Part shown: positions 1 to 64,000 of the stretch, piece by piece
Layout: each line of letters opens with the position of its first letter
Position numbering within the stretch: position 1 is the stretch's first letter
Origin: an uncultured Acidimicrobiaceae bacterium
GTDB lineage: Bacteria > Actinomycetota > Acidimicrobiia > Acidimicrobiales > RAAP-2
Reading direction: 5' to 3'
NCBI GenBank assembly: GCA_963730735.1
Contig: CAVSSX010000010.1
Coordinates: 61,619 to 125,618, forward strand
DNA length: 64,000 nucleotides
Made by a program: the position numbers and the translations under genes
Notes under the pieces: model-generated
Database searches by the model: none
Told to the model about the DNA's origin: nothing
Seen by the model: the letters and a program-made list of their open reading frames with translations, nothing else

Positions 1-96
1 AATATTGAAATACTTGACACCACGGCTCGGTCACTCCACGATATCTGCCAGGTTCGTGGGCAGTATTTATTGTTTTTCCACTAACTCGATTGAACG

Positions 97-1593
97 ATGA
101 GGCGGGCACCGTTGACCGACAGATTCCAGCCTCGGGTGTCCGATGCCGTCCGCCCGGGGGCGACGGACCAGGCGACACGTCCCACCGGCGCTCCGGCCCG
201 GCCCACCGGTTCCGCGCTGTCTCCTCCGCCGACAGCGGGTGCCGGTCGGGCCGGGCGGGAGCGTTCGGCCTCCCGGGCCCGCACCCGGCGTGCCGCCATC
301 GGCGACGCCTTCCTCCTCCTGGTCGGCGCCGGCCTCGGGGTCACCCTGGGGCTGGCCATCGTGGCCGAGAGCCGCCAGGCCCTGGCGGCCCCCGGTGGCG
401 TGGCCACGGCCGCCGCCCGGTTCTCCGGCCTGGTCGCCGCCTACCTCCTCCTGGTCATGGTGCTGGTCATGGCCCGCATCCCGGTCATCGAGCGCTCGGT
501 CGGGCAGATCCGCCTGGCCCGGTGGCACCGCCGCATCGGCGGCTGGCCCATCCTGCTGGTGGCCGCCCACGCCATCCTCGTGACCTGGGCCGTGGCCGTC
601 ACCTCCCGGAGCGGCTTCGGCCCGACGCTGGTGCGGTTCCTGCGGACCTACCCCGACCTCCTGGCGGCCACGGTCGGCTTCGCCCTGCTGGTGGCCATCG
701 GGGTCAGCTCCTACCGGCGCTGCCGCCGCCGGCTGCGCTACGAGACGTGGTGGGCCCTCCACCTCTACGTGTACCTGGCCCTGGCCCTGTCCTTCCCCCA
801 CGAGATGCTCGGGGCGTCGTTCGCCCAGCACCCCCTGACCCGGGTGTGGTGGGCCACCATGTGGGGCCTGACCATCGGGCTGGTCGTCCTCTACCGCATC
901 GTCCTGCCGGTCCGCCGGACCTTCACCCACCGCCTGCGGGTGGCGTGGGTCCGCCAGGAGAGCCCCGGCGTCACCTCGATCATCTGCCGGGGCCGGCACC
1001 TCGAGCGCCTGCAGCTGGAAGGCGGCCAGTTCTGCCAGTGGCGCTTCCTCACCCGGGGCATGTGGTGGCAGGCCCACCCCTACTCGGTCTCGGCCCTCCC
1101 CCGGCCGCCCTTCATCCGCCTCACGGTCAAGAGCCTCGGGGACCACAGCCACGGGCTGTCCACCATCCCCCTCGGGACCCGGGTGGCCATCGAGGGCCCC
1201 TACGGCAGCTTCACCCGCCACGCCGTCGCCGGCGACGCCGTGGCCCTCATCGGGGCCGGGGTGGGGGTCACCCCGCTCCGGGCCCTGCTCGAGGACCTGC
1301 CGCCCAGCGTGGACGCCTCGGTGGTCCTGCGGGCCACCACCCCCGAGGACCTGCCCCTCTCCGATGAGTTCGCCGGGCTGATCGAGCAGCGGGACGGCCA
1401 ACTGCACGAGGTGATGGGCCCGGGCGGGTCGGTGAGGATGGACGAGCCGCTGTTGGCCCGCCTCATCCCCGACCTGGCCTCGAGGGACGTGTTCGTCTGC
1501 GGACCGGCCCGGTTCACCGCCGACGTGCTGGCCGCCGTCCGGGCGCTGGGCACGCCGGCCCACCGCATCCACCACGAGGCGTTCGCCTTCTGA
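97..1593 (+). CDS. Ferric-reductase-like transmembrane protein fused to an FAD/NAD(P)-binding oxidoreductase domain
   Basis: Single 498-aa ORF. The N-terminal half is multi-pass hydrophobic with His-bearing helices (WHRRIGGWPILLVAAHAIL, WWALHLYVYLALALSFPHE). The C-terminal half has FNR-type motifs (HPYSVS, RLTVKSLGDHS, GPYG, LIGAGVGVTP). The first ~60 aa are Arg/Pro-rich, so the true start may lie downstream. Confidence 0.8.
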   Translation: MRRAPLTDRFQPRVSDAVRPGATDQATRPTGAPARPTGSALSPPPTAGAGRAGRERSASRARTRRAAIGDAFLLLVGAGLGVTLGLAIVAESRQALAAPGGVATAAARFSGLVAAYLLLVMVLVMARIPVIERSVGQIRLARWHRRIGGWPILLVAAHAILVTWAVAVTSRSGFGPTLVRFLRTYPDLLAATVGFALLVAIGVSSYRRCRRRLRYETWWALHLYVYLALALSFPHEMLGASFAQHPLTRVWWATMWGLTIGLVVLYRIVLPVRRTFTHRLRVAWVRQESPGVTSIICRGRHLERLQLEGGQFCQWRFLTRGMWWQAHPYSVSALPRPPFIRLTVKSLGDHSHGLSTIPLGTRVAIEGPYGSFTRHAVAGDAVALIGAGVGVTPLRALLEDLPPSVDASVVLRATTPEDLPLSDEFAGLIEQRDGQLHEVMGPGGSVRMDEPLLARLIPDLASRDVFVCGPARFTADVLAAVRALGTPAHRIHHEAFAF

Positions 1594-2231
1594 TGGTCGG
1601 TCGAGCCGTGTGGCGGGCCCGCCGGGCCATCCTGATCCTGAGCGGCACGCTCGGCGCCATGCTCCTGGTCCTCGAGTTCCACACCCCGGATGCGTCCCAC
1701 CCGGCCGGGCGCCGGTCGGCGCCGTCGGTGGCCATGCCCGACACCACCGCCACCACCGACCCGGGCCCGCCGACCACCACCGGGCCCGACACCGAGCCCA
1801 CCACCCTCCCGTCCACCGCCCCGACGCCAGCCGGCGGGTCGGCCCCCACCACGACGGTGCCCACCACGACGGCCGCCCCTCCGGCAGCCTCGTCCACGCC
1901 GGCGAGCTCGGGTGAGGCCCCCACGCCTTCGGCCGGCAACCCGCCGACCAGCGCAAACGCCACCGTCGAGGCCCCGGCGGTCGTGGCCCCCACGACCTCA
2001 ACCTCTACTTCAACGTCAACCTCGACCACACCGACCACCACCCCGTCGACCACCACCACGACGACCACGCCGGCCACCACCCTCCGTCCCTCGGTGGCCG
2101 GCCAGCGGGCCACGACCCGGACACCGGGGACGGCCACGGTGACCCCGCCGACCACGACGCCCCGAACCCTCTCGAGACGCAGCGGGGGGAGCACCCGCCC
2201 GGCCGGGCGGGTCACCCACACCGCCCCGTAG
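1593..2231 (+). CDS. Membrane-anchored Thr/Pro-rich low-complexity protein
   Basis: ATG overlaps the upstream TGA (TGATG). It has an N-terminal TM/signal-like helix ([18 protein letters not shown]) followed by ~170 aa of T/P/S-rich sequence. I found no FMN-binding domain in any frame. Confidence 0.5.
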
Positions 2232-2353
2232 GGGGCCGCCGGCGGGCAACCGGAGGGGCGTCAGAATCGTCATCCAACTGCCCCACACCGCTGCCCGGCC
2301 ACCTGACAAGGTGGCGTCGAGGCGACCGTCGCCACTCGACAGGAGGATGCGCC

Positions 2354-3178
2354 ATGCGGACACTGACCACTCCCGACGGCGTCGTGATCGCCTACAAGGA
2401 CTGGGGCTCGGGCCAGCCGATCGTGTTCAGCCACGGGTGGCCCCTGTGCTCGGACGACTGGGACGCCCAGCTGCTGTTCTTCGTGAACCACGGCTACCGG
2501 GTGGTGGCCCACGACCGCCGCGGCCACGGGCGCTCGATGCAGACGGGCGAGGGGCACGACATGGACCACTACGCCGACGACCTGGCGGCGGTGGTCGAGC
2601 ATCTCGACCTGCACGACGCCGTCCACGTCGGCCACTCGACCGGGGGCGGCGAAGTGGTCCGCTACCTGGCCCGGCACGGCGAGAGCCGGGTGGCCAAGGC
2701 CGTGCTGATCAGCTCGGTCCCCCCGTTGATGCTGAAGACCGAGGCCAACCCGGGGGGCCTCGACAAGGAGGTCTTCGACGGGTTCCAGGTCCAGGTGGCC
2801 ACCAACCGGGCCCAGTTCTACCGCGACCTGCCCGAAGGCCCCTTCTACGGCTTCAACCGGCCCGGGGCCACCGTCTACCCGGGCGTCATCGACAACTGGT
2901 GGCGACAGGGCATGATCGGCGGCGCCAAGGCCCACTACGACGGCATCGTGGCCTTCTCCCAGACCGACTTCACCGAGGACCTGAAGGGCATCTCGGTGCC
3001 GGTGCTGGTCATGCACGGGGACGACGACCAGATCGTGCCGTATGCCGATTCCGGACCGCTGTCGGCCAAGCTGGTGCAGAACGGGACGCTCAAGACCTAT
3101 CCCGGCTTCCCCCACGGCATGCCGACGACCGAGGCGGCGACCATCAACGCCGACCTGCTGGCGTTCATCCAGAGCTGA
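2354..3178 (+). CDS. Alpha/beta hydrolase, non-haem chloroperoxidase/arylesterase-like family
   Basis: 274-aa ORF. N-terminus [20 protein letters not shown], nucleophile elbow GHSTGGGE, and C-terminal HGDDDQIVP...GFPHGM typical of this family. Confidence 0.9.
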
Positions 3179-3247
3179 GCGGGCGGCCGGGACGTCTCGG
3201 ACCGGAATTCGCAGTTCCAGGGGATGTTTCACGTTCTCGCGGCAGAC

Positions 3248-3274
3248 TGTCGATCGCGGGGCGGCCCGCTCGTC
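3248..3274 (+). promoter_or_regulatory. Candidate ECF-type promoter (TGTCGA-N17-CGTC) upstream of the yciI-like/sigma operon
   Basis: TGTCGA at 3248-3253, a 17-nt spacer, then CGTC at 3271-3274, about 50 nt upstream of the 3327 start. It resembles ECF41/42-type -35/-10 elements as I recall them. Not verified. Confidence 0.3.
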
Positions 3275-3326
3275 GTATCAGGTGAGCGGCCCCACAGGTC
3301 GGGCCGACCGACAAGGGAGGACAGCA

Positions 3327-3674
3327 ATGGCCGAATACTTGATCCTGATCTACGGGGACGAATCGGCGGTGGGCACGACCGCGGCCGACGGCGACGAGCA
3401 GCTCGGGCAGGCCCACGCCGACTTCGCCGAGGCCAACGGATCGGCGCTGCGGGGTGGCAACGCCCTCCAGCTCACGTCCACCGCCACCTCGATCCGCCGC
3501 CAGGCGTCCGGGGAGTTCACGGTGACCGACGGGGCGTTCGCCGAGACCAAGGAGGCCCTGGGCGGGTACTACCTGATCGAGGCGGCCGACCTCGACGAGG
3601 CCCTGGCCATCGCCAAGCAGGTCCCGATGCCCAACGGTGGCGTCGAGGTCCGGCCGATCTGGAACATGGGCTGA
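3327..3674 (+). CDS. YciI-like / DGPF-domain protein
   Basis: ATG at 3327 is preceded by AAGGGAGG. The 115-aa product (MAEYLILIYGDE...GGYYLIEAADLDEALAIAKQ...VEVRPI) matches the YCII/DGPF fold family. Confidence 0.85.
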   Translation: MAEYLILIYGDESAVGTTAADGDEQLGQAHADFAEANGSALRGGNALQLTSTATSIRRQASGEFTVTDGAFAETKEALGGYYLIEAADLDEALAIAKQVPMPNGGVEVRPIWNMG

Positions 3675-4925
3675 TCGGGGCGTCGGCACCCGGCAGGACG
3701 GCCGCCGAGGCGGCCGTCGCCGATGCGCACCGTCGCGAGTGGGCCTTCGTGCTCGCCGCGACGGTGCGCGTCACCGGCGACCTCGACGTGGCCGAGGAGT
3801 GCGTCCAGGACGCCTACGCCAGCGCGCTGGTCCGCTGGCCGGCCGACGGGATCCCGCTCGCGCCCCGGCGCCTGGCTGACCACCGTCGCCCGCCGGCGGG
3901 CCATCGACGTGGCCCGTCGTCGCACGACCCACGACCGGACGCTGCCGCTGCTGGTCGAGCGGGCCGAGGTGCCCGGACCCGAGCTCCCCGGCGCACCGAC
4001 GGTGGTCGACGACCGGCTCCGCCTGATCTTCACGTGTTGCCACCCGGCCCTGTCGACCGAGGCCCAGGTGGCGCTCACCCTCCGCCTGGTCTGCGGGCTG
4101 ACCACGGCCGAGGTCGCGCGGGCGTTCCTGGTCAGCGAGCCGACGATGGCGGCGAGGCTCACCCGGGCCAAGAAGAAGATCAGCGCCGCCCGGATCCCCT
4201 ACCGGGTCCCGCCGCTCGAGGAGCTGCCGGCCCGGACCGACGCCGTGCTGACCGTGGTCCACCTGCTCTTCGCCACCGGGCACACGGCGCCGTCGGGCGC
4301 CGACCTGCTCCGGCTCGACCTGGTCGAGCGGGCCCTCGACCTGGCCCGCATCCTGCGGGACCTGCTCCCCGACGACGGGGACGTCGCCGGCCTGCTGGCC
4401 CTCATCCTGCTCACCGACGCCCGGCGCTCGACCCGGGTGGGCGCCGACGGCGCCCTGGTGCTCCTGGCCGACCAGGACCGGTCCGGCTGGGACCGCACCG
4501 CCATCGTCGAAGGGGTGGGGTTGGTCCACGAAGCGTTGCGGCGACGGCCCCCGGGACGGTTCGCCCTCATGGCGGCCATCGCCGCCGTGCACGCCGAGGC
4601 GCCCGAGTGGGACGCCACCGACTGGCGACAGATCGTCGAGCTCTACGACCTGCTGCTGCGCATCTGGCCCTCGCCGGTCGTCGCCCTCAACCGGGCCGTC
4701 GCCGTGGGCCTGGCCGACGGTCCGGCCGCCGGACTTGCCCAGCTCGATGGGCTGGCCGAGGAGCCGGTGCTCGCCACCTACAGCTACCTGGCCGCCGCCC
4801 GGGCCGACTTCCTGCGCCAGCTCGGGCGCACCGAAGAAGCTCGCGCCGCCTACGAGGAGGCCCGACTGTTGAACGAGAATGCCGTCGAGCGGGAGTTCCT
4901 CGCCGCCCGCCTCGACGGGCTGTGA
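3671..4925 (+). pseudogene. ECF42-type sigma factor with a long C-terminal TPR-like extension; frame broken near 3863-3866
   Basis: Sigma region 2 (HRREWAFVLAATVRVTGDLDVAEECVQDAYASALVRWPADGIP) is in frame 2. The rest (PGAWLTTVARRRAIDVARRR...region 4 GLTTAEVARAFLVSEPTMAARLTRAKKKI plus a ~200-aa helical tail) is in frame 0. The junction is a CCCC run at 3863-3866, so one extra base is implied. There is no ATG/GTG start in the N-terminal frame (CTG at 3671), so the start is unresolved. Confidence 0.8.
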
Positions 4926-4944
4926 CCGAGAGGACGTGCGGTCC

Positions 4945-5142
4945 CTACGCCTGCGTCCCCGAGCCCACCGAACGCCGGCGCCACGCCACGAGGTCGGCCA
5001 CGACGGTGGCCAGGATGCCGACGATGAGGATCGCCTGCACGACCACCATGGCCGTCGGTCGATGCCCGGACAGCTCCACCCCTACCATGACCAGCACGGC
5101 CACCGCCAGGACCACCCGGACCCACAGCCACTTGGTCAGCAT
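4945..5142 (-). CDS. Small two-TM membrane protein (hypothetical)
   Basis: Internal ATG at 5142 gives 65 aa (MLTKWLWVRVVLAVAVLVMVGV...AILIVGILATVVADLVAW) with two clear hydrophobic helices. No homology recognised. Confidence 0.4.
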   Translation of the reverse strand: MLTKWLWVRVVLAVAVLVMVGVELSGHRPTAMVVVQAILIVGILATVVADLVAWRRRSVGSGTQA

Positions 5143-5400
5143 CGCTGCTCCCGGCGCTCGCTGGTGCCGGTGTCTGTGGCCATCGGTTCCTCCAATCCGA
5201 CCCAGTACCATCCCGGGTCGTCGACTGGCTGTCGGCTGCGGTCAGTCTTCCCGGTCGCCCGACCACGAAAACGTCGCAGCGAGCGAGCACGGGTGCGACA
5301 ATCGTGCTCGTCCCACCGGGGCCAGCATCCAATGTCTGCTTTCGGGCGAGCAGCACCAGTTCGATTGCCCGTCGCCCACGTCCACGCTTCGGAGGCCGCT

Positions 5401-6057
5401 ATGTCCCAGGTCCGGGTCCACAACTTCTCTGTCTCACTGGACGGGTTCGGCACCGGGGAGGGCATGACCTTCGAGGACCCGTTCGGCCACGCCAAGCAAC
5501 GCCTGCATGAGTGGTTCTTCCCCACCCGATGCTTTCGCTCGATGATCGGCCAGCCCGGTGGCACCGTCGGCATCGACAACGCCTTCGCCGAGCGCAACTT
5601 CGTAGGGGTCGGGGCGGAGATCATGGGCCGAGGAAAGTTCGGGCCCCAATCGGGCCCGTGGACCGACCTCGGCGCCGACGACGAGTGGCAGGGCTGGTGG
5701 GGGCCGAACCCGCCGTTCCACACCCCGGTGTTCGTGCTGACGCACCACCCACGCCCGTCGATCGAGATGGAGGGCGGCACGGTGTTCCACTTCGTCGACG
5801 CCAGCCCCGAGGAGGCGCTCGACCTGGCCCGCCAGGCCGCCGGTGACCTCGACGTGCGCATCGGTGGTGGCCCGACCATGGTCCGAGAATTCCTGGCCGC
5901 CGATCTCATCGACAGTCTGCACCTCGCCGTGGTGCCGATCGTGCTCGGCCGCGGCGCTCGTCTGTGGGACGGACTCGAGGGCGTCGAGACGCGCTTCGAC
6001 GTCGAGACCGTGGCGTCACCGAGCGGCGTCATGCACCTGACTTTCACCCGCCGGTAG
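5401..6057 (+). CDS. Dihydrofolate-reductase-family protein (RibD C-terminal domain type)
   Basis: ATG at 5401 is preceded by GGAGG. The sequence (VHNFSVSLDGFGTGEG...EIMGRGKF...VRIGGGPTMVREFLAADLIDSLHLAVVPIVLGRG) is typical of the family. Confidence 0.85.
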   Translation: MSQVRVHNFSVSLDGFGTGEGMTFEDPFGHAKQRLHEWFFPTRCFRSMIGQPGGTVGIDNAFAERNFVGVGAEIMGRGKFGPQSGPWTDLGADDEWQGWWGPNPPFHTPVFVLTHHPRPSIEMEGGTVFHFVDASPEEALDLARQAAGDLDVRIGGGPTMVREFLAADLIDSLHLAVVPIVLGRGARLWDGLEGVETRFDVETVASPSGVMHLTFTRR

Positions 6058-6626
6058 CCAATCCCCCACGGTCCGACTGCGTGAGGGGAGCCGGGGGTCC
6101 GCCGCTACCGCGACAGCCGGATGGGTCCCGCTGCCGTCGGCGTACACCCACCCAGCCCGGCACCTACTACGCCACACGCCGGGGGTCGGGACCTGATCTG
6201 CGTTCTCGCCACCCAACCCAGTGAACCGTCGAGTTTTCGCACGACAGCGCGGCGACGTTCCGAATCGAGATATCCGCAGCACCGACCGGTCCCGAGCCTC
6301 GGCAGCTCCGGATACTGCGTCAGTACCGTCAGTTCCGGGGGCGACCTCCCCACCGCCTACGTCCTTGTGGACGTGAGCGCCACCGAGAGCCTCAAGATTC
6401 TCGCCAACTCGTGCGAACAAGGATCCGCTTTGGCGAGGGCGGCCCTCGCCCATGTCGCTGGTCGATGAGCCCGCGTCTCGTAGCAGGGCGAGTTCCGATA
6501 GGTCAGCGACCGCCGACACGATCGTGCGAAACCGATCAGGACGACGAACGGCCTTCTCCCGGGCGAGCACTCGCACTCCCCTCGGATGGTGGCCCTGTCC
6601 CAGCGGCAACTCTGAGCTAGGTGATG

Positions 6627-6700
6627 CGCCCCCGGCACGACTCGAACGCGCAACCTGGTGGGTAGAAGCCACCCGCTCTATCCAGTTGAGCTACAGGGGC
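6627..6700 (-). tRNA. tRNA-Arg (anticodon TCT)
   Basis: A 74-nt cloverleaf was folded by hand. Acceptor GCCCCTG/CGGGGGC, D-arm GCTC..GAGC, anticodon stem GGTGG/CCACC with loop CTTCTAC, T-arm GCGCG-TTCGAGT-CGTGC, discriminator G. CCA is not encoded. Confidence 0.9.
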
Positions 6701-6775
6701 AGAGAGGAAAGCCTAACGGGCCGACCGGGCCGAGAGCTGCCACCCTCGGTGGTTCCTGCACGTGGCAGCCGCGGC

Positions 6776-7213
6776 TCAGCGATCGAGCCAGCGCTCGAAC
6801 TGACACTTGGCCGCCCGGGAGTCGGCGCCCTCGCGGTACAGCCAGGAGATCCGGCCCATCCATCCCCATTTCCCGTTGGCCACCGAGAAGTAGATCCGGA
6901 GATACGCCATCCTCGTCACCGTGCCGTGCGTCGACACGATGAGCTTGATCTCGGTCGGGACGTGACTCTCGTCGATCAGCTGCGAACGCGCCTCGGCGAG
7001 ACTGGAGGCCCCGAGGACCCGCTCGCGGTCACGGACCTCGACCGTCACACCCTGCTTGGCCCCGTACGGGCTGACCGTCTGCCGCAGGTAGTGCTCGACG
7101 GCTTGATAGCGCGACCAGTCCCACTCGGAATCGATCCAACGGACCCGCGCCCGCGTTCGAGTCCCGACCGGCATGGCGGACATTCTGGCCCACCGAGAGC
7201 CTTGCACGCTCAT
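6776..7213 (-). CDS. Hypothetical protein (orphan, between two tRNA genes)
   Basis: 145-aa ORF with non-repetitive, balanced composition (…WIDSEWDWSRYQAVEHYLRQTVSPYGAKQGVTVEVRDRE…). Alternative starts at 7183 and 7174. No family recognised. Confidence 0.5.
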   Translation of the reverse strand: MSVQGSRWARMSAMPVGTRTRARVRWIDSEWDWSRYQAVEHYLRQTVSPYGAKQGVTVEVRDRERVLGASSLAEARSQLIDESHVPTEIKLIVSTHGTVTRMAYLRIYFSVANGKWGWMGRISWLYREGADSRAAKCQFERWLDR

Positions 7214-7409
7214 GCGATCGGGCGCGTGTCACCCCCGACCACCTGCGGTTATGTGCAACAGCCGTTCCTTGTGGCCGACGAGACCTACCCCCGTCCGGAC
7301 CGCCGCCAAACCTGCAAGGGGGGTGCGCCGGATCGAGTGCGGCCGGCGACCCTTGGAGGCGCGGCGGGCGGGCGGCCCGGGTGCATCGGTGTGGCACACT
7401 GGGCGCCTT

Positions 7410-7487
7410 GGTGGGCGTAGCTCAGCAGGTTAGAGCGCCAGGTCGTGGCCCTGGAGGCCGGGGGTTCAAGTCCCCTCGCTCACCCCA
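7410..7487 (+). tRNA. tRNA-His (anticodon GTG), with encoded G-1 and CCA
   Basis: G-1 plus acceptor GTGGGCG/CGCTCAC, anticodon stem CCAGG/CCTGG with loop TCGTGGC, T-loop TTCAAGT, discriminator C pairing with G-1, and a 3' CCA present. Confidence 0.9.
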
Positions 7488-7492
7488 CTGCA

Positions 7493-7519
7493 CCGGCCCC
7501 GGCGTCCTGCCGGGGCCGG
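7493..7519 (+). terminator. GC-rich hairpin immediately after tRNA-His
   Basis: Perfect 11-bp stem CCGGCCCCGGC / GCCGGGGCCGG with a 5-nt loop. There is no U-tract, so function as an intrinsic terminator is uncertain. Confidence 0.4.
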
Positions 7520-7620
7520 TCGCCGTTGCGGCCCCGACGGGGTAGCGGCGGCGGCGACCGGGGGCCCGACGGGGGCGGACCGGTGCCGGGGGTGGTCGCC
7601 GATGGCGGCAGAATGGAGCC

Positions 7621-8265
7621 ATGACGTCGATCTCCGGGGGCCCCGCACAGACCTCGGGCGGCGCCGCCCAACGCCAGCACATCCTGGACACGGCGCTGTC
7701 ACTGATGGCCCAGCGGGGCGTCGACGGCACCAGCATGCGCGACCTGGCCACGGCCGCCGGCTTGAACGTGGCGTCGATCTACCACTACTTCCCGTCCAAG
7801 CGCGACCTGCTGGTCAGCGTCCTGGCCGAGCGGGGATTGATCGAGGGTCTCTCGGCATCGGCACCCCCACCCTTCGACGACGTCGTGACGGCCGTGCCGG
7901 CCGACGCCGACCCGGCCGGGGTCCTGACCGGGTTGATGGACGACATGCTGCAGTCGATGCTCGAAGTCGAGGACTTCGTCCGGCTGATGCTGGGCGAGGT
8001 CATGCGGGGCGACGACACCGCCCACCTCGTCGGCCACGAGCTGCTGGACACCACGCAGGAATCGCTCGAGCGCTGGCTGTCCGATACGCAGCCCGAGCTG
8101 TGCCGCCGCTCCGGCGCCCCGGCCGCCGCCCGGGTGCTGCGGGCCGTGCTCATCGGGACCTTCTTCGAGCACGTGGCCGGAGTGCTCGACGACAAGGGCG
8201 ACCCGTCGGCGGCCTTCCGGCGACGGGCCGAGGAGACCACCGCCGTCCTCGATCCGGGCGCCTGA
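7621..8265 (+). CDS. TetR-family transcriptional regulator
   Basis: N-terminal HTH: ILDTALSLMAQRGVDGTSMRDLATAAGLNVASIYHYFPSKRDLL. Confidence 0.9.
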   Translation: MTSISGGPAQTSGGAAQRQHILDTALSLMAQRGVDGTSMRDLATAAGLNVASIYHYFPSKRDLLVSVLAERGLIEGLSASAPPPFDDVVTAVPADADPAGVLTGLMDDMLQSMLEVEDFVRLMLGEVMRGDDTAHLVGHELLDTTQESLERWLSDTQPELCRRSGAPAAARVLRAVLIGTFFEHVAGVLDDKGDPSAAFRRRAEETTAVLDPGA

Positions 8266-8269
8266 CCGG

Positions 8270-8899
8270 CTAGCGGGGCCCGAACCCGAGCCGGCGGTCG
8301 GGCAACCGGCTGAGCGACGCCCCCGGCTGCTCGACCTCGTCGATCAGGCCGTGGTCCCTGGCCTCTTCGGGCGACCAGATGGCGCCGGCGTCGAACTCGG
8401 CGGCGACCTCCGCCGACGTCCAGCCGACGGCGTCGGCCAGCCGATCACAGAACTGCTCCCACTGGCGCCGCTGGGCGTCGGCCCACCGCTCGAGGTCGCT
8501 CGCCCGGGCCGAGTAGCTGGCCTCGGGCTGGCGGACGATGAACACGGCGTGCGGCGTCGCCGTGCGGTGACTGCCGACGGCGAGCACGCCGAGGGCCGGG
8601 CCACCGACCCGACCCCGGGCCGACACGGTCACCGGCACGCCGAGGAGGTCGATCACGTCCATGAGGGCGAGCGCGGCGTCGACGTCCCCGTCGGGGCTGT
8701 CGAGGTGCACGGTCACCCGCTCGTCGCCACTGGCATCGAGCGTCATCAGCTCCATGGCCGCCTCGGCCGACGTCGCCCCGTCGAGCCGGCCCGAGACGAG
8801 CACCACCCGCCGGGCGAAGAGGTGACTGCGGACGACGTCGCCGAAACCGCCCGACCCGGCACGGGGATCGGCGAAGGGGTCACCGGGGCCGCCCCTCAT
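8270..8899 (-). CDS. ClpP-like protein lacking the catalytic triad (pseudo-protease)
   Basis: It aligns by eye to ClpP along its whole length (RRVVLVSGRLDG..VHLDSPDGDVDAALALMDVIDLL..EEARDHGLIDEV). The catalytic positions read GRVGGPA (Ser to Gly), FIVRQP (His to Arg) and EFDAGAIWS (Asp lost). The ATG at 8899 overlaps the upstream TGA (ATGA). Confidence 0.75.
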   Translation of the reverse strand: MRGGPGDPFADPRAGSGGFGDVVRSHLFARRVVLVSGRLDGATSAEAAMELMTLDASGDERVTVHLDSPDGDVDAALALMDVIDLLGVPVTVSARGRVGGPALGVLAVGSHRTATPHAVFIVRQPEASYSARASDLERWADAQRRQWEQFCDRLADAVGWTSAEVAAEFDAGAIWSPEEARDHGLIDEVEQPGASLSRLPDRRLGFGPR

Positions 8900-9159
8900 G
8901 CCTCGGGCTCCCCGGCCCGCCATTCGAGCGTCCAGCCGATGGCGGCGGCGTAACGCTCCAGGGTCGATAGGCGTACGTCGCCGTTGCCCGCCTCGAGACG
9001 GGCGACCGCCGATTGCGAGGTCCCCATACGCGCCGCCACCTCGGTCTGGGAGAGCCCGAGCTCCCGGCGCCGACCGACGAGCTCGACCGACAGCGCCCGC
9101 CGACGGGTCGCCATCTCCCCGAAGCCCGGGAACACCGGCTCGTGACGTCGCTCGCTCAT
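8896..9159 (-). CDS. XRE (Cro/CI)-family HTH regulator, ClgR/PopR-like by context
   Basis: 87 aa with [54 protein letters not shown] lies upstream of the ATG at 9159. It is translationally coupled to the ClpP-like gene and divergent from clpP. Confidence 0.8.
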
Positions 9160-9220
9160 CCCCGTCCTCTCCACCATCGGGCCTCGGCACGGCTCCGGCT
9201 GCTCGACCGGTGCGACGCCG

Positions 9221-9236
9221 TACCTCACGTATGGTA
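9221..9236. promoter_or_regulatory. Imperfect palindrome in the HTH/clpP divergent intergenic region (candidate operator)
   Basis: TACCTCACGTATGGTA, i.e. TACCnnACGTnnGGTA with 12/16 symmetric positions. It is followed by the only AT-rich patch of the 144-bp spacer (TCTTGTTTGATATATCC). Confidence 0.3.
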
Positions 9237-9303
9237 TCTCTTGTTTGATATATCCGCACGCCCGGCAAGCCCGGTCCGCTGGCGTCGAACCGAGGAGACA
9301 ACC

Positions 9304-9942
9304 ATGGTCCCACGCAGTTCCTTGATCCCGACGGTCATGGAGGAGTCCAGCCGCGGCGACCGGGCCTTCGACATCTACTCGCTGTTGCTCCGAGAGCGGA
9401 TCGTGTTCCTCGGCCAGGAGGTCGACGACCAGATCGCCAACCTCATCGTCACCCAGATGCTCTACCTGGAGGCCCAGGACCCGGAGAAGGACATCGCCCT
9501 CTACATCAACTCCCCCGGCGGCATGGCCTACGCCGGCATGGCCATCTACGACGTCATGCAGCACGTGGCGCCCGAAGTGGCCACCATCTGCGTGGGGATG
9601 GGGATGTCGGCCGCGGCCATGATCCTGTGCGGCGGCGCGCCGGGCAAGCGACTGGCCCTGCCCAACGCCCGCATCATGATCCACCAGGGCTCGGCCGGCA
9701 CCCGGGGAGCGCCGAGCGACATGGAGATCCAGCTGCGCGAGGTGCTGGCCACCACCCGCCGCATGGCCGAGATCATCGCCCACCACTCGGGCCGCTCGGT
9801 CGACCAGGTCGAACAGGACATCGACCGGGACTACTTCATGACCGCCGAGGAGGCCCGTGACTACGGCCTCATCGACGACATCATCACCCCGCGGCGGGGC
9901 CTGAGCGCCGTCGCCGCCGGGGAGCTGGTCCCCGCCGGCTGA
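9304..9942 (+). CDS. clpP: ATP-dependent Clp protease proteolytic subunit
   Basis: GAGGAG RBS. Canonical ClpP with Ser (GMGMSAAAM), His (RIMIHQG) and Asp (DIDRDYFMT) all present. Confidence 0.95.
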
Positions 9943-9984
9943 CGTTCACGGACCGTTCGCCGGTCCGACACCTAACCTGGCGCC

Positions 9985-10293
9985 GTGCCGGTGTACGTCG
10001 ACGACTGGCGCCAGCGGGCCACCATCCGGTCGCACGAGGACCGGTGGTCGCACCTGCTGGCCGACACCGAGCCCGAGCTGCACGAGCTGGCCGAGCGCCT
10101 GGGCATCCCCCGGCGGGCCTTCCAGCGCCACCGCCGGCACCCGGCCCTCGACCACTACGACCTGCCCGAGCACCTGCGCCTCCGGGCCATCGCCCTCGGC
10201 GCGGTCCCGGTCACCTGGCGACAAGCCGGGCGCATGGTGCGCGAGTGGCGGCGCGAGTCCCCTACGGCGGCGGCAGCCCGCCGGGCCGGCTGA
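9985..10293 (+). CDS. DUF4031-domain protein
   Basis: GTG start. VYVDDWRQRATI...RWSHLLADTEPELHELAERLGIPRRAFQ...HYDL matches the DUF4031 pattern. Confidence 0.8.
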   Translation: MPVYVDDWRQRATIRSHEDRWSHLLADTEPELHELAERLGIPRRAFQRHRRHPALDHYDLPEHLRLRAIALGAVPVTWRQAGRMVREWRRESPTAAAARRAG

Positions 10294-10317
10294 GCCGCCG
10301 CGGCGATTGCTGGCGGG

Positions 10318-11235
10318 TTAGCCCGACGGCGCCGTGGTCGTCGTCACCGCCCCGGCGCCCGAGGTCGATCCCGAGGTCGTGGTGGTGGTCGAGCCCACCG
10401 TCGTCGTCGTCGCCCCTGGCAGGGTCGTCGTGGTGGTGGACGACGTCGTGGTGGAACTGGTCGAGGCGGTGGTCGGGCTGGTCGTCGGTGGTGGTCGAGG
10501 TCGTCGACGAGGTGGTCGGCGACTCGATGACGTCGTAGATCGAGGGCGAGTTGCCACTGCCTCCACCCCCGAGCAGCGAGGAGAGCGGCCGACCGGCCGA
10601 GAGCTCGACCACGGTGACCAGGGCCAGGGCGACCAGGAAGACCAGGAGGACCGTGCGAGCGATGACCGGCCAGCCGTAGCGGCGGGTGGCCCCGGGACGG
10701 CGGGTGGTGGCCGGCGGGCAGGGGCCGGCGGGACAGGGGTCGTGGCCCGCCAGGGCTGATCGGAGCGGTAGACGCTCAGGGGCACGGCCTGCGTGGGTAC
10801 CGGCTCGGTCGGGGGCCCGAACCGGTGGCCGGGCGGACCGACGGGCCGGGGTGTCGGGCCGGCGACCCGGGTGGGGCTGTCGGTCACCACCGTCGGGTTC
10901 CCCTCGGCCGAGGTGGCGCCGTCGGGTTCGCCGTCGTCGGTGACCGGGTCCACCCGACCGGTGGCCAGGGTGGCGCCGAGGTTGCGCAGCAGGCCGGGCT
11001 GGTCGTCGTCGCCGATCACCACCTGGCGGACGGCCTGGTGCGTGCGCTCGATCGAGCGGGCCACCACCCCGGTGCCGACGGTGGCCACGACGCTCCCGAC
11101 GGCCACACCGATGACGGTGCCCTTCACCCCGAAGCTCGAGGCGATGACGGCGGCCAGGACGGCCCCGACTGCGGACGCGATGATCTGGATCGGGCTGATC
11201 TTCATGGGCAGGTCACGATCGGGGGCGGCCGACAC
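10318..11235 (-). CDS. Membrane protein with Pro-rich linker and Thr-rich tail; coding frame appears to switch internally
   Basis: The N-terminal TM segment (MKISPIQIIASAVGAVLAAVIASSFGV, alternative start 11205) has high GC3 in this frame down to ~10750. Between ~10480 and ~10700 GC3 collapses in this frame. There, another frame encodes a clean TM helix (YGWPVIARTVLLVFLVALALVTVV) that has no start codon of its own. The Thr-rich tail is readable in the long-ORF frame again. Confidence 0.5.
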   Translation of the reverse strand: MSAAPDRDLPMKISPIQIIASAVGAVLAAVIASSFGVKGTVIGVAVGSVVATVGTGVVARSIERTHQAVRQVVIGDDDQPGLLRNLGATLATGRVDPVTDDGEPDGATSAEGNPTVVTDSPTRVAGPTPRPVGPPGHRFGPPTEPVPTQAVPLSVYRSDQPWRATTPVPPAPARRPPPAVPGPPAATAGRSSLARSSWSSWSPWPWSPWSSSRPVGRSPRCSGVEAVATRPRSTTSSSRRPPRRRPRPPPTTSPTTASTSSTTTSSTTTTTLPGATTTTVGSTTTTTSGSTSGAGAVTTTTAPSG

Positions 11236-11283
11236 GTGGGCCCCCGGAGAGTTGGCGGCCCGGGTGATCGGGCCATCTCGAGG

Positions 11284-11961
<678 letters not shown>

Positions 11962-12043
11962 TCAGCCTGACCGATCCACCGGCCCGCCGTGAACCGCCCG
12001 GCGGGAACCTTCGGCGGACGCCCTGTGCTAGAGCTAGCCGGCA

Positions 12044-12847
12044 ATGCGTGTGGCGCCGGAGTCCCGCTACGAACTCCTGACCTGCGCCCTCCGCGGTCAC
12101 CTCCTGGTGGGCACGGACGCCATCGTCGTGCGGGCCGACGACCACCTGGTCGTCCGGGAGGACGGGCCGACCCGCTGGCACCGGTGCCTGCGCTGCGACG
12201 GGTGGTTCCCCCTGCCCCGGCCGGCCGAGCCCACCCGGCCGACCGTCCCGACCCGCGACGAGATCGAGCTCCCGCTCCGGGGGCGTCGGCTCCGGGACCG
12301 CTACGTCCTGCGGCTGATCGCCGTCGACCGGGCGATCCACGTGGTGGTGCTGGTCGGGCTGGCCATCGCCGTCTTCTTCTTCGCCAACCACCGCCAGGAG
12401 ATCCGCCACGACTACCTCGAGATCATGAACTCGCTCACCGGCAGCTCGGGCGGCCCCGACGCCCTCGGCGGCTTCCTCGGCCACTTCCGCCACCTCTTCG
12501 TCGTCCAGCCGGCCCACCTCTACGAGGTGGCCGTGGTCCTCCTCCTCTACGCCGCCCTCGAGGCGACCGAGATGGTCGGGCTGTGGCAGGGCCAGCGGTG
12601 GGCCGAGTACCTCACCTTCGTGGCCACCCTCGTCCTGGTGCCGCTCGAGGTCTACGAGCTCGCTCAGTCGGTGAGCTGGTTCAAGTTGCTCACGTTCATC
12701 ATCAACGTGGCCATCGCCCTCTACCTCTTGTGGGCCAAACGGCTCTTCGGGATCCGGGGTGGCCACGAGGCCCTCGAGCGCCGGCGGGACGAGCACTCCG
12801 GGTGGGAGGCCCTCGAGCGGGCGACGCCCGATCTCGGGGCGCCCTGA
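12044..12847 (+). CDS. DUF2127-type membrane protein
   Basis: 267 aa. An N-terminal Cys-containing region is followed by four hydrophobic helices, with the family-like segment WAEYLTFVATLVLVPLEVYEL. Confidence 0.8.
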   Translation: MRVAPESRYELLTCALRGHLLVGTDAIVVRADDHLVVREDGPTRWHRCLRCDGWFPLPRPAEPTRPTVPTRDEIELPLRGRRLRDRYVLRLIAVDRAIHVVVLVGLAIAVFFFANHRQEIRHDYLEIMNSLTGSSGGPDALGGFLGHFRHLFVVQPAHLYEVAVVLLLYAALEATEMVGLWQGQRWAEYLTFVATLVLVPLEVYELAQSVSWFKLLTFIINVAIALYLLWAKRLFGIRGGHEALERRRDEHSGWEALERATPDLGAP

Positions 12848-12886
12848 CCGACCGGCGCCCGATCCCGTTCGCGTAGGGTGCACGCG

Positions 12887-13846
12887 ATGGCTGCACCCAC
12901 CCCGCCGACGGCCCGCGTCCTGTTGACCACGCCCCTCCCGGCCGAAGCGGTGGCTGTGCTCACCGACGCCGGGCACGAGGTCGTCCTGCGGGACGGCCTG
13001 GCGGCGTCGGAGGTGGGCGGGTTCGACGCCATCGTCTGCTCCCTCGCCGACCCGGTCGACTCGGCCGTGCTACGGACCGGCGCCGCCGGGCGCCTGCGGG
13101 TGGTGAGCACGGTGGCCGTCGGCTTCGACAACATCGACGTCGCCACGGCCGACGAGCTGGGCATCGTCGTCTGCAACACACCCGGGGTGCTCGACGAGAC
13201 CACGGCCGACCTGGCGTTCCTCCTGCTCCTGTCGGCCTTCCGCCTGGCCTCGGAGGGCGAGGCCCGGTTGCGGACGGGGCGCTGGGAGGGCTTCGGGCTC
13301 ATGGACCACCTGGGCCGCGACGTCCACGGGACCGTGCTCGGGCTGGTCGGCTACGGCCAGATCGCCCGGCAGGTGGCCCGGCGGGCCCAGGGCTTCAGCA
13401 TCGAGGTCCTGCACTACACCCGCACACCCACCGGCCTCCCGGGCGAGGTGGCCTCGCTCGACGAACTGCTGGCCACGGTCGACGCCGTCAGCCTCCACGT
13501 GCCGCTGACCGACGCCACCCGGCACATGATCGGGGCCCGGGAGCTGGCCCTCATGAAGCCCACGGCGGTCCTGATCAACACGGCCCGGGGGGCCGTCGTG
13601 GACGAGGACGCCCTGGTCGACGCGCTCGAGGCGGGCACCATCTTCGCCGCCGGGCTCGACGTCTACTCCCGGGAGCCCGCCGTACCCGATCGGCTGCTCA
13701 CGGCGCCGCGCACCGTGCTCCTCCCCCACATCGGCAGCGCCACCGTCCAGACCCGCACGACCATGGCCGAGGTGGCCTGCCGGTCGGCCTGCGACGTGCT
13801 GGCCGGGCGACCGACCGACAACGTGGTGGCCGCCCAGCGCGGCTAG
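12887..13846 (+). CDS. D-isomer-specific 2-hydroxyacid dehydrogenase (glyoxylate/hydroxypyruvate reductase-like)
   Basis: NAD motif GLVGYGQIARQVARRA and catalytic-region motifs INTARGAVVDEDAL and LLPHIGSAT. A GTG at 12878 is an alternative start. Confidence 0.9.
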   Translation: MAAPTPPTARVLLTTPLPAEAVAVLTDAGHEVVLRDGLAASEVGGFDAIVCSLADPVDSAVLRTGAAGRLRVVSTVAVGFDNIDVATADELGIVVCNTPGVLDETTADLAFLLLLSAFRLASEGEARLRTGRWEGFGLMDHLGRDVHGTVLGLVGYGQIARQVARRAQGFSIEVLHYTRTPTGLPGEVASLDELLATVDAVSLHVPLTDATRHMIGARELALMKPTAVLINTARGAVVDEDALVDALEAGTIFAAGLDVYSREPAVPDRLLTAPRTVLLPHIGSATVQTRTTMAEVACRSACDVLAGRPTDNVVAAQRG

Positions 13847-13891
13847 CGGGGGCGAGACCGCGGGCCCGAGGTTCCCTGTTACCTTCTCCCG

Positions 13892-14629
13892 ATGCCCGTG
13901 ACACGATTTCTCCTACCTGCTATAGGGGCCTCGGCCCTGCTGGCGGCGGCCGCCACCGGCCCCGCCGGGGCCGCCACGCTCACACCCAAGGCCACCGTGA
14001 CCGCCTCGTTGGCCGCCGCCAACAAGCAGCAGTCGGTCCACTACAACGCCACCTCCAAGGCCGGCACCCAGTCGATCACGCTGACGGCCGACGCCGGCGT
14101 GAGCAGCGGCCAGCAGATCGTCGTGGTGAAGAAGGGCAAGACGACGGGCCATATCCAGGCCCGCTACGTCACCTCGGGCGTCTACTTCAAGGGCGACGTC
14201 TACGGCCTCGAGGCGTACCTCGGGATGCCGGCCTCGCTGGCCCCGACCTACGCCGGCAAGTGGATCGTCTTCACCTCCACCGACACCGACTACGCCCAGA
14301 TCACCAAGGCCCTCACCCTCTCGGCCGCCGTGGCCCAGATCAGCATGACCGGGCCGTACACCTCGGGGGGCACGACCACGGCCGGTGGCAAGGCGGCCTC
14401 GGCGGTGAAGGCCTTCACGTCGACACTCTCGTCGGCCGGCAAGAAGGGCCCGGCCACCGTCTACATCGCCGCCAAGGGGACGCCCCTGCCCATCAAGTTC
14501 ACCGGGGCGGGCACCGAGAGCGGCAAGAAGACCACGGGCGTCGTCTCCTACAGCAAGTGGAACGAGACGATCAACCTGGTCACGCCCACCGGCGCCATCC
14601 CGGCGTCGTCGATCAGCACCACCGGCTGA
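13892..14629 (+). CDS. Secreted protein of unknown function
   Basis: Signal peptide [28 protein letters not shown], then a Lys/Thr/Ser-rich beta-type sequence. No family recognised. Confidence 0.7.
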
Positions 14630-14726
14630 GCCACCGGCGACGGCGACCGGGTCGCCGTCGCCGCCCGCCGCTAGCGTGAACGTGGGCCTCGACGCCCGGC
14701 CCCTCACGCCACGGAGGTATGCGCTC

Positions 14727-16145
14727 ATGGAGAACCGCGACTCGCTCTACATCGACGGGGCCTGGGTCCCGTCGACCGGCACCGGCCGCCTCGAGGTGAT
14801 CGACTCGACCAGCGAGCAGGTGCTGGCCACCGTGCCCGAAGGCACGCCGGAGGACGTCGACCGGGCGGTGGCCGCCGCCGCGGCGGCCTTCCCCGGCTGG
14901 TCGACGACCTCGGTCGAGGAGCGGGCCAAGCTCGTCGGCCGAGTGGCCGAGGCGCTCGGCGCCCAGACCGACGAGATCGCCGACCTGATCGCCCACGAGG
15001 TCGGCATGCCCCTGGCGTTGGCGAAGCTGATCCAGGTCGGCCTCCCGACCGGTGCCTTCGCCGACGCCGCCGAGCAAGCCAACGCCTTCACCTGGGAGGA
15101 GGAGATCGGGAACTCGCTGGTCGTGCGGGAGCCCATCGGGGTCGTCGGCGCCATCACGCCGTGGAACTACCCGCTCTACCAGATCGCCCTCAAGGTGGCC
15201 CCGGCCCTGGTCGCCGGGTGCACGGTGGTGTTGAAGCCGAGCGAGGTGGCCCCGCTGAACGCCTTCGCCCTGGCCGACATCCTCCACGACGTGGGCTTCC
15301 CGCCGGGCGTCTTCAACCTGGTCACCGGCCTCGGGCCGGTGGTCGGCGAGGCGATCGCCTCGCATCCGCTGGTCGACATGGTGACCTTCACCGGCTCGAC
15401 CCGGGCCGGCAAGCGGGTCATGCAGCTGGCCGCCGAGTCGGTCAAGAAGGTGGCGCTCGAGCTCGGGGGGAAGTCGGCCAACATCCTGCTCGACGACGCC
15501 GACCTCGACGTCGCCGTCCCGGCCGGGGTGTTCGCCTGCTACCTCAACTCCGGCCAGACCTGCTCGGCCCTCACCCGGATGATCGTCCCGCGGGCCAAGC
15601 TGGCCGAGGTCGAGGCGAAGGCCGTGGCCGCTGCCGAGACGTTCACCCCCGGCGACCCGTTCGACAAGGCCACCCGGCTCGGGCCGCTCGTGTCGGCCGC
15701 CCAGCGGGACCGGGTACGCGACTACATCGCCAAGGGCGTCGACGAGGGAGCCCAACTGCTCACCGGTGGGGCCGAGACGCCCGAGGGGATCGAGCACGGG
15801 TTCTTCGTGCGGCCCACGGTCTTCTCCGAGGTCGGCGCCGACATGACCATCGCCCAGGAGGAGATCTTCGGTCCGGTGCTGGCCATCCTGCCCTACGACA
15901 CCGAGGAGGAGGCCGTCCGGATCGCCAACGATTCCGCCTACGGCCTGGCCGGCGGTGTCTGGAGCGCCGACACGGCCCGGGCCGAGCGGGTGGCCCGGCA
16001 GCTGCGGACCGGCCAGATCGACATCAACGGGGGCAACTTCAACCCGGTGGCCCCCTTCGGCGGCTACAAGCAATCGGGTGTCGGACGCGAACGAGGTCGC
16101 TTCGGGTTCGAGGAGTTCCTCGAGGTGAAGTCGCTCCAGCGCTGA
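14727..16145 (+). CDS. NAD(P)-dependent aldehyde dehydrogenase
   Basis: GGAGG lies 9 nt upstream of the ATG at 14727. ALDH signatures are ELGGKSA, catalytic Cys in [11 protein letters not shown], and EEIFGPV. Confidence 0.95.
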
Positions 16146-16146
16146 C

Positions 16147-17022
16147 GTGGCCGACGCCGCTCCCGCCGAAGGTAGCGTCGGAGGCGTGACGCACTTCGAC
16201 GAGGTGACGTCGGTGACCGACGGCCCGGCGGACGGGACGTTCACGGCAGAGATCGACCTCGGGTGGTCGGTGGGCGACAAACCCAACGGCGGCTACCTCC
16301 TGGCCATCATGGCCCGAGCGGCCAGCCGGATGGCCGTGGCCGCCGGGCGCCCGCACCGGGATCCCCTGACGGCCAGCGCCTCCTACCTGCGGGCGCCGTC
16401 GGGCGGCCCGGCGATCGTGCAGGCCGAGGTGCTGCGCAGCGGCCGCAGCGCCAGCCAGGTGCGCACGACGCTGTTCCAGCAGGACCGGCGGTGCGTCGAG
16501 GCCACGTTCACCCTCGGCCAGCTCCGGCCCGGGAGCGCCCCGTGGTGGAGCGACGTCCCGGCGGCCGAGGTGCCGCCGGAGGACGCCTGTTTCCTGCTCG
16601 AGGCCGACCGGCCCGGGGCCCCGTTCGAGGTGCCGCTGATGCGCCAGCTCCTGATCCGGCTCGACCCGGCGGTGGCCGGCTTCGCCTCCGGGCGACCGGG
16701 CAGGGGTGGCGAGCTCCGGGGGTGGCTCCGGTTCGCCGACGGGCGGGACTTCGACCCGCTGTCGCTGCTCCTGGCCGCCGATGCCCTGCCCCCGGCCACC
16801 TTCGAGCTGGCCCCCACCGGCTGGGTGCCGACCATCCAGCTCACCGTCTACCTGCGGGCGGTGGCCGCCCCCGGTCCCCTGGTCGTGCGCCAGCGGGCCC
16901 GGCTCGTCGAAGACGGGCTGGTCGACGAGACCTGCGACGTCTGGGATGCCACCGGTCGCTTCGTGGCCCAGGCCGTCCAGCTGGCCCAGATCCGCCTTCC
17001 GGCGGAGGCCACCGGGCCCTGA
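16147..17022 (+). CDS. Thioesterase-like (double hot-dog, acyl-CoA thioesterase II-like) protein
   Basis: The pattern ...NGGYLLAIMARAA... with two hot-dog halves fits the thioesterase-like superfamily. The start (GTG 16147 or GTG ~16186) is uncertain. Confidence 0.75.
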   Translation: MADAAPAEGSVGGVTHFDEVTSVTDGPADGTFTAEIDLGWSVGDKPNGGYLLAIMARAASRMAVAAGRPHRDPLTASASYLRAPSGGPAIVQAEVLRSGRSASQVRTTLFQQDRRCVEATFTLGQLRPGSAPWWSDVPAAEVPPEDACFLLEADRPGAPFEVPLMRQLLIRLDPAVAGFASGRPGRGGELRGWLRFADGRDFDPLSLLLAADALPPATFELAPTGWVPTIQLTVYLRAVAAPGPLVVRQRARLVEDGLVDETCDVWDATGRFVAQAVQLAQIRLPAEATGP

Positions 17023-17121
17023 ATCTCAGGCAAAACCCAGATTTCTGAAACTTTTCGTTGCCGACACCTTGACTCTTCGTGAACGTTCCGTGAAAGTGAC
17101 GATGAGGCCACCCCGGGGGGG

Positions 17122-17150
17122 CCGCCGGCTCGGCTAAGTCGAGCCGGCGG
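17122..17150 (+). terminator. GC-rich hairpin downstream of the thioesterase gene
   Basis: Perfect 11-bp stem CCGCCGGCTCG / CGAGCCGGCGG with a 7-nt loop, and no U-tract. It lies 100 nt after the stop and upstream of tRNA-Lys. Confidence 0.35.
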
Positions 17151-17251
17151 AACCGGGGGCCTCACCCCGGGCCCAGTGGCGCCGACTCGGGGTGCCCACG
17201 CATCGATCGAGGGGCACCGCCGACTGCGGCATGCCCTACACTCGACGCACG

Positions 17252-17323
17252 GCGCCTCTAGCTCAATGGCAGAGCAACGGACTCTTAATCCGCAGGTTCT
17301 GGGTTCGAATCCCAGGGGGCGCA
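17252..17323 (+). tRNA. tRNA-Lys (anticodon CTT)
   Basis: Folded by hand. Acceptor GCGCCTC/GGGGCGC (one G-U pair), D-arm GCTC-AATGGCA-GAGC, anticodon loop CTCTTAA, T-arm CTGGG-TTCGAAT-CCCAG, discriminator A. CCA is not encoded. Confidence 0.9.
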
Positions 17324-17562
17324 CGCAAAGGCCCAGGTCAGGGCCAGCATGTTACCTCACCCACGGGCGACGCCGGCGGTCCCGCTGAGTGGGGCAGCAG
17401 CCGCTCACTCACACGTACATCGCCGTCGTCCATCCGGCGGACCGTCACCACCGCCCGTCCTGCCGCCGGCCGGGCCACGGACGGCTCGACCGACCCCTGG
17501 CGCCAGGCGACGACTACCCGCCTCGTCTCGTATCGTGACCGGGTGCTTCGGGGAACAACCTC

Positions 17563-18084
17563 ATGACGATCGCCTACGACCTCTCGGCGTAGACAGCTTT
17601 CTTCGTCGCCTCGGCCGGGGCGACCGCCGCCCTGAGTGGCCTCATCTTCGTCGGCCTCAGCGTGAACGTGACCAAAGTCCTGGAGCTCGACCAGCGTCGC
17701 GGGGGAAATGCGGTGAGCGGCCGGGCCCTCGAGGCCCTCCTCGGTCTGTTGAATGTGCTCGGCATCAGCCTCGTCCCCCTCGTGCCCTCAGTCCCCCGGG
17801 GCGTGTTGACGGCGGTGCTGCTCGTCATGGCCTTCACCGGGTCGGTCTCCCCCACCCGCACGTTCTTGTCGGCGCGCCGGACGCCCCACACTCGCCGAAG
17901 TCTCGGATTCCTCAGTGGCCAGCTCTCCGCCGTCTGGCTCACCTCGTTGTTCTATTTGCTGGGCGGGGTGACCTTGGCCGCCACCGCCGGCGGCGGCCTC
18001 TACTGGCTGCCCGCCGCCTTCGTCCTGGCGGTGTTCGGGGCCGGGGTGAACGCCTGGATCATGCTGGTGGAGATACCCCACTAG
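17563..18084 (+). pseudogene. Multi-pass membrane protein interrupted by an in-frame TAG at 17590-17592
   Basis: The track ORF starts at GTG 17662 in the middle of a hydrophobic helix. The same frame upstream (TAFFVASAGATAALSGLIFVGLS, high GC3) is clearly coding. It connects through a TAG to ATG 17563 (MTIAYDLSA*). There is no ATG/GTG/TTG between the TAG and 17662. Confidence 0.45.
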
Positions 18085-18158
18085 CAATCCCCCGGCGGCG
18101 CCGGGGCCGCCCTTCCAGCCGACAACCCTTGGGGCGCCGGCGGGATCAGAATGTGGCC

Positions 18159-18428
18159 ATGGGTGCTGCCCTGTTGCCGCAACTCCATCCCGACGGGGTG
18201 GTGACGTTCCGCCACGCGGACGACCAGACGTGCACCTTCGCCTGCCGCCGGCGCGACAGCGACGGTGAGCGGTTCGTGGTCGTACCGGACACCCAGATCG
18301 GGCGTGCACCGGTGCTCGGGTGGGTGCGCACCTGCGGCTCGGTGGTGAGCGGCGGCGAGTACCTGGTCCCGATGTGGCAGTGGGAGATGCGGGTGCTCCC
18401 GTCGGGATCGCTCCGCTACCTCGAGTAG
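18159..18428 (+). CDS. Small hypothetical protein
   Basis: 89 aa (MGAALLPQLHPDGVVTFRHADDQTCTFACRRRDSDGERFVVVPD...) with good GC3. No family recognised. Confidence 0.4.
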   Translation: MGAALLPQLHPDGVVTFRHADDQTCTFACRRRDSDGERFVVVPDTQIGRAPVLGWVRTCGSVVSGGEYLVPMWQWEMRVLPSGSLRYLE

Positions 18429-18479
18429 CCGGCCCACCCTCGTCCGGGCATCGCCCGCCCGGTCCCACCGACGCGAACG

Positions 18480-18507
18480 AGCCCTCCGGCTGACGGGTCG
18501 GAGGGCT
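18480..18507. terminator. Hairpin between convergent genes
   Basis: 9-bp stem AGCCCTCCG / CGGAGGGCT with a 10-nt loop, followed by an AT-richer stretch. Confidence 0.4.
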
Positions 18508-18666
18508 GGTACATTGATCGGGGTCCCGCCGTTCCCAGCGGTAAATCCGACCTTTAGTGCTAAAGAAAGTACACGATACCGCCGCGTTGATGTCGGCACC
18601 GGCGGCCTCGGGAACCGACCGTCGCCCTACCGAGGGACGGCGTTCGCGCCAGGAGTACCGCCCCCG

Positions 18667-19353
18667 TCACGGCCCGAAGGTCGTGGTCGTCGAGGACGGG
18701 GGCGCCGGCGCCTCGAGACCGCTCAGGTCCGGCGTCGTGTTCCCGCTGCCGTACACCCGGTTGCAGAGCGTGCCGATGGCCGCGGCGATCTCGCCGTAGG
18801 CCGTGTTGCCGATATCCGACGTGTCGCCGGCCGCCTCCTCCCGGGCGCCGACCCCCGGGATGTTGTCGGCCTGGGGGGTGACGGCGCAGTAGGTGCTGCC
18901 TTTGATGGACGACAGCTCCGGCGTCCCCTCCGCCCCGTCGCTGTCCACCCGCTCCCGGATGGCCTTGCTCCCGACGCCGGGCACGCTGGTCGGTCGGGGG
19001 CCGAGGCTCTGGACGTCGGCGGCGTACGCCTTGGCGGCGAAGGGTCCGCTGATGACCACGATGGTCATGGCCTCGGAGTCCCCGGAGCCGGCGGCGACGA
19101 TGCACTGCTGGCCGATGTGGGTCTTCTGGAAGTTGTACAGCTGGGAGGTCTCGGGTTTGACCGTGATCTTGGAGATCTGGTTCGTGAGCAGCGGCTGGAT
19201 CTCGGCCTTGGTCAGCTGGGAGCACGTTCCCTTGGCCCCGCCACCGCCGGCCGCAGCCTTGGTGGTCGCCGAGGCGCTCGGCGCACCGAGGCCCAGCCCC
19301 ACCACGGCGATGGCGGACACCGCAAGGGCCAGTCGAACCGGAGGTCGCTTCAT
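18667..19353 (-). CDS. Secreted protein of unknown function
   Basis: Signal peptide MKRPPVRLALAVSAIAVVGLGLGAPSASA. Four Cys residues. No family recognised. Confidence 0.7.
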   Translation of the reverse strand: MKRPPVRLALAVSAIAVVGLGLGAPSASATTKAAAGGGGAKGTCSQLTKAEIQPLLTNQISKITVKPETSQLYNFQKTHIGQQCIVAAGSGDSEAMTIVVISGPFAAKAYAADVQSLGPRPTSVPGVGSKAIRERVDSDGAEGTPELSSIKGSTYCAVTPQADNIPGVGAREEAAGDTSDIGNTAYGEIAAAIGTLCNRVYGSGNTTPDLSGLEAPAPPSSTTTTFGP

Positions 19354-19568
19354 TGGACACCCTTCCTTTGGGCGACGGCCGCCACCGTCCCTGCCGTGGT
19401 CCGAGCGCCGACCCCGCCCCCGCTCGTCCGGGGGTGGCGTGCCGTGTCGCTGGACGCGCCCACGAGATTCCCCGTCGGCTCAGTTCGGCGCTCGTCCCCC
19501 ACGGGGCGATGGTGGCATGGGGGCCGGACCGGCGATAGTGGGGAAACGGCGGATTTACGGCGCCGCGT

Positions 19569-21290
19569 TCATCGAGCCACACGCGCCGACAGGGCGGCGC
19601 GCGAGTCGATGTCGAGGCGGCGATAGACGTCGCCGAGGTGCTTCTCGATCGTCTTGACCGAGACGTGCAAGGTCCGCGCCGCCCCGTCGTTGGTGTAGCC
19701 ACGGCTGATCAGGTCGGCAACTTGGCGTTGGCGTGGCGTGAGCTGCTCGGCCCACGGAGCGGTGCCCGGCTGCTCGGTGAGGGCGCGGGGCACCGCCGCC
19801 CGGGACGGCAGATCCAGCGCCTTGAGTACCCGCCGGACGTGGCTCTGGGCCGTCCGGGGGGAGACGCCGAGGGCGGCGGCGATCCGCGCGTTCGATGCGC
19901 CGGCCAGCAAGAGCTCGGCCACCTCGTGCTCGCGTGGGCTCAGCGGGGCCTGGGGTTCGCCGATGAGCCGCAGCCCGATGCTGCGGAGGTCACGGCGGGC
20001 CAGCAGGGCCAACGACGTGGCCCCCAGCGAGAGCGCCTGCGCGCTGGCCGTGGACAGCGCCCGACGGGCCGATCCCGGGTCGTCGGCTCGCAAGAGGAGG
20101 GCGGACCCGGCCACGAGCCGGGCTCGGGTGGCGTCGAGGTGGCCGGCGCTGTCGGTGGCCATTGTCGCCGCCCGTTCGGCCAGCACGGCGCCCGCCGCCA
20201 CCTCGCCGTCGGCCACCGCCAGCCGGGCGCGGATCCGGTCGACGGCGGCCACGGCCATGCCGTGCGGGGGCAGTCCGGTGAGGGCCCCGGCGCGCTCACC
20301 CCACTGCTGTGCCGCCGGGATGTCACCCAGACTCAGCGCCGCCGTGACGAGCAGCTCGTAGCCGTAGGCCCGGTCGACCAGCTGGATGTGCGGGAGTCCG
20401 GGACCGCCGGCGCCGCGGAGGAGGATGTCGACCGCCGCCGTCGCCTCCTGGGCAGTGGCCAGGGCGTAGGCCGTCAGGATCAGGGCGCCGGAGACGAAGT
20501 AGCCGGCGGGACAGCGCGACGCCAAGGTGTCGATGGCGGCGACGTGCCGGTGCAACTCGTCGTGGCGGCCTCGCAAGGCGTCGACGTAGGCCCGCGAACC
20601 CCGGACCACCAGTCGCAATGCGTCGAGCCCGTGACGTTGTGCGGCCCGTTCGACGTGTGGCGCCAGGGCGTCGGCCTCGTCCAGTCGACCCTGGAACAAC
20701 AGCGCGCGGACCAGGGCCTGTCCGGCGAAGACGGCTTCAGGGTGGTCGGCTTCAGGTGCGGCCCACCACACCCGGTCGGCCACTATCTCGGCGAGATCGA
20801 GACGGCCGACCGACATCGCCGCCTCTGCCGTGAGGGCGGCGGCCCAGAGGTTGTCCGCCAGATCGTTCTCGTCCAGGCCGAGCACGGCCGTCACCGTTCC
20901 TTCGACCGCCGCCACGTCGGACCCGTTGCGCTCCAGGCCGCCCATGGCCGACGACAGCGCGCACAGCGCCCGGAACAGGTGCGGCTCGGCGCCGCCGGAC
21001 AGGCCGGAGCAGGCATCGTCGTAGGCGGCCTCGAACCGGGCCTCGAGGATCGAGGCGAACGAACGTCCGGCGGCCAACCGCCCCTGACGCGCCGACGCAC
21101 CGCCGGCCTGCGCCAGTCCCGGTTCCACCAGCCGACGGATGTCACCGGCGTCGCCGCGCAACAGGGCGAGCTGGAGCGTCACCCCCTCGTCGCCCGGTCC
21201 CCGGTCGATGGGCCCCTCCCTCGGCGCCGACTCGTCCTCGGACCGCTGCTGGGCGGTCGCTGGCAGCGGCGACGCGGCTCGGGTGGACAC
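19569..21290 (-). CDS. LuxR-family regulator with a helical-repeat N-domain and two tandem GerE-type HTH domains
   Basis: The C-terminus contains LSPREHEVAELLLAGASNARIAAALGVSPRTAQSHVRRVLKALDL. Seventeen residues later comes LTPRQRQVADLISRGYTNDGAARTLHVSVKTIEKHLGDVYRRLDI. I saw no Walker A motif in the Ala/Leu-rich N-terminal ~440 aa. Confidence 0.8.
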   Translation of the reverse strand: MSTRAASPLPATAQQRSEDESAPREGPIDRGPGDEGVTLQLALLRGDAGDIRRLVEPGLAQAGGASARQGRLAAGRSFASILEARFEAAYDDACSGLSGGAEPHLFRALCALSSAMGGLERNGSDVAAVEGTVTAVLGLDENDLADNLWAAALTAEAAMSVGRLDLAEIVADRVWWAAPEADHPEAVFAGQALVRALLFQGRLDEADALAPHVERAAQRHGLDALRLVVRGSRAYVDALRGRHDELHRHVAAIDTLASRCPAGYFVSGALILTAYALATAQEATAAVDILLRGAGGPGLPHIQLVDRAYGYELLVTAALSLGDIPAAQQWGERAGALTGLPPHGMAVAAVDRIRARLAVADGEVAAGAVLAERAATMATDSAGHLDATRARLVAGSALLLRADDPGSARRALSTASAQALSLGATSLALLARRDLRSIGLRLIGEPQAPLSPREHEVAELLLAGASNARIAAALGVSPRTAQSHVRRVLKALDLPSRAAVPRALTEQPGTAPWAEQLTPRQRQVADLISRGYTNDGAARTLHVSVKTIEKHLGDVYRRLDIDSRAALSARVAR

Positions 21291-21360
21291 GGTCTCACCG
21301 TACTAATTCGCAGAGGATTGCGCGGATGCGACGCAACCGCACAGCGCCGAGGCGTGGCCG

Positions 21361-21810
21361 TCAGGGTGTCGGATCGCCGCGCAGCCAGGGCGACCAGTCC
21401 CCGCCGGGGTCGGTGGTCTGCCCCACTTCGATCAGGTGACCGTCGGGATCCCGGATGTAGCAACGGATCTCGTACTGGTGCTGCTTGGGCGGGGTCAGGA
21501 ACTGCGCGCCGCGGGCCCGCCACTCCTCGTAGACGGCGTGGATGTCCTTGACCCGGATGTTGAGGAAGCTGCTGACCCGGGTCGGATCGTCCGGTGTGGC
21601 CAGCGTGACGTCGGGCTTGTCGTCGGTCGGACCGCCACCGACGTTGATGATGATGAAGGTGTTGGCCAGGGCGACGTAGGTCACGTCGCCCGAGAAGGCC
21701 ACCGTGCCCCCGAGGACCTCGGTGTAGAAGCGCCGGGAGCGCTCGACGTCGTCGGACACGATGAAGTGGGCGAGGACGATCCCCTCGACCGGTGGGACGA
21801 ACTCGGCCAT
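21361..21810 (-). CDS. VOC (glyoxalase/bleomycin-resistance/dioxygenase) family protein
   Basis: GGAGG precedes the ATG at 21810. Family-like segments are IVLAHFIVSDDVERSRRFYTEVLGG and CYIRDPDGHLIEV. Confidence 0.85.
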   Translation of the reverse strand: MAEFVPPVEGIVLAHFIVSDDVERSRRFYTEVLGGTVAFSGDVTYVALANTFIIINVGGGPTDDKPDVTLATPDDPTRVSSFLNIRVKDIHAVYEEWRARGAQFLTPPKQHQYEIRCYIRDPDGHLIEVGQTTDPGGDWSPWLRGDPTP

Positions 21811-22036
21811 CTCGTACCTCCGCTGCTGGGGCCCCGCACCGGCGGTCGGCGGGTCGGTGCCGTCGTGTTGGTGAGAGGAATTCCGGCATCCCGCGTCGTC
21901 CCTCGACTCACCGGATCGGCCTGTCGAGCGTACCCACGGGGACCAGTGGACGTCGGAAGCAACCAGCGCGAGTGTGGCCCGGTACCGACCCGCCCGAGGG
22001 CGGAGGCTGTTCGCCGAGACGGAGGGGCCCGCGGTC

Positions 22037-22481
22037 ATGGACATGAAGCTCGAAGTGGTGGTGGTCCCGGTCGCCGACGTCGATCGGGCCAAGGCCTTCT
22101 ATCTGTCACTCGGATGGCGTCTGGACGCCGACGTCCTCGGCCCGGACCACTTCCGGGTGGTGCAGCTGACGCCGCCCGGCTCGCAGTGCTCGATCATCAT
22201 CGGCCACGGACTCACCGGCGCCGCCCCGGGTTCGACCGAGGGGTTGCAACTCGTGGTCGACGACATCGACGCCGCCCGGGCCGAACTTCTCGAGCGTGGG
22301 GTGGGCGTCAGCGAGGTGTTCCACGACGCCGGTGGCGTGTTCCACCACGCCGGGACCGCCGCCCGGGTCCGGGGAGCTGCGCCCGAGCACGCCAGTTACG
22401 GCTCGTTCGCCTCGTTCGACGACCCCGACGGCAATTCCTGGTTCCTACAAGAAGTGACGAACGCGCCTCCCGGGGCGCTGA
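22037..22481 (+). pseudogene. VOC-family protein whose stop codon is lost through an extra G in a G4 run (22472-22475)
   Basis: MDMKLEVVVVPVADVDRAKAFYLSLGWRLDAD...SFASFDDPDGNSWFLQEVTNAPPG. With GGG instead of GGGG the reading becomes ...APPGR-TGA (stop at 22479-22481), the usual end of this family. As assembled, the frame runs on for 640 aa, antisense to the next gene. Confidence 0.8.
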
Positions 22482-22520
22482 TCCCCGAGCTGTCGGCCCA
22501 CACCGAGGAGGACTCCCCCG

Positions 22521-22676
22521 ATGACGACGACCTTCGATTCCGCCGACGAACTGGCGGCAGCACTCCGGCGGGCGGCGGCGGCGCACGGCCGCCACGAGAC
22601 GGAGATCGGGCATGCCGACGCCAACTGGCCGGACTGGTACGCGCAGTTCATGGTGGACGAACAGTCCGGTCACTGA
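22521..22676 (+). CDS. Small conserved-looking protein (51 aa) with an NWPDWY motif
   Basis: GAGGAGG lies 9 nt upstream of the ATG at 22521. Product: MTTTFDSADELAAALRRAAAAHGRHETEIGHADANWPDWYAQFMVDEQSGH. From memory, similar tails occur fused to or next to VOC proteins. It is too short to appear in the ORF track. Confidence 0.5.
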   Translation: MTTTFDSADELAAALRRAAAAHGRHETEIGHADANWPDWYAQFMVDEQSGH

Positions 22677-22702
22677 TCCGGGCCGGTCCGTCGGCCGGCC
22701 CC

Positions 22703-23650
22703 CTACGAGAGCAGCGGCGCCACCTCGCTGCCGAAGGCCTCCATCTGGTCGAGCAACTCGCTCTTCGAGCGGTTGAAGAAGCGCAGGTGCAGGGCATTGG
22801 CCCCGGCGGCGATGGCCGTGCGCAGTTGCTCGGCGATCTGCTCGGGCGTGCCGCTCAGCGTCGGGCCCCGCTCGACCGAGGGGGCGTCGCCCACGTAGAG
22901 CATGCCGGCGTGGAAGCCGATGTCGAAGCGGTGGCCGGCCCGCCCGGCCTTCTCGGCGCTGGCCTGGATGGTCTCGATGATCTCGGGGAGCTGGCTCACC
23001 GGGTTGCCCATCGGGATGTAGCCGTCGGCCGATCGGCCGACCCGCCGCCAGGCGGCGGCCCCCATCCCGCCGATCCAGATGGGCAGCTCGGCCTGGTCGG
23101 GTTGCGGGCCGATACCCATCTTGTCGAACTGCGAGAACTCGCCGTCGAACGAGGCGTACTTCGGACCGATGGCCGCCCGGACGGCCTCGATGGACTCGTC
23201 GAGGCGTCGGCCCCGCTGGTGGAAGTCGATCCCGAGGGCCTCGAACTCCGCCTCGACGTGGCCCGCCCCCATGCCCAGGATGACCCGGCCGTGGGAGAGG
23301 TGGTCGAGGGTGGTGAAGGACTTGGCCGTCTGGAGCGGATGCCGGTAGGCGGCGATCCAGACGACGGACAGGAGCCGGACCGACTCGGTCTGGCCGGCCA
23401 GGAAGCCCAACGTGGCGATCGTGTCGTACCAGGTGGTGGTCATGTGGGCGGCGTAGTCGTTGTCGGGCACGGCGATGTGGTCGCACACCCCGATGAAGGT
23501 GTGCCCGGTGGCCTCGGCCTTCTGGGCGATGTCGACCAGGTCCTCGATCGACGCCTCGAGCTCCCAGTCCACCCGGGTGGAGGCACTCAGCGTTTGGATC
23601 GGCAACTGCATGCCGTAGATCACCTGGCCTGGAGCAACAACGTTCGCCAT
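22703..23650 (-). CDS. LLM-class (luciferase-like) F420-dependent oxidoreductase
   Basis: 315 aa. Typical LLM segments: VCDHIAVP, GRVILGMGAGHVEAEFEALGIDF, IWIGGMGAAAWRRVGRSADGY. Confidence 0.9.
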   Translation of the reverse strand: MANVVAPGQVIYGMQLPIQTLSASTRVDWELEASIEDLVDIAQKAEATGHTFIGVCDHIAVPDNDYAAHMTTTWYDTIATLGFLAGQTESVRLLSVVWIAAYRHPLQTAKSFTTLDHLSHGRVILGMGAGHVEAEFEALGIDFHQRGRRLDESIEAVRAAIGPKYASFDGEFSQFDKMGIGPQPDQAELPIWIGGMGAAAWRRVGRSADGYIPMGNPVSQLPEIIETIQASAEKAGRAGHRFDIGFHAGMLYVGDAPSVERGPTLSGTPEQIAEQLRTAIAAGANALHLRFFNRSKSELLDQMEAFGSEVAPLLS

Positions 23651-23705
23651 CGGACGCCTTTCGCTAGATCGTGTGCAGATCTTGCACGTTTTTTCTCCTC
23701 GGGGC

Positions 23706-24950
23706 TCAGGCGCCGGTCGTCGGGGCGGCCGGCGGCGGGTCGAGGGCGCCGGCGGCCGGCGAGGCCTCGCCCCACGGACGGAGCAGGAGGGCCAGCGCCG
23801 GGAAGACGATCACCGAGACCAGTCCGGCCGTCACCAGCGCCGCCGCCGTCGACCGGGAGAGGAAGTGGAGGTCGAGGCCGATGGTCACCACGATGATCGG
23901 GAAGGTGAGCGACGTGGCCTGCATCGCCCCCGAGGCCACCGCCCCCCGGGTGGTCATCCCCCGGCGCAGCAGGAGGCCGGCCGTGAGGCCCCGGGCGACG
24001 GCCATGCCGACCACGAAGAGCGGGACCAGCAGCAGCGTGCTCTCGCTGTGGAACACCCCGCGGATGTCGAGCTGGACCCCGGTGCTGATGAAGAACACCG
24101 GCACCACGAACCCGAAGCCGATGGCACTGAGCTTGGCCGTGTAACGCTCCCGGGACTCGTCGTTCAGGTGACGGTTGGCGGCGTGCAGGACGATGCCGGC
24201 CACGAAGGCCCCGAGGACGGCGCTCAAACCGAAGCTGTGCACCAGGGTGGCGAAGAGCAGGAGGAGGACGAAGGCGCTGCGCACGCGTAGCTGGGAGGTG
24301 GTCTCGTCGAGCCGGTCGAGGGACTCGCGGAACCAGCGAGTACCCCACCAGGCCCGGATGGCGATCACCGCCACCACCCCGCTCACGGCCAGACCCACCA
24401 CGTAGAGGACCTGGATCGGGGTCGACTTGGGGTCGGCCGAGAACAGGATGGTGAACAGCAGCAAGGAGGCGAACTCCCCGATGCTGGCCGTCACCAGCAC
24501 CGTCTGGCCGAACGACGAGCCGGCCTCGCCGGCGTCGCGCAGGATGGGGGCCACCACTCCGAGCGAGGTCGAGGTGAGGGCGATGGCCAACAGCCGGAGG
24601 TCCCCGTGGGCCCCGGCGGCCTTGAGCCCGATGGCCAGGGGGAAGGCCAGGACCAGCGCGGCCACGAACGCCCCCAGTCCGAGCCGGGCCTCTCGACCGA
24701 CCAGTGACTTCGGCGTCAGCTCCATGCCGGCCAGGAACAGGAGGAAACCGAGGCCGATGAACGAGAGGACCTCGACCGGGACGCTGATGGTGAGCACGTT
24801 CAGGACCTGGGGCCCGAGGACGACCCCGGCCACCACCTCGAGCACCACCGGGGGCAACAGGCCCCTCGGGACCAGCTCGGCCAACATCGGCGCCGCCACG
24901 GCGACCACGGCGATCACCAGGAGCCCGGCGTAGCCGAGGTCGGCGCTCAC
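23706..24950 (-). CDS. Cation:proton antiporter (CPA family Na+/H+ exchanger-like)
   Basis: GTG at 24950 with GAGGGG upstream. About 12 hydrophobic helices (…LSFIGLGFLLFLAGMEL…). The 1126-aa track ORF upstream of 24950 is antisense to the GH15 gene. Confidence 0.85.
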   Translation of the reverse strand: MSADLGYAGLLVIAVVAVAAPMLAELVPRGLLPPVVLEVVAGVVLGPQVLNVLTISVPVEVLSFIGLGFLLFLAGMELTPKSLVGREARLGLGAFVAALVLAFPLAIGLKAAGAHGDLRLLAIALTSTSLGVVAPILRDAGEAGSSFGQTVLVTASIGEFASLLLFTILFSADPKSTPIQVLYVVGLAVSGVVAVIAIRAWWGTRWFRESLDRLDETTSQLRVRSAFVLLLLFATLVHSFGLSAVLGAFVAGIVLHAANRHLNDESRERYTAKLSAIGFGFVVPVFFISTGVQLDIRGVFHSESTLLLVPLFVVGMAVARGLTAGLLLRRGMTTRGAVASGAMQATSLTFPIIVVTIGLDLHFLSRSTAAALVTAGLVSVIVFPALALLLRPWGEASPAAGALDPPPAAPTTGA

Positions 24951-25190
24951 GGGGACCCCTCGGCGGCGGGCGACGTCGACCCGGCGGCCGGCACCCCTGG
25001 GGCGCCACCCGACCACCGAACCCCCGTCGCCCTCATCTGCCCGTGTGCTCCCTGGTCGGTTCCGGCCTCTTGGTTGGAGAGGATTCTGTCGGGCCGCCGG
25101 CCGCGTCGCACCTTGGTGCCCCGACGGCGCGAGGTGGGGATATTTGGTCGCACCCTTTCGCAATAGCCGCTGCTCTGAGAAGCTGTAGCG

Positions 25191-27089
25191 ATGTCGACCC
25201 CGGACATCCAGGCCGCCCCCGATCAATCGCCGTTCCCGCCGATCGCCGACTACGGGTTCCTCTCGGACTGCGAAGCCAGCGCCCTGGTGGCGTCGAACGG
25301 CAACGTCGAGTGGATGTGCCTGCCCAGGATGGACTCGCCCTCGGTGTTCGGCGCCCTGCTCGACCGTGACGCCGGACGCTTCCGGTTGGGGCCCGACGGC
25401 ATCGACGTCCCGGTGGCCCGGCGCTACCTGCCCGGCTCGATGGTGCTCGAGACGACGTGGGGCTCCGACACCGGCTGGATCGTCGTCCGCGACGTGCTGT
25501 TGATCGGGCCCTGGCACAACCAAGAGGCGCGCTCGCGCACCCACCGGCGCACGCCGACCGACTATGACGCCGAGCACGTCCTGCTGCGGACGGTGCGGTG
25601 CGTGACCGGCGAGGTGCAGGTGACCCTCGACTGCGAGCCGCTCTTCGACTACGGCCGCCAGCCGGCCACCTGGACCTACAAGGGCGACGGCTACCACCAG
25701 GGCGTGGCCCGGTGCGACGACATGGACCTCGAGCTGACGTTGACCACCGACATGCGGCTCGGCTTCGAGGGCCCGAGGGCCCTGGCCCGCACGCTGTTGA
25801 AGGAAGGCGACAAGCGCTTCTGTGCCCTGTCGTGGAGCGGCGTCGACCCCCCGAGGAACTTCGACGACGCCTACGCCCGACTGGTCTGGACGGCCCACCA
25901 CTGGCAGCACTGGCTGGCCCGGGGCAACTTCCCCGACCACCCGTGGCGCACCCACCTCCAGCGCAGCGCCCTCACCCTGAAGGGCCTCACCTACTCCAAC
26001 ACCGGGGCCCTGCTGGCTGCGGCCACCACCTCGCTCCCCGAGACGCCGGGCGGCGAACGGAACTACGACTACCGGTTCAGCTGGATCCGGGACTCGACGT
26101 TCGCCCTGTGGGCGCTGTACACCCTCGGCTTCGACTGGGAGGCCAACGACTTCTTCTACTTCATCTCCGACGTGGCCGGACAGGGCGACGACCTCCAGAT
26201 CATGTACGGGATCGGCGGCGAGCGCGATCTCGAGGAGCAGACGCTCGACCACCTGAGCGGCTACAACGGCGCCCAGCCGGTTCGGGTGGGCAATGCCGCG
26301 CACGACCAGCGCCAGCATGACGTCTGGGGCTCGCTGCTCGATTCCGTCTATCTCCACACCCGGTCGCGCGACCGCCTCGACGACAACCTCTGGCCGCTGC
26401 TCAAGCGCCAGGTCGAGGCGGCCCTGGCCCACTGGAAGGAGCCCGACCAGGGCATCTGGGAGGTCCGGGGCGAACCGCAGCACTTCACATCGTCCAAGAT
26501 CATGTGCTGGGTGGCCGCCGACCGGGGGGCCCGCCTGGCCCACCTGCGCGACGAGCACGAGCTGGCCCAGAAGTGGCACAAGGCGGCCGACGAGATCCAC
26601 GCCGACATCTGTGCCCGCGGCACCGACGGCCGGGGGGTGTTCACCCAGCACTACGGCACCGAGGCCCTCGATGCCTCGCTGCTGCTCATCCCGCTCTTCC
26701 GGTTCCTGCCCCCCGAGGACCCGCGCGTCCGCAACACGGTGATGGCCATCGCCGAGGAGCTGACCACCGACGACCTGGTGCTCCGCTACCTGACCGAGGA
26801 GACCGACGACGGCTTCTCGGGCCACGAAGGCACGTTCACCATCTGCTCGTTCTGGCTGGTGTCGGCCCTGGTCGAGATCGGCGAATTCCACCGGGCCAAG
26901 CAGCTGTGCGGCAAGCTCCTGTCGTTCGCCAGCCCGCTCGACCTCTTCGCCGAGGAGATCGACCCCCACAGCGGCAGCCAGCTCGGCAACTTCCCGCAGG
27001 CCTTCACCCACCTGGCCCTCATCAACGCCGTCATCCACGTGATCCGGGCCGAGCAGGGCGAGATGGCGACCCCCTTCGACCAGCACTGA
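25191..27089 (+). CDS. Glycoside hydrolase family 15 (glucoamylase/trehalase-like)
   Basis: 632 aa. IADYGFLSDCEASALVASNGNVEWMCLPRMDSPSVFGALLD at the N-terminus, and an (alpha/alpha)6 region with WIRDSTFALWAL. Confidence 0.9.
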   Translation: MSTPDIQAAPDQSPFPPIADYGFLSDCEASALVASNGNVEWMCLPRMDSPSVFGALLDRDAGRFRLGPDGIDVPVARRYLPGSMVLETTWGSDTGWIVVRDVLLIGPWHNQEARSRTHRRTPTDYDAEHVLLRTVRCVTGEVQVTLDCEPLFDYGRQPATWTYKGDGYHQGVARCDDMDLELTLTTDMRLGFEGPRALARTLLKEGDKRFCALSWSGVDPPRNFDDAYARLVWTAHHWQHWLARGNFPDHPWRTHLQRSALTLKGLTYSNTGALLAAATTSLPETPGGERNYDYRFSWIRDSTFALWALYTLGFDWEANDFFYFISDVAGQGDDLQIMYGIGGERDLEEQTLDHLSGYNGAQPVRVGNAAHDQRQHDVWGSLLDSVYLHTRSRDRLDDNLWPLLKRQVEAALAHWKEPDQGIWEVRGEPQHFTSSKIMCWVAADRGARLAHLRDEHELAQKWHKAADEIHADICARGTDGRGVFTQHYGTEALDASLLLIPLFRFLPPEDPRVRNTVMAIAEELTTDDLVLRYLTEETDDGFSGHEGTFTICSFWLVSALVEIGEFHRAKQLCGKLLSFASPLDLFAEEIDPHSGSQLGNFPQAFTHLALINAVIHVIRAEQGEMATPFDQH

Positions 27090-27122
27090 CTTCGAGTCCG
27101 CGTTGGTCGGGCAGCCGGGTGC

Positions 27123-27584
27123 TCAGCTGCGGCAGGCCACCCGGGCCGAGGGCGCGGACAGGGACCCGGTGACCGGGAACCGCACCCGGATCCGGGTGGC
27201 ACCCTGACGGAGCGTCGGCACGACCACGTCGCCGGCGGCCACCGACGAGCCGGCACTCGCCACCTCGACGGCGCAGGTCACCGAGCCCGACGTCGGGCCG
27301 GTCAACTCGAGCGTCACCTGTTCGTGGCCGGCAGTCGGCCCGGGGCCGACGCTGACCACCCGGGCGGCCACGGCGCTCGAACCGTCGCCGGCGAGCAGCA
27401 CCTCGATGCCCGTGCCGATGGCCGCCGCCGCCAGCGCCACGGCCAGCAGCAGGGCCAGGAGACGGACCGCCCGGGGCCGTCGCCGACGCGGGAACTCGAC
27501 GTCGGCCGGGTCCACCCCGGTCGGGTCGTCCTCCCACCACGGACGGTCCGGGAACGAGCCGTCGGCCTCGGGCACGCTCGTCAT
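27123..27584 (-). CDS. Single-pass membrane protein (DUF4307-like architecture)
   Basis: A short cytosolic N-terminus with an RRRR anchor, the TM helix AVRLLALLLAVALAAAAIGTGI, then a ~90-aa beta-rich ectodomain with two Cys. Confidence 0.6.
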   Translation of the reverse strand: MTSVPEADGSFPDRPWWEDDPTGVDPADVEFPRRRRPRAVRLLALLLAVALAAAAIGTGIEVLLAGDGSSAVAARVVSVGPGPTAGHEQVTLELTGPTSGSVTCAVEVASAGSSVAAGDVVVPTLRQGATRIRVRFPVTGSLSAPSARVACRS

Positions 27585-27733
27585 CGGCGCACCCTACCCA
27601 GCCGGCCACCGGCGGCACCGGCCGGGCGGGCCCCATCGAGCCGAGGTACACGACGGCGGGGATAGCTCTACGCTGCCCAGATGTCAGCGATCCGCCCGCC
27701 CGAGGTGTCCACGACGGCGACCGGGAGCCACCG

Positions 27734-30013
27734 ATGAGCGACCGCCCGGACGTCACCCTCGGGGTGGCCGGAGCCACGGTCGAGCGGCCGGTCGAGCGGC
27801 GCCCGCCGGCCGGCGCTCCCAACGTGGTGGTCATCGTGCTCGACGACACCGGGTTCGCCCAGCTCGGTGCGTTCGGATCGGACATCGCCACACCGAACAT
27901 CGACCGTCTGGCGGCGGGCGGGGTCCGTTACAACCGCTTCCACGTGACCTCGCTGTGCTCCCCGACCCGCGCCGCCTTCCTCACCGGGCGCAACCACCAC
28001 GCCGTCGGGATGGGCTTCCTGGCCGACATCCCGCTCGGGTTCCCGGGCTACACCGGCCGACTGCCGCCCTCGGCGGTGCCGCTCCCGCGGATCCTGCGCG
28101 ACGCCGGCTACAACACCACGGCCATCGGGAAGTGGCACCTCACGCCGCGCTGGCAACGTTCCCCGGCCGGGCCGTTCGACAGCTGGCCCCTCGGGATGGG
28201 CTTCGAGCACTACTACGGCTTCCTCCAGGGCGACACCAACCACTGGACGCCGAACCTGGTGGCCGACAACCACTACGTCGATCCGCCGGCCACCCCCGAG
28301 GACGGCTACCACCTGACCGAGGACCTGGCCGACCGGGCCATCCGCTCGGTGGTGGACCAGCAGCAGGGGGCGCCGGGCAAGCCGTTCTTCTTGTACTTCG
28401 CCCTCGGGGCCATGCACGCCCCCCACCACGTGGCCCCCGAGTGGGTGGCGCCGTACCGGGGTCGCTTCGACGACGGGTGGGAGGCCTGGCGAGACAGGAC
28501 GTTCGCCCGGCAACTCGAGCTCGGGGTCGTGCCCGAGGGCACCGTGCTCACCCCGCGCCCGCCCTGGGTCCAGGGCTGGGACGAGCTCTCCCCCGACGAG
28601 CGGCGCATGCACGCCCGCCAGCAGGAGGTCTTCGCCGGGTTCCTGACCCACACCGACGCCCAGATCGGCCGGGTGGTCGACGCCCTCGAGCGCCGGGGCC
28701 TGCTCGACGACACGCTCCTGCTGGTGTTCTCGGACAACGGGGCCAGCGCCGAAGGCGGACGGGCCGGAAGCGTCAACGAGCACCGGTTCACCGCCCGGAT
28801 CCGCGAGTCGGTGGCCGACAACCTGGCCGCCTACGACGACTGGGGTGGCTTCAGCACCTACAACCACTACAGCTGGGCCTGGGCCTGGGCCGGCAACACC
28901 CCTTTTCGGCTGTGGAAGCGCTACACCTGGCTCGGCGGGACGCGGACCCCGCTGGTCGTCCACTGGCCCCGGGGCATGGAGGCCCGCGGCGCCGTCCGTT
29001 CGCAGTTCGCCCACGCCGTCGACCTCGCCCCCACCATCCTCGACGCCATCGGCCTCGAAGCGCCCGACGTGGTCGACGGGGTGGCCCAGCAGCGGATCGA
29101 CGGCGCCAGCCTCCGTCGCACCTTCGACGACGAGACCGCCCCCGACCCTCGCCGCACGCAGTACTTCGAGATGCTGGCCTCCCGCTCGATCGTGCACGAA
29201 GGGTGGAAGGCCACCACCGACTTCGTGTCCGAGGGCGTGGTGGACGAGGAGCTCCTGGTCGGCAGCCGGGACCTGGCCGACGACCACTGGGCGCTCTTCG
29301 ACCTCGACACCGACTTCTCCGAGTCGACCGACGTGTCGGCCGAGCACCCCGAGGTGGCCCGCCAACTCGAGGAGAGGTGGCTGGAGGAGGCGGTGGCCAA
29401 CCACGTCCTGCCGATCGACGGCACCTTCCTCAACCGGGTCGGGGCCATGATCCACCCGGCCTACCCGCCGGGGTCGGACCGGACCTTCTCGCCCGAGGGC
29501 AGCCCGGTCAACGACGAGTCGGTCCCGATGCTCTGGGGCGGCTTCCGGCTCACTGCCGACGTCGACGTGCCGGCCACCGACCCCGGTGGCGTGCTGTGGG
29601 CGCTCGGCGACTGGAACGGCGGCTACGCCCTCTACGTGGCCGAGGGCCGGCTGACCTTCAGCTTCGCCCGGGCCGGCGACCTGGTCGAGGTGGTGGCCGA
29701 CCGCCCGGTGCCGTCGGGCCCCCAGGCCCTCGGGGTGGCCTACCTGGTCGACCCCGACGGTGATGGCCGCTTCGTCCTGCTCCACGGGGACGAGCCGGTG
29801 GGAACGGTCGACGTCGTCGGCATGCTGCCGCTGGCCATCCAGCACGGGGGTGCCCGGGGTCGGCTGGGGTTCGACCGTGGGTTCCCGGTGTCGAGGCGCT
29901 ACGCCCCGCCCGACCCGTGGAACGGCGAGCTGCGGAGCGTCCGGATCCAGACGCCGGCCGGCCAGCAGCCCGACCCGCTCGAGGAGATCCGGGCGGCCCT
30001 GCACAGCGACTGA
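27734..30013 (+). CDS. Arylsulfatase (formylglycine-dependent sulfatase family)
   Basis: PNVVVIVLDDTGFAQLGAFGS and the CSPTRAAFLTGRNHH sulfatase signature. 759 aa. Confidence 0.9.
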   Translation: MSDRPDVTLGVAGATVERPVERRPPAGAPNVVVIVLDDTGFAQLGAFGSDIATPNIDRLAAGGVRYNRFHVTSLCSPTRAAFLTGRNHHAVGMGFLADIPLGFPGYTGRLPPSAVPLPRILRDAGYNTTAIGKWHLTPRWQRSPAGPFDSWPLGMGFEHYYGFLQGDTNHWTPNLVADNHYVDPPATPEDGYHLTEDLADRAIRSVVDQQQGAPGKPFFLYFALGAMHAPHHVAPEWVAPYRGRFDDGWEAWRDRTFARQLELGVVPEGTVLTPRPPWVQGWDELSPDERRMHARQQEVFAGFLTHTDAQIGRVVDALERRGLLDDTLLLVFSDNGASAEGGRAGSVNEHRFTARIRESVADNLAAYDDWGGFSTYNHYSWAWAWAGNTPFRLWKRYTWLGGTRTPLVVHWPRGMEARGAVRSQFAHAVDLAPTILDAIGLEAPDVVDGVAQQRIDGASLRRTFDDETAPDPRRTQYFEMLASRSIVHEGWKATTDFVSEGVVDEELLVGSRDLADDHWALFDLDTDFSESTDVSAEHPEVARQLEERWLEEAVANHVLPIDGTFLNRVGAMIHPAYPPGSDRTFSPEGSPVNDESVPMLWGGFRLTADVDVPATDPGGVLWALGDWNGGYALYVAEGRLTFSFARAGDLVEVVADRPVPSGPQALGVAYLVDPDGDGRFVLLHGDEPVGTVDVVGMLPLAIQHGGARGRLGFDRGFPVSRRYAPPDPWNGELRSVRIQTPAGQQPDPLEEIRAALHSD

Positions 30014-30026
30014 GCGCCCGGCGGCC

Positions 30027-31010
30027 TCAGCTCCCCAGCAGGGCCCGCAGCTCGGCCTCGGTCATGGTGCCGGGTGCCCCGCCACGGGCCGAGAGCTGGC
30101 CGGCCAACCGTTGGACCAGGGCGTTGACCGGCGTCGCCACCCCGTGGAGCCGCCCCACGAGGACGATCTCCCCACTCAGGTAGTCGGTCTCGATCGTGCC
30201 CGTCCCCCGGGCCAGGCTCTGCCAGGACGACCCGCCCTGGTGGGCGCCGCTCGCCGTGGCCTGGATGCCGGTGACCGCCCGGCGTCGCTCGGCGTCCTCC
30301 TCCAACGAGGCGTAGGCGATCCCGGCGGCGTCGAGGGCCGCCTCCCCCTCGGCCCGGATGGCCGTCGCCAACTCGCCCTGACGGGCCGACGGGCCGCACA
30401 GCGCCTCGAGGGCGTTGCCCAGGTTCATGAGCAGCTTGCAGTACTTCCACCGCATGATGTCGGCCACGGCGTGGGAGTCGATCCGGCTGGTCGAGAGGGC
30501 GGCGGCGATCCGTTCGGCGGTGGCATCGGTCCCTGTGGGGTAGCGGCCGAGGTCGAGCAGGGCCGTCACCCCGGCCCAGTGGGACTGGACCTTCCCCGGC
30601 TCGAGGTAGGTGGCCGGGCACATGACGCACATGCCGTAGGTGTTCGGGAAGACCCGCAGGGCCCGGCGCTCGTTCTCCACGCCGTTCTGGACGCACACCA
30701 CCGCCACCGTCGGCGGGGCCACGGCGGCGAGCGAGGTGAGGGCGGCGTCGGTGTCCTGGCTCTTCACGCACAGGAGCACGACGTCGTCCTCCCGCCAGTC
30801 GAGCTGGGCCGGGCGCTCGACCACCGGGACGGCCAGTCGGACCGTCTCCTCGGGTGACTCGAGGAGCAGGCCGTGCTCGGCCATGGCCTGACGATGGGCG
30901 CCCCGGGCGATGAGCACCACCTCGTGGCCACCCTGGAAGAGCCTCGCCCCGACGACCCCACCGATGGCGCCGGCCCCGAACACCACGAAGCGCATGCCCG
31001 ATGTTGCCAT
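30027..31010 (-). CDS. panE: 2-dehydropantoate 2-reductase (ketopantoate reductase family)
   Basis: Rossmann N-terminus MRFVVFGAGAIGGVVGARL, plus LLCVKSQD and the ApbA C-terminal domain. The start is 31010 or 30995. Confidence 0.8.
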   Translation of the reverse strand: MATSGMRFVVFGAGAIGGVVGARLFQGGHEVVLIARGAHRQAMAEHGLLLESPEETVRLAVPVVERPAQLDWREDDVVLLCVKSQDTDAALTSLAAVAPPTVAVVCVQNGVENERRALRVFPNTYGMCVMCPATYLEPGKVQSHWAGVTALLDLGRYPTGTDATAERIAAALSTSRIDSHAVADIMRWKYCKLLMNLGNALEALCGPSARQGELATAIRAEGEAALDAAGIAYASLEEDAERRRAVTGIQATASGAHQGGSSWQSLARGTGTIETDYLSGEIVLVGRLHGVATPVNALVQRLAGQLSARGGAPGTMTEAELRALLGS

Positions 31011-31111
31011 GGCCCCGGGAGGGCGCCGGCACGGCCATGTGACGAGGGGCGACAGGGGGCGTGGGAAGCTGTGGTCATGGCGACGGACACCCCGAGGATC
31101 GCCCCACGGTG

Positions 31112-32068
31112 ATGGTCGGCGACCTGCTCGGGCAGGCCACCTCGCTCGGCGGCCAGGCGGCCCGGTTGCCGTTGCGACTGCTCGGCACGTTGGCCGAGCC
31201 GTTCCGCAAGGACCTGGGCCGCGACGTCCGCCGCTCGCTCGGGGTGCCCGAGCGACCCGAGCCCCCGTCACGCGACCCGGCCCAGGCCTTCTTCCATCCC
31301 GACAGCGTCACCCGCCACGTGCACGCCGACCTTCCGGCGATGGTCATCGGTGGCCTGGCCGCCCTCCTGCTGCAGTCCCTCCACCCGCTGGCCATGGCCG
31401 GGGTGGCCGAGCACTCCAATTACCGGGAGGACCCGACCGGACGCCTCCGGCGGACGGCGTTCTTCGTCGGGACGACGACCTTCGGCACCGTCGACGAGGC
31501 CTGGGGGGCCATCGAACAGGTCAAGGCGGTCCATCGTCGGGTCCACGGCCGGGCGCCCGACGGCCGCAAGTACTCGGCCGCCGATCCGAAGCTGGTCACC
31601 TGGGTCCACGTGGCCGAGATGGCCAGCTTCCTCGACGCCGCCCAGCGCTACGGCCCGCGCCACCTCAGCCCGGCCGAGTGCGACGCCTACTTCGACGAGA
31701 CGGCCGACATCGCCCTGGCCCTCGGGGCGACCTGGGTGCCCCGGTCGGTGGACGAGGTCGAGGCCTACTTCCGGCGGGTCCGACCCACCCTCTACGCCGG
31801 CCCCCAGGCCCGCGACGCTCGCAACTTCCTCCTGCGAGGCGTGGCCCGGCGTCCCGAGGACCGGGCCGTCTACGGCCTGGTGCTCTCGGCGGCCATCGGG
31901 CTACTGCCGACCTGGGCCCGACGCGAGCTCGGGCTGGTATCGCCGCCGCTGGTCGACCGGGTGCTGGTGAGGCCGACCGTCCGGGTGCTCTGTGCCGCCC
32001 TCCGGTGGGCCGTCTACCCCCCGGGGCCGCGCCCCGAGGAGCGGGAGACCCGGGCCGACCTTTCTTGA
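31112..32068 (+). CDS. Oxygenase MpaB-family (DUF2236) protein
   Basis: VIGGLAALLLQSLHPLAMAGVAEHSNYREDPTGRLRRTAFFV...VHRRVHG... is typical of DUF2236. ATG 31112 is preferred over the track start at 31061. Confidence 0.8.
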   Translation: MVGDLLGQATSLGGQAARLPLRLLGTLAEPFRKDLGRDVRRSLGVPERPEPPSRDPAQAFFHPDSVTRHVHADLPAMVIGGLAALLLQSLHPLAMAGVAEHSNYREDPTGRLRRTAFFVGTTTFGTVDEAWGAIEQVKAVHRRVHGRAPDGRKYSAADPKLVTWVHVAEMASFLDAAQRYGPRHLSPAECDAYFDETADIALALGATWVPRSVDEVEAYFRRVRPTLYAGPQARDARNFLLRGVARRPEDRAVYGLVLSAAIGLLPTWARRELGLVSPPLVDRVLVRPTVRVLCAALRWAVYPPGPRPEERETRADLS

Positions 32069-32103
32069 GGTCCGCCCGGGCCACCGGCCCCGGTTCCCGC
32101 CGA

Positions 32104-32967
32104 TCAGGCCGCCGGCCGCAAGCCGGCGTCGAGGGCCACCGAGACGGCGGCCACCGCAGAGTGCACTCCGAGCTTCTTCTGGAGGTTCTGGCAATGGGTG
32201 CGGATCGTGTTGGTCGAGACGTGCAGCCGGCTGGAGATGGCCGTGTGACCGAGTCCCTCCACCAGCAGTCGCAGGACCTCGAGCTCCCGCTTGGTCAGCG
32301 CCGAGAGCAGCTTGGAGGACTCGGGCGCCACCGGCTGGGACGAGGTCTGCAGCAGGCCGGTCAACAGCGGCGGCGACATCCACACCTGCCCCTTGACGGC
32401 CCACCGGGTCGCCTCGACCAGCTCGTGGATGGGGGCCGACTTGAGGACGAACCCCTTGGCCCCCTTCTGGAGCGCCCGGGCGGCCGTGGCCTTGTCGTCG
32501 TCGCTCATGAGGACGACCACCACCAGGCGGGGGTTGACCGTGTGGAGCTCGTCGAGCAGGTCCATGGCGTTCATGGCGTCGAACTCGGCGTCGAGGATCA
32601 AGACGTCGGGTCGCTGGTTGAGCACCAGGTCGTGGGCGCCCCGGGCCGAGGTGGCCGAGCCGATGACCCGAAGGCCGGTCTCGTCGGCCAGCATGGCCGA
32701 CAGCGACTCGCACAGCATGGGCTGGTGGTTGACGATGGCCACGGTCGTCGCCGGGCCGGCGTCGGCCTGGGGCTCCTCGGGCCGCACCGGCGTGCGGTCG
32801 GCCGGGGCCTCCCGGCCGAAGTCGATCCCGGCCGAGAGCAGCCGACGGCCGGTGCCCCGACGGTCGAACTGCACGCCCCGTTGCTGGACGATCAGCTCCT
32901 GGTCGGACGGCTGGTCGTCGTGGCGGATCCGCCACTCGATGTTGCGCAGTGCCTCGCCCATGGTCAC
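32104..32967 (-). CDS. Atypical LuxR/NarL-family response regulator (degenerate acidic pocket, 75-aa N-terminal extension)
   Basis: The receiver reads VAIVNHQPM where DD is expected. The phospho-acceptor position is kept (VLILDAEF), as are Ser (VLMSDD) and Lys (FVLKSAP). C-terminal HTH: LTKRELEVLRLLVEGLGHTAISSRLHVSTNTIRTHCQNLQKKLGV. The GTG at 32967 overlaps the upstream TGA. Confidence 0.8.
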   Translation of the reverse strand: MTMGEALRNIEWRIRHDDQPSDQELIVQQRGVQFDRRGTGRRLLSAGIDFGREAPADRTPVRPEEPQADAGPATTVAIVNHQPMLCESLSAMLADETGLRVIGSATSARGAHDLVLNQRPDVLILDAEFDAMNAMDLLDELHTVNPRLVVVVLMSDDDKATAARALQKGAKGFVLKSAPIHELVEATRWAVKGQVWMSPPLLTGLLQTSSQPVAPESSKLLSALTKRELEVLRLLVEGLGHTAISSRLHVSTNTIRTHCQNLQKKLGVHSAVAAVSVALDAGLRPAA

Positions 32968-33638
32968 GCCGTCCTCGTCGAGGACTCGTCCTCATGCTGC
33001 AGGAGGCCATTGCGGGCGGCGTAGGCGACGAGCTCGAGCCGGGAGTGGACGCCGACCTTCACGTACAGGTGCTGGAGGTGGGTCCGGACCGTCGAGACCC
33101 CGACGTCCATCGACTTGGCGATCGACGAGGTGCTCTCCCCCCGCCACAGCCGCATCAGCACGTCCTGCTCCCGGGCGGTGAGGGCCGGCGTGCCCTTGCC
33201 CCGCTGGCCCCGGCCGAGCGACTTGGCCAGGTGCGACCAGGCCTTCTCCGACGGCGTGTGGGTCCGCCGCTTGCGGATGGCCGGGGCGCTGACCCGACGG
33301 AGCAAACGCTCAACCTCTTCTACACCTTCAGTCTTGAGGGCCACACCGTCGGCCCCGTCCTCCAGGGCCTGCTGGAGCATGGTCCGGTCGGAGTCGGCGG
33401 TGAGCACGACGATCGGGATCTCGGGCATGGCCTCACGCAGCAGGCGCACGCCGGCGGTGTCGGCCATGCCGGGGAAGTGCAGGTCGGTCAGCCAGACATC
33501 GGCCTCGTCCCGGTTCTTCAGGGCCAGGCCCTGCTCGGGCGAGGACACCTGGGCCAACACCTTGTGGCCCCGCTTCATGAGCAGGGTCGACAGCGCCTCG
33601 GCAAACATCATGTGGTCGTCGCAGATAACGATTTGCAT
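32964..33638 (-). CDS. NarL/LuxR-family response regulator (canonical receiver)
   Basis: MQIVICDDHMMF, VWLTDLHFPG, VVLTAD and GVALKTEG give a complete phospho-acceptor site. HTH: LTAREQDVLMRLWRGESTSSIAKSMDVGVSTVRTHLQHLYVKVGV. Confidence 0.9.
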   Translation of the reverse strand: MQIVICDDHMMFAEALSTLLMKRGHKVLAQVSSPEQGLALKNRDEADVWLTDLHFPGMADTAGVRLLREAMPEIPIVVLTADSDRTMLQQALEDGADGVALKTEGVEEVERLLRRVSAPAIRKRRTHTPSEKAWSHLAKSLGRGQRGKGTPALTAREQDVLMRLWRGESTSSIAKSMDVGVSTVRTHLQHLYVKVGVHSRLELVAYAARNGLLQHEDESSTRTA

Positions 33639-34188
33639 GCTCTCAGCTCGCTTCTGGACCGGCGGTCCAGTGGTAGTTCCGACGTGTTTGCCGTGCGACC
33701 CCACCGACGGTACGCGAAATGCGCTCGGGGTCCAAAAGGGGCCGGCGGGCCCCGTCCACGTGCGAGTGTCCCGGTCCCCCGGCCGACACGGAGCTCTGGC
33801 CCACGACGAGGCGCAGGCCCCGCCGATCACCCATCCTGAGGTTGGTACTCGCTGTCACATGAGAAGTAACGGGCCACATCATCAACATGCACGGTTCAAT
33901 CCCAATTTCTCCACAATTTCTCGTAACCCCCGTTGGGTTTTGTGCGAAAACGAGCTGCAACTACCACTGCACACGGAGCAATCGTCGGCGGTCCCGGCCG
34001 TCGGGGTCACGGCCGTCGGATCCTCTGCTCGGCCCTGCTCCTAGCAGCCGCGGCATGAGGTCGCGCCGGGGGCGACGAATGTCCTGGTGGGAGCGTCGCC
34101 CGGACGTCGGCAACCGGCGGCGCAGCTGGCGCTCGATGGTCGGCCCACCTCCCCGTTGCGGCGCTCGGAGGCCACCACTTTCCGCAGA

Positions 34189-34213
34189 TAGTGTGCAACC
34201 GGTAGTGTGCAAC
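34189..34213 (+). promoter_or_regulatory. Two phased direct repeats TAGTGTGCAAC (14-bp period), candidate regulator binding site
   Basis: TAGTGTGCAAC occurs at 34189-34199 and again at 34203-34213 (13/14 identical including flanks). Further TAGTG cores lie at 34263 and 34271. All sit in the spacer between the response-regulator operon and the ECF sigma gene. Confidence 0.35.
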
Positions 34214-34425
34214 GGGAGACGCCTTGTAACCATGACGGAGTTGTGATTGAATTTGATTGCTGTAGTGATCTAGTGCTACATCATGAGGGGCTACTGACGG
34301 AGGTAGTACCGATTGATGACGTGAAGGCTCTGCACATTGTCGGGGTGCGCAGAGGGAGAGCAACCGGGGTGACGGGACCCCGCCAGGAACAACCGACGAA
34401 CACCGAGGGATAACGAGCCACCGCC

Positions 34426-36266
34426 ATGCTCCAATCCGACGACTTCGAGAACGACACGAGCCCCCGTGAACGAGACGGCTCGGTCGACCTCGCCCGCGAC
34501 GCCGAGCTCGTCCGCCGCTGCCAGGGGGGCGACCAGCAGGCCTTCCAGGAGCTCTACGAGCGGTACCACCGCCGGCTCTACTACTACTGCCTCCGCCAGG
34601 TGCGGCAGCACCACGAGGCCGAGGACGCCACCCAGGAGGTCTTCTCCAAGGCCTGGCGGGCCCTCCCCAACTTCTCCGGCGAGCGGCGCTTCTACCCCTG
34701 GCTGACCGTCATCGCCTCGAACGTCTGCACCGACATGTACCGCAAGTCCCACCGGACGGTGCCGGTGAGCGACGTGCCGCAGAACGAGGTCGACGTCCGC
34801 ACGGCCGACTCGGACGAGCAGCTGATCCAAGAGGTCGACAGCGAGATGGCCGTCAAGGCCCTCGGGCGGCTCTCCCGCCGCCACCAGCGGATCATCGCCC
34901 TGCACGAAGGCTCGGAGTGGTCGACCCGGGAGATCGCCGACCTCGAGGGCATCAGCGTCTCGGCCACCGAGACCCTCCTGTGGCGGGCCCGCCAGGCGCT
35001 CAAGCGCGAGTTCGCCGACGTCGCCCGGGCCGGCGGCCGCTACGGGATCGGCCTGGGCGTCGCCCTCGCCGGCATCCGTCGCTTCGTCCTGCGCTCGGGC
35101 ATCAAGACGTCCTCCAAGATCGCCTTCCTCCCCTCGCTCCGCAGTCCCATCGGCCCCACCATGGCCCTCGCCGGGACCCTGGCCGTCACCGGTGCGGTCA
35201 CCGGCGTGGTGACCGGGGCCGTCTGGGTGGGCTCCTCCAACCAGACCTACGCCGCCGCCGCCACCCCCCAGCAGCAGCCGAACTCGGTCGACCTGGTCAA
35301 CGGGTCCCCGCAGGTGGCCGTGGACGGCGACTTCGCCGCCGCCATGAACGGCATCCCGATCGCCCTCGGCAACAGCGTCGTCGGCACCATGTTCGGTCTC
35401 GAGTCCTCCAACCTCGGCGGCGCCGGGAGTTGGAGCATCGGGGCCGCCGGCACCACCGCCGCCAACTCGACCCTCCTGTCCGACGACGGGACGCTGCCCG
35501 ACGGCTCGGACCCGGGCACCGACCCGACCGACACCACGGACACCACCGACCCGACCGATCCCGGCGACACGACCGACACCACCCAGCCGGACCACCCGAT
35601 CGCCGACGCCGTGCAGAAGTTCCTCGAGTCCCTGGCGGCCCAGAACGCCAACTCGAACATCCTGGCCATCCTGAGCCAGGCGGTGACGGGCAGCGGGACC
35701 ACCACCACCACGACGCCGACCACCACCGACGGCACGGGGACCGACGGCACCGGACCGACGGCACGGGCACCGACGGGTCCACGTCGGGTGACACGTCGGG
35801 TGACACGTCGACGAGCACGGTCCAGTCGACCATCGACGCCATCCTGCAGGCCGCCGAGGAAGCCCTCCAGGCGGCCGAGGCCGCCTGGGCCAAGGCCCAC
35901 CCGACGACGACCACCACCACGGCGCCGCCGGCCACCACCTCGACCACGGCTCCGGTGACCACGACCACCACGGCGCCGACCACCACCAGCACGACGTCGT
36001 CGACCACCACGTCGACCACCTCGACCACGTCGACCACCCTGCCGCCGACCACCTCGACGACGGCACCGACCACCACGACGACGGCACCGACGACGACCAC
36101 CACGACCAAGCCGGCGACGACCACCACGACCAAACCCACGACCACCACGACGACGAAGCCGCCCAAGACGACGACGACCACCGCCCCGGGCTCGACCACC
36201 ACCACCACGACGGCGCCCCTCCAGGGCCTCTTGTGCAAGCTGTTCGGGATCGGCTGCAACACCTGA
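34426..36266 (+). pseudogene. ECF sigma factor fused to TM helices and a long Thr-rich extracytoplasmic region; frame broken at ~35751-35755
   Basis: Sigma regions 2 and 4 (DAELVRRCQGGDQQAFQELYERYHRRLYYYC...; EWSTREIADLEGISVSATETLLWRARQALKRE) continue without a stop into hydrophobic segments (YGIGLGVALAGI; MALAGTLAVTGAVTGVVTGAVWV). A Gly/Ser/Thr/Asp-rich region follows. At DGTGTDGTG the frame shifts (one base missing in ACCGG-ACC) into ...DGTGTDGSTSGDTS...AILQAAEEALQAAEAAW...(T-rich)...LLCKLFGIGCNT, ending at 36266. Confidence 0.75.
35901..36215 (+). repeat. (ACC/ACG)n-rich low-complexity coding tract (poly-Thr/Pro/Ser)
   Basis: About 105 codons are dominated by Thr (TTTTTTAPPATTSTTAPVTTTTTAPTTTSTT...KPTTTTTTKPPKTTTTTAPGSTTTTTT). 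Confidence 0.8.
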
Positions 36267-36316
36267 CCCGACCGGTCCGGCGTCCGATGACGCCACCGCC
36301 CCGCTCGAACTGACCA

Positions 36317-36344
36317 CCAGCCGCCGTCAAGGGGCGGCGGCTGG
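36317..36344. terminator. Hairpin between convergent genes
   Basis: Perfect 10-bp stem CCAGCCGCCG / CGGCGGCTGG with an 8-nt loop, 50 nt after the 36266 stop. Confidence 0.5.
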
Positions 36345-36402
36345 GCAGTGCGAGAAGTGGGCGACGGCCGTCAGGCCCTGACGGCGGACCTCGCCCGACG
36401 GG

Positions 36403-37347
36403 TCAACCGGGGCGGAGCCCCCACGTCGCCTCCCAGGCCTGGTTCGGCTCGAGCACGACCAGATCGTCACCCGAACGGAAGGCGTCGGGCGGGCACGTCA
36501 TCGGCTCGATGGCCACCGCCGCCCGCTTGCGGTCGGGGTCGCCGATGGTGTCGCCCGTGTAACACATGAGGTACGAGAAGCGATCGTCGACCCACAGCTC
36601 GAGGCTCCGGTCGTCGATCGGGTTGCGCAGCGACGCCCGGGCCAGGCCGTCGCCGTCGCGACGGAGCCCGGTGAAGGCGGTGTCCATCTGGCTGTGTCCG
36701 ATGGAGCGGCTGCGCAGATAGTCGAACTCGGAGCCGGCCACGTCCACGACCTCACCCGTCGGCAGGCCCCGCTCGTCGAGCACCAGCCGCTGGGTGGCCG
36801 GCAGGTGGAGGATCGACGAGTCGACCCGGTCGGTGCCGACGGTGAGGTACGGGTGGAAGCCGAGGCCGAAGGGCAGCGTCAGGTGGCCGGGGTTGCTGGC
36901 CGTGGTGGTCACCGACAAGCCTTCGCGGCCGAGCCGGTACTCCACTCGAAGGTCGAGGAGGAACGGGTAGGCCGGCATCGGATGGATCCGGTAGGTCAGG
37001 ACGACCACGTTCTGGGCGTGAGCCTCGACGTCCCAGGGCGACCAGCGGACCAACCCGTGGATGGCGTTGGACTTCTCGACCTCGTTCAGGGGCGCCGCGC
37101 CGGCGACCCCGGCGAACTCGTAGGTCCCGTCACCCAGCCGGTTGGGCCACGGCGCCAGCACCTGACCGCGTCCGCTGTGTGACCATTCGTCCGCCCCGAA
37201 GCCGTCGATCACCGGTTGGCCACTCACCGTGTAGGACCGCAGCGTGGCACCCACCTCGGCCACCACCACCTGCTGGCGCCCGTGTCCGATCATCCACTGC
37301 TTGCCGGTGGGAGAACTGGGACCGTCGAGGTCGTGGCGGAGCGGCAT
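36403..37347 (-). CDS. Aldose 1-epimerase (galactose mutarotase-like) family protein
   Basis: ATG at 37347. WPNRLGDGTYEF, NAIHGLVRW, GFHPYL and IEPMTC are typical segments. The upstream part of the 549-aa track ORF is antisense to surE. Confidence 0.85.
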   Translation of the reverse strand: MPLRHDLDGPSSPTGKQWMIGHGRQQVVVAEVGATLRSYTVSGQPVIDGFGADEWSHSGRGQVLAPWPNRLGDGTYEFAGVAGAAPLNEVEKSNAIHGLVRWSPWDVEAHAQNVVVLTYRIHPMPAYPFLLDLRVEYRLGREGLSVTTTASNPGHLTLPFGLGFHPYLTVGTDRVDSSILHLPATQRLVLDERGLPTGEVVDVAGSEFDYLRSRSIGHSQMDTAFTGLRRDGDGLARASLRNPIDDRSLELWVDDRFSYLMCYTGDTIGDPDRKRAAVAIEPMTCPPDAFRSGDDLVVLEPNQAWEATWGLRPG

Positions 37348-37395
37348 GTGGTCACCAGTCTGGGAGGGGTCCGGTCGGCGGTATCGTACTGGCGC

Positions 37396-38262
37396 GTGCG
37401 GATCCTGGTGACCAATGACGACGGGGTCCATGCGCCGGGCTTGGCGGCGATCGCCCGGGCCCTGGCCACCTGGTCGGCGGCGGCCTCCGACGGTGAGGAA
37501 CGCGATGTCGTGGTGGTGGCCCCGCTGATCAATTTCAGCGGGGCGAGCGCCGCCGTCGGCACGGTCTACGAGCGCGACGCCATCGACTACCGACGGGTGG
37601 TCATCGAAGGGGCCGAGGCGCTCCCGACCTTCGGCATCGACGGATCGCCCGCCTTGTCCACCATCGTCGGCATCCTCGGCGGCTTCGGCCCGACGCCCGA
37701 CCTCGTCGTCTCCGGCGTGAACCTCGGGATCAACGTCGGCCGCTCGGTGCTGCACTCGGGCACCGTCGGCGCCGCGCTGACGGCGTCGCAGATGGGCGTG
37801 CGCGGCCTCGCCCTCTCGATCCGATCCATCAAGGGCCCCATCCCCTGGACGACGGCCACCACCTGTGCCGTCCAGCTGTTGCCCACGATGGCCGCCGCCC
37901 CGCCGGGCACGGTGTTGAACCTCAACGTCCCGGCGGTGGAGCTCGACGAGCTGCGCGGTGTGCGGCGCGGCCGGGTGAGCCGCATCGGTCTGATCAAGGC
38001 GGCGACGACCGAGGGCGGTCCCTTCACCCGACCCGACGTCGCGCCGGGCCACGAGGGGAAGGTGGCGCTGGTCCTCGGGGCCGCCGTGCCGGAGCTCGGC
38101 GCGGTCGACGACGGTGACCCGAGTGACGACGCCGCCTTGGTCGCCGAGGGCTACGCGTCACTGACGCCACTGGTCAGCGTGCGGGCCGATGAGCGCCCCG
38201 ACACCGAAGAAATCGTGCAACGGGCGCTTACCTCGCTGCAGCCCCTCTTGACCCCCCGCTGA
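37396..38262 (+). CDS. surE: 5'/3'-nucleotidase SurE
   Basis: GTG start, then RILVTNDDGVHAPGL (the SurE signature), SGVNLGINVG and HSGTVGAAL. Confidence 0.9.
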   Translation: MRILVTNDDGVHAPGLAAIARALATWSAAASDGEERDVVVVAPLINFSGASAAVGTVYERDAIDYRRVVIEGAEALPTFGIDGSPALSTIVGILGGFGPTPDLVVSGVNLGINVGRSVLHSGTVGAALTASQMGVRGLALSIRSIKGPIPWTTATTCAVQLLPTMAAAPPGTVLNLNVPAVELDELRGVRRGRVSRIGLIKAATTEGGPFTRPDVAPGHEGKVALVLGAAVPELGAVDDGDPSDDAALVAEGYASLTPLVSVRADERPDTEEIVQRALTSLQPLLTPR

Positions 38263-38729
38263 CCTCGGCCCACGCGTCGAGCCGACCGTCGGCGTCGCCA
38301 TTCGGCGGTCCGCCGACGGCGCGACCCGTTGCTCACCCACAGTGGGTGGGGTACGTTGCGCCCACTCGTTCAACCAACGGTGAGCGAGCCACCACACAGC
38401 GCGGAGGCTGTGAGCGGGGCGAAGTAGCGCTTCCCGGTGGCTCTTCCCGCTGCCGCTCCATTCCACTTCGGCCCACCGGGCCCTAGCGGCTGACGATCGC
38501 GGCGGCGCCCGACCGACCCACGACCCCTGGCTCTTCCTCCGCGCGCCAACACGGAGGCATCAGCACCGACATCCAGGGTCTTCCCGTCTGCACCTCGTAG
38601 GGACCTACGTGAGTCCAGGGCCGCCCGTCCTTCCGACGCCGGCTTGCGAGATGAATGCACCAAGGACGGCTGCCCGCATTCCATGCCCACCGAGCCTCCG
38701 GGCTCGTCCTCACGAAGAGGAGGCGCAAA

Positions 38730-39547
38730 ATGCGCAAGCACCGATTGTTTGGCTTCACCATCGCTCTCCTGGTCGTGGTCGGCGTGTCGCTCCCCCCGTC
38801 GACCGTCGCCAATGCCTCGAACACCCCGTCGACCGGCGGCGTCGACCGCACAGCCGAGCGGGCCGGCCCCGACGGCGAAGCTCCTCGTCGACTCGAACGT
38901 GACGACCACCGACACCCCGTCGAACGCCGACGGCATCGCCGCCGACTACCGGATCGCACCGACCACGACGATCCCGGTGGCCGCACCCGCCGACGACCTC
39001 TCGACGATCCCCGGGCGTGGCACCGGTCAACCTGCCGGCCACCGTCTTCCCCCAACAGCGCGCCTACTTCGGCGACCTGGCCGTCCAACAACAGACCCAG
39101 ATCGACGCCGCCCTCGTCTCCATCACCTACCTGCGCTCGCTGGCCGCCGCCCAAGCGGCCCAGGCGGCGGCAGCCCAAGCGGCGGCGGCCCACGCCGCGG
39201 CCTCGGCGGCCCAAGCGGCGGCGGCGGCGTTCGCCGGCGCGCAACACGCCGCCATCCCGGCAGCCACACCGACGCCGACGGCACCGGCGGCGTCCACGGG
39301 CGCGGCACCGGCCGGGGGTGCGTGGGCCGAACTCCGTCAGTGCGAGTCGGGCGGCAACTACGCCGAGAACACCGGCAACGGGTACTACGGCGCCTACCAG
39401 TTCGCGCTGGCCACCTGGAACGGACTCGGGTTCTCGGGACTCCCCAGCCAGGCCTCCCCGGCCACCCAGGACGCGGCGGCGGCCGAGCTCCAGGCGCGCA
39501 GCGGCTGGGGCCAGTGGCCGGCGTGCTCCCGCAAGCTCGGACTCTGA
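38730..39547 (+). pseudogene. Secreted resuscitation-promoting-factor (Rpf, transglycosylase-like) protein; two frame breaks
   Basis: A strong RBS (GAGGAGG) precedes the signal peptide MRKHRLFGFTIALLVVVGVSLPPSTVANA in frame 0. The middle part (PTAKLLVDSNVTTTDTPSNADGIAADYRIAPTTTIPVAAPADDLSTIP) is in frame 1. The Ala/Gln-rich linker and Rpf domain (WAELRQCESGGNYAENTGNGYYGAYQFALATWNGLG) are in frame 2. The junctions coincide with a CCCC run at 38867-38870 and CCCCGGG at 39009-39015. Confidence 0.8.
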
Positions 39548-39599
39548 GCCGACCCGGGTCGCACCCATACACCAGTAAACGAACGGGTTCTGCGCGGCG

Positions 39600-40037
39600 T
39601 CAGTCGTCGTGGTCGCGACCCGGTCGTCGCAGCCGCTTGACGTCGGACCGCTGACGCTTGCTCTCGAGCCGTCGCTCCTTCGAGCCCCGCGACGGTCGGG
39701 TCGGTCGTCGCGGGGCATCGACCCGGAGCCCGTCGGCGATGCGCTCGGCCAGGCGGGTGAGGGCCAGCTGGCGGTTGCGGGCCTGGGAGCGGTCGTCGGT
39801 GGCGCTCGCCCGGACCACCGTCCCGAGTCGCTCGATCAAACGGGCCCGCTGACGGGGCCCGAGCACCGACGAGCGCTCGACGTCGAACCACACCTCGACC
39901 CGGCTGGCCGTCCGGTTGGCGTGCTGGCCGCCCGGGCCGCCGGACGTCACGGCCCGCCAGCCGATCTCGTCCAGGGGGATGGCCAGCGAACGGGTCACCC
40001 GCAGCACACCGTCCTCGACGCCACGTCCTTCGGCCAC
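39600..40037 (-). CDS. arfB: Alternative ribosome-rescue factor ArfB (peptidyl-tRNA hydrolase, RF-1 domain)
   Basis: SGGPGGQHANRTASRVE (GGQ motif) plus a basic C-terminal tail. 145 aa. Confidence 0.9.
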   Translation of the reverse strand: MAEGRGVEDGVLRVTRSLAIPLDEIGWRAVTSGGPGGQHANRTASRVEVWFDVERSSVLGPRQRARLIERLGTVVRASATDDRSQARNRQLALTRLAERIADGLRVDAPRRPTRPSRGSKERRLESKRQRSDVKRLRRPGRDHDD

Positions 40038-40113
40038 GGCGCGAGCGTAGGCACCGTCACGCCGGGGCGTGGTGACCGACCCCGCCCGGTGACCCCTCCA
40101 CTACGCTCCGGCG

Positions 40114-41115
40114 ATGGACTACCGACACCTCGGCAACAGCGGCATGATGGTCTCGGCCATCTCCTACGGCAACTGGATCACCCACGGCGGCCAGATCGGC
40201 GAGGACGCCGCTGTCGCTTGTGTGCACGCCGCCCTCGACGTCGGCATCACCACCTTCGACACCGCCGACGCCTACAACGTGGGTCGGGCCGAGGAGGTGC
40301 TCGGTCGGGCGCTCGCCGGTCAGAAGCACCAGGGCATCGAGATCTTCACCAAGGTCTACTGGCCGACCGGCCCCAACCCCAACGACCGGGGACTGTCGCG
40401 CAAGCACATCATCGACTCCTGCAACGCCTCGCTCCGCCGACTGCAGACCGAGACGATCGACCTCTACCAGGCGCACCGCTTCGACGTGGAGACGCCGCTC
40501 GAGGAGACGCTGCAGGCCTTCGACGACCTCGTGCGTCAAGGCAAGGTCCACTACATCGGGGTCTCGGAGTGGTCGGCCAGCGAGATCGCCGAGGCCCTGC
40601 GCATCGCCGACGAGCTGGGGCTCGACCGGATCATCTCCAACCAGCCCCAGTACTCCCTCCTGTGGCGGGTGATCGAGGAGGAGATCGTCCCTTTGTCCGA
40701 GCGGGAGGGCATCGGCCAGATCGTGTGGTCGCCGTTGGCCCAGGGCGTGCTGACCGGCAAGTACCTCCCCGGCTCCCCGCCGCCCGAGGGCTCCCGGGCC
40801 ACCGACGAGTCGGGGGGCTCCCGGTTCATCAACCGGATGCTCACCGACGAGGTCCTCGAGCCGGTGGCCAGGTTCGCCGAGCTGTCACGCGACGCCGGCT
40901 ACACGCCGGCCGAGGTGGCGCTGGCCTGGGTGCTGCGCAATCCCAACGTGGCCTCGGCCATCGTCGGCGCCACTCGGCCCGAGCAGGTGCTCGAGAACGT
41001 GAAGGCCATCGACGTGACGCTCGACGACGACCTGGTGGCGGCCATCGATGCCGCCCTCGAGCCGGCCATCCAGCGCGACCCCTCCCTGACCGTCAGCCCG
41101 TCGGCCCGCCCCTGA
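40114..41115 (+). CDS. Aldo/keto reductase
   Basis: MDYRHLGNSGMMVSAISYGNW, TFDTADAY, YQAHRFD, IGVSEW and SPLAQGVLTGKY. Confidence 0.9.
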   Translation: MDYRHLGNSGMMVSAISYGNWITHGGQIGEDAAVACVHAALDVGITTFDTADAYNVGRAEEVLGRALAGQKHQGIEIFTKVYWPTGPNPNDRGLSRKHIIDSCNASLRRLQTETIDLYQAHRFDVETPLEETLQAFDDLVRQGKVHYIGVSEWSASEIAEALRIADELGLDRIISNQPQYSLLWRVIEEEIVPLSEREGIGQIVWSPLAQGVLTGKYLPGSPPPEGSRATDESGGSRFINRMLTDEVLEPVARFAELSRDAGYTPAEVALAWVLRNPNVASAIVGATRPEQVLENVKAIDVTLDDDLVAAIDAALEPAIQRDPSLTVSPSARP

Positions 41116-41163
41116 TCGGGCACCGGGCACCCGGCCCGGACCCCGCCGCCACCGTCCCGTCAC

Positions 41164-41180
41164 ATACCCCCTAGGGGTAT
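41164..41180. promoter_or_regulatory. CsoR-type operator overlapping a -10-like element
   Basis: Perfect inverted repeat ATACCCC-CTA-GGGGTAT, 28 nt upstream of csoR. TATACT (41178-41183) overlaps its right arm. GC-rich TACCC...GGGTA pseudo-palindromes are the known CsoR operator type. Confidence 0.65.
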
Positions 41181-41207
41181 ACTCCGGCGAGGACGAGGAG
41201 GGCGCGC

Positions 41208-41492
41208 ATGCCGGTCGGGTACGGGGAGCACAAGGACCAGGTCCAGGCCAAGCTCCGGCGGATCGAGGGTCAGGTCCGGGGCCTCCAACGGATGGTCGAC
41301 GAGGACACCTACTGCATCGACATCCTGAACCAGGTGGCCGCGGCCACCCGGGCCCTCCAGGGCGTGGCCGTGCAACTGCTCGGTGACCACCTGGCCCACT
41401 GCGTCCACGAGGCGGTCCTGGCCGGTGGCCCGGGGGCCGACGAGAAGATCGACGAGGCCAACCGGGCGATCGAACGCCTGGTCCGCTCCTAG
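41208..41492 (+). CDS. csoR: CsoR/RcnR-family metal-sensing repressor (copper-type ligand set)
   Basis: RRIEGQVRGLQRMVDEDTYCIDILNQV...LLGDHLAHCV carries the Cys...His...Cys pattern of Cu(I)-sensing CsoR. Confidence 0.85.
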   Translation: MPVGYGEHKDQVQAKLRRIEGQVRGLQRMVDEDTYCIDILNQVAAATRALQGVAVQLLGDHLAHCVHEAVLAGGPGADEKIDEANRAIERLVRS

Positions 41493-41500
41493 GCCGACCG

Positions 41501-42869
41501 GTGCACGCCCTCCTGGCGCTCACCCCCGGCGGCCTCCTGACCGACATCGGGCGCAGCCTGCGCGAGGGCCTCTACATGTTCTGGGAGACCCTCTGGGCCC
41601 TGGTGCTCGGCTTCGGGCTCTCGGGAGCGGTCCAAGCCTTCGTGTCGCGCCGGGAGCTGCAGGCCACGCTGGGCGACCACCGGCCGGCGGCCGTCCTCCG
41701 GGCCTCGGGGTTCGGCATGGTGTCGTCCTCGTGTTCCTACGCCGCTTCGGCCCTGGCCAAGTCCCTCTTCCAGAAGGGGGCCGACTTCGTGGCCGCCATG
41801 ATCTTCATGTTCGCCTCGACCAACCTGGTGGTCGAGCTCGGCATCATCCTGGTCGTGCTGATCGGCTGGCAATTCGCCGTCGGCGAGTTCGTGGGCGGGG
41901 CCATCATGATCGGGTTGCTGGCCCTGGTCGGTCCGATCGCCTTCGCCCCCCGCCTGGTCGAGGCGGCCCGTCGCCGGGTGCAGCGTGAGGCGGCGACGGT
42001 CACCGGCGCCCACGACCACCACGGTCCGGCCGAGCACCACCACCACGAGCCGTCGGGCGACGAGGGGCCGATCGGGCCACGACGCCGGGACGGCCGAGGA
42101 CCCCGACACCGAGCCCTGGTCGCTCCGACTGCGCTCCCGGGCGGGATGGACCGACGCCGCCAGCTACACCATGGCCGACCTCACCATGCTCCGGCGGGAG
42201 ATGGTCATCGGCTACGTGGTGGCCGGCTTCCTGGCCACCCTGGTCCCCGACCACGTCTGGCACGCCGTCTTCTGGCAGGGCCACGGGTTCTGGACCACCC
42301 TCGAGAACGTCATCGTCGGCCCGTTCATCGCCCTCATCAGCTTCGTCTGCTCGATCGGCAACGTGCCGCTGGCCGCCGCCCTGTGGGTCGGCGGCATCAG
42401 CTTCGGCGGGGTGATCAGCTTCATCTTCGCCGACCTCATCGCCCTGCCCATCCTGCTGATCTACCGCAAGCTCTACGGCGGCCGGATGGCCCTGCGGATG
42501 CTCGCCACCTTCTGGATCATCATGTCCCTGGCCGGGCTGGCCACCGAGCTCCTGTTCCGGGCCATCGGCATCATCCCGACCACCCGGCACTCGACGATCA
42601 CCGACGAGCACTTCTCCTGGAACTACACCACGTGGCTCAACATCGTGTTCCTCCTCGTCTTCGGCCTCCTCTACTGGCTCTACCGACACCGAGACCAGTT
42701 CGGGAGCGAGGGTCGCTACGCCATCGACCCGGTGTGCGGCATGCAGGTGGAGGTCGCCCACGCGCCGGCCACGATGCGCCAGGACGGGGTCGACCTCTAC
42801 TTCTGCTCCGACCACTGCCTCGGCCAGTTCCGCGCCCAACCGGGTCCCCGCGTCAGACTGGAGCAATGA
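41501..42869 (+). pseudogene. Permease (DUF318/ArsP-like) with C-terminal YHS metal-binding domain; frame broken at ~42064-42076
   Basis: The N-terminal half (…GFGMVSSSCSYAASALAKSLFQKGADFVAAMIFMFASTNL…HDHHGPAEHHHHEPSGDEGPIG) is in frame 2. The second half (HDAGTAEDPDTEPWSLRL…FIALISFVCSIGNVPLAAALW… plus YHS: YAIDPVCGMQVEVAHAPATMRQDGVDLYFCSDHCLGQF) is in frame 0. The junction lies at GGGG/GGG runs. Confidence 0.8.
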
Positions 42870-43222
42870 CCGCCGACGCCCTCGAGCAGATCCGGCGCTC
42901 GTGCCTCGGCCTGCCCGAGGTCACCGAGCGGCTCAGCCACGGCTCGCCGGCGTTCTTCGCCCGCAACAAGCGGTCCTTCGTCATGTTCTGGGACAACCAC
43001 CACGGTGACGGGCGCCTGGCCGTGTGGTGCGCCGCCCCCCACGGCGCCCAGGCGGCGCTGCTCGACGAGGACCCCGAGGTCTACTTCCGACCGCCCTACG
43101 TGGGCGCCCGGGGCTGGATCGGCGTGCGCCTCGACCGCGGCGTGCCGTGGGAGGAGATCGACGTCCTGATCGAGCAGGCCTACCAGACCGTGGCCCCCCG
43201 AGTCCGCCCGGCCCGGCCCTAG
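42866..43222 (+). CDS. MmcQ/YjbR-family protein
   Basis: The ATG overlaps the upstream TGA (ATGA). LGLPEVTERLSHGSPAFFARNKRSFVMFWDNHHGDGRLAVW is typical. Confidence 0.8.
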   Translation: MTADALEQIRRSCLGLPEVTERLSHGSPAFFARNKRSFVMFWDNHHGDGRLAVWCAAPHGAQAALLDEDPEVYFRPPYVGARGWIGVRLDRGVPWEEIDVLIEQAYQTVAPRVRPARP

Positions 43223-43654
43223 GTGGCCGGCACCCCCGAGGTCCGCCGTCGCCAGCGGGTGGCGGTGTACGGCATCTGCGAGGACGACGAGGGCCAGGTC
43301 CTCTTGACCCGGGCGGCGCCGTCGCTCACCGTGCGAGGCCAGTGGTTCCTGCCGGGTGGTGGGATCGACCACGGCGAGGACCCGGTGGCCGCCCTGCGGC
43401 GCGAGTTCGTCGAGGAGACCGGGCTGCACGTCGAGGTGGGCGAGCTGCGAGGCGTGCTCTCCGACGTCACCGAGCTTCCCGGCCACCTCAGCCTGCACAC
43501 CATCCGTCTGATCTACGGCATCGTGTCGTTCTCGGGCACGCTGGCCGACGAGACCGACGGCTCGTCGGACGCCGCCCGGTGGGTGAGCCTGAAGGAGGTG
43601 TGGTCGTACCCGCTCCTCCCCTACGTCCGCCGCTCGCTGGAGGAGCTCCGCTGA
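43223..43654 (+). CDS. NUDIX hydrolase
   Basis: Nudix box GGGIDHGEDPVAALRREFVEETGL. The GTG follows directly after the upstream TAG. Confidence 0.85.
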   Translation: MAGTPEVRRRQRVAVYGICEDDEGQVLLTRAAPSLTVRGQWFLPGGGIDHGEDPVAALRREFVEETGLHVEVGELRGVLSDVTELPGHLSLHTIRLIYGIVSFSGTLADETDGSSDAARWVSLKEVWSYPLLPYVRRSLEELR

Positions 43655-43793
43655 TCGCCGGCCGGGCCCTTCGACACCGTCGCCTCACCGGCGCCCAGGC
43701 CCGGCACCCACGGCACTCGCCACCCCGTACGCTGGGGCCCGGACCCGAGCCCGGGGCCGGTGCGATCCGGCCTCGGCCAGGAAGGACGGCGAC

Positions 43794-45149
43794 GTGGCAG
43801 TGGCGGCAACGCAGCCCCACCGGGTAATCATCATCGGCTCGGGGTTCGGCGGCCTCTTCGCCGCCCGGGCCCTGCGGGGCGCCCCGGTGGACGTGACGGT
43901 CATCGACCGGATGAACCACCACCTGTTCCAACCGCTCCTCTACCAGGTGGCCACGGGCATCCTCTCGGAGGGCCAGATCGCCCCGGCCATCCGCGACATC
44001 CTCCGCTGGCACCGCAACACCCGGGTCCAGCTGGGCACGGTGACGGCCATCGACATCGAGGCCCGCACGGTGACCGCCACCCAGGGCGAGCGGGTCCTGG
44101 TCGACCGCTACGACAGCCTCATCGTGGCCGCCGGGGCCCAGCCGACCTACTTCGGCCATCCCGAGTTCAGCCAGTGGGCGTCGGGCATGAAGACCATCGA
44201 CGACGCCCTCGAGCTACGCGGCCAGATCTTCGGGGCCTTCGAGGTGGCCGAGACCGAGCCGGACCGTGACGCCCGGGCCGACTGGCTCACCTTCGCCATC
44301 GTGGGCGGTGGCCCGACCGGCGTCGAGCTGGCCGGGCAGATCGCCGAGCTGTCCCGTCGCTCGCTCGGCCGCAACTTCCGGTCGATCGACCCGGCCGACG
44401 CCCGGGTGCTCCTGTTCGAGGGCTCGACATCGGTCCTCGGCTCCTACGGCCCCCGGCTCTCGGCCGACGCCGCCGCCACCCTCGAGGGCCTCGGCGTCGA
44501 GATCCACACCGACACCATGGTGGTCGGGATGGACGAAGCGGGGCTGACCGTGAAGGCCGGCGACGGCACCACGACCACCTATCCGGCCCGGACCAAGATC
44601 TGGGCCGCCGGCGTGCAGGGGGTCCCGCTCGGGCGCATGGTGGCCGAGGCCACCGGGGCCGAGGTCGACAAGGCCGGCCGGGTCAAGGTCCGACCCGACT
44701 GCACCGTGCCCGGGCATCCCGAGATCTTCGTCATCGGCGACCTCATGGCCCTCGACGACCTCCCCGGGCTGGCCGAGGTGGCCATGCAGTCGGGGATCTT
44801 CGCCGCCCGGACGATCCGCCAGCGGGTCGCCGGCCGGCCGACCAAGCCGAAGTTCCGCTACATCGACCTGGGCACGGTGGCCGTGGTCTCGAGGTTCCGG
44901 GCCGTGGCCAAGCTCGGACGGTTCGGGGTCGGCGGGCACCTCGGCTGGCTGCTCTGGCTGGTCGTCCACCTCACGTTCCTCACCGGCTTCAAGAACCGGA
45001 TCAGCGCCCTGGCCCGCTGGGCCATCAGCTTCATCGGGACCGACCGCACCGAGCGCACCATCACCACGCAGCAGGTCATCGCCCGCCACATCCTCGAGAC
45101 CCACCGGGCGTCGACCGCCCTGCCCCCGGAGGCGCCGGGCCCGAAGTGA
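43794..45149 (+). CDS. ndh: Type II NADH:quinone oxidoreductase (NDH-2)
   Basis: HRVIIIGSGFGGLFAARAL, HHLFQPLLYQVATG, a second dinucleotide fold FAIVGGGPTGVELAG, and a C-terminal membrane-anchoring helix region. Confidence 0.9.
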   Translation: MAVAATQPHRVIIIGSGFGGLFAARALRGAPVDVTVIDRMNHHLFQPLLYQVATGILSEGQIAPAIRDILRWHRNTRVQLGTVTAIDIEARTVTATQGERVLVDRYDSLIVAAGAQPTYFGHPEFSQWASGMKTIDDALELRGQIFGAFEVAETEPDRDARADWLTFAIVGGGPTGVELAGQIAELSRRSLGRNFRSIDPADARVLLFEGSTSVLGSYGPRLSADAAATLEGLGVEIHTDTMVVGMDEAGLTVKAGDGTTTTYPARTKIWAAGVQGVPLGRMVAEATGAEVDKAGRVKVRPDCTVPGHPEIFVIGDLMALDDLPGLAEVAMQSGIFAARTIRQRVAGRPTKPKFRYIDLGTVAVVSRFRAVAKLGRFGVGGHLGWLLWLVVHLTFLTGFKNRISALARWAISFIGTDRTERTITTQQVIARHILETHRASTALPPEAPGPK

Positions 45150-45163
45150 GCCCGGTCGGCGGC

Positions 45164-45460
45164 TCAGCCGTCGACGAGGTCCGTGTACTCGGGGTGCTCC
45201 TCGATGTAGCTCTCGATGAACGGGCAGCTGGGGACGACCCGGAGACCCCGGCCCCGCACGTCGTCGAGGGCCCACCGGGCCAGGCGGCTCCCGATCCCCC
45301 GGCCGCCGTAGGCGGGGTCGACCTCGGCGTGGACGATGGCCCGGCGTCCCGGCAGGTCCCGGTAGCTGGCGAACCCGACCCGGTGGCCGTCCAACGACAC
45401 CTCGTAGCGCGACCGTTCGGCATTGTCGACCACGGTGACCGTGTCCTGGTCCTCACTCAC
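45164..45460 (-). CDS. GNAT-family N-acetyltransferase (small YjdJ-like type)
   Basis: 98 aa. RSRYEVSLDGHRVGFASYR...HAEVDPAYGGRGIGSRLARWALDDVRGRGLRVVPSCPFI. Confidence 0.85.
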   Translation of the reverse strand: MSEDQDTVTVVDNAERSRYEVSLDGHRVGFASYRDLPGRRAIVHAEVDPAYGGRGIGSRLARWALDDVRGRGLRVVPSCPFIESYIEEHPEYTDLVDG

Positions 45461-45487
45461 TGCTGCGTCCCTTCCCGTCGAGGTGGC

Positions 45488-47053
45488 TCAGGCCGGCCGG
45501 AGCTCGGCGGCCAGGTAGGCGGTGAGCCCGCCGGCGATGCCCTGTGCCGCCTGGGCCCGCCACGTGGCGCTCTGCACCAGGCCGGCGTCGGTGGCGTTGC
45601 GCATGTTGGCACACTCGATCAGCACCTTGGGGACGGTGGACAGGTTGAGCCCGCCCAGGTCCGCCCGCTGGTCCAGGCCGTTCTGGCCGCTGTAGTTCGA
45701 CGGCGGCTCACCGGTGTCGCCGGCGAAGGCGTTGCGCACGTCGACGGCCAGCTGTTGGGAGGGGGCCACGATGGGCGTCGAGTTGGAGATGGAGCTCACC
45801 ACCGGCAGGGGCGAGGTCACGTCGAAGCCCCGGCCGCTGGCCGGACCACCGTCGGCGTGGATCGAGATGGCGGCATCGGCGTGGGCGTCGTTGCCGATGG
45901 CCGCCCGTTGGTCGACGCACGGCCCGACCCCGGTGTCGGTCGTGCGGGTGAGCACCACCTGGGCCCCCTCGGCGACCAGGAGGGCCGCCACCTGGGTGGC
46001 CACGTCGAAGTTGAAGGCGTGCTCGGCGTACCCGTTGTCGGTCGCCGTCCCGACCGTGTCGCACGCCTCTTGGAACCCGCCGGAGTTCTCCAGCTGGTCG
46101 ATGGAGCCGGCGGCGGCGGCGTTGCCCCCGTTGTGGCCCGGGTCGATGGCCACGACCTCCCCGGCCAACGGCGGCACCGAGACCGAACCCTGGTAGCGGG
46201 CCGACCCGTAGGCGAAGATGCCACCGTCGCCCCCCGCCACCAGGTAGCCCCGACCGTCGGCGCTCGGCACCAGGGCCACCGCCGCCCGGGCGAGGCCCAG
46301 GTCGGCGGCCGAGCCGTAGAAGGGGGCCCCGAAGGCGAAGATCCCGCCGTCGGCGGCCACCAGCCAGTAGCCACCGGTCGCCGGGTCGGGCGCCATGCCG
46401 GTGATCGGGGCGGCCAGGGTCAGCGAGCCGGTCGAGCCGGCGAACGGGGCGTCCCCGAAGGCGAAGATCCCGCCGTCGGCGGCCACCAGCCAGTAGCCAC
46501 CGCCGTCGGGCGTGGCCGCCATCCCGACGACCGACTTGTTGAGGGCGATGGCCCCGGTCGAGCCGAGGAAGGGGGCGCCGAAGGCGAAGATCCCGCCGTC
46601 GGCGGCCACCAGCCAGTAGCCACCGGTCGCCGGGTCGCCGGCCATGCCGACGATGGGCTGGTTGAGCGCCCGCCCGCCCATCGACCCCTGGAAGCGGGCG
46701 TCGCCGTAGGCGAAGATCCCGCCGTCTCGGGCCACCAGCCAGTAGCCACCGCCGTCGGGCGTGGCCGCCATGCCCACGATGGGCTGGTTGAGGGACAGCG
46801 ACCCGGCCGAGCCGTAGAAGGGGGCGCCGAAGGCGAACACGGCGCCGTTCGACGCGGCCAGCCAGTAGCCACCGGTCGCCGGGTCGGCGACGGCATCGAC
46901 GAGGGGCGCCACGCTGGTGGGCACGCTGGTCTCGTGGGCGGACGACCTACCGGCGGCCCCGGCGAGCGGGGCCGAGACGACACCCACGCCCAGGGACAGG
47001 ATCGCCACGGCGGCCAACGCGCGGCACCGCCCGATCACGCCACCTCGCACCAT
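45488..47053 (-). CDS. Secreted N-acetylmuramoyl-L-alanine amidase (Amidase_3) with a six-repeat N-terminal domain
   Basis: A signal peptide is followed by six ~41-aa repeats (consensus ..P.TGGYWLVAADGGIFAFG.A.F.GS.G...L..P.VGMA). Then comes VVAIDPGHNGGN...ISIHADGG...KVLIECANMRN, typical of MurNAc-LAA. Confidence 0.85.
   Translation of the reverse strand: MVRGGVIGRCRALAAVAILSLGVGVVSAPLAGAAGRSSAHETSVPTSVAPLVDAVADPATGGYWLAASNGAVFAFGAPFYGSAGSLSLNQPIVGMAATPDGGGYWLVARDGGIFAYGDARFQGSMGGRALNQPIVGMAGDPATGGYWLVAADGGIFAFGAPFLGSTGAIALNKSVVGMAATPDGGGYWLVAADGGIFAFGDAPFAGSTGSLTLAAPITGMAPDPATGGYWLVAADGGIFAFGAPFYGSAADLGLARAAVALVPSADGRGYLVAGGDGGIFAYGSARYQGSVSVPPLAGEVVAIDPGHNGGNAAAAGSIDQLENSGGFQEACDTVGTATDNGYAEHAFNFDVATQVAALLVAEGAQVVLTRTTDTGVGPCVDQRAAIGNDAHADAAISIHADGGPASGRGFDVTSPLPVVSSISNSTPIVAPSQQLAVDVRNAFAGDTGEPPSNYSGQNGLDQRADLGGLNLSTVPKVLIECANMRNATDAGLVQSATWRAQAAQGIAGGLTAYLAAELRPA
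46150..46900 (-). repeat. Tandem ~123-bp coding repeats (six copies) within the amidase gene
   Basis: At DNA level, GCGAAGATCCCGCCGTCGGCGGCCACCAGCCAGTAGCCACC recurs near-identically at least four times on the plus strand. Confidence 0.75.
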
Positions 47054-47166
47054 CGAGCGTCTGCCCTCCCTGCCCTACCCCCGGGGAACCGGAGCTAGCT
47101 GCACGCTACGCCCGAGACCTCGGTGGCCGCCCACCGACCGGGGTCACCGGTCGGTGGGCGCTCGGC

Positions 47167-50017
<2,851 letters not shown>

Positions 50018-50145
50018 GTCCCTGGACTCCTCTGTTCGTGTGCTTGGGGGCTTCGTGTCCGACAGACTGCATTCTGCGACCGGGGTGCGACAGCTACCCC
50101 CGGATGCTGCTGGTGGCGAACTTCGGGGTGCGGCCCTTTCGGCCC

Positions 50146-50197
50146 CCCACCACAACATGTTGTGGTGGGCTTTCCCCCGAGGCACGAGATAGTGGGT
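50146..50197 (-). promoter_or_regulatory. Tandem NrdR-box-like sites upstream of nrdJ
   Basis: A 24-bp perfect palindrome CCCACCACAACATGTTGTGGTGGG lies at 50146-50169; its 16-mer core matches 12/16 of the NrdR box consensus as I recall it. A weaker box (ACCCACTATCTCGTGC on the gene strand, 11/16) lies at 50182-50197. The centres are 32 bp apart, which is the usual NrdR tandem spacing. Confidence 0.5.
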
Positions 50198-50199
50198 TC

Positions 50200-50228
50200 A
50201 TTACAGCACTGTAGTTACAACCTGTCAA
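50200..50228 (-). promoter_or_regulatory. Sigma-70-like promoter for nrdJ
   Basis: On the minus strand: TTGACA (50228-50223), a 17-nt spacer, then TGTAAT (50205-50200). The weaker NrdR-like box starts 2 nt downstream of the -10. Confidence 0.35.
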
Positions 50229-50372
50229 CAATTGGGTAGGCCTTCCGGTCCAGCTCAGAGGGCGTTCGCGAAAGTTCGCACCGGCCGTGGCCGGGACCCG
50301 CCGACCACCCCCCAGATGTAGTGGTCGACGCCCCCGGGCAGCGGTGGTGGGACACCGGTAGGGTCCCGCCCG

Positions 50373-51902
50373 ATGCCCGTGGTGATCGCCATCGACGCCG
50401 GGACCACCGGGGTCCGCTCGCTGGCCGTCGACACCGAGTGCCGGGTGGTCGACCTCGCCTACCGGGAACTGACCCAGCACTTCCCCCGCCCCGGCTGGGT
50501 CGAGCACGACCCCGAGGAGATCGTCTCGGCCGTCCGGTCGACCCTGGCCGAGCTGACCGGTCGACTGGCCGCGGCGAACCTCGAGGTGACGGCCCTCGGC
50601 ATCACCAACCAGCGCGAGACCGTGGTGGCGTGGGACCGTCGCACCGGGCGCTCCCTCCACCGGGCCATCGTCTGGCAGGACCGACGGACGGCCGACCGCT
50701 GCGAGGAGCTCACGGCGGCCGGGCACCTCCCCCTGGTCCGGGCCCGGACGGGTCTGGTCCTCGACCCGTACTTCTCGGCCACCAAGATGGCCTGGCTCCT
50801 CGAGCACGGTGGCGTCGAGGCCGGCCCCGACCTGGCCCTCGGCACGGTCGACGCCTGGGTCCTGTGGCAGCTCACCGGGGGCGCCCGGTCGGGCGCCTCG
50901 CCGGTCTTCGCCACCGACGTCACCAACGCCAGCCGCACCCTGCTGCTCGACCTCACCACCCGGGCGTGGTCCGAGGAACTGGCGGCGCTCTTCGGTGTCC
51001 CGATCGACGCCCTGCCCGAGGTCCGGCCGTCCTGCGGTCGCTTCGGCACCGTCGACGGGTCGGCCCTGGGCGACGACGGTCCGGCCCTCGACGGCGTGCC
51101 CATCAGCGGGATCGCCGGCGACCAGCACGCGGCGCTGTTCGGCCAGGCCTGCCTCGACCCGGGCATGGTCAAGGTGACCTACGGCACGGGGAGCTTCGTC
51201 CTGGCCAACGCCGGCCCCACCCCGCCGCCACCACCCGAGGGACTGTTGGTCACCGTGGCCTGGGACCTCGGCGACCACGGCGGCGCCCGGGGGCCCGTCG
51301 CCTACGCCCTCGAGGGGTCGGCCTTCGTCTCGGGGGCGGCGGTCCAGTGGCTCCGGGACGGCCTCGGCCTGATCGAGCGGGCCGCCGACCTCGAACCGCT
51401 GGCCACGTCGGTGCCCGACGCCGGCGGGGTCACGGTCGTGCCGGCCTTCGCCGGGCTCGGCAGCCCGTGGTGGGACGCCCGGGCCCGGGGCACCATCACC
51501 GGCATCACCCGGGGCACCGGCCGGGCCCAGCTGGCCCGGGCCGTGCTGGAGGCGCTGGCCTTCCAGGTCCGGGACATGGTGGACGCCATGGCGGCGGTCG
51601 CCGGCCGGCCGGCCGAGCTCCGGGCCGACGGCGGGGCGGCGGTGATGGACACGCTGCTGCAGCTCCAGGCCGACCAGACGGCGACCACGGTGGCCCGTCC
51701 CCGGAGCATCGAGTCGACGGCCCTCGGGGCCGCCGGCCTGGCCGGTCTGGCCGAGGGGTTCTGGGGTTCGCTCGAGGAGCTGGCGACGCGCTGGGCGGCC
51801 GACGCCACCTTCGAGCCCGAGGTCGACCCCGAGCTGGCCGACGCCCGCTACCGCGAGTGGCTCTCGGCCGTCGACCGGTCCCGGGGGTGGAGCGACGGCT
51901 GA
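50373..51902 (+). CDS. glpK: Glycerol kinase
   Basis: FGGY kinase with VIAIDAGTTGVRS, GITNQRETVVAWDRRTGRSLHRAIVWQDRRT and AGDQHAALFGQ. Confidence 0.95.
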   Translation: MPVVIAIDAGTTGVRSLAVDTECRVVDLAYRELTQHFPRPGWVEHDPEEIVSAVRSTLAELTGRLAAANLEVTALGITNQRETVVAWDRRTGRSLHRAIVWQDRRTADRCEELTAAGHLPLVRARTGLVLDPYFSATKMAWLLEHGGVEAGPDLALGTVDAWVLWQLTGGARSGASPVFATDVTNASRTLLLDLTTRAWSEELAALFGVPIDALPEVRPSCGRFGTVDGSALGDDGPALDGVPISGIAGDQHAALFGQACLDPGMVKVTYGTGSFVLANAGPTPPPPPEGLLVTVAWDLGDHGGARGPVAYALEGSAFVSGAAVQWLRDGLGLIERAADLEPLATSVPDAGGVTVVPAFAGLGSPWWDARARGTITGITRGTGRAQLARAVLEALAFQVRDMVDAMAAVAGRPAELRADGGAAVMDTLLQLQADQTATTVARPRSIESTALGAAGLAGLAEGFWGSLEELATRWAADATFEPEVDPELADARYREWLSAVDRSRGWSDG

Positions 51903-51909
51903 GCGGCGG

Positions 51910-52158
51910 TCAGCGACCCGGGGCCGGGTAGATCTCCTCGACCCGGGCCCCGTCCACCTCGTGGATCTCGCTGCGCAGCAGCTCCACCAGATCGTCGCTG
52001 GCCAGATCGACCACGAACTCGTCGATGGCCCGCCCCTCGACCCGGTCCCGGATGTCGATGGAGACGATGTCGCCGCCCACGGCGCCGATGCGGCTGGCCA
52101 CCAGGCCGAGCGCACCCGGTCGGTCGGGCAGCCAGATGCGGAGGACGTAGCTGGTCAC
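51910..52158 (-). CDS. ACT-domain protein
   Basis: 82 aa. LRIWLPDRPGALGLVASRIGAVGGDIVSIDI is a typical ACT beta-alpha-beta start. Confidence 0.8.
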   Translation of the reverse strand: MTSYVLRIWLPDRPGALGLVASRIGAVGGDIVSIDIRDRVEGRAIDEFVVDLASDDLVELLRSEIHEVDGARVEEIYPAPGR

Positions 52159-52167
52159 GGCGTCAAC

Positions 52168-52938
52168 CTACGCGCTCTGTGTGAACGGGCGGTTTCGTAG
52201 CGATGAAGAGTCCGCCGAACCGCCGGCGCCGACCGGGATGTACTCGTGCAGGTACGGCCGGCCCGACAGCCGGGCGATCTCGAGCATCAGGTGGTCGGTG
52301 AAGGCCCGCAGGGCGTCGTGCAGCTCGGCGTCGGTGGCCTCCTCGGCCACCTGGACCCGCATCGGCGCCCCGAACCGGACGGTCACCCGACGGCCCGGCC
52401 GCCAGAGCCGGTGGCCGACCGGTTGGACCTCGCTGGTGCCCACGATGCCCACCGGCACCACCGGGACCTGGCACTCGTAGGCCAGGCGGGCCACGCCGGT
52501 CCGCCCTTTGTGCACGCACTGGTTGGGCGAGCGGGTGCCCTCGGGGTAGACGCCGAGCACGTGGCCCACCCCCAACACGTCCCGGGCGGTGGCCAGGGCC
52601 CGCTCCGACACGTCGCCGCCGGAGCGTCGGATGGGGATCTGCCCGACGGCCCGGAAGAACCACGCCGTGCGGCGGTCGTCGAAGTACTCCGCCTTGGCCA
52701 GGTAGGTCACCCGCCGGGGCACGGCCAGCGGGAGGAAGAAGGAGTCGCAGAAGGACTGGTGGTTGGCGGCCAGGATGACGGCGCCCCGGCGGGGCACCAG
52801 GTGACGGCCCTCCCGGCGGACACGGAAGGTGAGCAGCAGGACCGGCGTGAACAGGACCTTCAGCACCCAATAGACCACGAGAGCACGGTACTCCCGGGGA
52901 GCGCCCGACGCCGTGGGAGCGCCGGCGCGGGCGGCCAC
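52168..52938 (-). CDS. 1-acyl-sn-glycerol-3-phosphate acyltransferase-family (PlsC-like) protein
   Basis: H(X4)D motif in LAANHQSFCDSF, plus VYPEGTRS. Confidence 0.85.
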   Translation of the reverse strand: MAARAGAPTASGAPREYRALVVYWVLKVLFTPVLLLTFRVRREGRHLVPRRGAVILAANHQSFCDSFFLPLAVPRRVTYLAKAEYFDDRRTAWFFRAVGQIPIRRSGGDVSERALATARDVLGVGHVLGVYPEGTRSPNQCVHKGRTGVARLAYECQVPVVPVGIVGTSEVQPVGHRLWRPGRRVTVRFGAPMRVQVAEEATDAELHDALRAFTDHLMLEIARLSGRPYLHEYIPVGAGGSADSSSLRNRPFTQSA

Positions 52939-52988
52939 CCGTCGTGCCGACGCCCGCCGTGGGGACGGGACTTAGGAATGTCTAGATG

Positions 52989-53025
52989 ACACAAATTTGT
53001 GTTATCTCAGAGATTTTTCTATATT
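52989..53025 (+). promoter_or_regulatory. Operator palindrome overlapping the -35, plus a -10, for a probably leaderless regulator/ABC operon
   Basis: A perfect 14-bp palindrome ACACAAATTTGTGT (52989-53002) contains TTGTGT (-35-like). A 17-nt spacer follows, then TATATT (53020-53025). The ATG at 53032 lies 6 nt after the -10, and there is no SD sequence. Confidence 0.4.
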
Positions 53026-53031
53026 GATGGC

Positions 53032-53535
53032 ATGCCGACGGACGCCGAGATCACCTTCGCCGACCACACGGGCCGCTTCTACGCCCGTCGCTACGGGTTC
53101 GCCCCGATGGTCGGGCGGCTCCTCGGCTACCTGGCGGTCTGCGACCCCCGGGAGCAGAGCATCGGCGAGCTGGCCGAGGCCCTCTTGGCCAGCCGGAGCG
53201 CCATCGCCAACGCGGTCAACACGCTCGAGACGCTCCGGCTCATCCAGCGCTCCCGGGCGGCCGGCGAGCGGATGGACCGGGTGCGGATCGACATGTCGTC
53301 GCCCCAGGCGACGGGGTTCGACGTCAGCGAGTACCTGGACCAGGGCGAGCTGGCCCGCGAGGGCCTCGGTGTCCTGGAGGGGGCCACGCCGGAGCGGCGG
53401 GCCATCCTCTTGGAGTGGGCGGCCTTCGCCGACTTCCTGGCCGAGCGGCTGCCGGCGCTCGAGCTCGAGTGGAAGGAGCGGCGGGCCCAGCTGCAGGCCA
53501 CCGGCGAGCTCCCCGAGTCGGAGCCGCAACGATGA
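53032..53535 (+). CDS. MarR/GbsR-like winged-helix transcriptional regulator
   Basis: GRLLGYLAVCDPREQSIGELAEALLASRSAIANAVNTLETLRLIQRSR. The stop overlaps the next ATG (ATGA). Confidence 0.75.
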   Translation: MPTDAEITFADHTGRFYARRYGFAPMVGRLLGYLAVCDPREQSIGELAEALLASRSAIANAVNTLETLRLIQRSRAAGERMDRVRIDMSSPQATGFDVSEYLDQGELAREGLGVLEGATPERRAILLEWAAFADFLAERLPALELEWKERRAQLQATGELPESEPQR

Positions 53536-54521
53536 CCACCCGATCGCCCCAGCCGGGCATCGAGGCGCAGGGGGTCGTCAAGTCGTTCGGCTCCCATCGG
53601 GTGCTCGACCGGGTCGACCTCGCCGCCGACGAGGGCTCGATCCTGGCCCTGCTGGGCCCGAACGGCGCCGGCAAGACCACCATGGTGCACATCCTCTCCA
53701 CCCTGCTCCCGGCCGACGACGGCTGGGCCCGGATCGCCGGCCGCGACGTCGCCGCCGAGCCCGACGCCGTGCGGGGGCTCATCGGCGTCACCGGCCAGTT
53801 CTCGGCCGTGGACAACCTGCTCACCGGAACCGAGAACCTGCGGCTGATGGCCGACCTCCGCCACCTCGGGCGCTCCGACGCCGAACGGCGGGTGGCCGAG
53901 CTCGTGGAGCAGTTCGACCTCAGCGACGCCGCCGACAGGGTGGCGTCCACCTACTCGGGCGGCATGCGGCGACGGCTCGACCTGGCCATGACCCTGGTCG
54001 GGCGACCGCAGGTCATCTTCCTCGACGAGCCCACCACCGGGCTCGACCCCCGCAGCCGTCGCACCATGTGGGACCTCGTCCGCCGGCTGGCCGCCGACGG
54101 GGTCACCATCCTGCTCACCACGCAGTACCTCGACGAGGCCGACCAGCTCGCCGACCGCATCGCCGTGCTCGACCAGGGTCGCATCGTGGCCGAGGGGACG
54201 CCGGACGAACTGAAGCGTCGGCTCCCGGGCGGCCACGTCTCGCTCCACTTCGCCGACCCGGCCGACCTCCGCTCGGCGGCCATGGTGCTCCCCTCGGCCG
54301 CCGCCGACGAGGACCAGCTGGTGCTCCAGGTCCCCTCGGACGGGGCGGCGGAGTCGCTGCGCCAGCTGCTCGACGACCTGCACCGGGCCGGCGTGCCGGT
54401 CGACCGGCTCTCGCTGCACGCCCCCGACCTCGACGACGTGTTCCTCTCCGTGACCGGGCGCCCGGCAGTCGACGAGACCGTCGACGACGAGTCGGCATTG
54501 GCCCACGGAGCGACCCGGTGA
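53532..54521 (+). CDS. ABC transporter ATP-binding protein (DrrA/daunorubicin-resistance-like)
   Basis: Walker A GPNGAGKTT, signature YSGGMRRRL, Walker B VIFLDEPTTGLD. Confidence 0.9.
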   Translation: MTTRSPQPGIEAQGVVKSFGSHRVLDRVDLAADEGSILALLGPNGAGKTTMVHILSTLLPADDGWARIAGRDVAAEPDAVRGLIGVTGQFSAVDNLLTGTENLRLMADLRHLGRSDAERRVAELVEQFDLSDAADRVASTYSGGMRRRLDLAMTLVGRPQVIFLDEPTTGLDPRSRRTMWDLVRRLAADGVTILLTTQYLDEADQLADRIAVLDQGRIVAEGTPDELKRRLPGGHVSLHFADPADLRSAAMVLPSAAADEDQLVLQVPSDGAAESLRQLLDDLHRAGVPVDRLSLHAPDLDDVFLSVTGRPAVDETVDDESALAHGATR

Positions 54522-55318
54522 CGACGACACTCCCCTTCGCAGTTCGCGACGCCCGGACCATGCTGCGCCGCAACCTGAAGCACCAGCTCCGCTATCCGTC
54601 GATGACGCTGATGCTGGTGGGCCTGCCGATCGTCCTCCTGCTGCTCTTCGTCTACGTGTTCGGCGGGCAACTCGGCGCCGGCCTCGGCCCCCACCAGGGT
54701 CGTCACGCCTACCTGGACTACGTGGTCCCCGGCCTGCTCCTCATCACCCTGGCCTCGGCCGTGCAGGGCACCTCGATCATGGTGGCCATGGACATGACCA
54801 GCGGCATCATCGACCGGTTCCGCACCATGGCCATCTCCCGCGCCTCGGTCCTCACCGGGCACGTGGTGGGCACCCTGCTCCAGGTGCTGGCCGGCATCGG
54901 CGTCCTCGTCGGCGTCGCCTTCGCCCTCGGGTTCCACTCGAGCGCCGGCCTGCTGCCGTGGCTGGCCGCCGTCGGCATCCTGGCCCTGTTCACCCTGGCC
55001 CTGGTCTGGCTGGCCGTGGCCCTCGGGCTCGCCGCCAGGAGCGTCGAGACGGCCAGCAACACACCGATGTTCCTGTTGCTGCTCCTGTTCTTGAGCAGTG
55101 GGTTCGTGTCCACCGCCACCATGCCGGTCGGGCTCCGGCAGTTCGCCGAGTACCAGCCGTTCACGCCGGTGGCCGACACCGTGCGGTCCCTGGTCTCCGG
55201 CGGCCCGATCGGCACCCACGCCGTGGTCGCCGTCGCCTGGAGCCTCGGGATCGCCCTCGTGTCCTACGTCGCCGCCGTCCGCCTCTACAACCGGCGCCGG
55301 GCGGCATCACCCAACTGA
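54518..55318 (+). CDS. ABC-2-type transporter permease (DrrB-like)
   Basis: The GTG overlaps the upstream TGA. Six hydrophobic helices. N-terminus RDARTMLRRNLKHQLRYPSMTLMLVGLPIVLLLLF. Confidence 0.9.
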   Translation: MTTTLPFAVRDARTMLRRNLKHQLRYPSMTLMLVGLPIVLLLLFVYVFGGQLGAGLGPHQGRHAYLDYVVPGLLLITLASAVQGTSIMVAMDMTSGIIDRFRTMAISRASVLTGHVVGTLLQVLAGIGVLVGVAFALGFHSSAGLLPWLAAVGILALFTLALVWLAVALGLAARSVETASNTPMFLLLLLFLSSGFVSTATMPVGLRQFAEYQPFTPVADTVRSLVSGGPIGTHAVVAVAWSLGIALVSYVAAVRLYNRRRAASPN

Positions 55319-55347
55319 ACCGCCAGCCGAACCGAGCCGCCGACGGC

Positions 55348-56571
55348 TCAGCCGAGCTTGGTGAGGGACCGCCGCAGGTTCCGCATGGCCTGGGCGATGC
55401 GCTGCTCGTTCTCGATCAGGGCGAAACGCACGTGGCCGTCGCCCCCGGGGCCGAACCCGACCCCGGGCGAGGTGGCGACGTTGCCCTCGCGCACCAGGAA
55501 CTTGGCGAACTCGAGCGAGCCCATCTCCCGGTAGGGCTCGGGGATCGGCGCCCAGACGAACATCGTCCCCTTGGGCGGCGCAACTTCCCAGCCGATGCGG
55601 TGCAGCCCGTCGCACAGGGCGTCGCGACGCGCCTGGTAGGCCAAGTTGATCTCGCGGGGGTACTCGGGGGCCTCGTTCATGGCCACGATGGCGGCGATCT
55701 GGATCGGCTGGAACGTGCCGTAGTCGAGGTAGCTCTTGAGCTTGGTCAGGGCCTGGACGATCTCGGCGTTGCCCACCATGAAGCCGACCCGCCACCCGGC
55801 CATCGAGAACGACTTGGTCAACGTGTAGAGCTCGACGGCCACGTCCTTGGCCCCGGGCACCTGGAGGATCGACGGCGGGTCGTAGCCGTCGAAGCCCAGG
55901 TCGGCGTAGGCGAAGTCGTGGACCAGGACCACCTCGTGTTCCTTGGCGAAGGCCACCAGGCGCTCCATGAAGGCCAGGTCCACGCAGGCCGTGGTCGGGT
56001 TGTGCGGGAAGGAGAGCACGATGACCCGGGGCTTGGGCCACGCCGACTCCCACGTCTCGACCAGGGCGCCGAAGAAGGCGTCACCGGGGCTCGGGGTGCC
56101 GCCGAGCGACTCGGCGGTCAGCGACGGCGCCGGGTCGACCATGGGGATCTGGCGGACGTCGGCCCCGGCGAACAGCGGGGCGTAGATGTGGATCGGGTAC
56201 GAGGGCGAGGGGACGAGGGCGGTGTCGCCCGGGCCGACCAGGACCCACATCAGGTGGGACAGCCCCTCCTTGGCCCCGATGGTGGTGACGACCTCGGTGT
56301 CGGGGTCGAGGGCCACGTCGAACTTGCGGGCGTAGAGGTCGACGATGGCCTGGCGGATCTTGGGGATGCCGCGCGACGCCGAGTAGCGGTGGTTGCGGGG
56401 GTTGTGGGCCGCCTCGGCCAGCTTCTCCACGGCCACGTCGGGCGACGGCAGGTCGGGGTTGCCGAACCCCAGGTCGATCACGTCGGTGCCAGCCCGCCGG
56501 GCCTCGTCCCTCAGGTCGTTGATGGTGGCGAAGACGTACGGCGGCAGCCCGTTGATCCGGCGGAATTCCAT
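55348..56571 (-). CDS. Pyridoxal-phosphate-dependent aminotransferase (class I, AlaT/AspC-like)
   Basis: [27 protein letters not shown], and [15 protein letters not shown] (the PLP lysine context). Confidence 0.9.
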
Positions 56572-56579
56572 GTCCCAGG

Positions 56580-57295
56580 CTATCGCCGACGACCGTTGGC
56601 CCCGGACCCCGCCCCGAGTGCCTCGAGCGGCGCCGGCCAGCTGAAGACGGCCCAGGTGGCGCCGGCCGCGGCCAGGTCGGCGACCAGGTCGGACGTGGCC
56701 ACCGGATCGACCGAGTCGTCGGCCGCCCGGGGGGTCGGACCGCCCCAGGTCACCTCGCCCGTGGCCGCCTGGCGGGCCACCTCGTCCAGGCTGGCCCCCC
56801 ACAGGTTGAGGGCCGCACCCTCGTCCCGGGCGACGGCGGCCGTCCGGGGCGACCCACCGCCGACCCACACCGGCAACCCCGGGACCCGAGGGTCCTGGCC
56901 ACCGATCGGAGGGACGACCGCCGGTCGTCGGGTGACGAGAACGGGACCCCGTAGGCCAGGTTCTCGGCCGCGCTCAGGCGGTCCCCGGTCCCGAGGCCGG
57001 CGATGACCCGGCCGGGGGCCAGCCACTCCAGGGCGGCGAACTCCGAGCACAGCACGGCGTCGGGGACCAACCCGATGCGGGCCACCAGGGTCCCGAGGCG
57101 CAGCGCGCTGCTCGACCGGGCGATCGCCGCCAGCAGCGGGAAGGGGGCGAGGGCCGGGCGCTCGGGCGACCCCATCGGCCAGAGGTGGTCGTAGCAGAAG
57201 ACCCCGTCGACCCCCGCCGCCTCGGCCCGGCGGGCGACCTCGAAGGCCAGGTCGGGACGGTCCTGGAAGGTGGGCAGCACCACACCGGTCCTCAC
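56580..57295 (-). pseudogene. LLM-class (F420-dependent-type) oxidoreductase; frame broken at ~56877-56880
   Basis: VRTGVVLPTFQDRPDLAFEVARRAEAAGVDGVFCYDHLWPMG...[20 protein letters not shown]...ARTLGSRG is in one frame. [27 protein letters not shown]... is in another. The junction is a C4 run on the plus strand, implying one missing base. Confidence 0.7.
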
Positions 57296-58359
57296 CGGTC
57301 GAGCCCACCCGCCCGAGACGGCCAGTGCGCCGCCGACGGCCCCGGCCCGCTCACCCAGCGCCGCCCCGACGATCTCGACCGCGCGGGCGTGACGACGCCC
57401 CCTCGACCAGGGCGACGAACGCCCGACGGGTCGGGCGCGAGCAGCACCTCGCCGGCCTCGGCCAGGCCGCCCCCGATGACGATCCGGGCCGGGTCGACCA
57501 CGGCCGTCAGGTTGGCCAGCCCGAGGGCGATCCACCAGCCCAGGTCGTCGACGACGGCCAGGGCCCCGGCGTCGCCGTCGAGGGCCGCCCGGGTGACGTG
57601 CTCGCCCCGGACGTCCTCGGGGTCACCCCCGGCCAGGGCCACCACCTGATGGAGCCGGCCGGCATACGCCGCCTCCCGGGCCAGGCGGCCCAGGCCGCCC
57701 CCCGAGGCGTAGCGCTCCCAGCAGCCCCGGCGCCCGCAGGGGCACGGGGGTCCCGACGGGTCGACGACCATGTGGCCGATCTCCCCGGCGAAGCCGTAGG
57801 CACCCGTGCGGACCCGGCCCCCGTCGAGCAACCCGCCCCCGATACCGGTGCCCAGGGTGACCATCAGGACGTGGTCGCTCCCGGCCGCCGCCCCCAGCCG
57901 GTACTCGGCCAGGGCGGCCAGGTTGGCGTCGTTCTCGACCAGGACCGTCGCGCCCGGGAGCCGGCCGGCCAGGAGGCCGGCGAGGTCGGCGCCGGCCGCC
58001 CCGGGCAGGTTCGGGGCGAAACGCAGCACGCCGGTCCGGTCGACCATGCCCGGTGCCCCGACCCCGATGCGCCGGGCCGCCCGAGCGCCGGTGTCGGGAG
58101 CGCCCAACCCCGGCAAGGACACCACGGGCGCTCGCTCGGCGACGGCCGACTCGAGTCGCTCGACGACGGTGCGCACGGCGTCGGCCACCTCCGCCCCGAC
58201 CGGCTCGGACGACGGCACCTGGGTACCGAGCTGGGGCGTGGCCACCCGTACCTCGGCCACCACCTCGCCCTCCGGGTCCACGGCCACACCCAGCACCTTG
58301 GTCCCGCCGATGTCGACGCCGAACGAGAGGTCGCCTCCGGTCCGACGGCCGTCCGTCAC
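57292..58359 (-). pseudogene. ROK-family glucokinase; at least two frame breaks in the last ~60 codons
   Basis: The GTG at 58359 overlaps the upstream TGA. FGVDIGGTKV, ENDANLAALAE, VTLGTGIGGG and the zinc motif GHMVVDPSGPPCPCGRRGCWE are intact. After ...GEVLLAP the expected C-terminus is split over two other frames: TRRAFVALVEGASSRPR near 57428-57438 and AVEIVGAALGERAGAVGGALAV near 57379-57389. Confidence 0.8.
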
Positions 58360-58801
58360 GCCGAGGACTCGACCCGGGCCTTCAGATCGCGCAGCGCCGT
58401 CGACATGATGCGGCTCTGGGCGCGCATCTTGATGAACCCGGGGATGGGCACCCGGAGCTCGACCTCGAGGTGGTAGTTGACTTCGGTCCCGCCACCGTCG
58501 ACCGGCTCGAAGACGTAGGTTCCGTCGAGCTTGGTCGTGATGTCGCCCTGTGTCTGACGCCAGGCCAACGCGTGGGGGGCGTCGGCGTAGTCGTAGGCCA
58601 ACGTGTAGCTCGGTGCTGCGACCGAACGCGGCGGCCCGGAAGCTCACCAGCGTGGGTCGGTCCTGGTCATCACGCTCGTGGACGGTCACCTGCTTGATGT
58701 CGGCGGCCCATTCGGGGTACCGCTCGATCGCCCCGGCGACATCGAAACACCGGTCCGGGGACGCCGTGACATTGCATCCGCTCCGTGGCCTGGTCCGCCA
58801 C
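58356..58801 (-). pseudogene. SRPBCC (polyketide-cyclase/START-like) protein; two frame breaks
   Basis: GGAGGAGG lies 7 nt upstream of the GTG at 58801 (VADQATERMQ). ASPDRCFDVAGAIERYPEWAADIKQVTVHERDDQDRPTLVSFRAAAFGR is in a second frame (shift ~58771). SYTLAYDYADAPHALAWRQTQGDITTKLDGTYVFEPV... is in a third (shift ~58611-58617). Only the last piece appears as an 81-aa ORF in the track. Confidence 0.6.
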
Positions 58802-58875
58802 CGTCACCCTCCTCCTGAGAACTCGCCAAAGGATCTGTCACACGCAACGATCTGGCCCATTGGCACTGGACGCCG

Positions 58876-60016
58876 TCAGCCTTGCACTTCGGTGAGGGCG
58901 TCGGCCAGCCTAGGGGCGAGCCGTGCGTAGTCGAAGGATGCCAGGGCCCGCTTTCGAGCGGCGTCGCCCATGGCCCGTCGGCGACCGTCGTCGGCCAACA
59001 GCGACCGGATCGCCGCCGCCACCTCGCTCGGATTCTCGGGGTGGCCCACCACCAGCCCGGTCTCCCCGTCGACCACCGCCTCGGCCGCACCGCCGCTCTC
59101 CCCGGCCACCTGCGGGACCCCGGCAGCGGCCGCCTCGAGGAAGACGATGCCGAATCCCTCCTGCTCAAGACCCATCCAACGGTTCCGGCAGGCCATCACG
59201 AACACGTCGGCCGAGGCCACCAGGGCGGCCTTGTCCTCCTCGGAGACCCGACCGAGGAGGCGGACCGGTGCCCCGCCGGCGGCCACCAGACGCTCGAGGC
59301 GACCGGTGTCGCGGCCGCTGCCGGCGATGGCCACCACCAGATCCGGGAACGACGGCCGAAGCCGACGGGCCGCCTCGATGAGCACGTCCATGCCCTTGCG
59401 GGGGACCAGCCGGCTCACGCTGACCACCAGGGGCCCCTCGCCCGGCAGCCCGAGCCGCAACCGGTCGGTGCGGCGCCGCGCCGGGTCGCTCGGTCGGAAC
59501 TGCTGGCAGTCGACCCCAGGGGGAACCTCGACGACCGTCGGGAGGTCGCCGCTCGCCCGACGACCCTCGGCCGCCGGGTACCCGCCGGCCGAGATGATCA
59601 GCGAGGCCCGCCGCAGCACGTGGGCCAACGAGTGCCGGCCCCCGGGGAGCCGGCCCGGGACCGTGACCTCGGCTCCGTGGAGGATCAGCCCGTACGGGAC
59701 GCCGAGACTCGGCCCGATGAGTCCGAGCGGCAGTGCCGGGTCGACGACGACCAGGCCGGCGCCCACCTCGGCCGCCAACGCTCGCGCCCGCCGGGCCACG
59801 TCGGGGGTGGGAAGGAGGACCTTTCGTCGGAAGCGCTCGATCCGGATGCCGGCCGACGCCTGCTCGAAGTCGAACGACCGCGGCATCGGGGTGGGAGGAC
59901 GCCGTGAGGACGACGAAGCTGTCGGGGTCGAGCCGACGCCAGAGCTCCCACAGATAGGACTGGATACCTCCCACCTTGGGAGGGAAGTCGTTGGTGACGA
60001 GGATGTGCCGTTTCAA
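58876..60016 (-). pseudogene. GT4-family glycosyltransferase (PimB-like mannosyltransferase type); frame broken at ~59876-59886
   Basis: The N-terminus (TTG start) KRHILVTNDFPPKVGGIQSYLWELWRRLDPDSFVVLTASSHPDAA is in one frame. The rest (FDFEQASAGIRIERF...LLPTP...SRLVPRKGMD...EQEGFGIVFLEAAAAGVPQVAGESGGAAEAV) is in the 336-aa track ORF. Confidence 0.8.
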
Positions 60017-60100
60017 CCGGCACCTGCGCCAACCACGACCGACGACCGGGGGGCCGGGGGCGGCCTCCGCCGAACGCCCCGACCCCCACCGGCCGTCGAC

Positions 60101-60304
60101 TCAGGCTGTCGCTTCCTGGAATCGCAAGCTCGGCAGGAGGCCGGCCCGCTCCAGCATCCGGACCGCCCGGGCCTCGTCGGCGTCGATGACGACGGCGTCA
60201 TCGGGATCCCGGCCGAGCACGAACGTCACCAGGCAGTCGCTGCAGGCATCGGTGTTGCGAAGCACACACTGGTCGCATTCGATCGTGAGGGTCGTGCTCG
60301 TCAT
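60101..60304 (-). CDS. Small Cys-rich hypothetical protein
   Basis: 67 aa. IECDQCVLRNTDACSDCLVTF has four Cys. Good GC3. Confidence 0.6.
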   Translation of the reverse strand: MTSTTLTIECDQCVLRNTDACSDCLVTFVLGRDPDDAVVIDADEARAVRMLERAGLLPSLRFQEATA

Positions 60305-60370
60305 TGGGGTCCCTTTCCGTGCCGCAGTTCGTCGCTCTCGTTGATGGACCCAGCATGGCGAACGGGTGTA

Positions 60371-60778
60371 TCACGCGGCCGGAAGAAACGAGAGGCGAAC
60401 CTGACGGCGCGGGTTGTCGCCGTTGGGGTCGACCAGGACCACCGACTGCCAGGTCCCGAGCAACAGCTGGCCGTCGGCCACCGGCACGACGAGCGACGGG
60501 CTGACGAACACCGGGAGGACATGGTCGGCTCCGTGACCGGGCGAACCGTGACGGTGGCGATAGCGGTCGTCCCGCGGGAGCAGCCGGTCGAGGGCCTCGG
60601 TGGCATCGGCCTCGGATCCCGAGCCGACCTCCATCAGCGCGATGCCCGCCGTGGCGTGGGGAGCGAAGACATTGCAGAGCCCGTCGCCTTTGCCGGCACA
60701 GAACGAGGTGACGAGCGAGGTCAGGTCGGTGATGCGTCGAGCACCGGTCACCACCTCGTGCAGCTCGGTCGCCATCAC
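60371..60778 (-). CDS. YjbQ-family (UPF0047, secondary thiamine-phosphate synthase-like) protein
   Basis: CNVFAPHATAGIALMEV...HGSPGHGADHV...GTWQSVVLVD is typical of YjbQ. Confidence 0.85.
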   Translation of the reverse strand: MMATELHEVVTGARRITDLTSLVTSFCAGKGDGLCNVFAPHATAGIALMEVGSGSEADATEALDRLLPRDDRYRHRHGSPGHGADHVLPVFVSPSLVVPVADGQLLLGTWQSVVLVDPNGDNPRRQVRLSFLPAA

Positions 60779-61236
60779 AGCGCATCACCATCCGAGGTCG
60801 TTGCTCGCTGCGCCGAGGTCACGACGTCTCGCACCTGGGCGGCGCCCAGCACGACACCTTCGTCGACAACCCGAGCCGGCGCTCCCCCGATCAGGACGTA
60901 GAACGGCGGACCGGTGACCCGATAGGCGCGGAACGCCTCGTCGGACATGACGACGGTCGCGTCGTCGTGTGCCAACCCTTGCACTGCGTCGGCGCTCTCC
61001 GTTGTGGGACCACGGGTCACCAGGACGACGTCCACCGGGACGCTCCCACTCGCCACGAGTTCCCCCGCCCCCGACCACACATCGGCGCACCCGACACACG
61101 TCGAGGAGAGGAACAGGAGCAACAACCAACGGCCGTCGACGAGGGCCACGTCCACTGCGTCCCCGGAAGGGCTTACCCCGGAGAGTCCCGACGCCCTCGT
61201 GGCCGGGCGGTCCCGATAGGTCGGGACCGGCACCAA
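60775..61236 (-). CDS. Thioredoxin-fold (TlpA/redoxin-like) protein
   Basis: RWLLLLFLSSTCVGCADVW carries a CxxC in the TlpA-like position. The start is uncertain (TTG 61236 or GTG 61233). The track ORF start at 61416 would overlap the upstream gene. Confidence 0.55.
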   Translation of the reverse strand: MVPVPTYRDRPATRASGLSGVSPSGDAVDVALVDGRWLLLLFLSSTCVGCADVWSGAGELVASGSVPVDVVLVTRGPTTESADAVQGLAHDDATVVMSDEAFRAYRVTGPPFYVLIGGAPARVVDEGVVLGAAQVRDVVTSAQRATTSDGDAL

Positions 61237-61258
61237 GCCGTCGAGGGGACCGGCAGGA

Positions 61259-61525
61259 CTACTCAATTGGCGGACCCTGGGTGCCCGGAGGCGAGGCCGG
61301 GACCTCGGCGGTCTCGTCGATCGCCTCGACGGAACGTCCGTGCCCGCACCAGCGGCAGGAGATCTCGTCGATGGTCTCGAACAGGACTTCTTCGTCCTCC
61401 ACCTCGAGCTCCCCACCCACCGAATAGTGGTGGAAGCCCTTGGTCTGGCGGGTCGTGGTCACGTCGAAACGCGTCAGGTTGCCGCACGCCGTGCATCGGT
61501 ACCGGGTCGTGGTCACGTCCCTCAC
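61259..61525 (-). CDS. Small zinc-ribbon protein
   Basis: GTG at 61525. YRCTACGNLTRFDV...ISCRWCGHG has two CxxC pairs. 88 aa. Confidence 0.6.
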   Translation of the reverse strand: MRDVTTTRYRCTACGNLTRFDVTTTRQTKGFHHYSVGGELEVEDEEVLFETIDEISCRWCGHGRSVEAIDETAEVPASPPGTQGPPIE

Positions 61526-61587
61526 GGTACTCGCCGCGGCCCGATGCCCTACCACTCGACGCGAGCGGCGCCGGAGTGAAGCACGGC

Positions 61588-62334
61588 TCAGAGACGGCTC
61601 AGGATCTCCGCCTTCTTCGCCTGGAATTCGCTCGCCGTCACGAGGCCCCGCCGAAACAGGTCGTCCAGCTCGATGAGCTGGTTGGCCACCGATGACGGTG
61701 CCGTCATCGACGTGATGATGGGTGAACCGTGCGGCGGCGTCGCCATGCCCGGGTACGACAGGTGGACGATCGGTTCCCCCACCTCCCGAGGCGGCCCCGC
61801 TGGTCGGGGTACCGGGGCCGGCGGCACGACGTCGTCGGAAGGCCATTCGGGGCCCTGAGCCAGCCGATCGAGCTGATGGTTGAGGACCCGTTGGAACGCC
61901 CGGGGGCGCCGGACGTCGTTCACGACAATCCCGCCGTCCTCCCCTTCCACCTCGATCACGACGCTCCCTGTCCCCAGCACGCGCTGGACCAGCGACTGCT
62001 GCGTGTGCACTTCGGTGACCCGCTGCAGCCGCACCTGAGCGACCTGTCGAGACGAGATGCCCCGACGAAGCACCAATCGGTTGGTGGTGACGATGAGGCT
62101 GGTCGTCGCCCATCGGATGATCCGCACGAGCAGCCAGACCACGGGGACGGCGACCATTGCCGCCAGCAACCAGCCGACGACCGACGGCGCCCCGGGGAAC
62201 TCGGTGGCGATGGCGATCGCTGCGCCAATTGCCACCGCAGACAAGAGGGCCGGCCCCGTGAAGAACACCCAGTGGGGCCGAAGATCGACCAAGACCTCCT
62301 CATCATCGGAGAGCAATCGGCTCGAGATCGGCAC
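61588..62334 (-). CDS. Membrane protein with bacterial PH (YdbT/DUF304-like) domain and C-terminal SHOCT domain
   Basis: LLSDDEEVLVDLRPHWVFF, two TM helices, then TNRLVLRRGISSRQVAQVRLQRVTEV. C-terminus: LIELDDLFRRGLVTASEFQAKKAEILSRL (SHOCT-like). Confidence 0.8.
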   Translation of the reverse strand: MPISSRLLSDDEEVLVDLRPHWVFFTGPALLSAVAIGAAIAIATEFPGAPSVVGWLLAAMVAVPVVWLLVRIIRWATTSLIVTTNRLVLRRGISSRQVAQVRLQRVTEVHTQQSLVQRVLGTGSVVIEVEGEDGGIVVNDVRRPRAFQRVLNHQLDRLAQGPEWPSDDVVPPAPVPRPAGPPREVGEPIVHLSYPGMATPPHGSPIITSMTAPSSVANQLIELDDLFRRGLVTASEFQAKKAEILSRL

Positions 62335-62556
62335 TCCTCCCAGCGTACCGGTCGACCCACTTGACCGGCGGTTTGTTCGTGCAGGGTCCGCCTTCTCGAG
62401 CGACGGACCGCCCTGAAACGGTGGGAGGACCGGAGGGAGAACGGCCCGTCACAACTGAGGTCGGCAGCCTCCCTCCAGCGTCAGCTGACCTCTCACAGCG
62501 GTCGGACCCTCCAGGGGCGCCCTAGCCACGGATGACCGAAAGAGGCCCTGGACCCG

Positions 62557-64000
62557 ATGACCAGAATGAGGCCACGGACAAGGCCCCGACACGTTGTCAT
62601 CGCTGCCGCAGGGGCGAGCGCGATCTTCATCACTTCACTGGTGGGGGTGTTCGCCGCATCGACGGTCAAGCCATTGCCGGCGGCTGCAGATGGCCAGGTT
62701 CCTTGCGGACCCACTACACAGCCGCCGTATCCATCTGCAGGCTTCTGCGCTGACTACAACGGGGACACGACGTGGTACGGAACCTACGGCCCGGGATTCC
62801 CAACTGCCCAGGGCTGGGGATTGTGCGCAGACCGACCGGCGAGCGGAGGTGGGTTTCCGGCTCCGGACTACTCCTATTCGCCCGGCGGCGCGCCATCCGG
62901 GGCCGGCGGTGACTGGAACGCCCTGGGGTTTGCCTTGAGCGAAGGCCAGGCGTACGGCTGGTGGAACGGTCAACCAGGGCAATTCACGTCCGATCAGGCC
63001 GCAGCAGCAGCCAAGATCCTTTACGACACCGTTGTGTGGGGAACTCCCACCCCGTCGATGGACACCGGGGTTCTTGCGGCGTACGACGACTTCGACTCTT
63101 GGTTCAACGAGGCTCGAGGGATGAGCTCGTCGCCCCCGCAACTCAGCGTCGGACTGACCAGTAGCAGCAACTCCTTCGTTGGAAGCGCCACCGACGACAT
63201 CCACCTCCAATTCCCTGGAACCGGGGCACCCCTCGTCGGCCAAGCGATGCTGCTGTCCATCTCGAACGGAACCTTCAATACGCCCACAGGCCCCTCCAAT
63301 ATCGGAGCTGCGACCGACAGCGGCGGCAACATCGAGGTCCCGATCTACGCCACAAATTTCGAGCCCCATCACCGTGACGGTCACCAGCGCCGCAGGCGTC
63401 GGGCAGCCCGGCTTGGGCTTCTACCATCCGACGACCAGAGATCTAAGCGCTCAATTCCTGGCTGGGTTTCCAGCGCCGACCATCCTGGAAGCGACTCAGC
63501 CACTGACTTCCAGCGGCCAGCCTCAACTGCAGTTCGGGACCCTTTCCATTCAGAAGGCCGGCGACGACACCGGGTACTACGGCTTGGCCGGCGCCGAGTT
63601 TCAGGTCCTGCAGGGAACCACGGTCGAGGCCACCCTGACGACCGATGGGTCGGGGGCCACTTCCTTCTCGCCGGAATTGGCCGTCGGGACGTACACGGTC
63701 CACGAGTTGACGCCACCGTCTGGGTATTCAGTCGCACCCGATCAGACCGTCACCATCAATGCCGCAACGAACACCGTGGTCGACTTCACCGGCCCGGAAG
63801 AGGACCACGTTGTTCCGGCCTCGATCTCGATCGAAAAGGTCGACGCCGAAGGTGGCGGACCTCTCGCCGGGGCAACATTCGACCTCCGCTACTCGACGGG
63901 AAACAATGGCGCCTACGACCAGGACCTCGGCACGTGTACGACCGGACCCAGCGGCACGTGCTCGCCGACCGGCAATGACGGGCCGGCAGCGTTCTTGCCT
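62557..64000 (+). pseudogene. Large surface protein (partial, runs off the window): unknown Cys-containing N-domain plus SpaA/prealbumin-like repeats; frame broken at 63364-63367
   Basis: A signal/TM segment (HVVIAAAGASAIFITSLVGVFAAS) is followed by a ~250-aa domain. After ...IEVPIYATNFEP the CCCC run shifts the frame. The true continuation (ITVTVTSAAGVGQPGLGFYHP...GAEFQVLQGTTVEATLTTDGSGATSFSPELAVGTYTVHELTPPSGYSV...GATFDLRY...) is open to the window end. GC and codon usage are visibly lower than in the neighbouring genes. Confidence 0.7.

Follow-up and report, generated by a model that had tools for sequence, protein, structure and literature searches.

INTRODUCTION

The classical regulated-intramembrane-proteolysis systems are RpoE-RseA, AlgU-MucA and SigW-RsiW, and the sigma factors RpoE, AlgU and SigW are all released via intramembrane proteolysis of their anti-sigma factors. 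RseA, MucA and RsiW are separate proteins with folded sensor domains and class I anti-sigma domains, which are cytoplasmic four-helix domains of ~80-90 aa, and in this they differ from the gene family described here.

In IutY of Pseudomonas putida (ECF243), a cytosolic ECF domain, one TM helix and an extracytoplasmic domain are joined in one polypeptide, as in the present family. It has been shown experimentally that IutY is activated by successive Prc and RseP cleavage; Prc favours loosely folded substrates as well as C-termini that are small and hydrophobic (PMC5411451). However, IutY has a folded FecR-type periplasmic domain, receives its signal from a TonB-dependent receptor and resides in a Gram-negative envelope, whereas the family has a low-complexity ectodomain, an actinobacterial host and no linked receptor gene; no match to FecR or a related Pfam family was found in the window protein or the extension segments.

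The groups ECF48, ECF52 and ECF53 resemble the family in being actinobacterial ECFs with a C-terminal extension that contains one or more TM helices, a Pro-rich or low-complexity outer region and no separate anti-sigma gene. In ECF48 and ECF53 the extension consists of a zinc-finger domain and one or two TM helices, and all three groups have been predicted to work like IutY (PMC8999054). For ECF52, to which SCO4117 of Streptomyces coelicolor belongs, and for the related groups ECF48 and ECF53, release by a protease has been proposed (PMC5826349, PMC8999054). By description, a zinc-finger (ZAS-like) domain separates sigma4 from the membrane in all three groups, and ECF52 possesses a carbohydrate-binding module in addition. 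The family has neither: the zinc finger PF13490 gave no match at E<=1 in the window protein or the extensions, which sets it apart from ECF52 and leaves, of the two features of ECF48 and ECF53, only the TM segment, and the extension holds no Pfam domain although the window copy has a Thr/Pro tract. The traits of its own, the groups being compared by description, are a ~50-aa linker, a conserved juxtamembrane helix and an LLGG-type motif.

In Bacillus subtilis, the disordered ectodomain of RsgI senses cell-wall gaps or defects and gates RasP cleavage (PMC9732909). The family shares with RsgI a disordered region, which probably lies outside the cytoplasm here as well. RsgI is, however, a separate anti-sigma factor that has a conserved juxtamembrane (SEAL) domain with autoproteolytic activity, and SigI does not belong to the ECFs, whereas the family sigma is fused and of the ECF type, and no folded, SEAL-like juxtamembrane ectodomain is predicted in the AlphaFold models.

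ECF01-Gob of the Planctomycetes, which we take to be a catalogued ECF with a TM-containing C-terminal extension, and ECF263 come from other phyla and differ from the family in TM number and appended domains. The ECF263 extension has five or seven TM helices (PMC7826278). The statement in an earlier note on this DNA that ECFs with membrane-spanning extensions are catalogued but poorly characterized agrees with the literature (PMC8999054, PMC7826278). In this study, we revisited the ECF gene of that note, which lies in a 64-kb window (the whole stretch of DNA that was analysed), and compared it with its relatives.

RESULTS

The sigma factor core

The window protein is an ECF (group 4) member of the sigma-70 family. 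PF04542, PF08281 and PF07638 (Sigma70_ECF, aa 27-196) each match above cut-off, NCBIfam TIGR02937 (sigma70-ECF) matches with 91 bits (cut-off 42.9), and the gap between sigma2 and sigma4 is only ~30 aa, with no sigma3 or sigma1. Regions 2 and 4 are thus complete, as had been reported, and no stop follows region 4 in the same frame. No NCBIfam equivalog matched the window protein at its cut-off. The nearest solved structures by sequence are AlgU, RpoE and SigW (E 1e-16 to 5e-14). Region 4 ends in LLWRAR, which is invariant across the family in the columns of alignment A1. An antisense ORF at 34291-36330 (679 aa) was rejected as a high-GC artefact, its translation being rich in Arg, Gly and Trp and the Pfam domains lying on the sense strand.

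Table 1. Features of the sigma factor gene and its flanks (positions in the window)
Feature	Position	Strand	Details
Divergent intergenic region	33831..34425	.	595 bp; GC dips to 0.56; GGAAC at 34386-34390
ORF as sequenced	34426..35958	+	510 aa; identical to public gene model P0001
Reconstructed gene, one base put back near 35751-35754	34426..36266	+	613 aa; ends LLCKLFGIGCNT at 36266
Sigma region 2 (aa 43-110)	34552..34755	+	Pfam PF04542 Sigma70_r2, E 7.8e-18; AlphaFold pLDDT >90
Sigma region 4 (aa 142-192)	34849..35001	+	Pfam PF08281 Sigma70_r4_2, E 4.2e-8; pLDDT 80-89
Conserved juxtamembrane segment (aa 196-231)	35011..35118	+	Position-specific conservation
Single predicted TM helix (aa 246-268)	35161..35229	+	MALAGTLAVTGAVTGVVTGAVWV; Ala/Val/Gly/Thr-rich; from hydrophobicity
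Ectodomain part 1, original frame	35230..35750	+	Gly/Ser/Asp/Thr-rich; TDPTD repeats 35515-35583; one predicted helix aa 391-406
15-bp tandem repeat, site of frame break	35725..35776	+	ACCGACGGCACGGGG x3.5; encodes DGTGT
Ectodomain part 2, shifted frame	35751..36266	+	STSGD repeat, helix, Thr/Pro tract, C-terminal motif
Helical segment, shifted frame	35838-35897	+	AILQAAEEALQAAEAAWAKA
Thr/Pro tract	35898-36218	+	107 aa; 62% T, 14% P
C-terminal motif with Cys pair	36219-36266	+	LQGLLCKLFGIGCNT; short, hydrophobic, between two cysteines
GC-rich hairpin between sigma gene and convergent aldose-epimerase gene	36317..36344	.	CCAGCCGCCG-loop-CGGCGGCTGG

The frame break and its repair

The gene had been described as a single ORF, which holds for the 613-aa reconstruction after repair of one base but not for the 510-aa ORF as sequenced, whose last ~69 codons form an out-of-frame Arg/Pro-rich tail. 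The indel that had been flagged at 35751-35755 was located within the 15-bp tandem repeat, where the middle (second) unit (35746-35759) has 14 nt only, GGCACC-GGACCGAC; with the missing G put back, as in the reconstruction, the repeat reads GGCACCGGGACCGAC. GC3 in the original frame falls from ~1.0 to 0.2-0.6 past ~35750, while in the frame of 34917..36266 it is high from ~35750 on and stays at 0.90-1.0 up to 36266. Since, in addition, no ATG, GTG or TTG start is present in the shifted frame around the switch and the hydrophobic C-terminal motif typical of the family appears at the reconstructed end, the one-base repair is supported. The ectodomain helix, the Thr/Pro tract and the C-terminus all lie in the shifted frame past ~35751 and need the inserted base.

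The break is most likely an assembly indel. A window-wide scan for GC3 frame switches was too noisy, as operon boundaries look alike, and two genes were inspected directly instead: both NrdJ, which is normally the essential ribonucleotide reductase, and an Rpf-like gene switch frame too, so that an assembly indel is the simplest cause. A genuine break, whether in a decaying or truncated allele whose 510-aa product has a junk tail or through slippage in a repeat-rich tail whose length varies in the population, would fit the position within a tandem repeat and the out-of-frame Arg-rich tails in many public gene models of the family (P0009, P0014, P0096, L007, L042, P0133, P0135, P0136, P0139, P0151, P0152 and P0154), and this copy would then be without the Thr/Pro tract and the C-terminal motif. 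We regard it as unlikely, however, given the two further broken genes in the window and a shifted frame that runs through to a family-typical C-terminus with no sign of decay; slippage by a 15-bp unit would, moreover, leave the frame unchanged.

A family so far nearly confined to Acidimicrobiia

The window gene is not a one-off but belongs to a sizeable family of the Acidimicrobiia, which raises confidence in its function and lowers the strangeness of the single gene. A database search gave 750 matches at E<1e-5, and GTDB species genomes contain 233 loci of the family. Almost all come from Acidimicrobiales/Acidimicrobiaceae MAGs, plus Aciditerrimonas ferrireducens JCM 15389; judged by these matches, the family occurs almost only in Acidimicrobiia so far. 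Some genomes carry two copies, although no paralogue was found within the 64-kb window.

The common architecture consists of an ECF sigma2-sigma4 core, a juxtamembrane helix, one Ala/Val/Gly-rich TM segment, a tail and a hydrophobic LLGG-type C-terminus. The fusion of ECF, anchor and tail is genuine, and it recurs in all 163 non-redundant members without a stop between sigma4 and the anchor. The window protein has each element, namely the sigma4 end LLWRARQALKREF, GG-R-x-G, the apolar patch, the Arg-rich linker, the TM segment, the tail and the C-terminal motif. It keeps 40 of the 40 invariant columns of alignment A1 (invariance having been scored with its own row included), and it matches the linker profile at E 3.6e-14.

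Juxtamembrane helix and transmembrane segment

The earlier note had described two hydrophobic segments as TM helices. Both segments are present (YGIGLGVALAGI and MALAGTLAVTGAVTGVVTGAVWV), but only the second qualifies, and one TM helix is likely. The juxtamembrane region runs from GG-R-x-G through a 12-aa Gly/Ala/Leu apolar patch, which is the first segment YGIGLGVALAGI (aa 206-217, 35041-35076), to an Arg-rich stretch. With 12 apolar residues only and Arg on both sides, this segment has a Hessa sum of +7.4 kcal/mol (family median +6.3), calculated as a plain sum of scale values without position weighting. In the two AlphaFold models, one long helix leads out of sigma4 (aa 178-227 in the window protein, aa 177-229 in P0116), and the first segment is predicted to be a continuation of the last sigma4 helix, not a TM helix.

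The second segment is a borderline case in the window copy (Kyte-Doolittle 1.65, Hessa +2.8 kcal/mol) and clearer in relatives (Kyte-Doolittle 1.7-2.5, Hessa median +1.8), and its offset is constant at ~59 aa past LLWRAR in the 163 non-redundant members. AlphaFold gives pLDDT <50 at this segment in the window protein and P0116, and no helix in the window model. The net charge in the family is +1.3 ahead of the TM helix and +0.2 behind it. Two TM helices would place the tail in the cytoplasm; an extracytoplasmic tail is in agreement with this positive-inside bias and with the Cys pairs around the C-terminal motif that are found in the window copy, L046 and L049. The sequences thus point to an N-in, C-out topology with one TM helix.

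The ectodomain

The ectodomains of the family are 80-380 aa long (median 164 aa in the 163 non-redundant members), of low complexity and nearly uncharged (<4% charged residues), with a composition of G22/S15/T14/A13/V9/L8/P7 %. An LLGG-type motif ends 91 of the 163, whereas its frequency in other windows of these ectodomains would predict 8.9. For this family, the window ectodomain is unusually long, acidic and Thr/Pro-rich; its length is about 345 aa, shorter than the ~400 aa that had been estimated. The TDPTD and DGTGT micro-repeats, and the succession of a helical segment, ~100 Thr/Pro codons and the terminal LLCKLFGIGCNT, were all found as described.

No folded domain was found in the extension, either in the AlphaFold models or by Pfam. 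In the two models the sigma core is confident, and most of the tail has a pLDDT <50 with one or two short helices; the ectodomain is accordingly predicted to be of low complexity and largely disordered. O-glycosylation or cell-wall spanning of the mucin-like tail is a reasonable inference.

Search for an anti-sigma factor and the gene neighbourhood

No anti-sigma family in Pfam matched the window protein, and 35 extension segments gave noise only. The HxxxCxxC (ZAS) motif occurs in none of the 163 members, the extension is without Cys in 146 of them, and the window linker has neither Cys nor His. A linker-plus-TM profile searched against 1.84 billion representative proteins returned no stand-alone homologue of the extension; its matches were sigma-fused members, N-terminally truncated fragments and two low-complexity matches (P0121, P0149).

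The neighbours of the window gene are two NarL/LuxR response regulators, an aldose epimerase and SurE, which upholds the earlier statement that there is no adjacent anti-sigma gene and no zinc motif in the linker. No protease gene linked to the locus was found, nor was any neighbourhood conserved across the family, the contexts including a sortase locus, CYTH-CHAD and an Mce/MlaE operon. Clustering of neighbours revealed only one association, that of a subfamily with the Mce/MlaE operon and an ABC ATPase, and this is lacking in the window.

Flanking DNA

A candidate autoregulatory promoter, GAACGG-N16-ACCTTTCGG, precedes 16 of 76 family genes, its spacers not being conserved, and a housekeeping-like TGGACT-N15-TGAGTACTCT lies upstream in a second subfamily. 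No promoter motif common to the relatives was recognizable in the divergent intergenic region of the window gene; both motifs are missing upstream of it and the first is absent from the whole window, and therefore no regulon can be inferred. The hairpin downstream of the gene has a fold z-score of -3.7, none of 200 shuffles being as stable, and may act as a bidirectional terminator, one that lacks a U-tract. A scan for sigma-70 promoters and consensus terminators yielded nothing, and an Rfam scan of 33700-36500 gave a chance lncRNA match only.

DISCUSSION

Our preferred reading, which we hold at somewhat better than even odds, is that the gene encodes a one-polypeptide membrane-tethered ECF with a cytoplasmic core, one TM helix (N-in, C-out) and the ~345-aa ectodomain, and that it is released by proteolysis. 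The tether would hold the sigma factor inactive at the membrane, and the juxtamembrane helix may contribute to this. Several points weigh against this reading: the TM segment of the window copy is marginal and is not modelled as a helix by AlphaFold, neither a linked protease gene nor a conserved neighbourhood was found, and the candidate autoregulatory promoter of relatives is missing here. In addition, sigma4 and the TM segment are only ~50 aa apart, and this stretch, modelled as one helix, leaves too little room for a class I anti-sigma domain, so that the tethered sigma factor has no evident silencer. The disordered ectodomain, or the motif at its C-terminus, could pick up an envelope signal that would lead to trimming of the ectodomain, for which a C-terminus-recognizing or PDZ protease, or signal peptidase, are candidates. 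A site-2 protease might then cut the helix-destabilized TM segment, and the freed sigma domain would bind RNA polymerase. By analogy, sequestration with regulated proteolysis as in IutY is the most likely mode of action, and IutY is the best mechanistic model for the family. RsgI is the best guide to the signals that a disordered ectodomain without charges could perceive, and as in RsgI the ectodomain may serve as a cell-envelope sensor.

A bolder proposal, which we consider possible but doubtful, is that the family forms a distinct Acidimicrobiia class of one-component ECFs without an anti-sigma domain. The sigma factor would be held at the membrane by nothing but its tether, the uncharged disordered ectodomain would sense cell-wall porosity in the manner of RsgI, and the conserved hydrophobic C-terminal motif would be the handle by which a PDZ or C-terminal-processing protease starts the release. 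The window copy would be a long-reach version, its long and possibly O-glycosylated Thr/Pro tract being suited to a thicker wall.

Alternatively, the sigma factor might be active while tethered and, like ToxR or CadC, recruit RNA polymerase to the membrane and transcribe DNA close by in its uncleaved state, the ectodomain modulating it allosterically or by clustering. This would account for the lack of a detectable anti-sigma domain or partner and of a protease linked to the locus, and the long helix out of sigma4 could act as a rigid spacer. However, the RNA polymerase holoenzyme is about 400 kDa, and the ~50 residues from sigma4 to the bilayer are a tight fit for it. Furthermore, IutY, the sole characterized sigma/membrane hybrid, needs cleavage (PMC5411451), and the Ala/Gly-rich TM segment seems to resemble site-2 protease substrates. 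Activity in the tethered state is therefore improbable in our opinion.

Another alternative is that the protein has no anchor. If the hydrophobic stretch were simply part of a low-complexity cytoplasmic tail, the sigma factor would be soluble and its disordered C-terminal region would serve in regulation or degradation. The marginal hydrophobicity in the window copy, the low AlphaFold confidence at this stretch and the richness of the entire tail in Ala, Gly and Val are in line with such a protein. Against this, the position of the hydrophobic peak does not vary among the 163 members, the peak reaches Kyte-Doolittle values of up to 2.5 and is preceded by an Arg-rich stretch, and the tail behind it is nearly free of charged residues and in some members contains Cys pairs. 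In Actinobacteria, Thr/Pro tracts such as that of the window copy typically belong to regions that are secreted or span the cell wall. It is quite improbable, in light of this, that the family lacks a membrane anchor. The earlier note had named, as a finding that would overturn its view, a sigma gene wrongly joined to a distinct anti-sigma gene. Nothing in favour of this emerged, and it is refuted as far as sequence can tell and almost certainly wrong: neither the window nor any of ~60 complete homologous ORFs, extracted anew from genome loci, has a stop that would part region 4 from the TM segment, and the extension never stands alone among the 1.84 billion representatives.

The family is a version of the already catalogued sigma factors with a membrane-spanning extension and not a new kind of system, and the single gene in the window amounts to a solid annotation without surprise. 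Among membrane-extended ECFs, IutY alone has a worked-out mechanism, and the actinobacterial groups all have a zinc-finger anti-sigma module. The present family drops this module, and what remains is the sigma factor, a helix of ~50 aa, one TM segment and a disordered tail. It is therefore a minimal case for asking whether tethering alone is enough to silence a sigma factor and whether a disordered ectodomain is able to sense. One carrier of the family, A. ferrireducens JCM 15389, is cultured, and the tethered sigma factors would give a regulatory handle in the Acidimicrobiia, a widespread and hardly studied lineage of soil and water.

Results

Profile searches identify the product of the gene at 34426 as an ECF sigma factor. 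We found the sigma part to be complete (aa 27-199), as had been claimed, from its Pfam matches (Table) and from the NCBIfam sigma70-ECF superfamily (91 bits; cut-off 42.9); no NCBIfam equivalog model reached its cut-off for this protein, and in sequence it is nearest to the solved structures of AlgU, RpoE and SigW. Region 4 is not followed by a stop codon, and the two hydrophobic segments announced beyond it are present.

The window has a G+C content of 71.5%. GC3 in the frame of 34426 is 0.93-1.0 up to ~35750 and then 0.2-0.6, and that in the frame of the ORF 34917..36266 rises to 0.90-1.0 past ~35750 and is kept until the stop at 36266. The switch lies in a tandem repeat, the second unit of which is one base short (GGCACC-GGACCGAC, 35746-35759). 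As there is no ATG, GTG or TTG near the switch in the new frame, the shifted frame is not a separate gene. Restoration of one base gives a 613-aa protein, the final 170 residues of which contain, in frame, the helix, Thr/Pro tract and C-terminal end named in the earlier note. The claim of a single ORF running to that end thus stands for the features, all present after repair, and fails for the ORF as given, which finishes in an out-of-frame Arg/Pro-rich tail; an identical 510-aa model (P0001) is in the public protein collection. That a genuine frameshift truncates the window copy is improbable: ribonucleotide reductase is normally essential and its gene is frame-broken in the same window, which favours assembly indels over real mutations and argues that the contig carries them. 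The Rpf-like gene has two apparent indels inside 300 bp. The repaired gene was accepted as the working model. Arg-rich out-of-frame tails were also found in other gene models of the family (P0009, P0014, P0096, P0133, P0135, P0136, P0139, P0151, P0152 and P0154, that of P0135 going back into frame) and at the genomic loci L007 and L042. Evidently, assemblies are prone to error in the GC-rich low-complexity tail, or this tail may be unstable in nature, and therefore annotated lengths and C-termini of family members will often be wrong.

Features of the window (positions in nt unless marked aa; Hessa values are sums in kcal/mol without position weighting; Kyte-Doolittle values are for a 19-aa window and were not computed for segment 1 as a TM helix)
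Feature	Position	Strand	Details
577-aa protein	19572-21302	-	
Two tandem NarL/LuxR response regulators	32104-32967, 32964-33830	-	REC + GerE; divergent from sigma gene
Sigma ORF as given	34426-35958	+	510 aa
Sigma70_ECF (Pfam)	aa 27-196		
Sigma70_r2 (Pfam)	aa 43-110		E 7.8e-18
Sigma70_r4_2 (Pfam)	aa 142-192		E 4.2e-8
Long helix (AlphaFold)	aa 178-227		aa 177-229 in P0116
Segment 1, YGIGLGVALAGI	aa 206-217		12 apolar aa, Arg on both sides; Hessa +7.4 (family median +6.3)
Segment 2	aa 246-268		23 apolar aa; Kyte-Doolittle 1.65 (family 1.7-2.5); Hessa +2.8 (family median +1.8)
15-bp tandem repeat, unit ACCGACGGCACGGGG	35725-35776		contains frame switch
STSGD repeats			within last 170 residues of 613-aa protein
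Helix AILQAAEEALQAAEAAWAKA	35838-35897		
Thr/Pro tract	35898-36218		107 aa, 62% Thr, 14% Pro
C-terminal end of repaired protein			LQGLLCKLFGIGCNT
GC-rich hairpin	36317-36344		past repaired stop; fold z-score -3.7, without U-tract
Aldose 1-epimerase	36403-37332		convergent with sigma gene
SurE	37399-38262		
Rpf-like secreted transglycosylase	38729-39578	+	pieces in three different frames
 signal peptide MRKHRLFGFTIALLVVVGVSLPPSTVANA	~38729-38850	+	
 middle part	~38850-39005	+	
 Transglycosylase-like domain	39005-39578	+	PF06737, E 5e-20
Amidase_3 N-acetylmuramoyl-L-alanine amidase	45491-47074	-	~300-aa N-terminal region
Class II (B12-dependent) ribonucleotide reductase	47170-50197	-	frame broken near 48384
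 PF08471 + PF02867 positions 1-394	48386-50197	-	one frame
 PF02867 positions 409-523 + TSCPD	47170-48384	-	other frame

Both segments had been taken for TM helices, which is wrong in view of the shortness, flanking Arg residues and Hessa value of segment 1. Segment 2 outscores it in 163 of 163 relatives, and one TM helix, not two, is predicted. The mean net charge is +1.3 in the 15 residues before segment 2 and +0.2 in the 15 after it, a bias that fits a sigma domain in the cytoplasm and a tail outside it. Two membrane-spanning segments would place the Arg-rich loop on the outside and leave the Thr/Pro tail in the cytoplasm, and neither is likely. AlphaFold models of the window protein (aa 1-441) and of P0116, a public family member, gave the same picture: sigma2 has a pLDDT >90 and sigma4 of 80-97, the last helix of sigma4 continues as a single long helix across the conserved apolar patch (65-86), and the low-confidence tail contains one or two short amphipathic helices, the C-terminal motif itself being one short helix in P0116. 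The TM region has a pLDDT <50 in both models, with a helix drawn there in P0116 only, a caveat to the TM prediction. We consider it unlikely that the protein has no true membrane anchor.

A search of 5.8 billion proteins (E<1e-5) returned 750 matches. Among the best 120, lengths are 373-529 aa, save for three truncated or partial models of ~300-340 aa, with 42-65% identity across sigma core and linker, and those named are 'Acidimicrobiales bacterium' ECF sigma factors. Scanning one genome per GTDB species gave 233 loci, nearly all in Acidimicrobiales or Acidimicrobiaceae MAGs and with two copies in several genomes; one cultured species, Aciditerrimonas ferrireducens JCM 15389 (L075), has the gene too. 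The fusion, sought in relatives, has a constant plan in 163 non-redundant members. Sigma4 ends in an invariant LLWRARQALKREF, after which GG-R-x-G, a Gly/Ala/Leu patch of ~12 aa and a stretch rich in Arg follow in turn; the TM helix (37% Ala, 19% Val, 13% Gly) starts a median of 59 aa past LLWRAR, the end of sigma4, and the tail measures 78-382 aa (median 164; G22 S15 T14 A13 V9 L8 P7 %, charged residues <4%). The extension is without cysteine in 146/163 members, and the HxxxCxxC motif, reported as missing from the window linker, occurs in 0/163. A hydrophobic LLGG-type motif is found within the last 15 residues of 91 members (of 163), whereas 15-aa windows elsewhere in these tails give an expectation of only 8.9. 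In the window copy, L046 and L049 a cysteine pair brackets this C-terminal motif, consistent with an extracytoplasmic disulphide. The window tail is atypical on three counts: it has roughly double the median length, its first half is acidic, and it is far richer in Thr (30% overall).

Neither the window extension nor 35 diverse extension segments matched Pfam at E<=1. A linker and TM profile searched against 1.84 billion representative proteins gave 47 matches at E<1e-3. Twenty, picked for atypical module position, were inspected and are sigma-fused members, N-terminally truncated fragments in which some of sigma4 remains, or gene calls that extend too far; in the others the module lies ~170-290 aa into proteins of ~280-560 aa, save the low-complexity, uninspected P0121 and P0149, and no stand-alone extension was seen among the 47. 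That two genes were mis-joined is excluded by the sequence evidence.

No anti-sigma gene flanks the window sigma gene, in line with the earlier note; the neighbours are response regulators, aldose 1-epimerase and SurE. With the listed GTG starts, the receiver domain of each response regulator is preceded by an N-terminal extension of ~65-75 aa. No histidine kinase is found among the ORFs annotated from 25 kb to 43 kb, and the pairing with response regulators is absent beside the homologous sigma genes examined. Neighbourhoods vary between members, and an Mce/MlaE operon is a neighbour in one subfamily only (L004 and ~24 similar loci), where the sigma gene lies between a divergent MlaE/Mce operon with six MlaD-domain genes and a downstream ABC ATPase, a hint that the regulon of this subfamily may concern lipid transport or the envelope. 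Two peptidoglycan hydrolase genes (Amidase_3, Rpf-like) lie <=11 kb downstream of the window sigma gene; no promoter link between the sigma factor and these two genes could be shown. The 577-aa protein has two C-terminal GerE/LuxR HTH matches, its first ~450 residues being without a Pfam domain.

GAACGG-N16-ACCTTTCGG, present upstream of 16/76 family genes with unconserved, variable spacers, looks like a candidate ECF-type autoregulated promoter; its distance to the sigma gene is 60-215 nt at L001, L002, L005, L007, L008, L009, L011, L015, L017, L035, L036 and L079. A conserved block, GAAAATTTxTT...GCTACCCTCGTT, comes after it in the closest subfamily, and the two together are a candidate promoter plus leader. 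A second subfamily has the housekeeping-like TGGACT-N15-TGAGTACTCT upstream. GTGGACTT-N14-TGAGTACTCTTAGTGGT, found in a different subfamily ~100-180 nt upstream at L022, L026, L031, L038, L044, L046, L047, L059 and L062, resembles a housekeeping promoter whose -10 is extended, so that transcriptional control of these sigma genes differs between subfamilies. Neither the GAACGG nor the TGGACT motif occurs in the 595-bp upstream region of the window gene, where GC dips to 0.56 and GGAAC is found at 34386-34390, and GAACGG-N16-ACCTTTCGG is absent across the whole window. The strong hairpin that separates the sigma gene from the convergent aldose-epimerase gene probably serves as a terminator in both directions.

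Discussion

Once the indel is repaired, the earlier observation is essentially correct. The sigma domain would be cytoplasmic and tied to the membrane through a helix of ~50 aa and a single TM helix, with the tail outside. IutY, the only characterised protein of such build, is silent until Prc, which favours small hydrophobic C-termini and loosely folded substrates, trims its periplasmic part and RseP cuts within the membrane (PMC5411451), and the same release route has been proposed for actinobacterial ECF48, ECF52 and ECF53 (PMC8999054, PMC5826349). The Ala/Gly-rich TM helix, unfolded ectodomain and conserved small hydrophobic C-terminus of the family suit a Prc/RseP-like route, and by analogy IutY-like release is most likely how these sigma factors work. 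For the tail as a possible sensor, the closest analogy is RsgI of B. subtilis: its disordered ectodomain detects cell-wall gaps, gates intramembrane cleavage and still functions with a scrambled sequence (PMC9732909). The rival reading of a sigma factor active while still tethered seems unlikely. O-mannosylation of the Thr/Pro tract would be plausible in an actinobacterium.

The protein appears to work most like IutY and as predicted for ECF52 and ECF53, but lacks their defining features, i.e. zinc finger, carbohydrate-binding module and FecR-type domain. A numbered ECF Hub group may already include these Acidimicrobiia proteins. What is added here is a conserved family of ECF sigma factors in which no anti-sigma module was detected, the ectodomain is disordered and a C-terminal motif is conserved.
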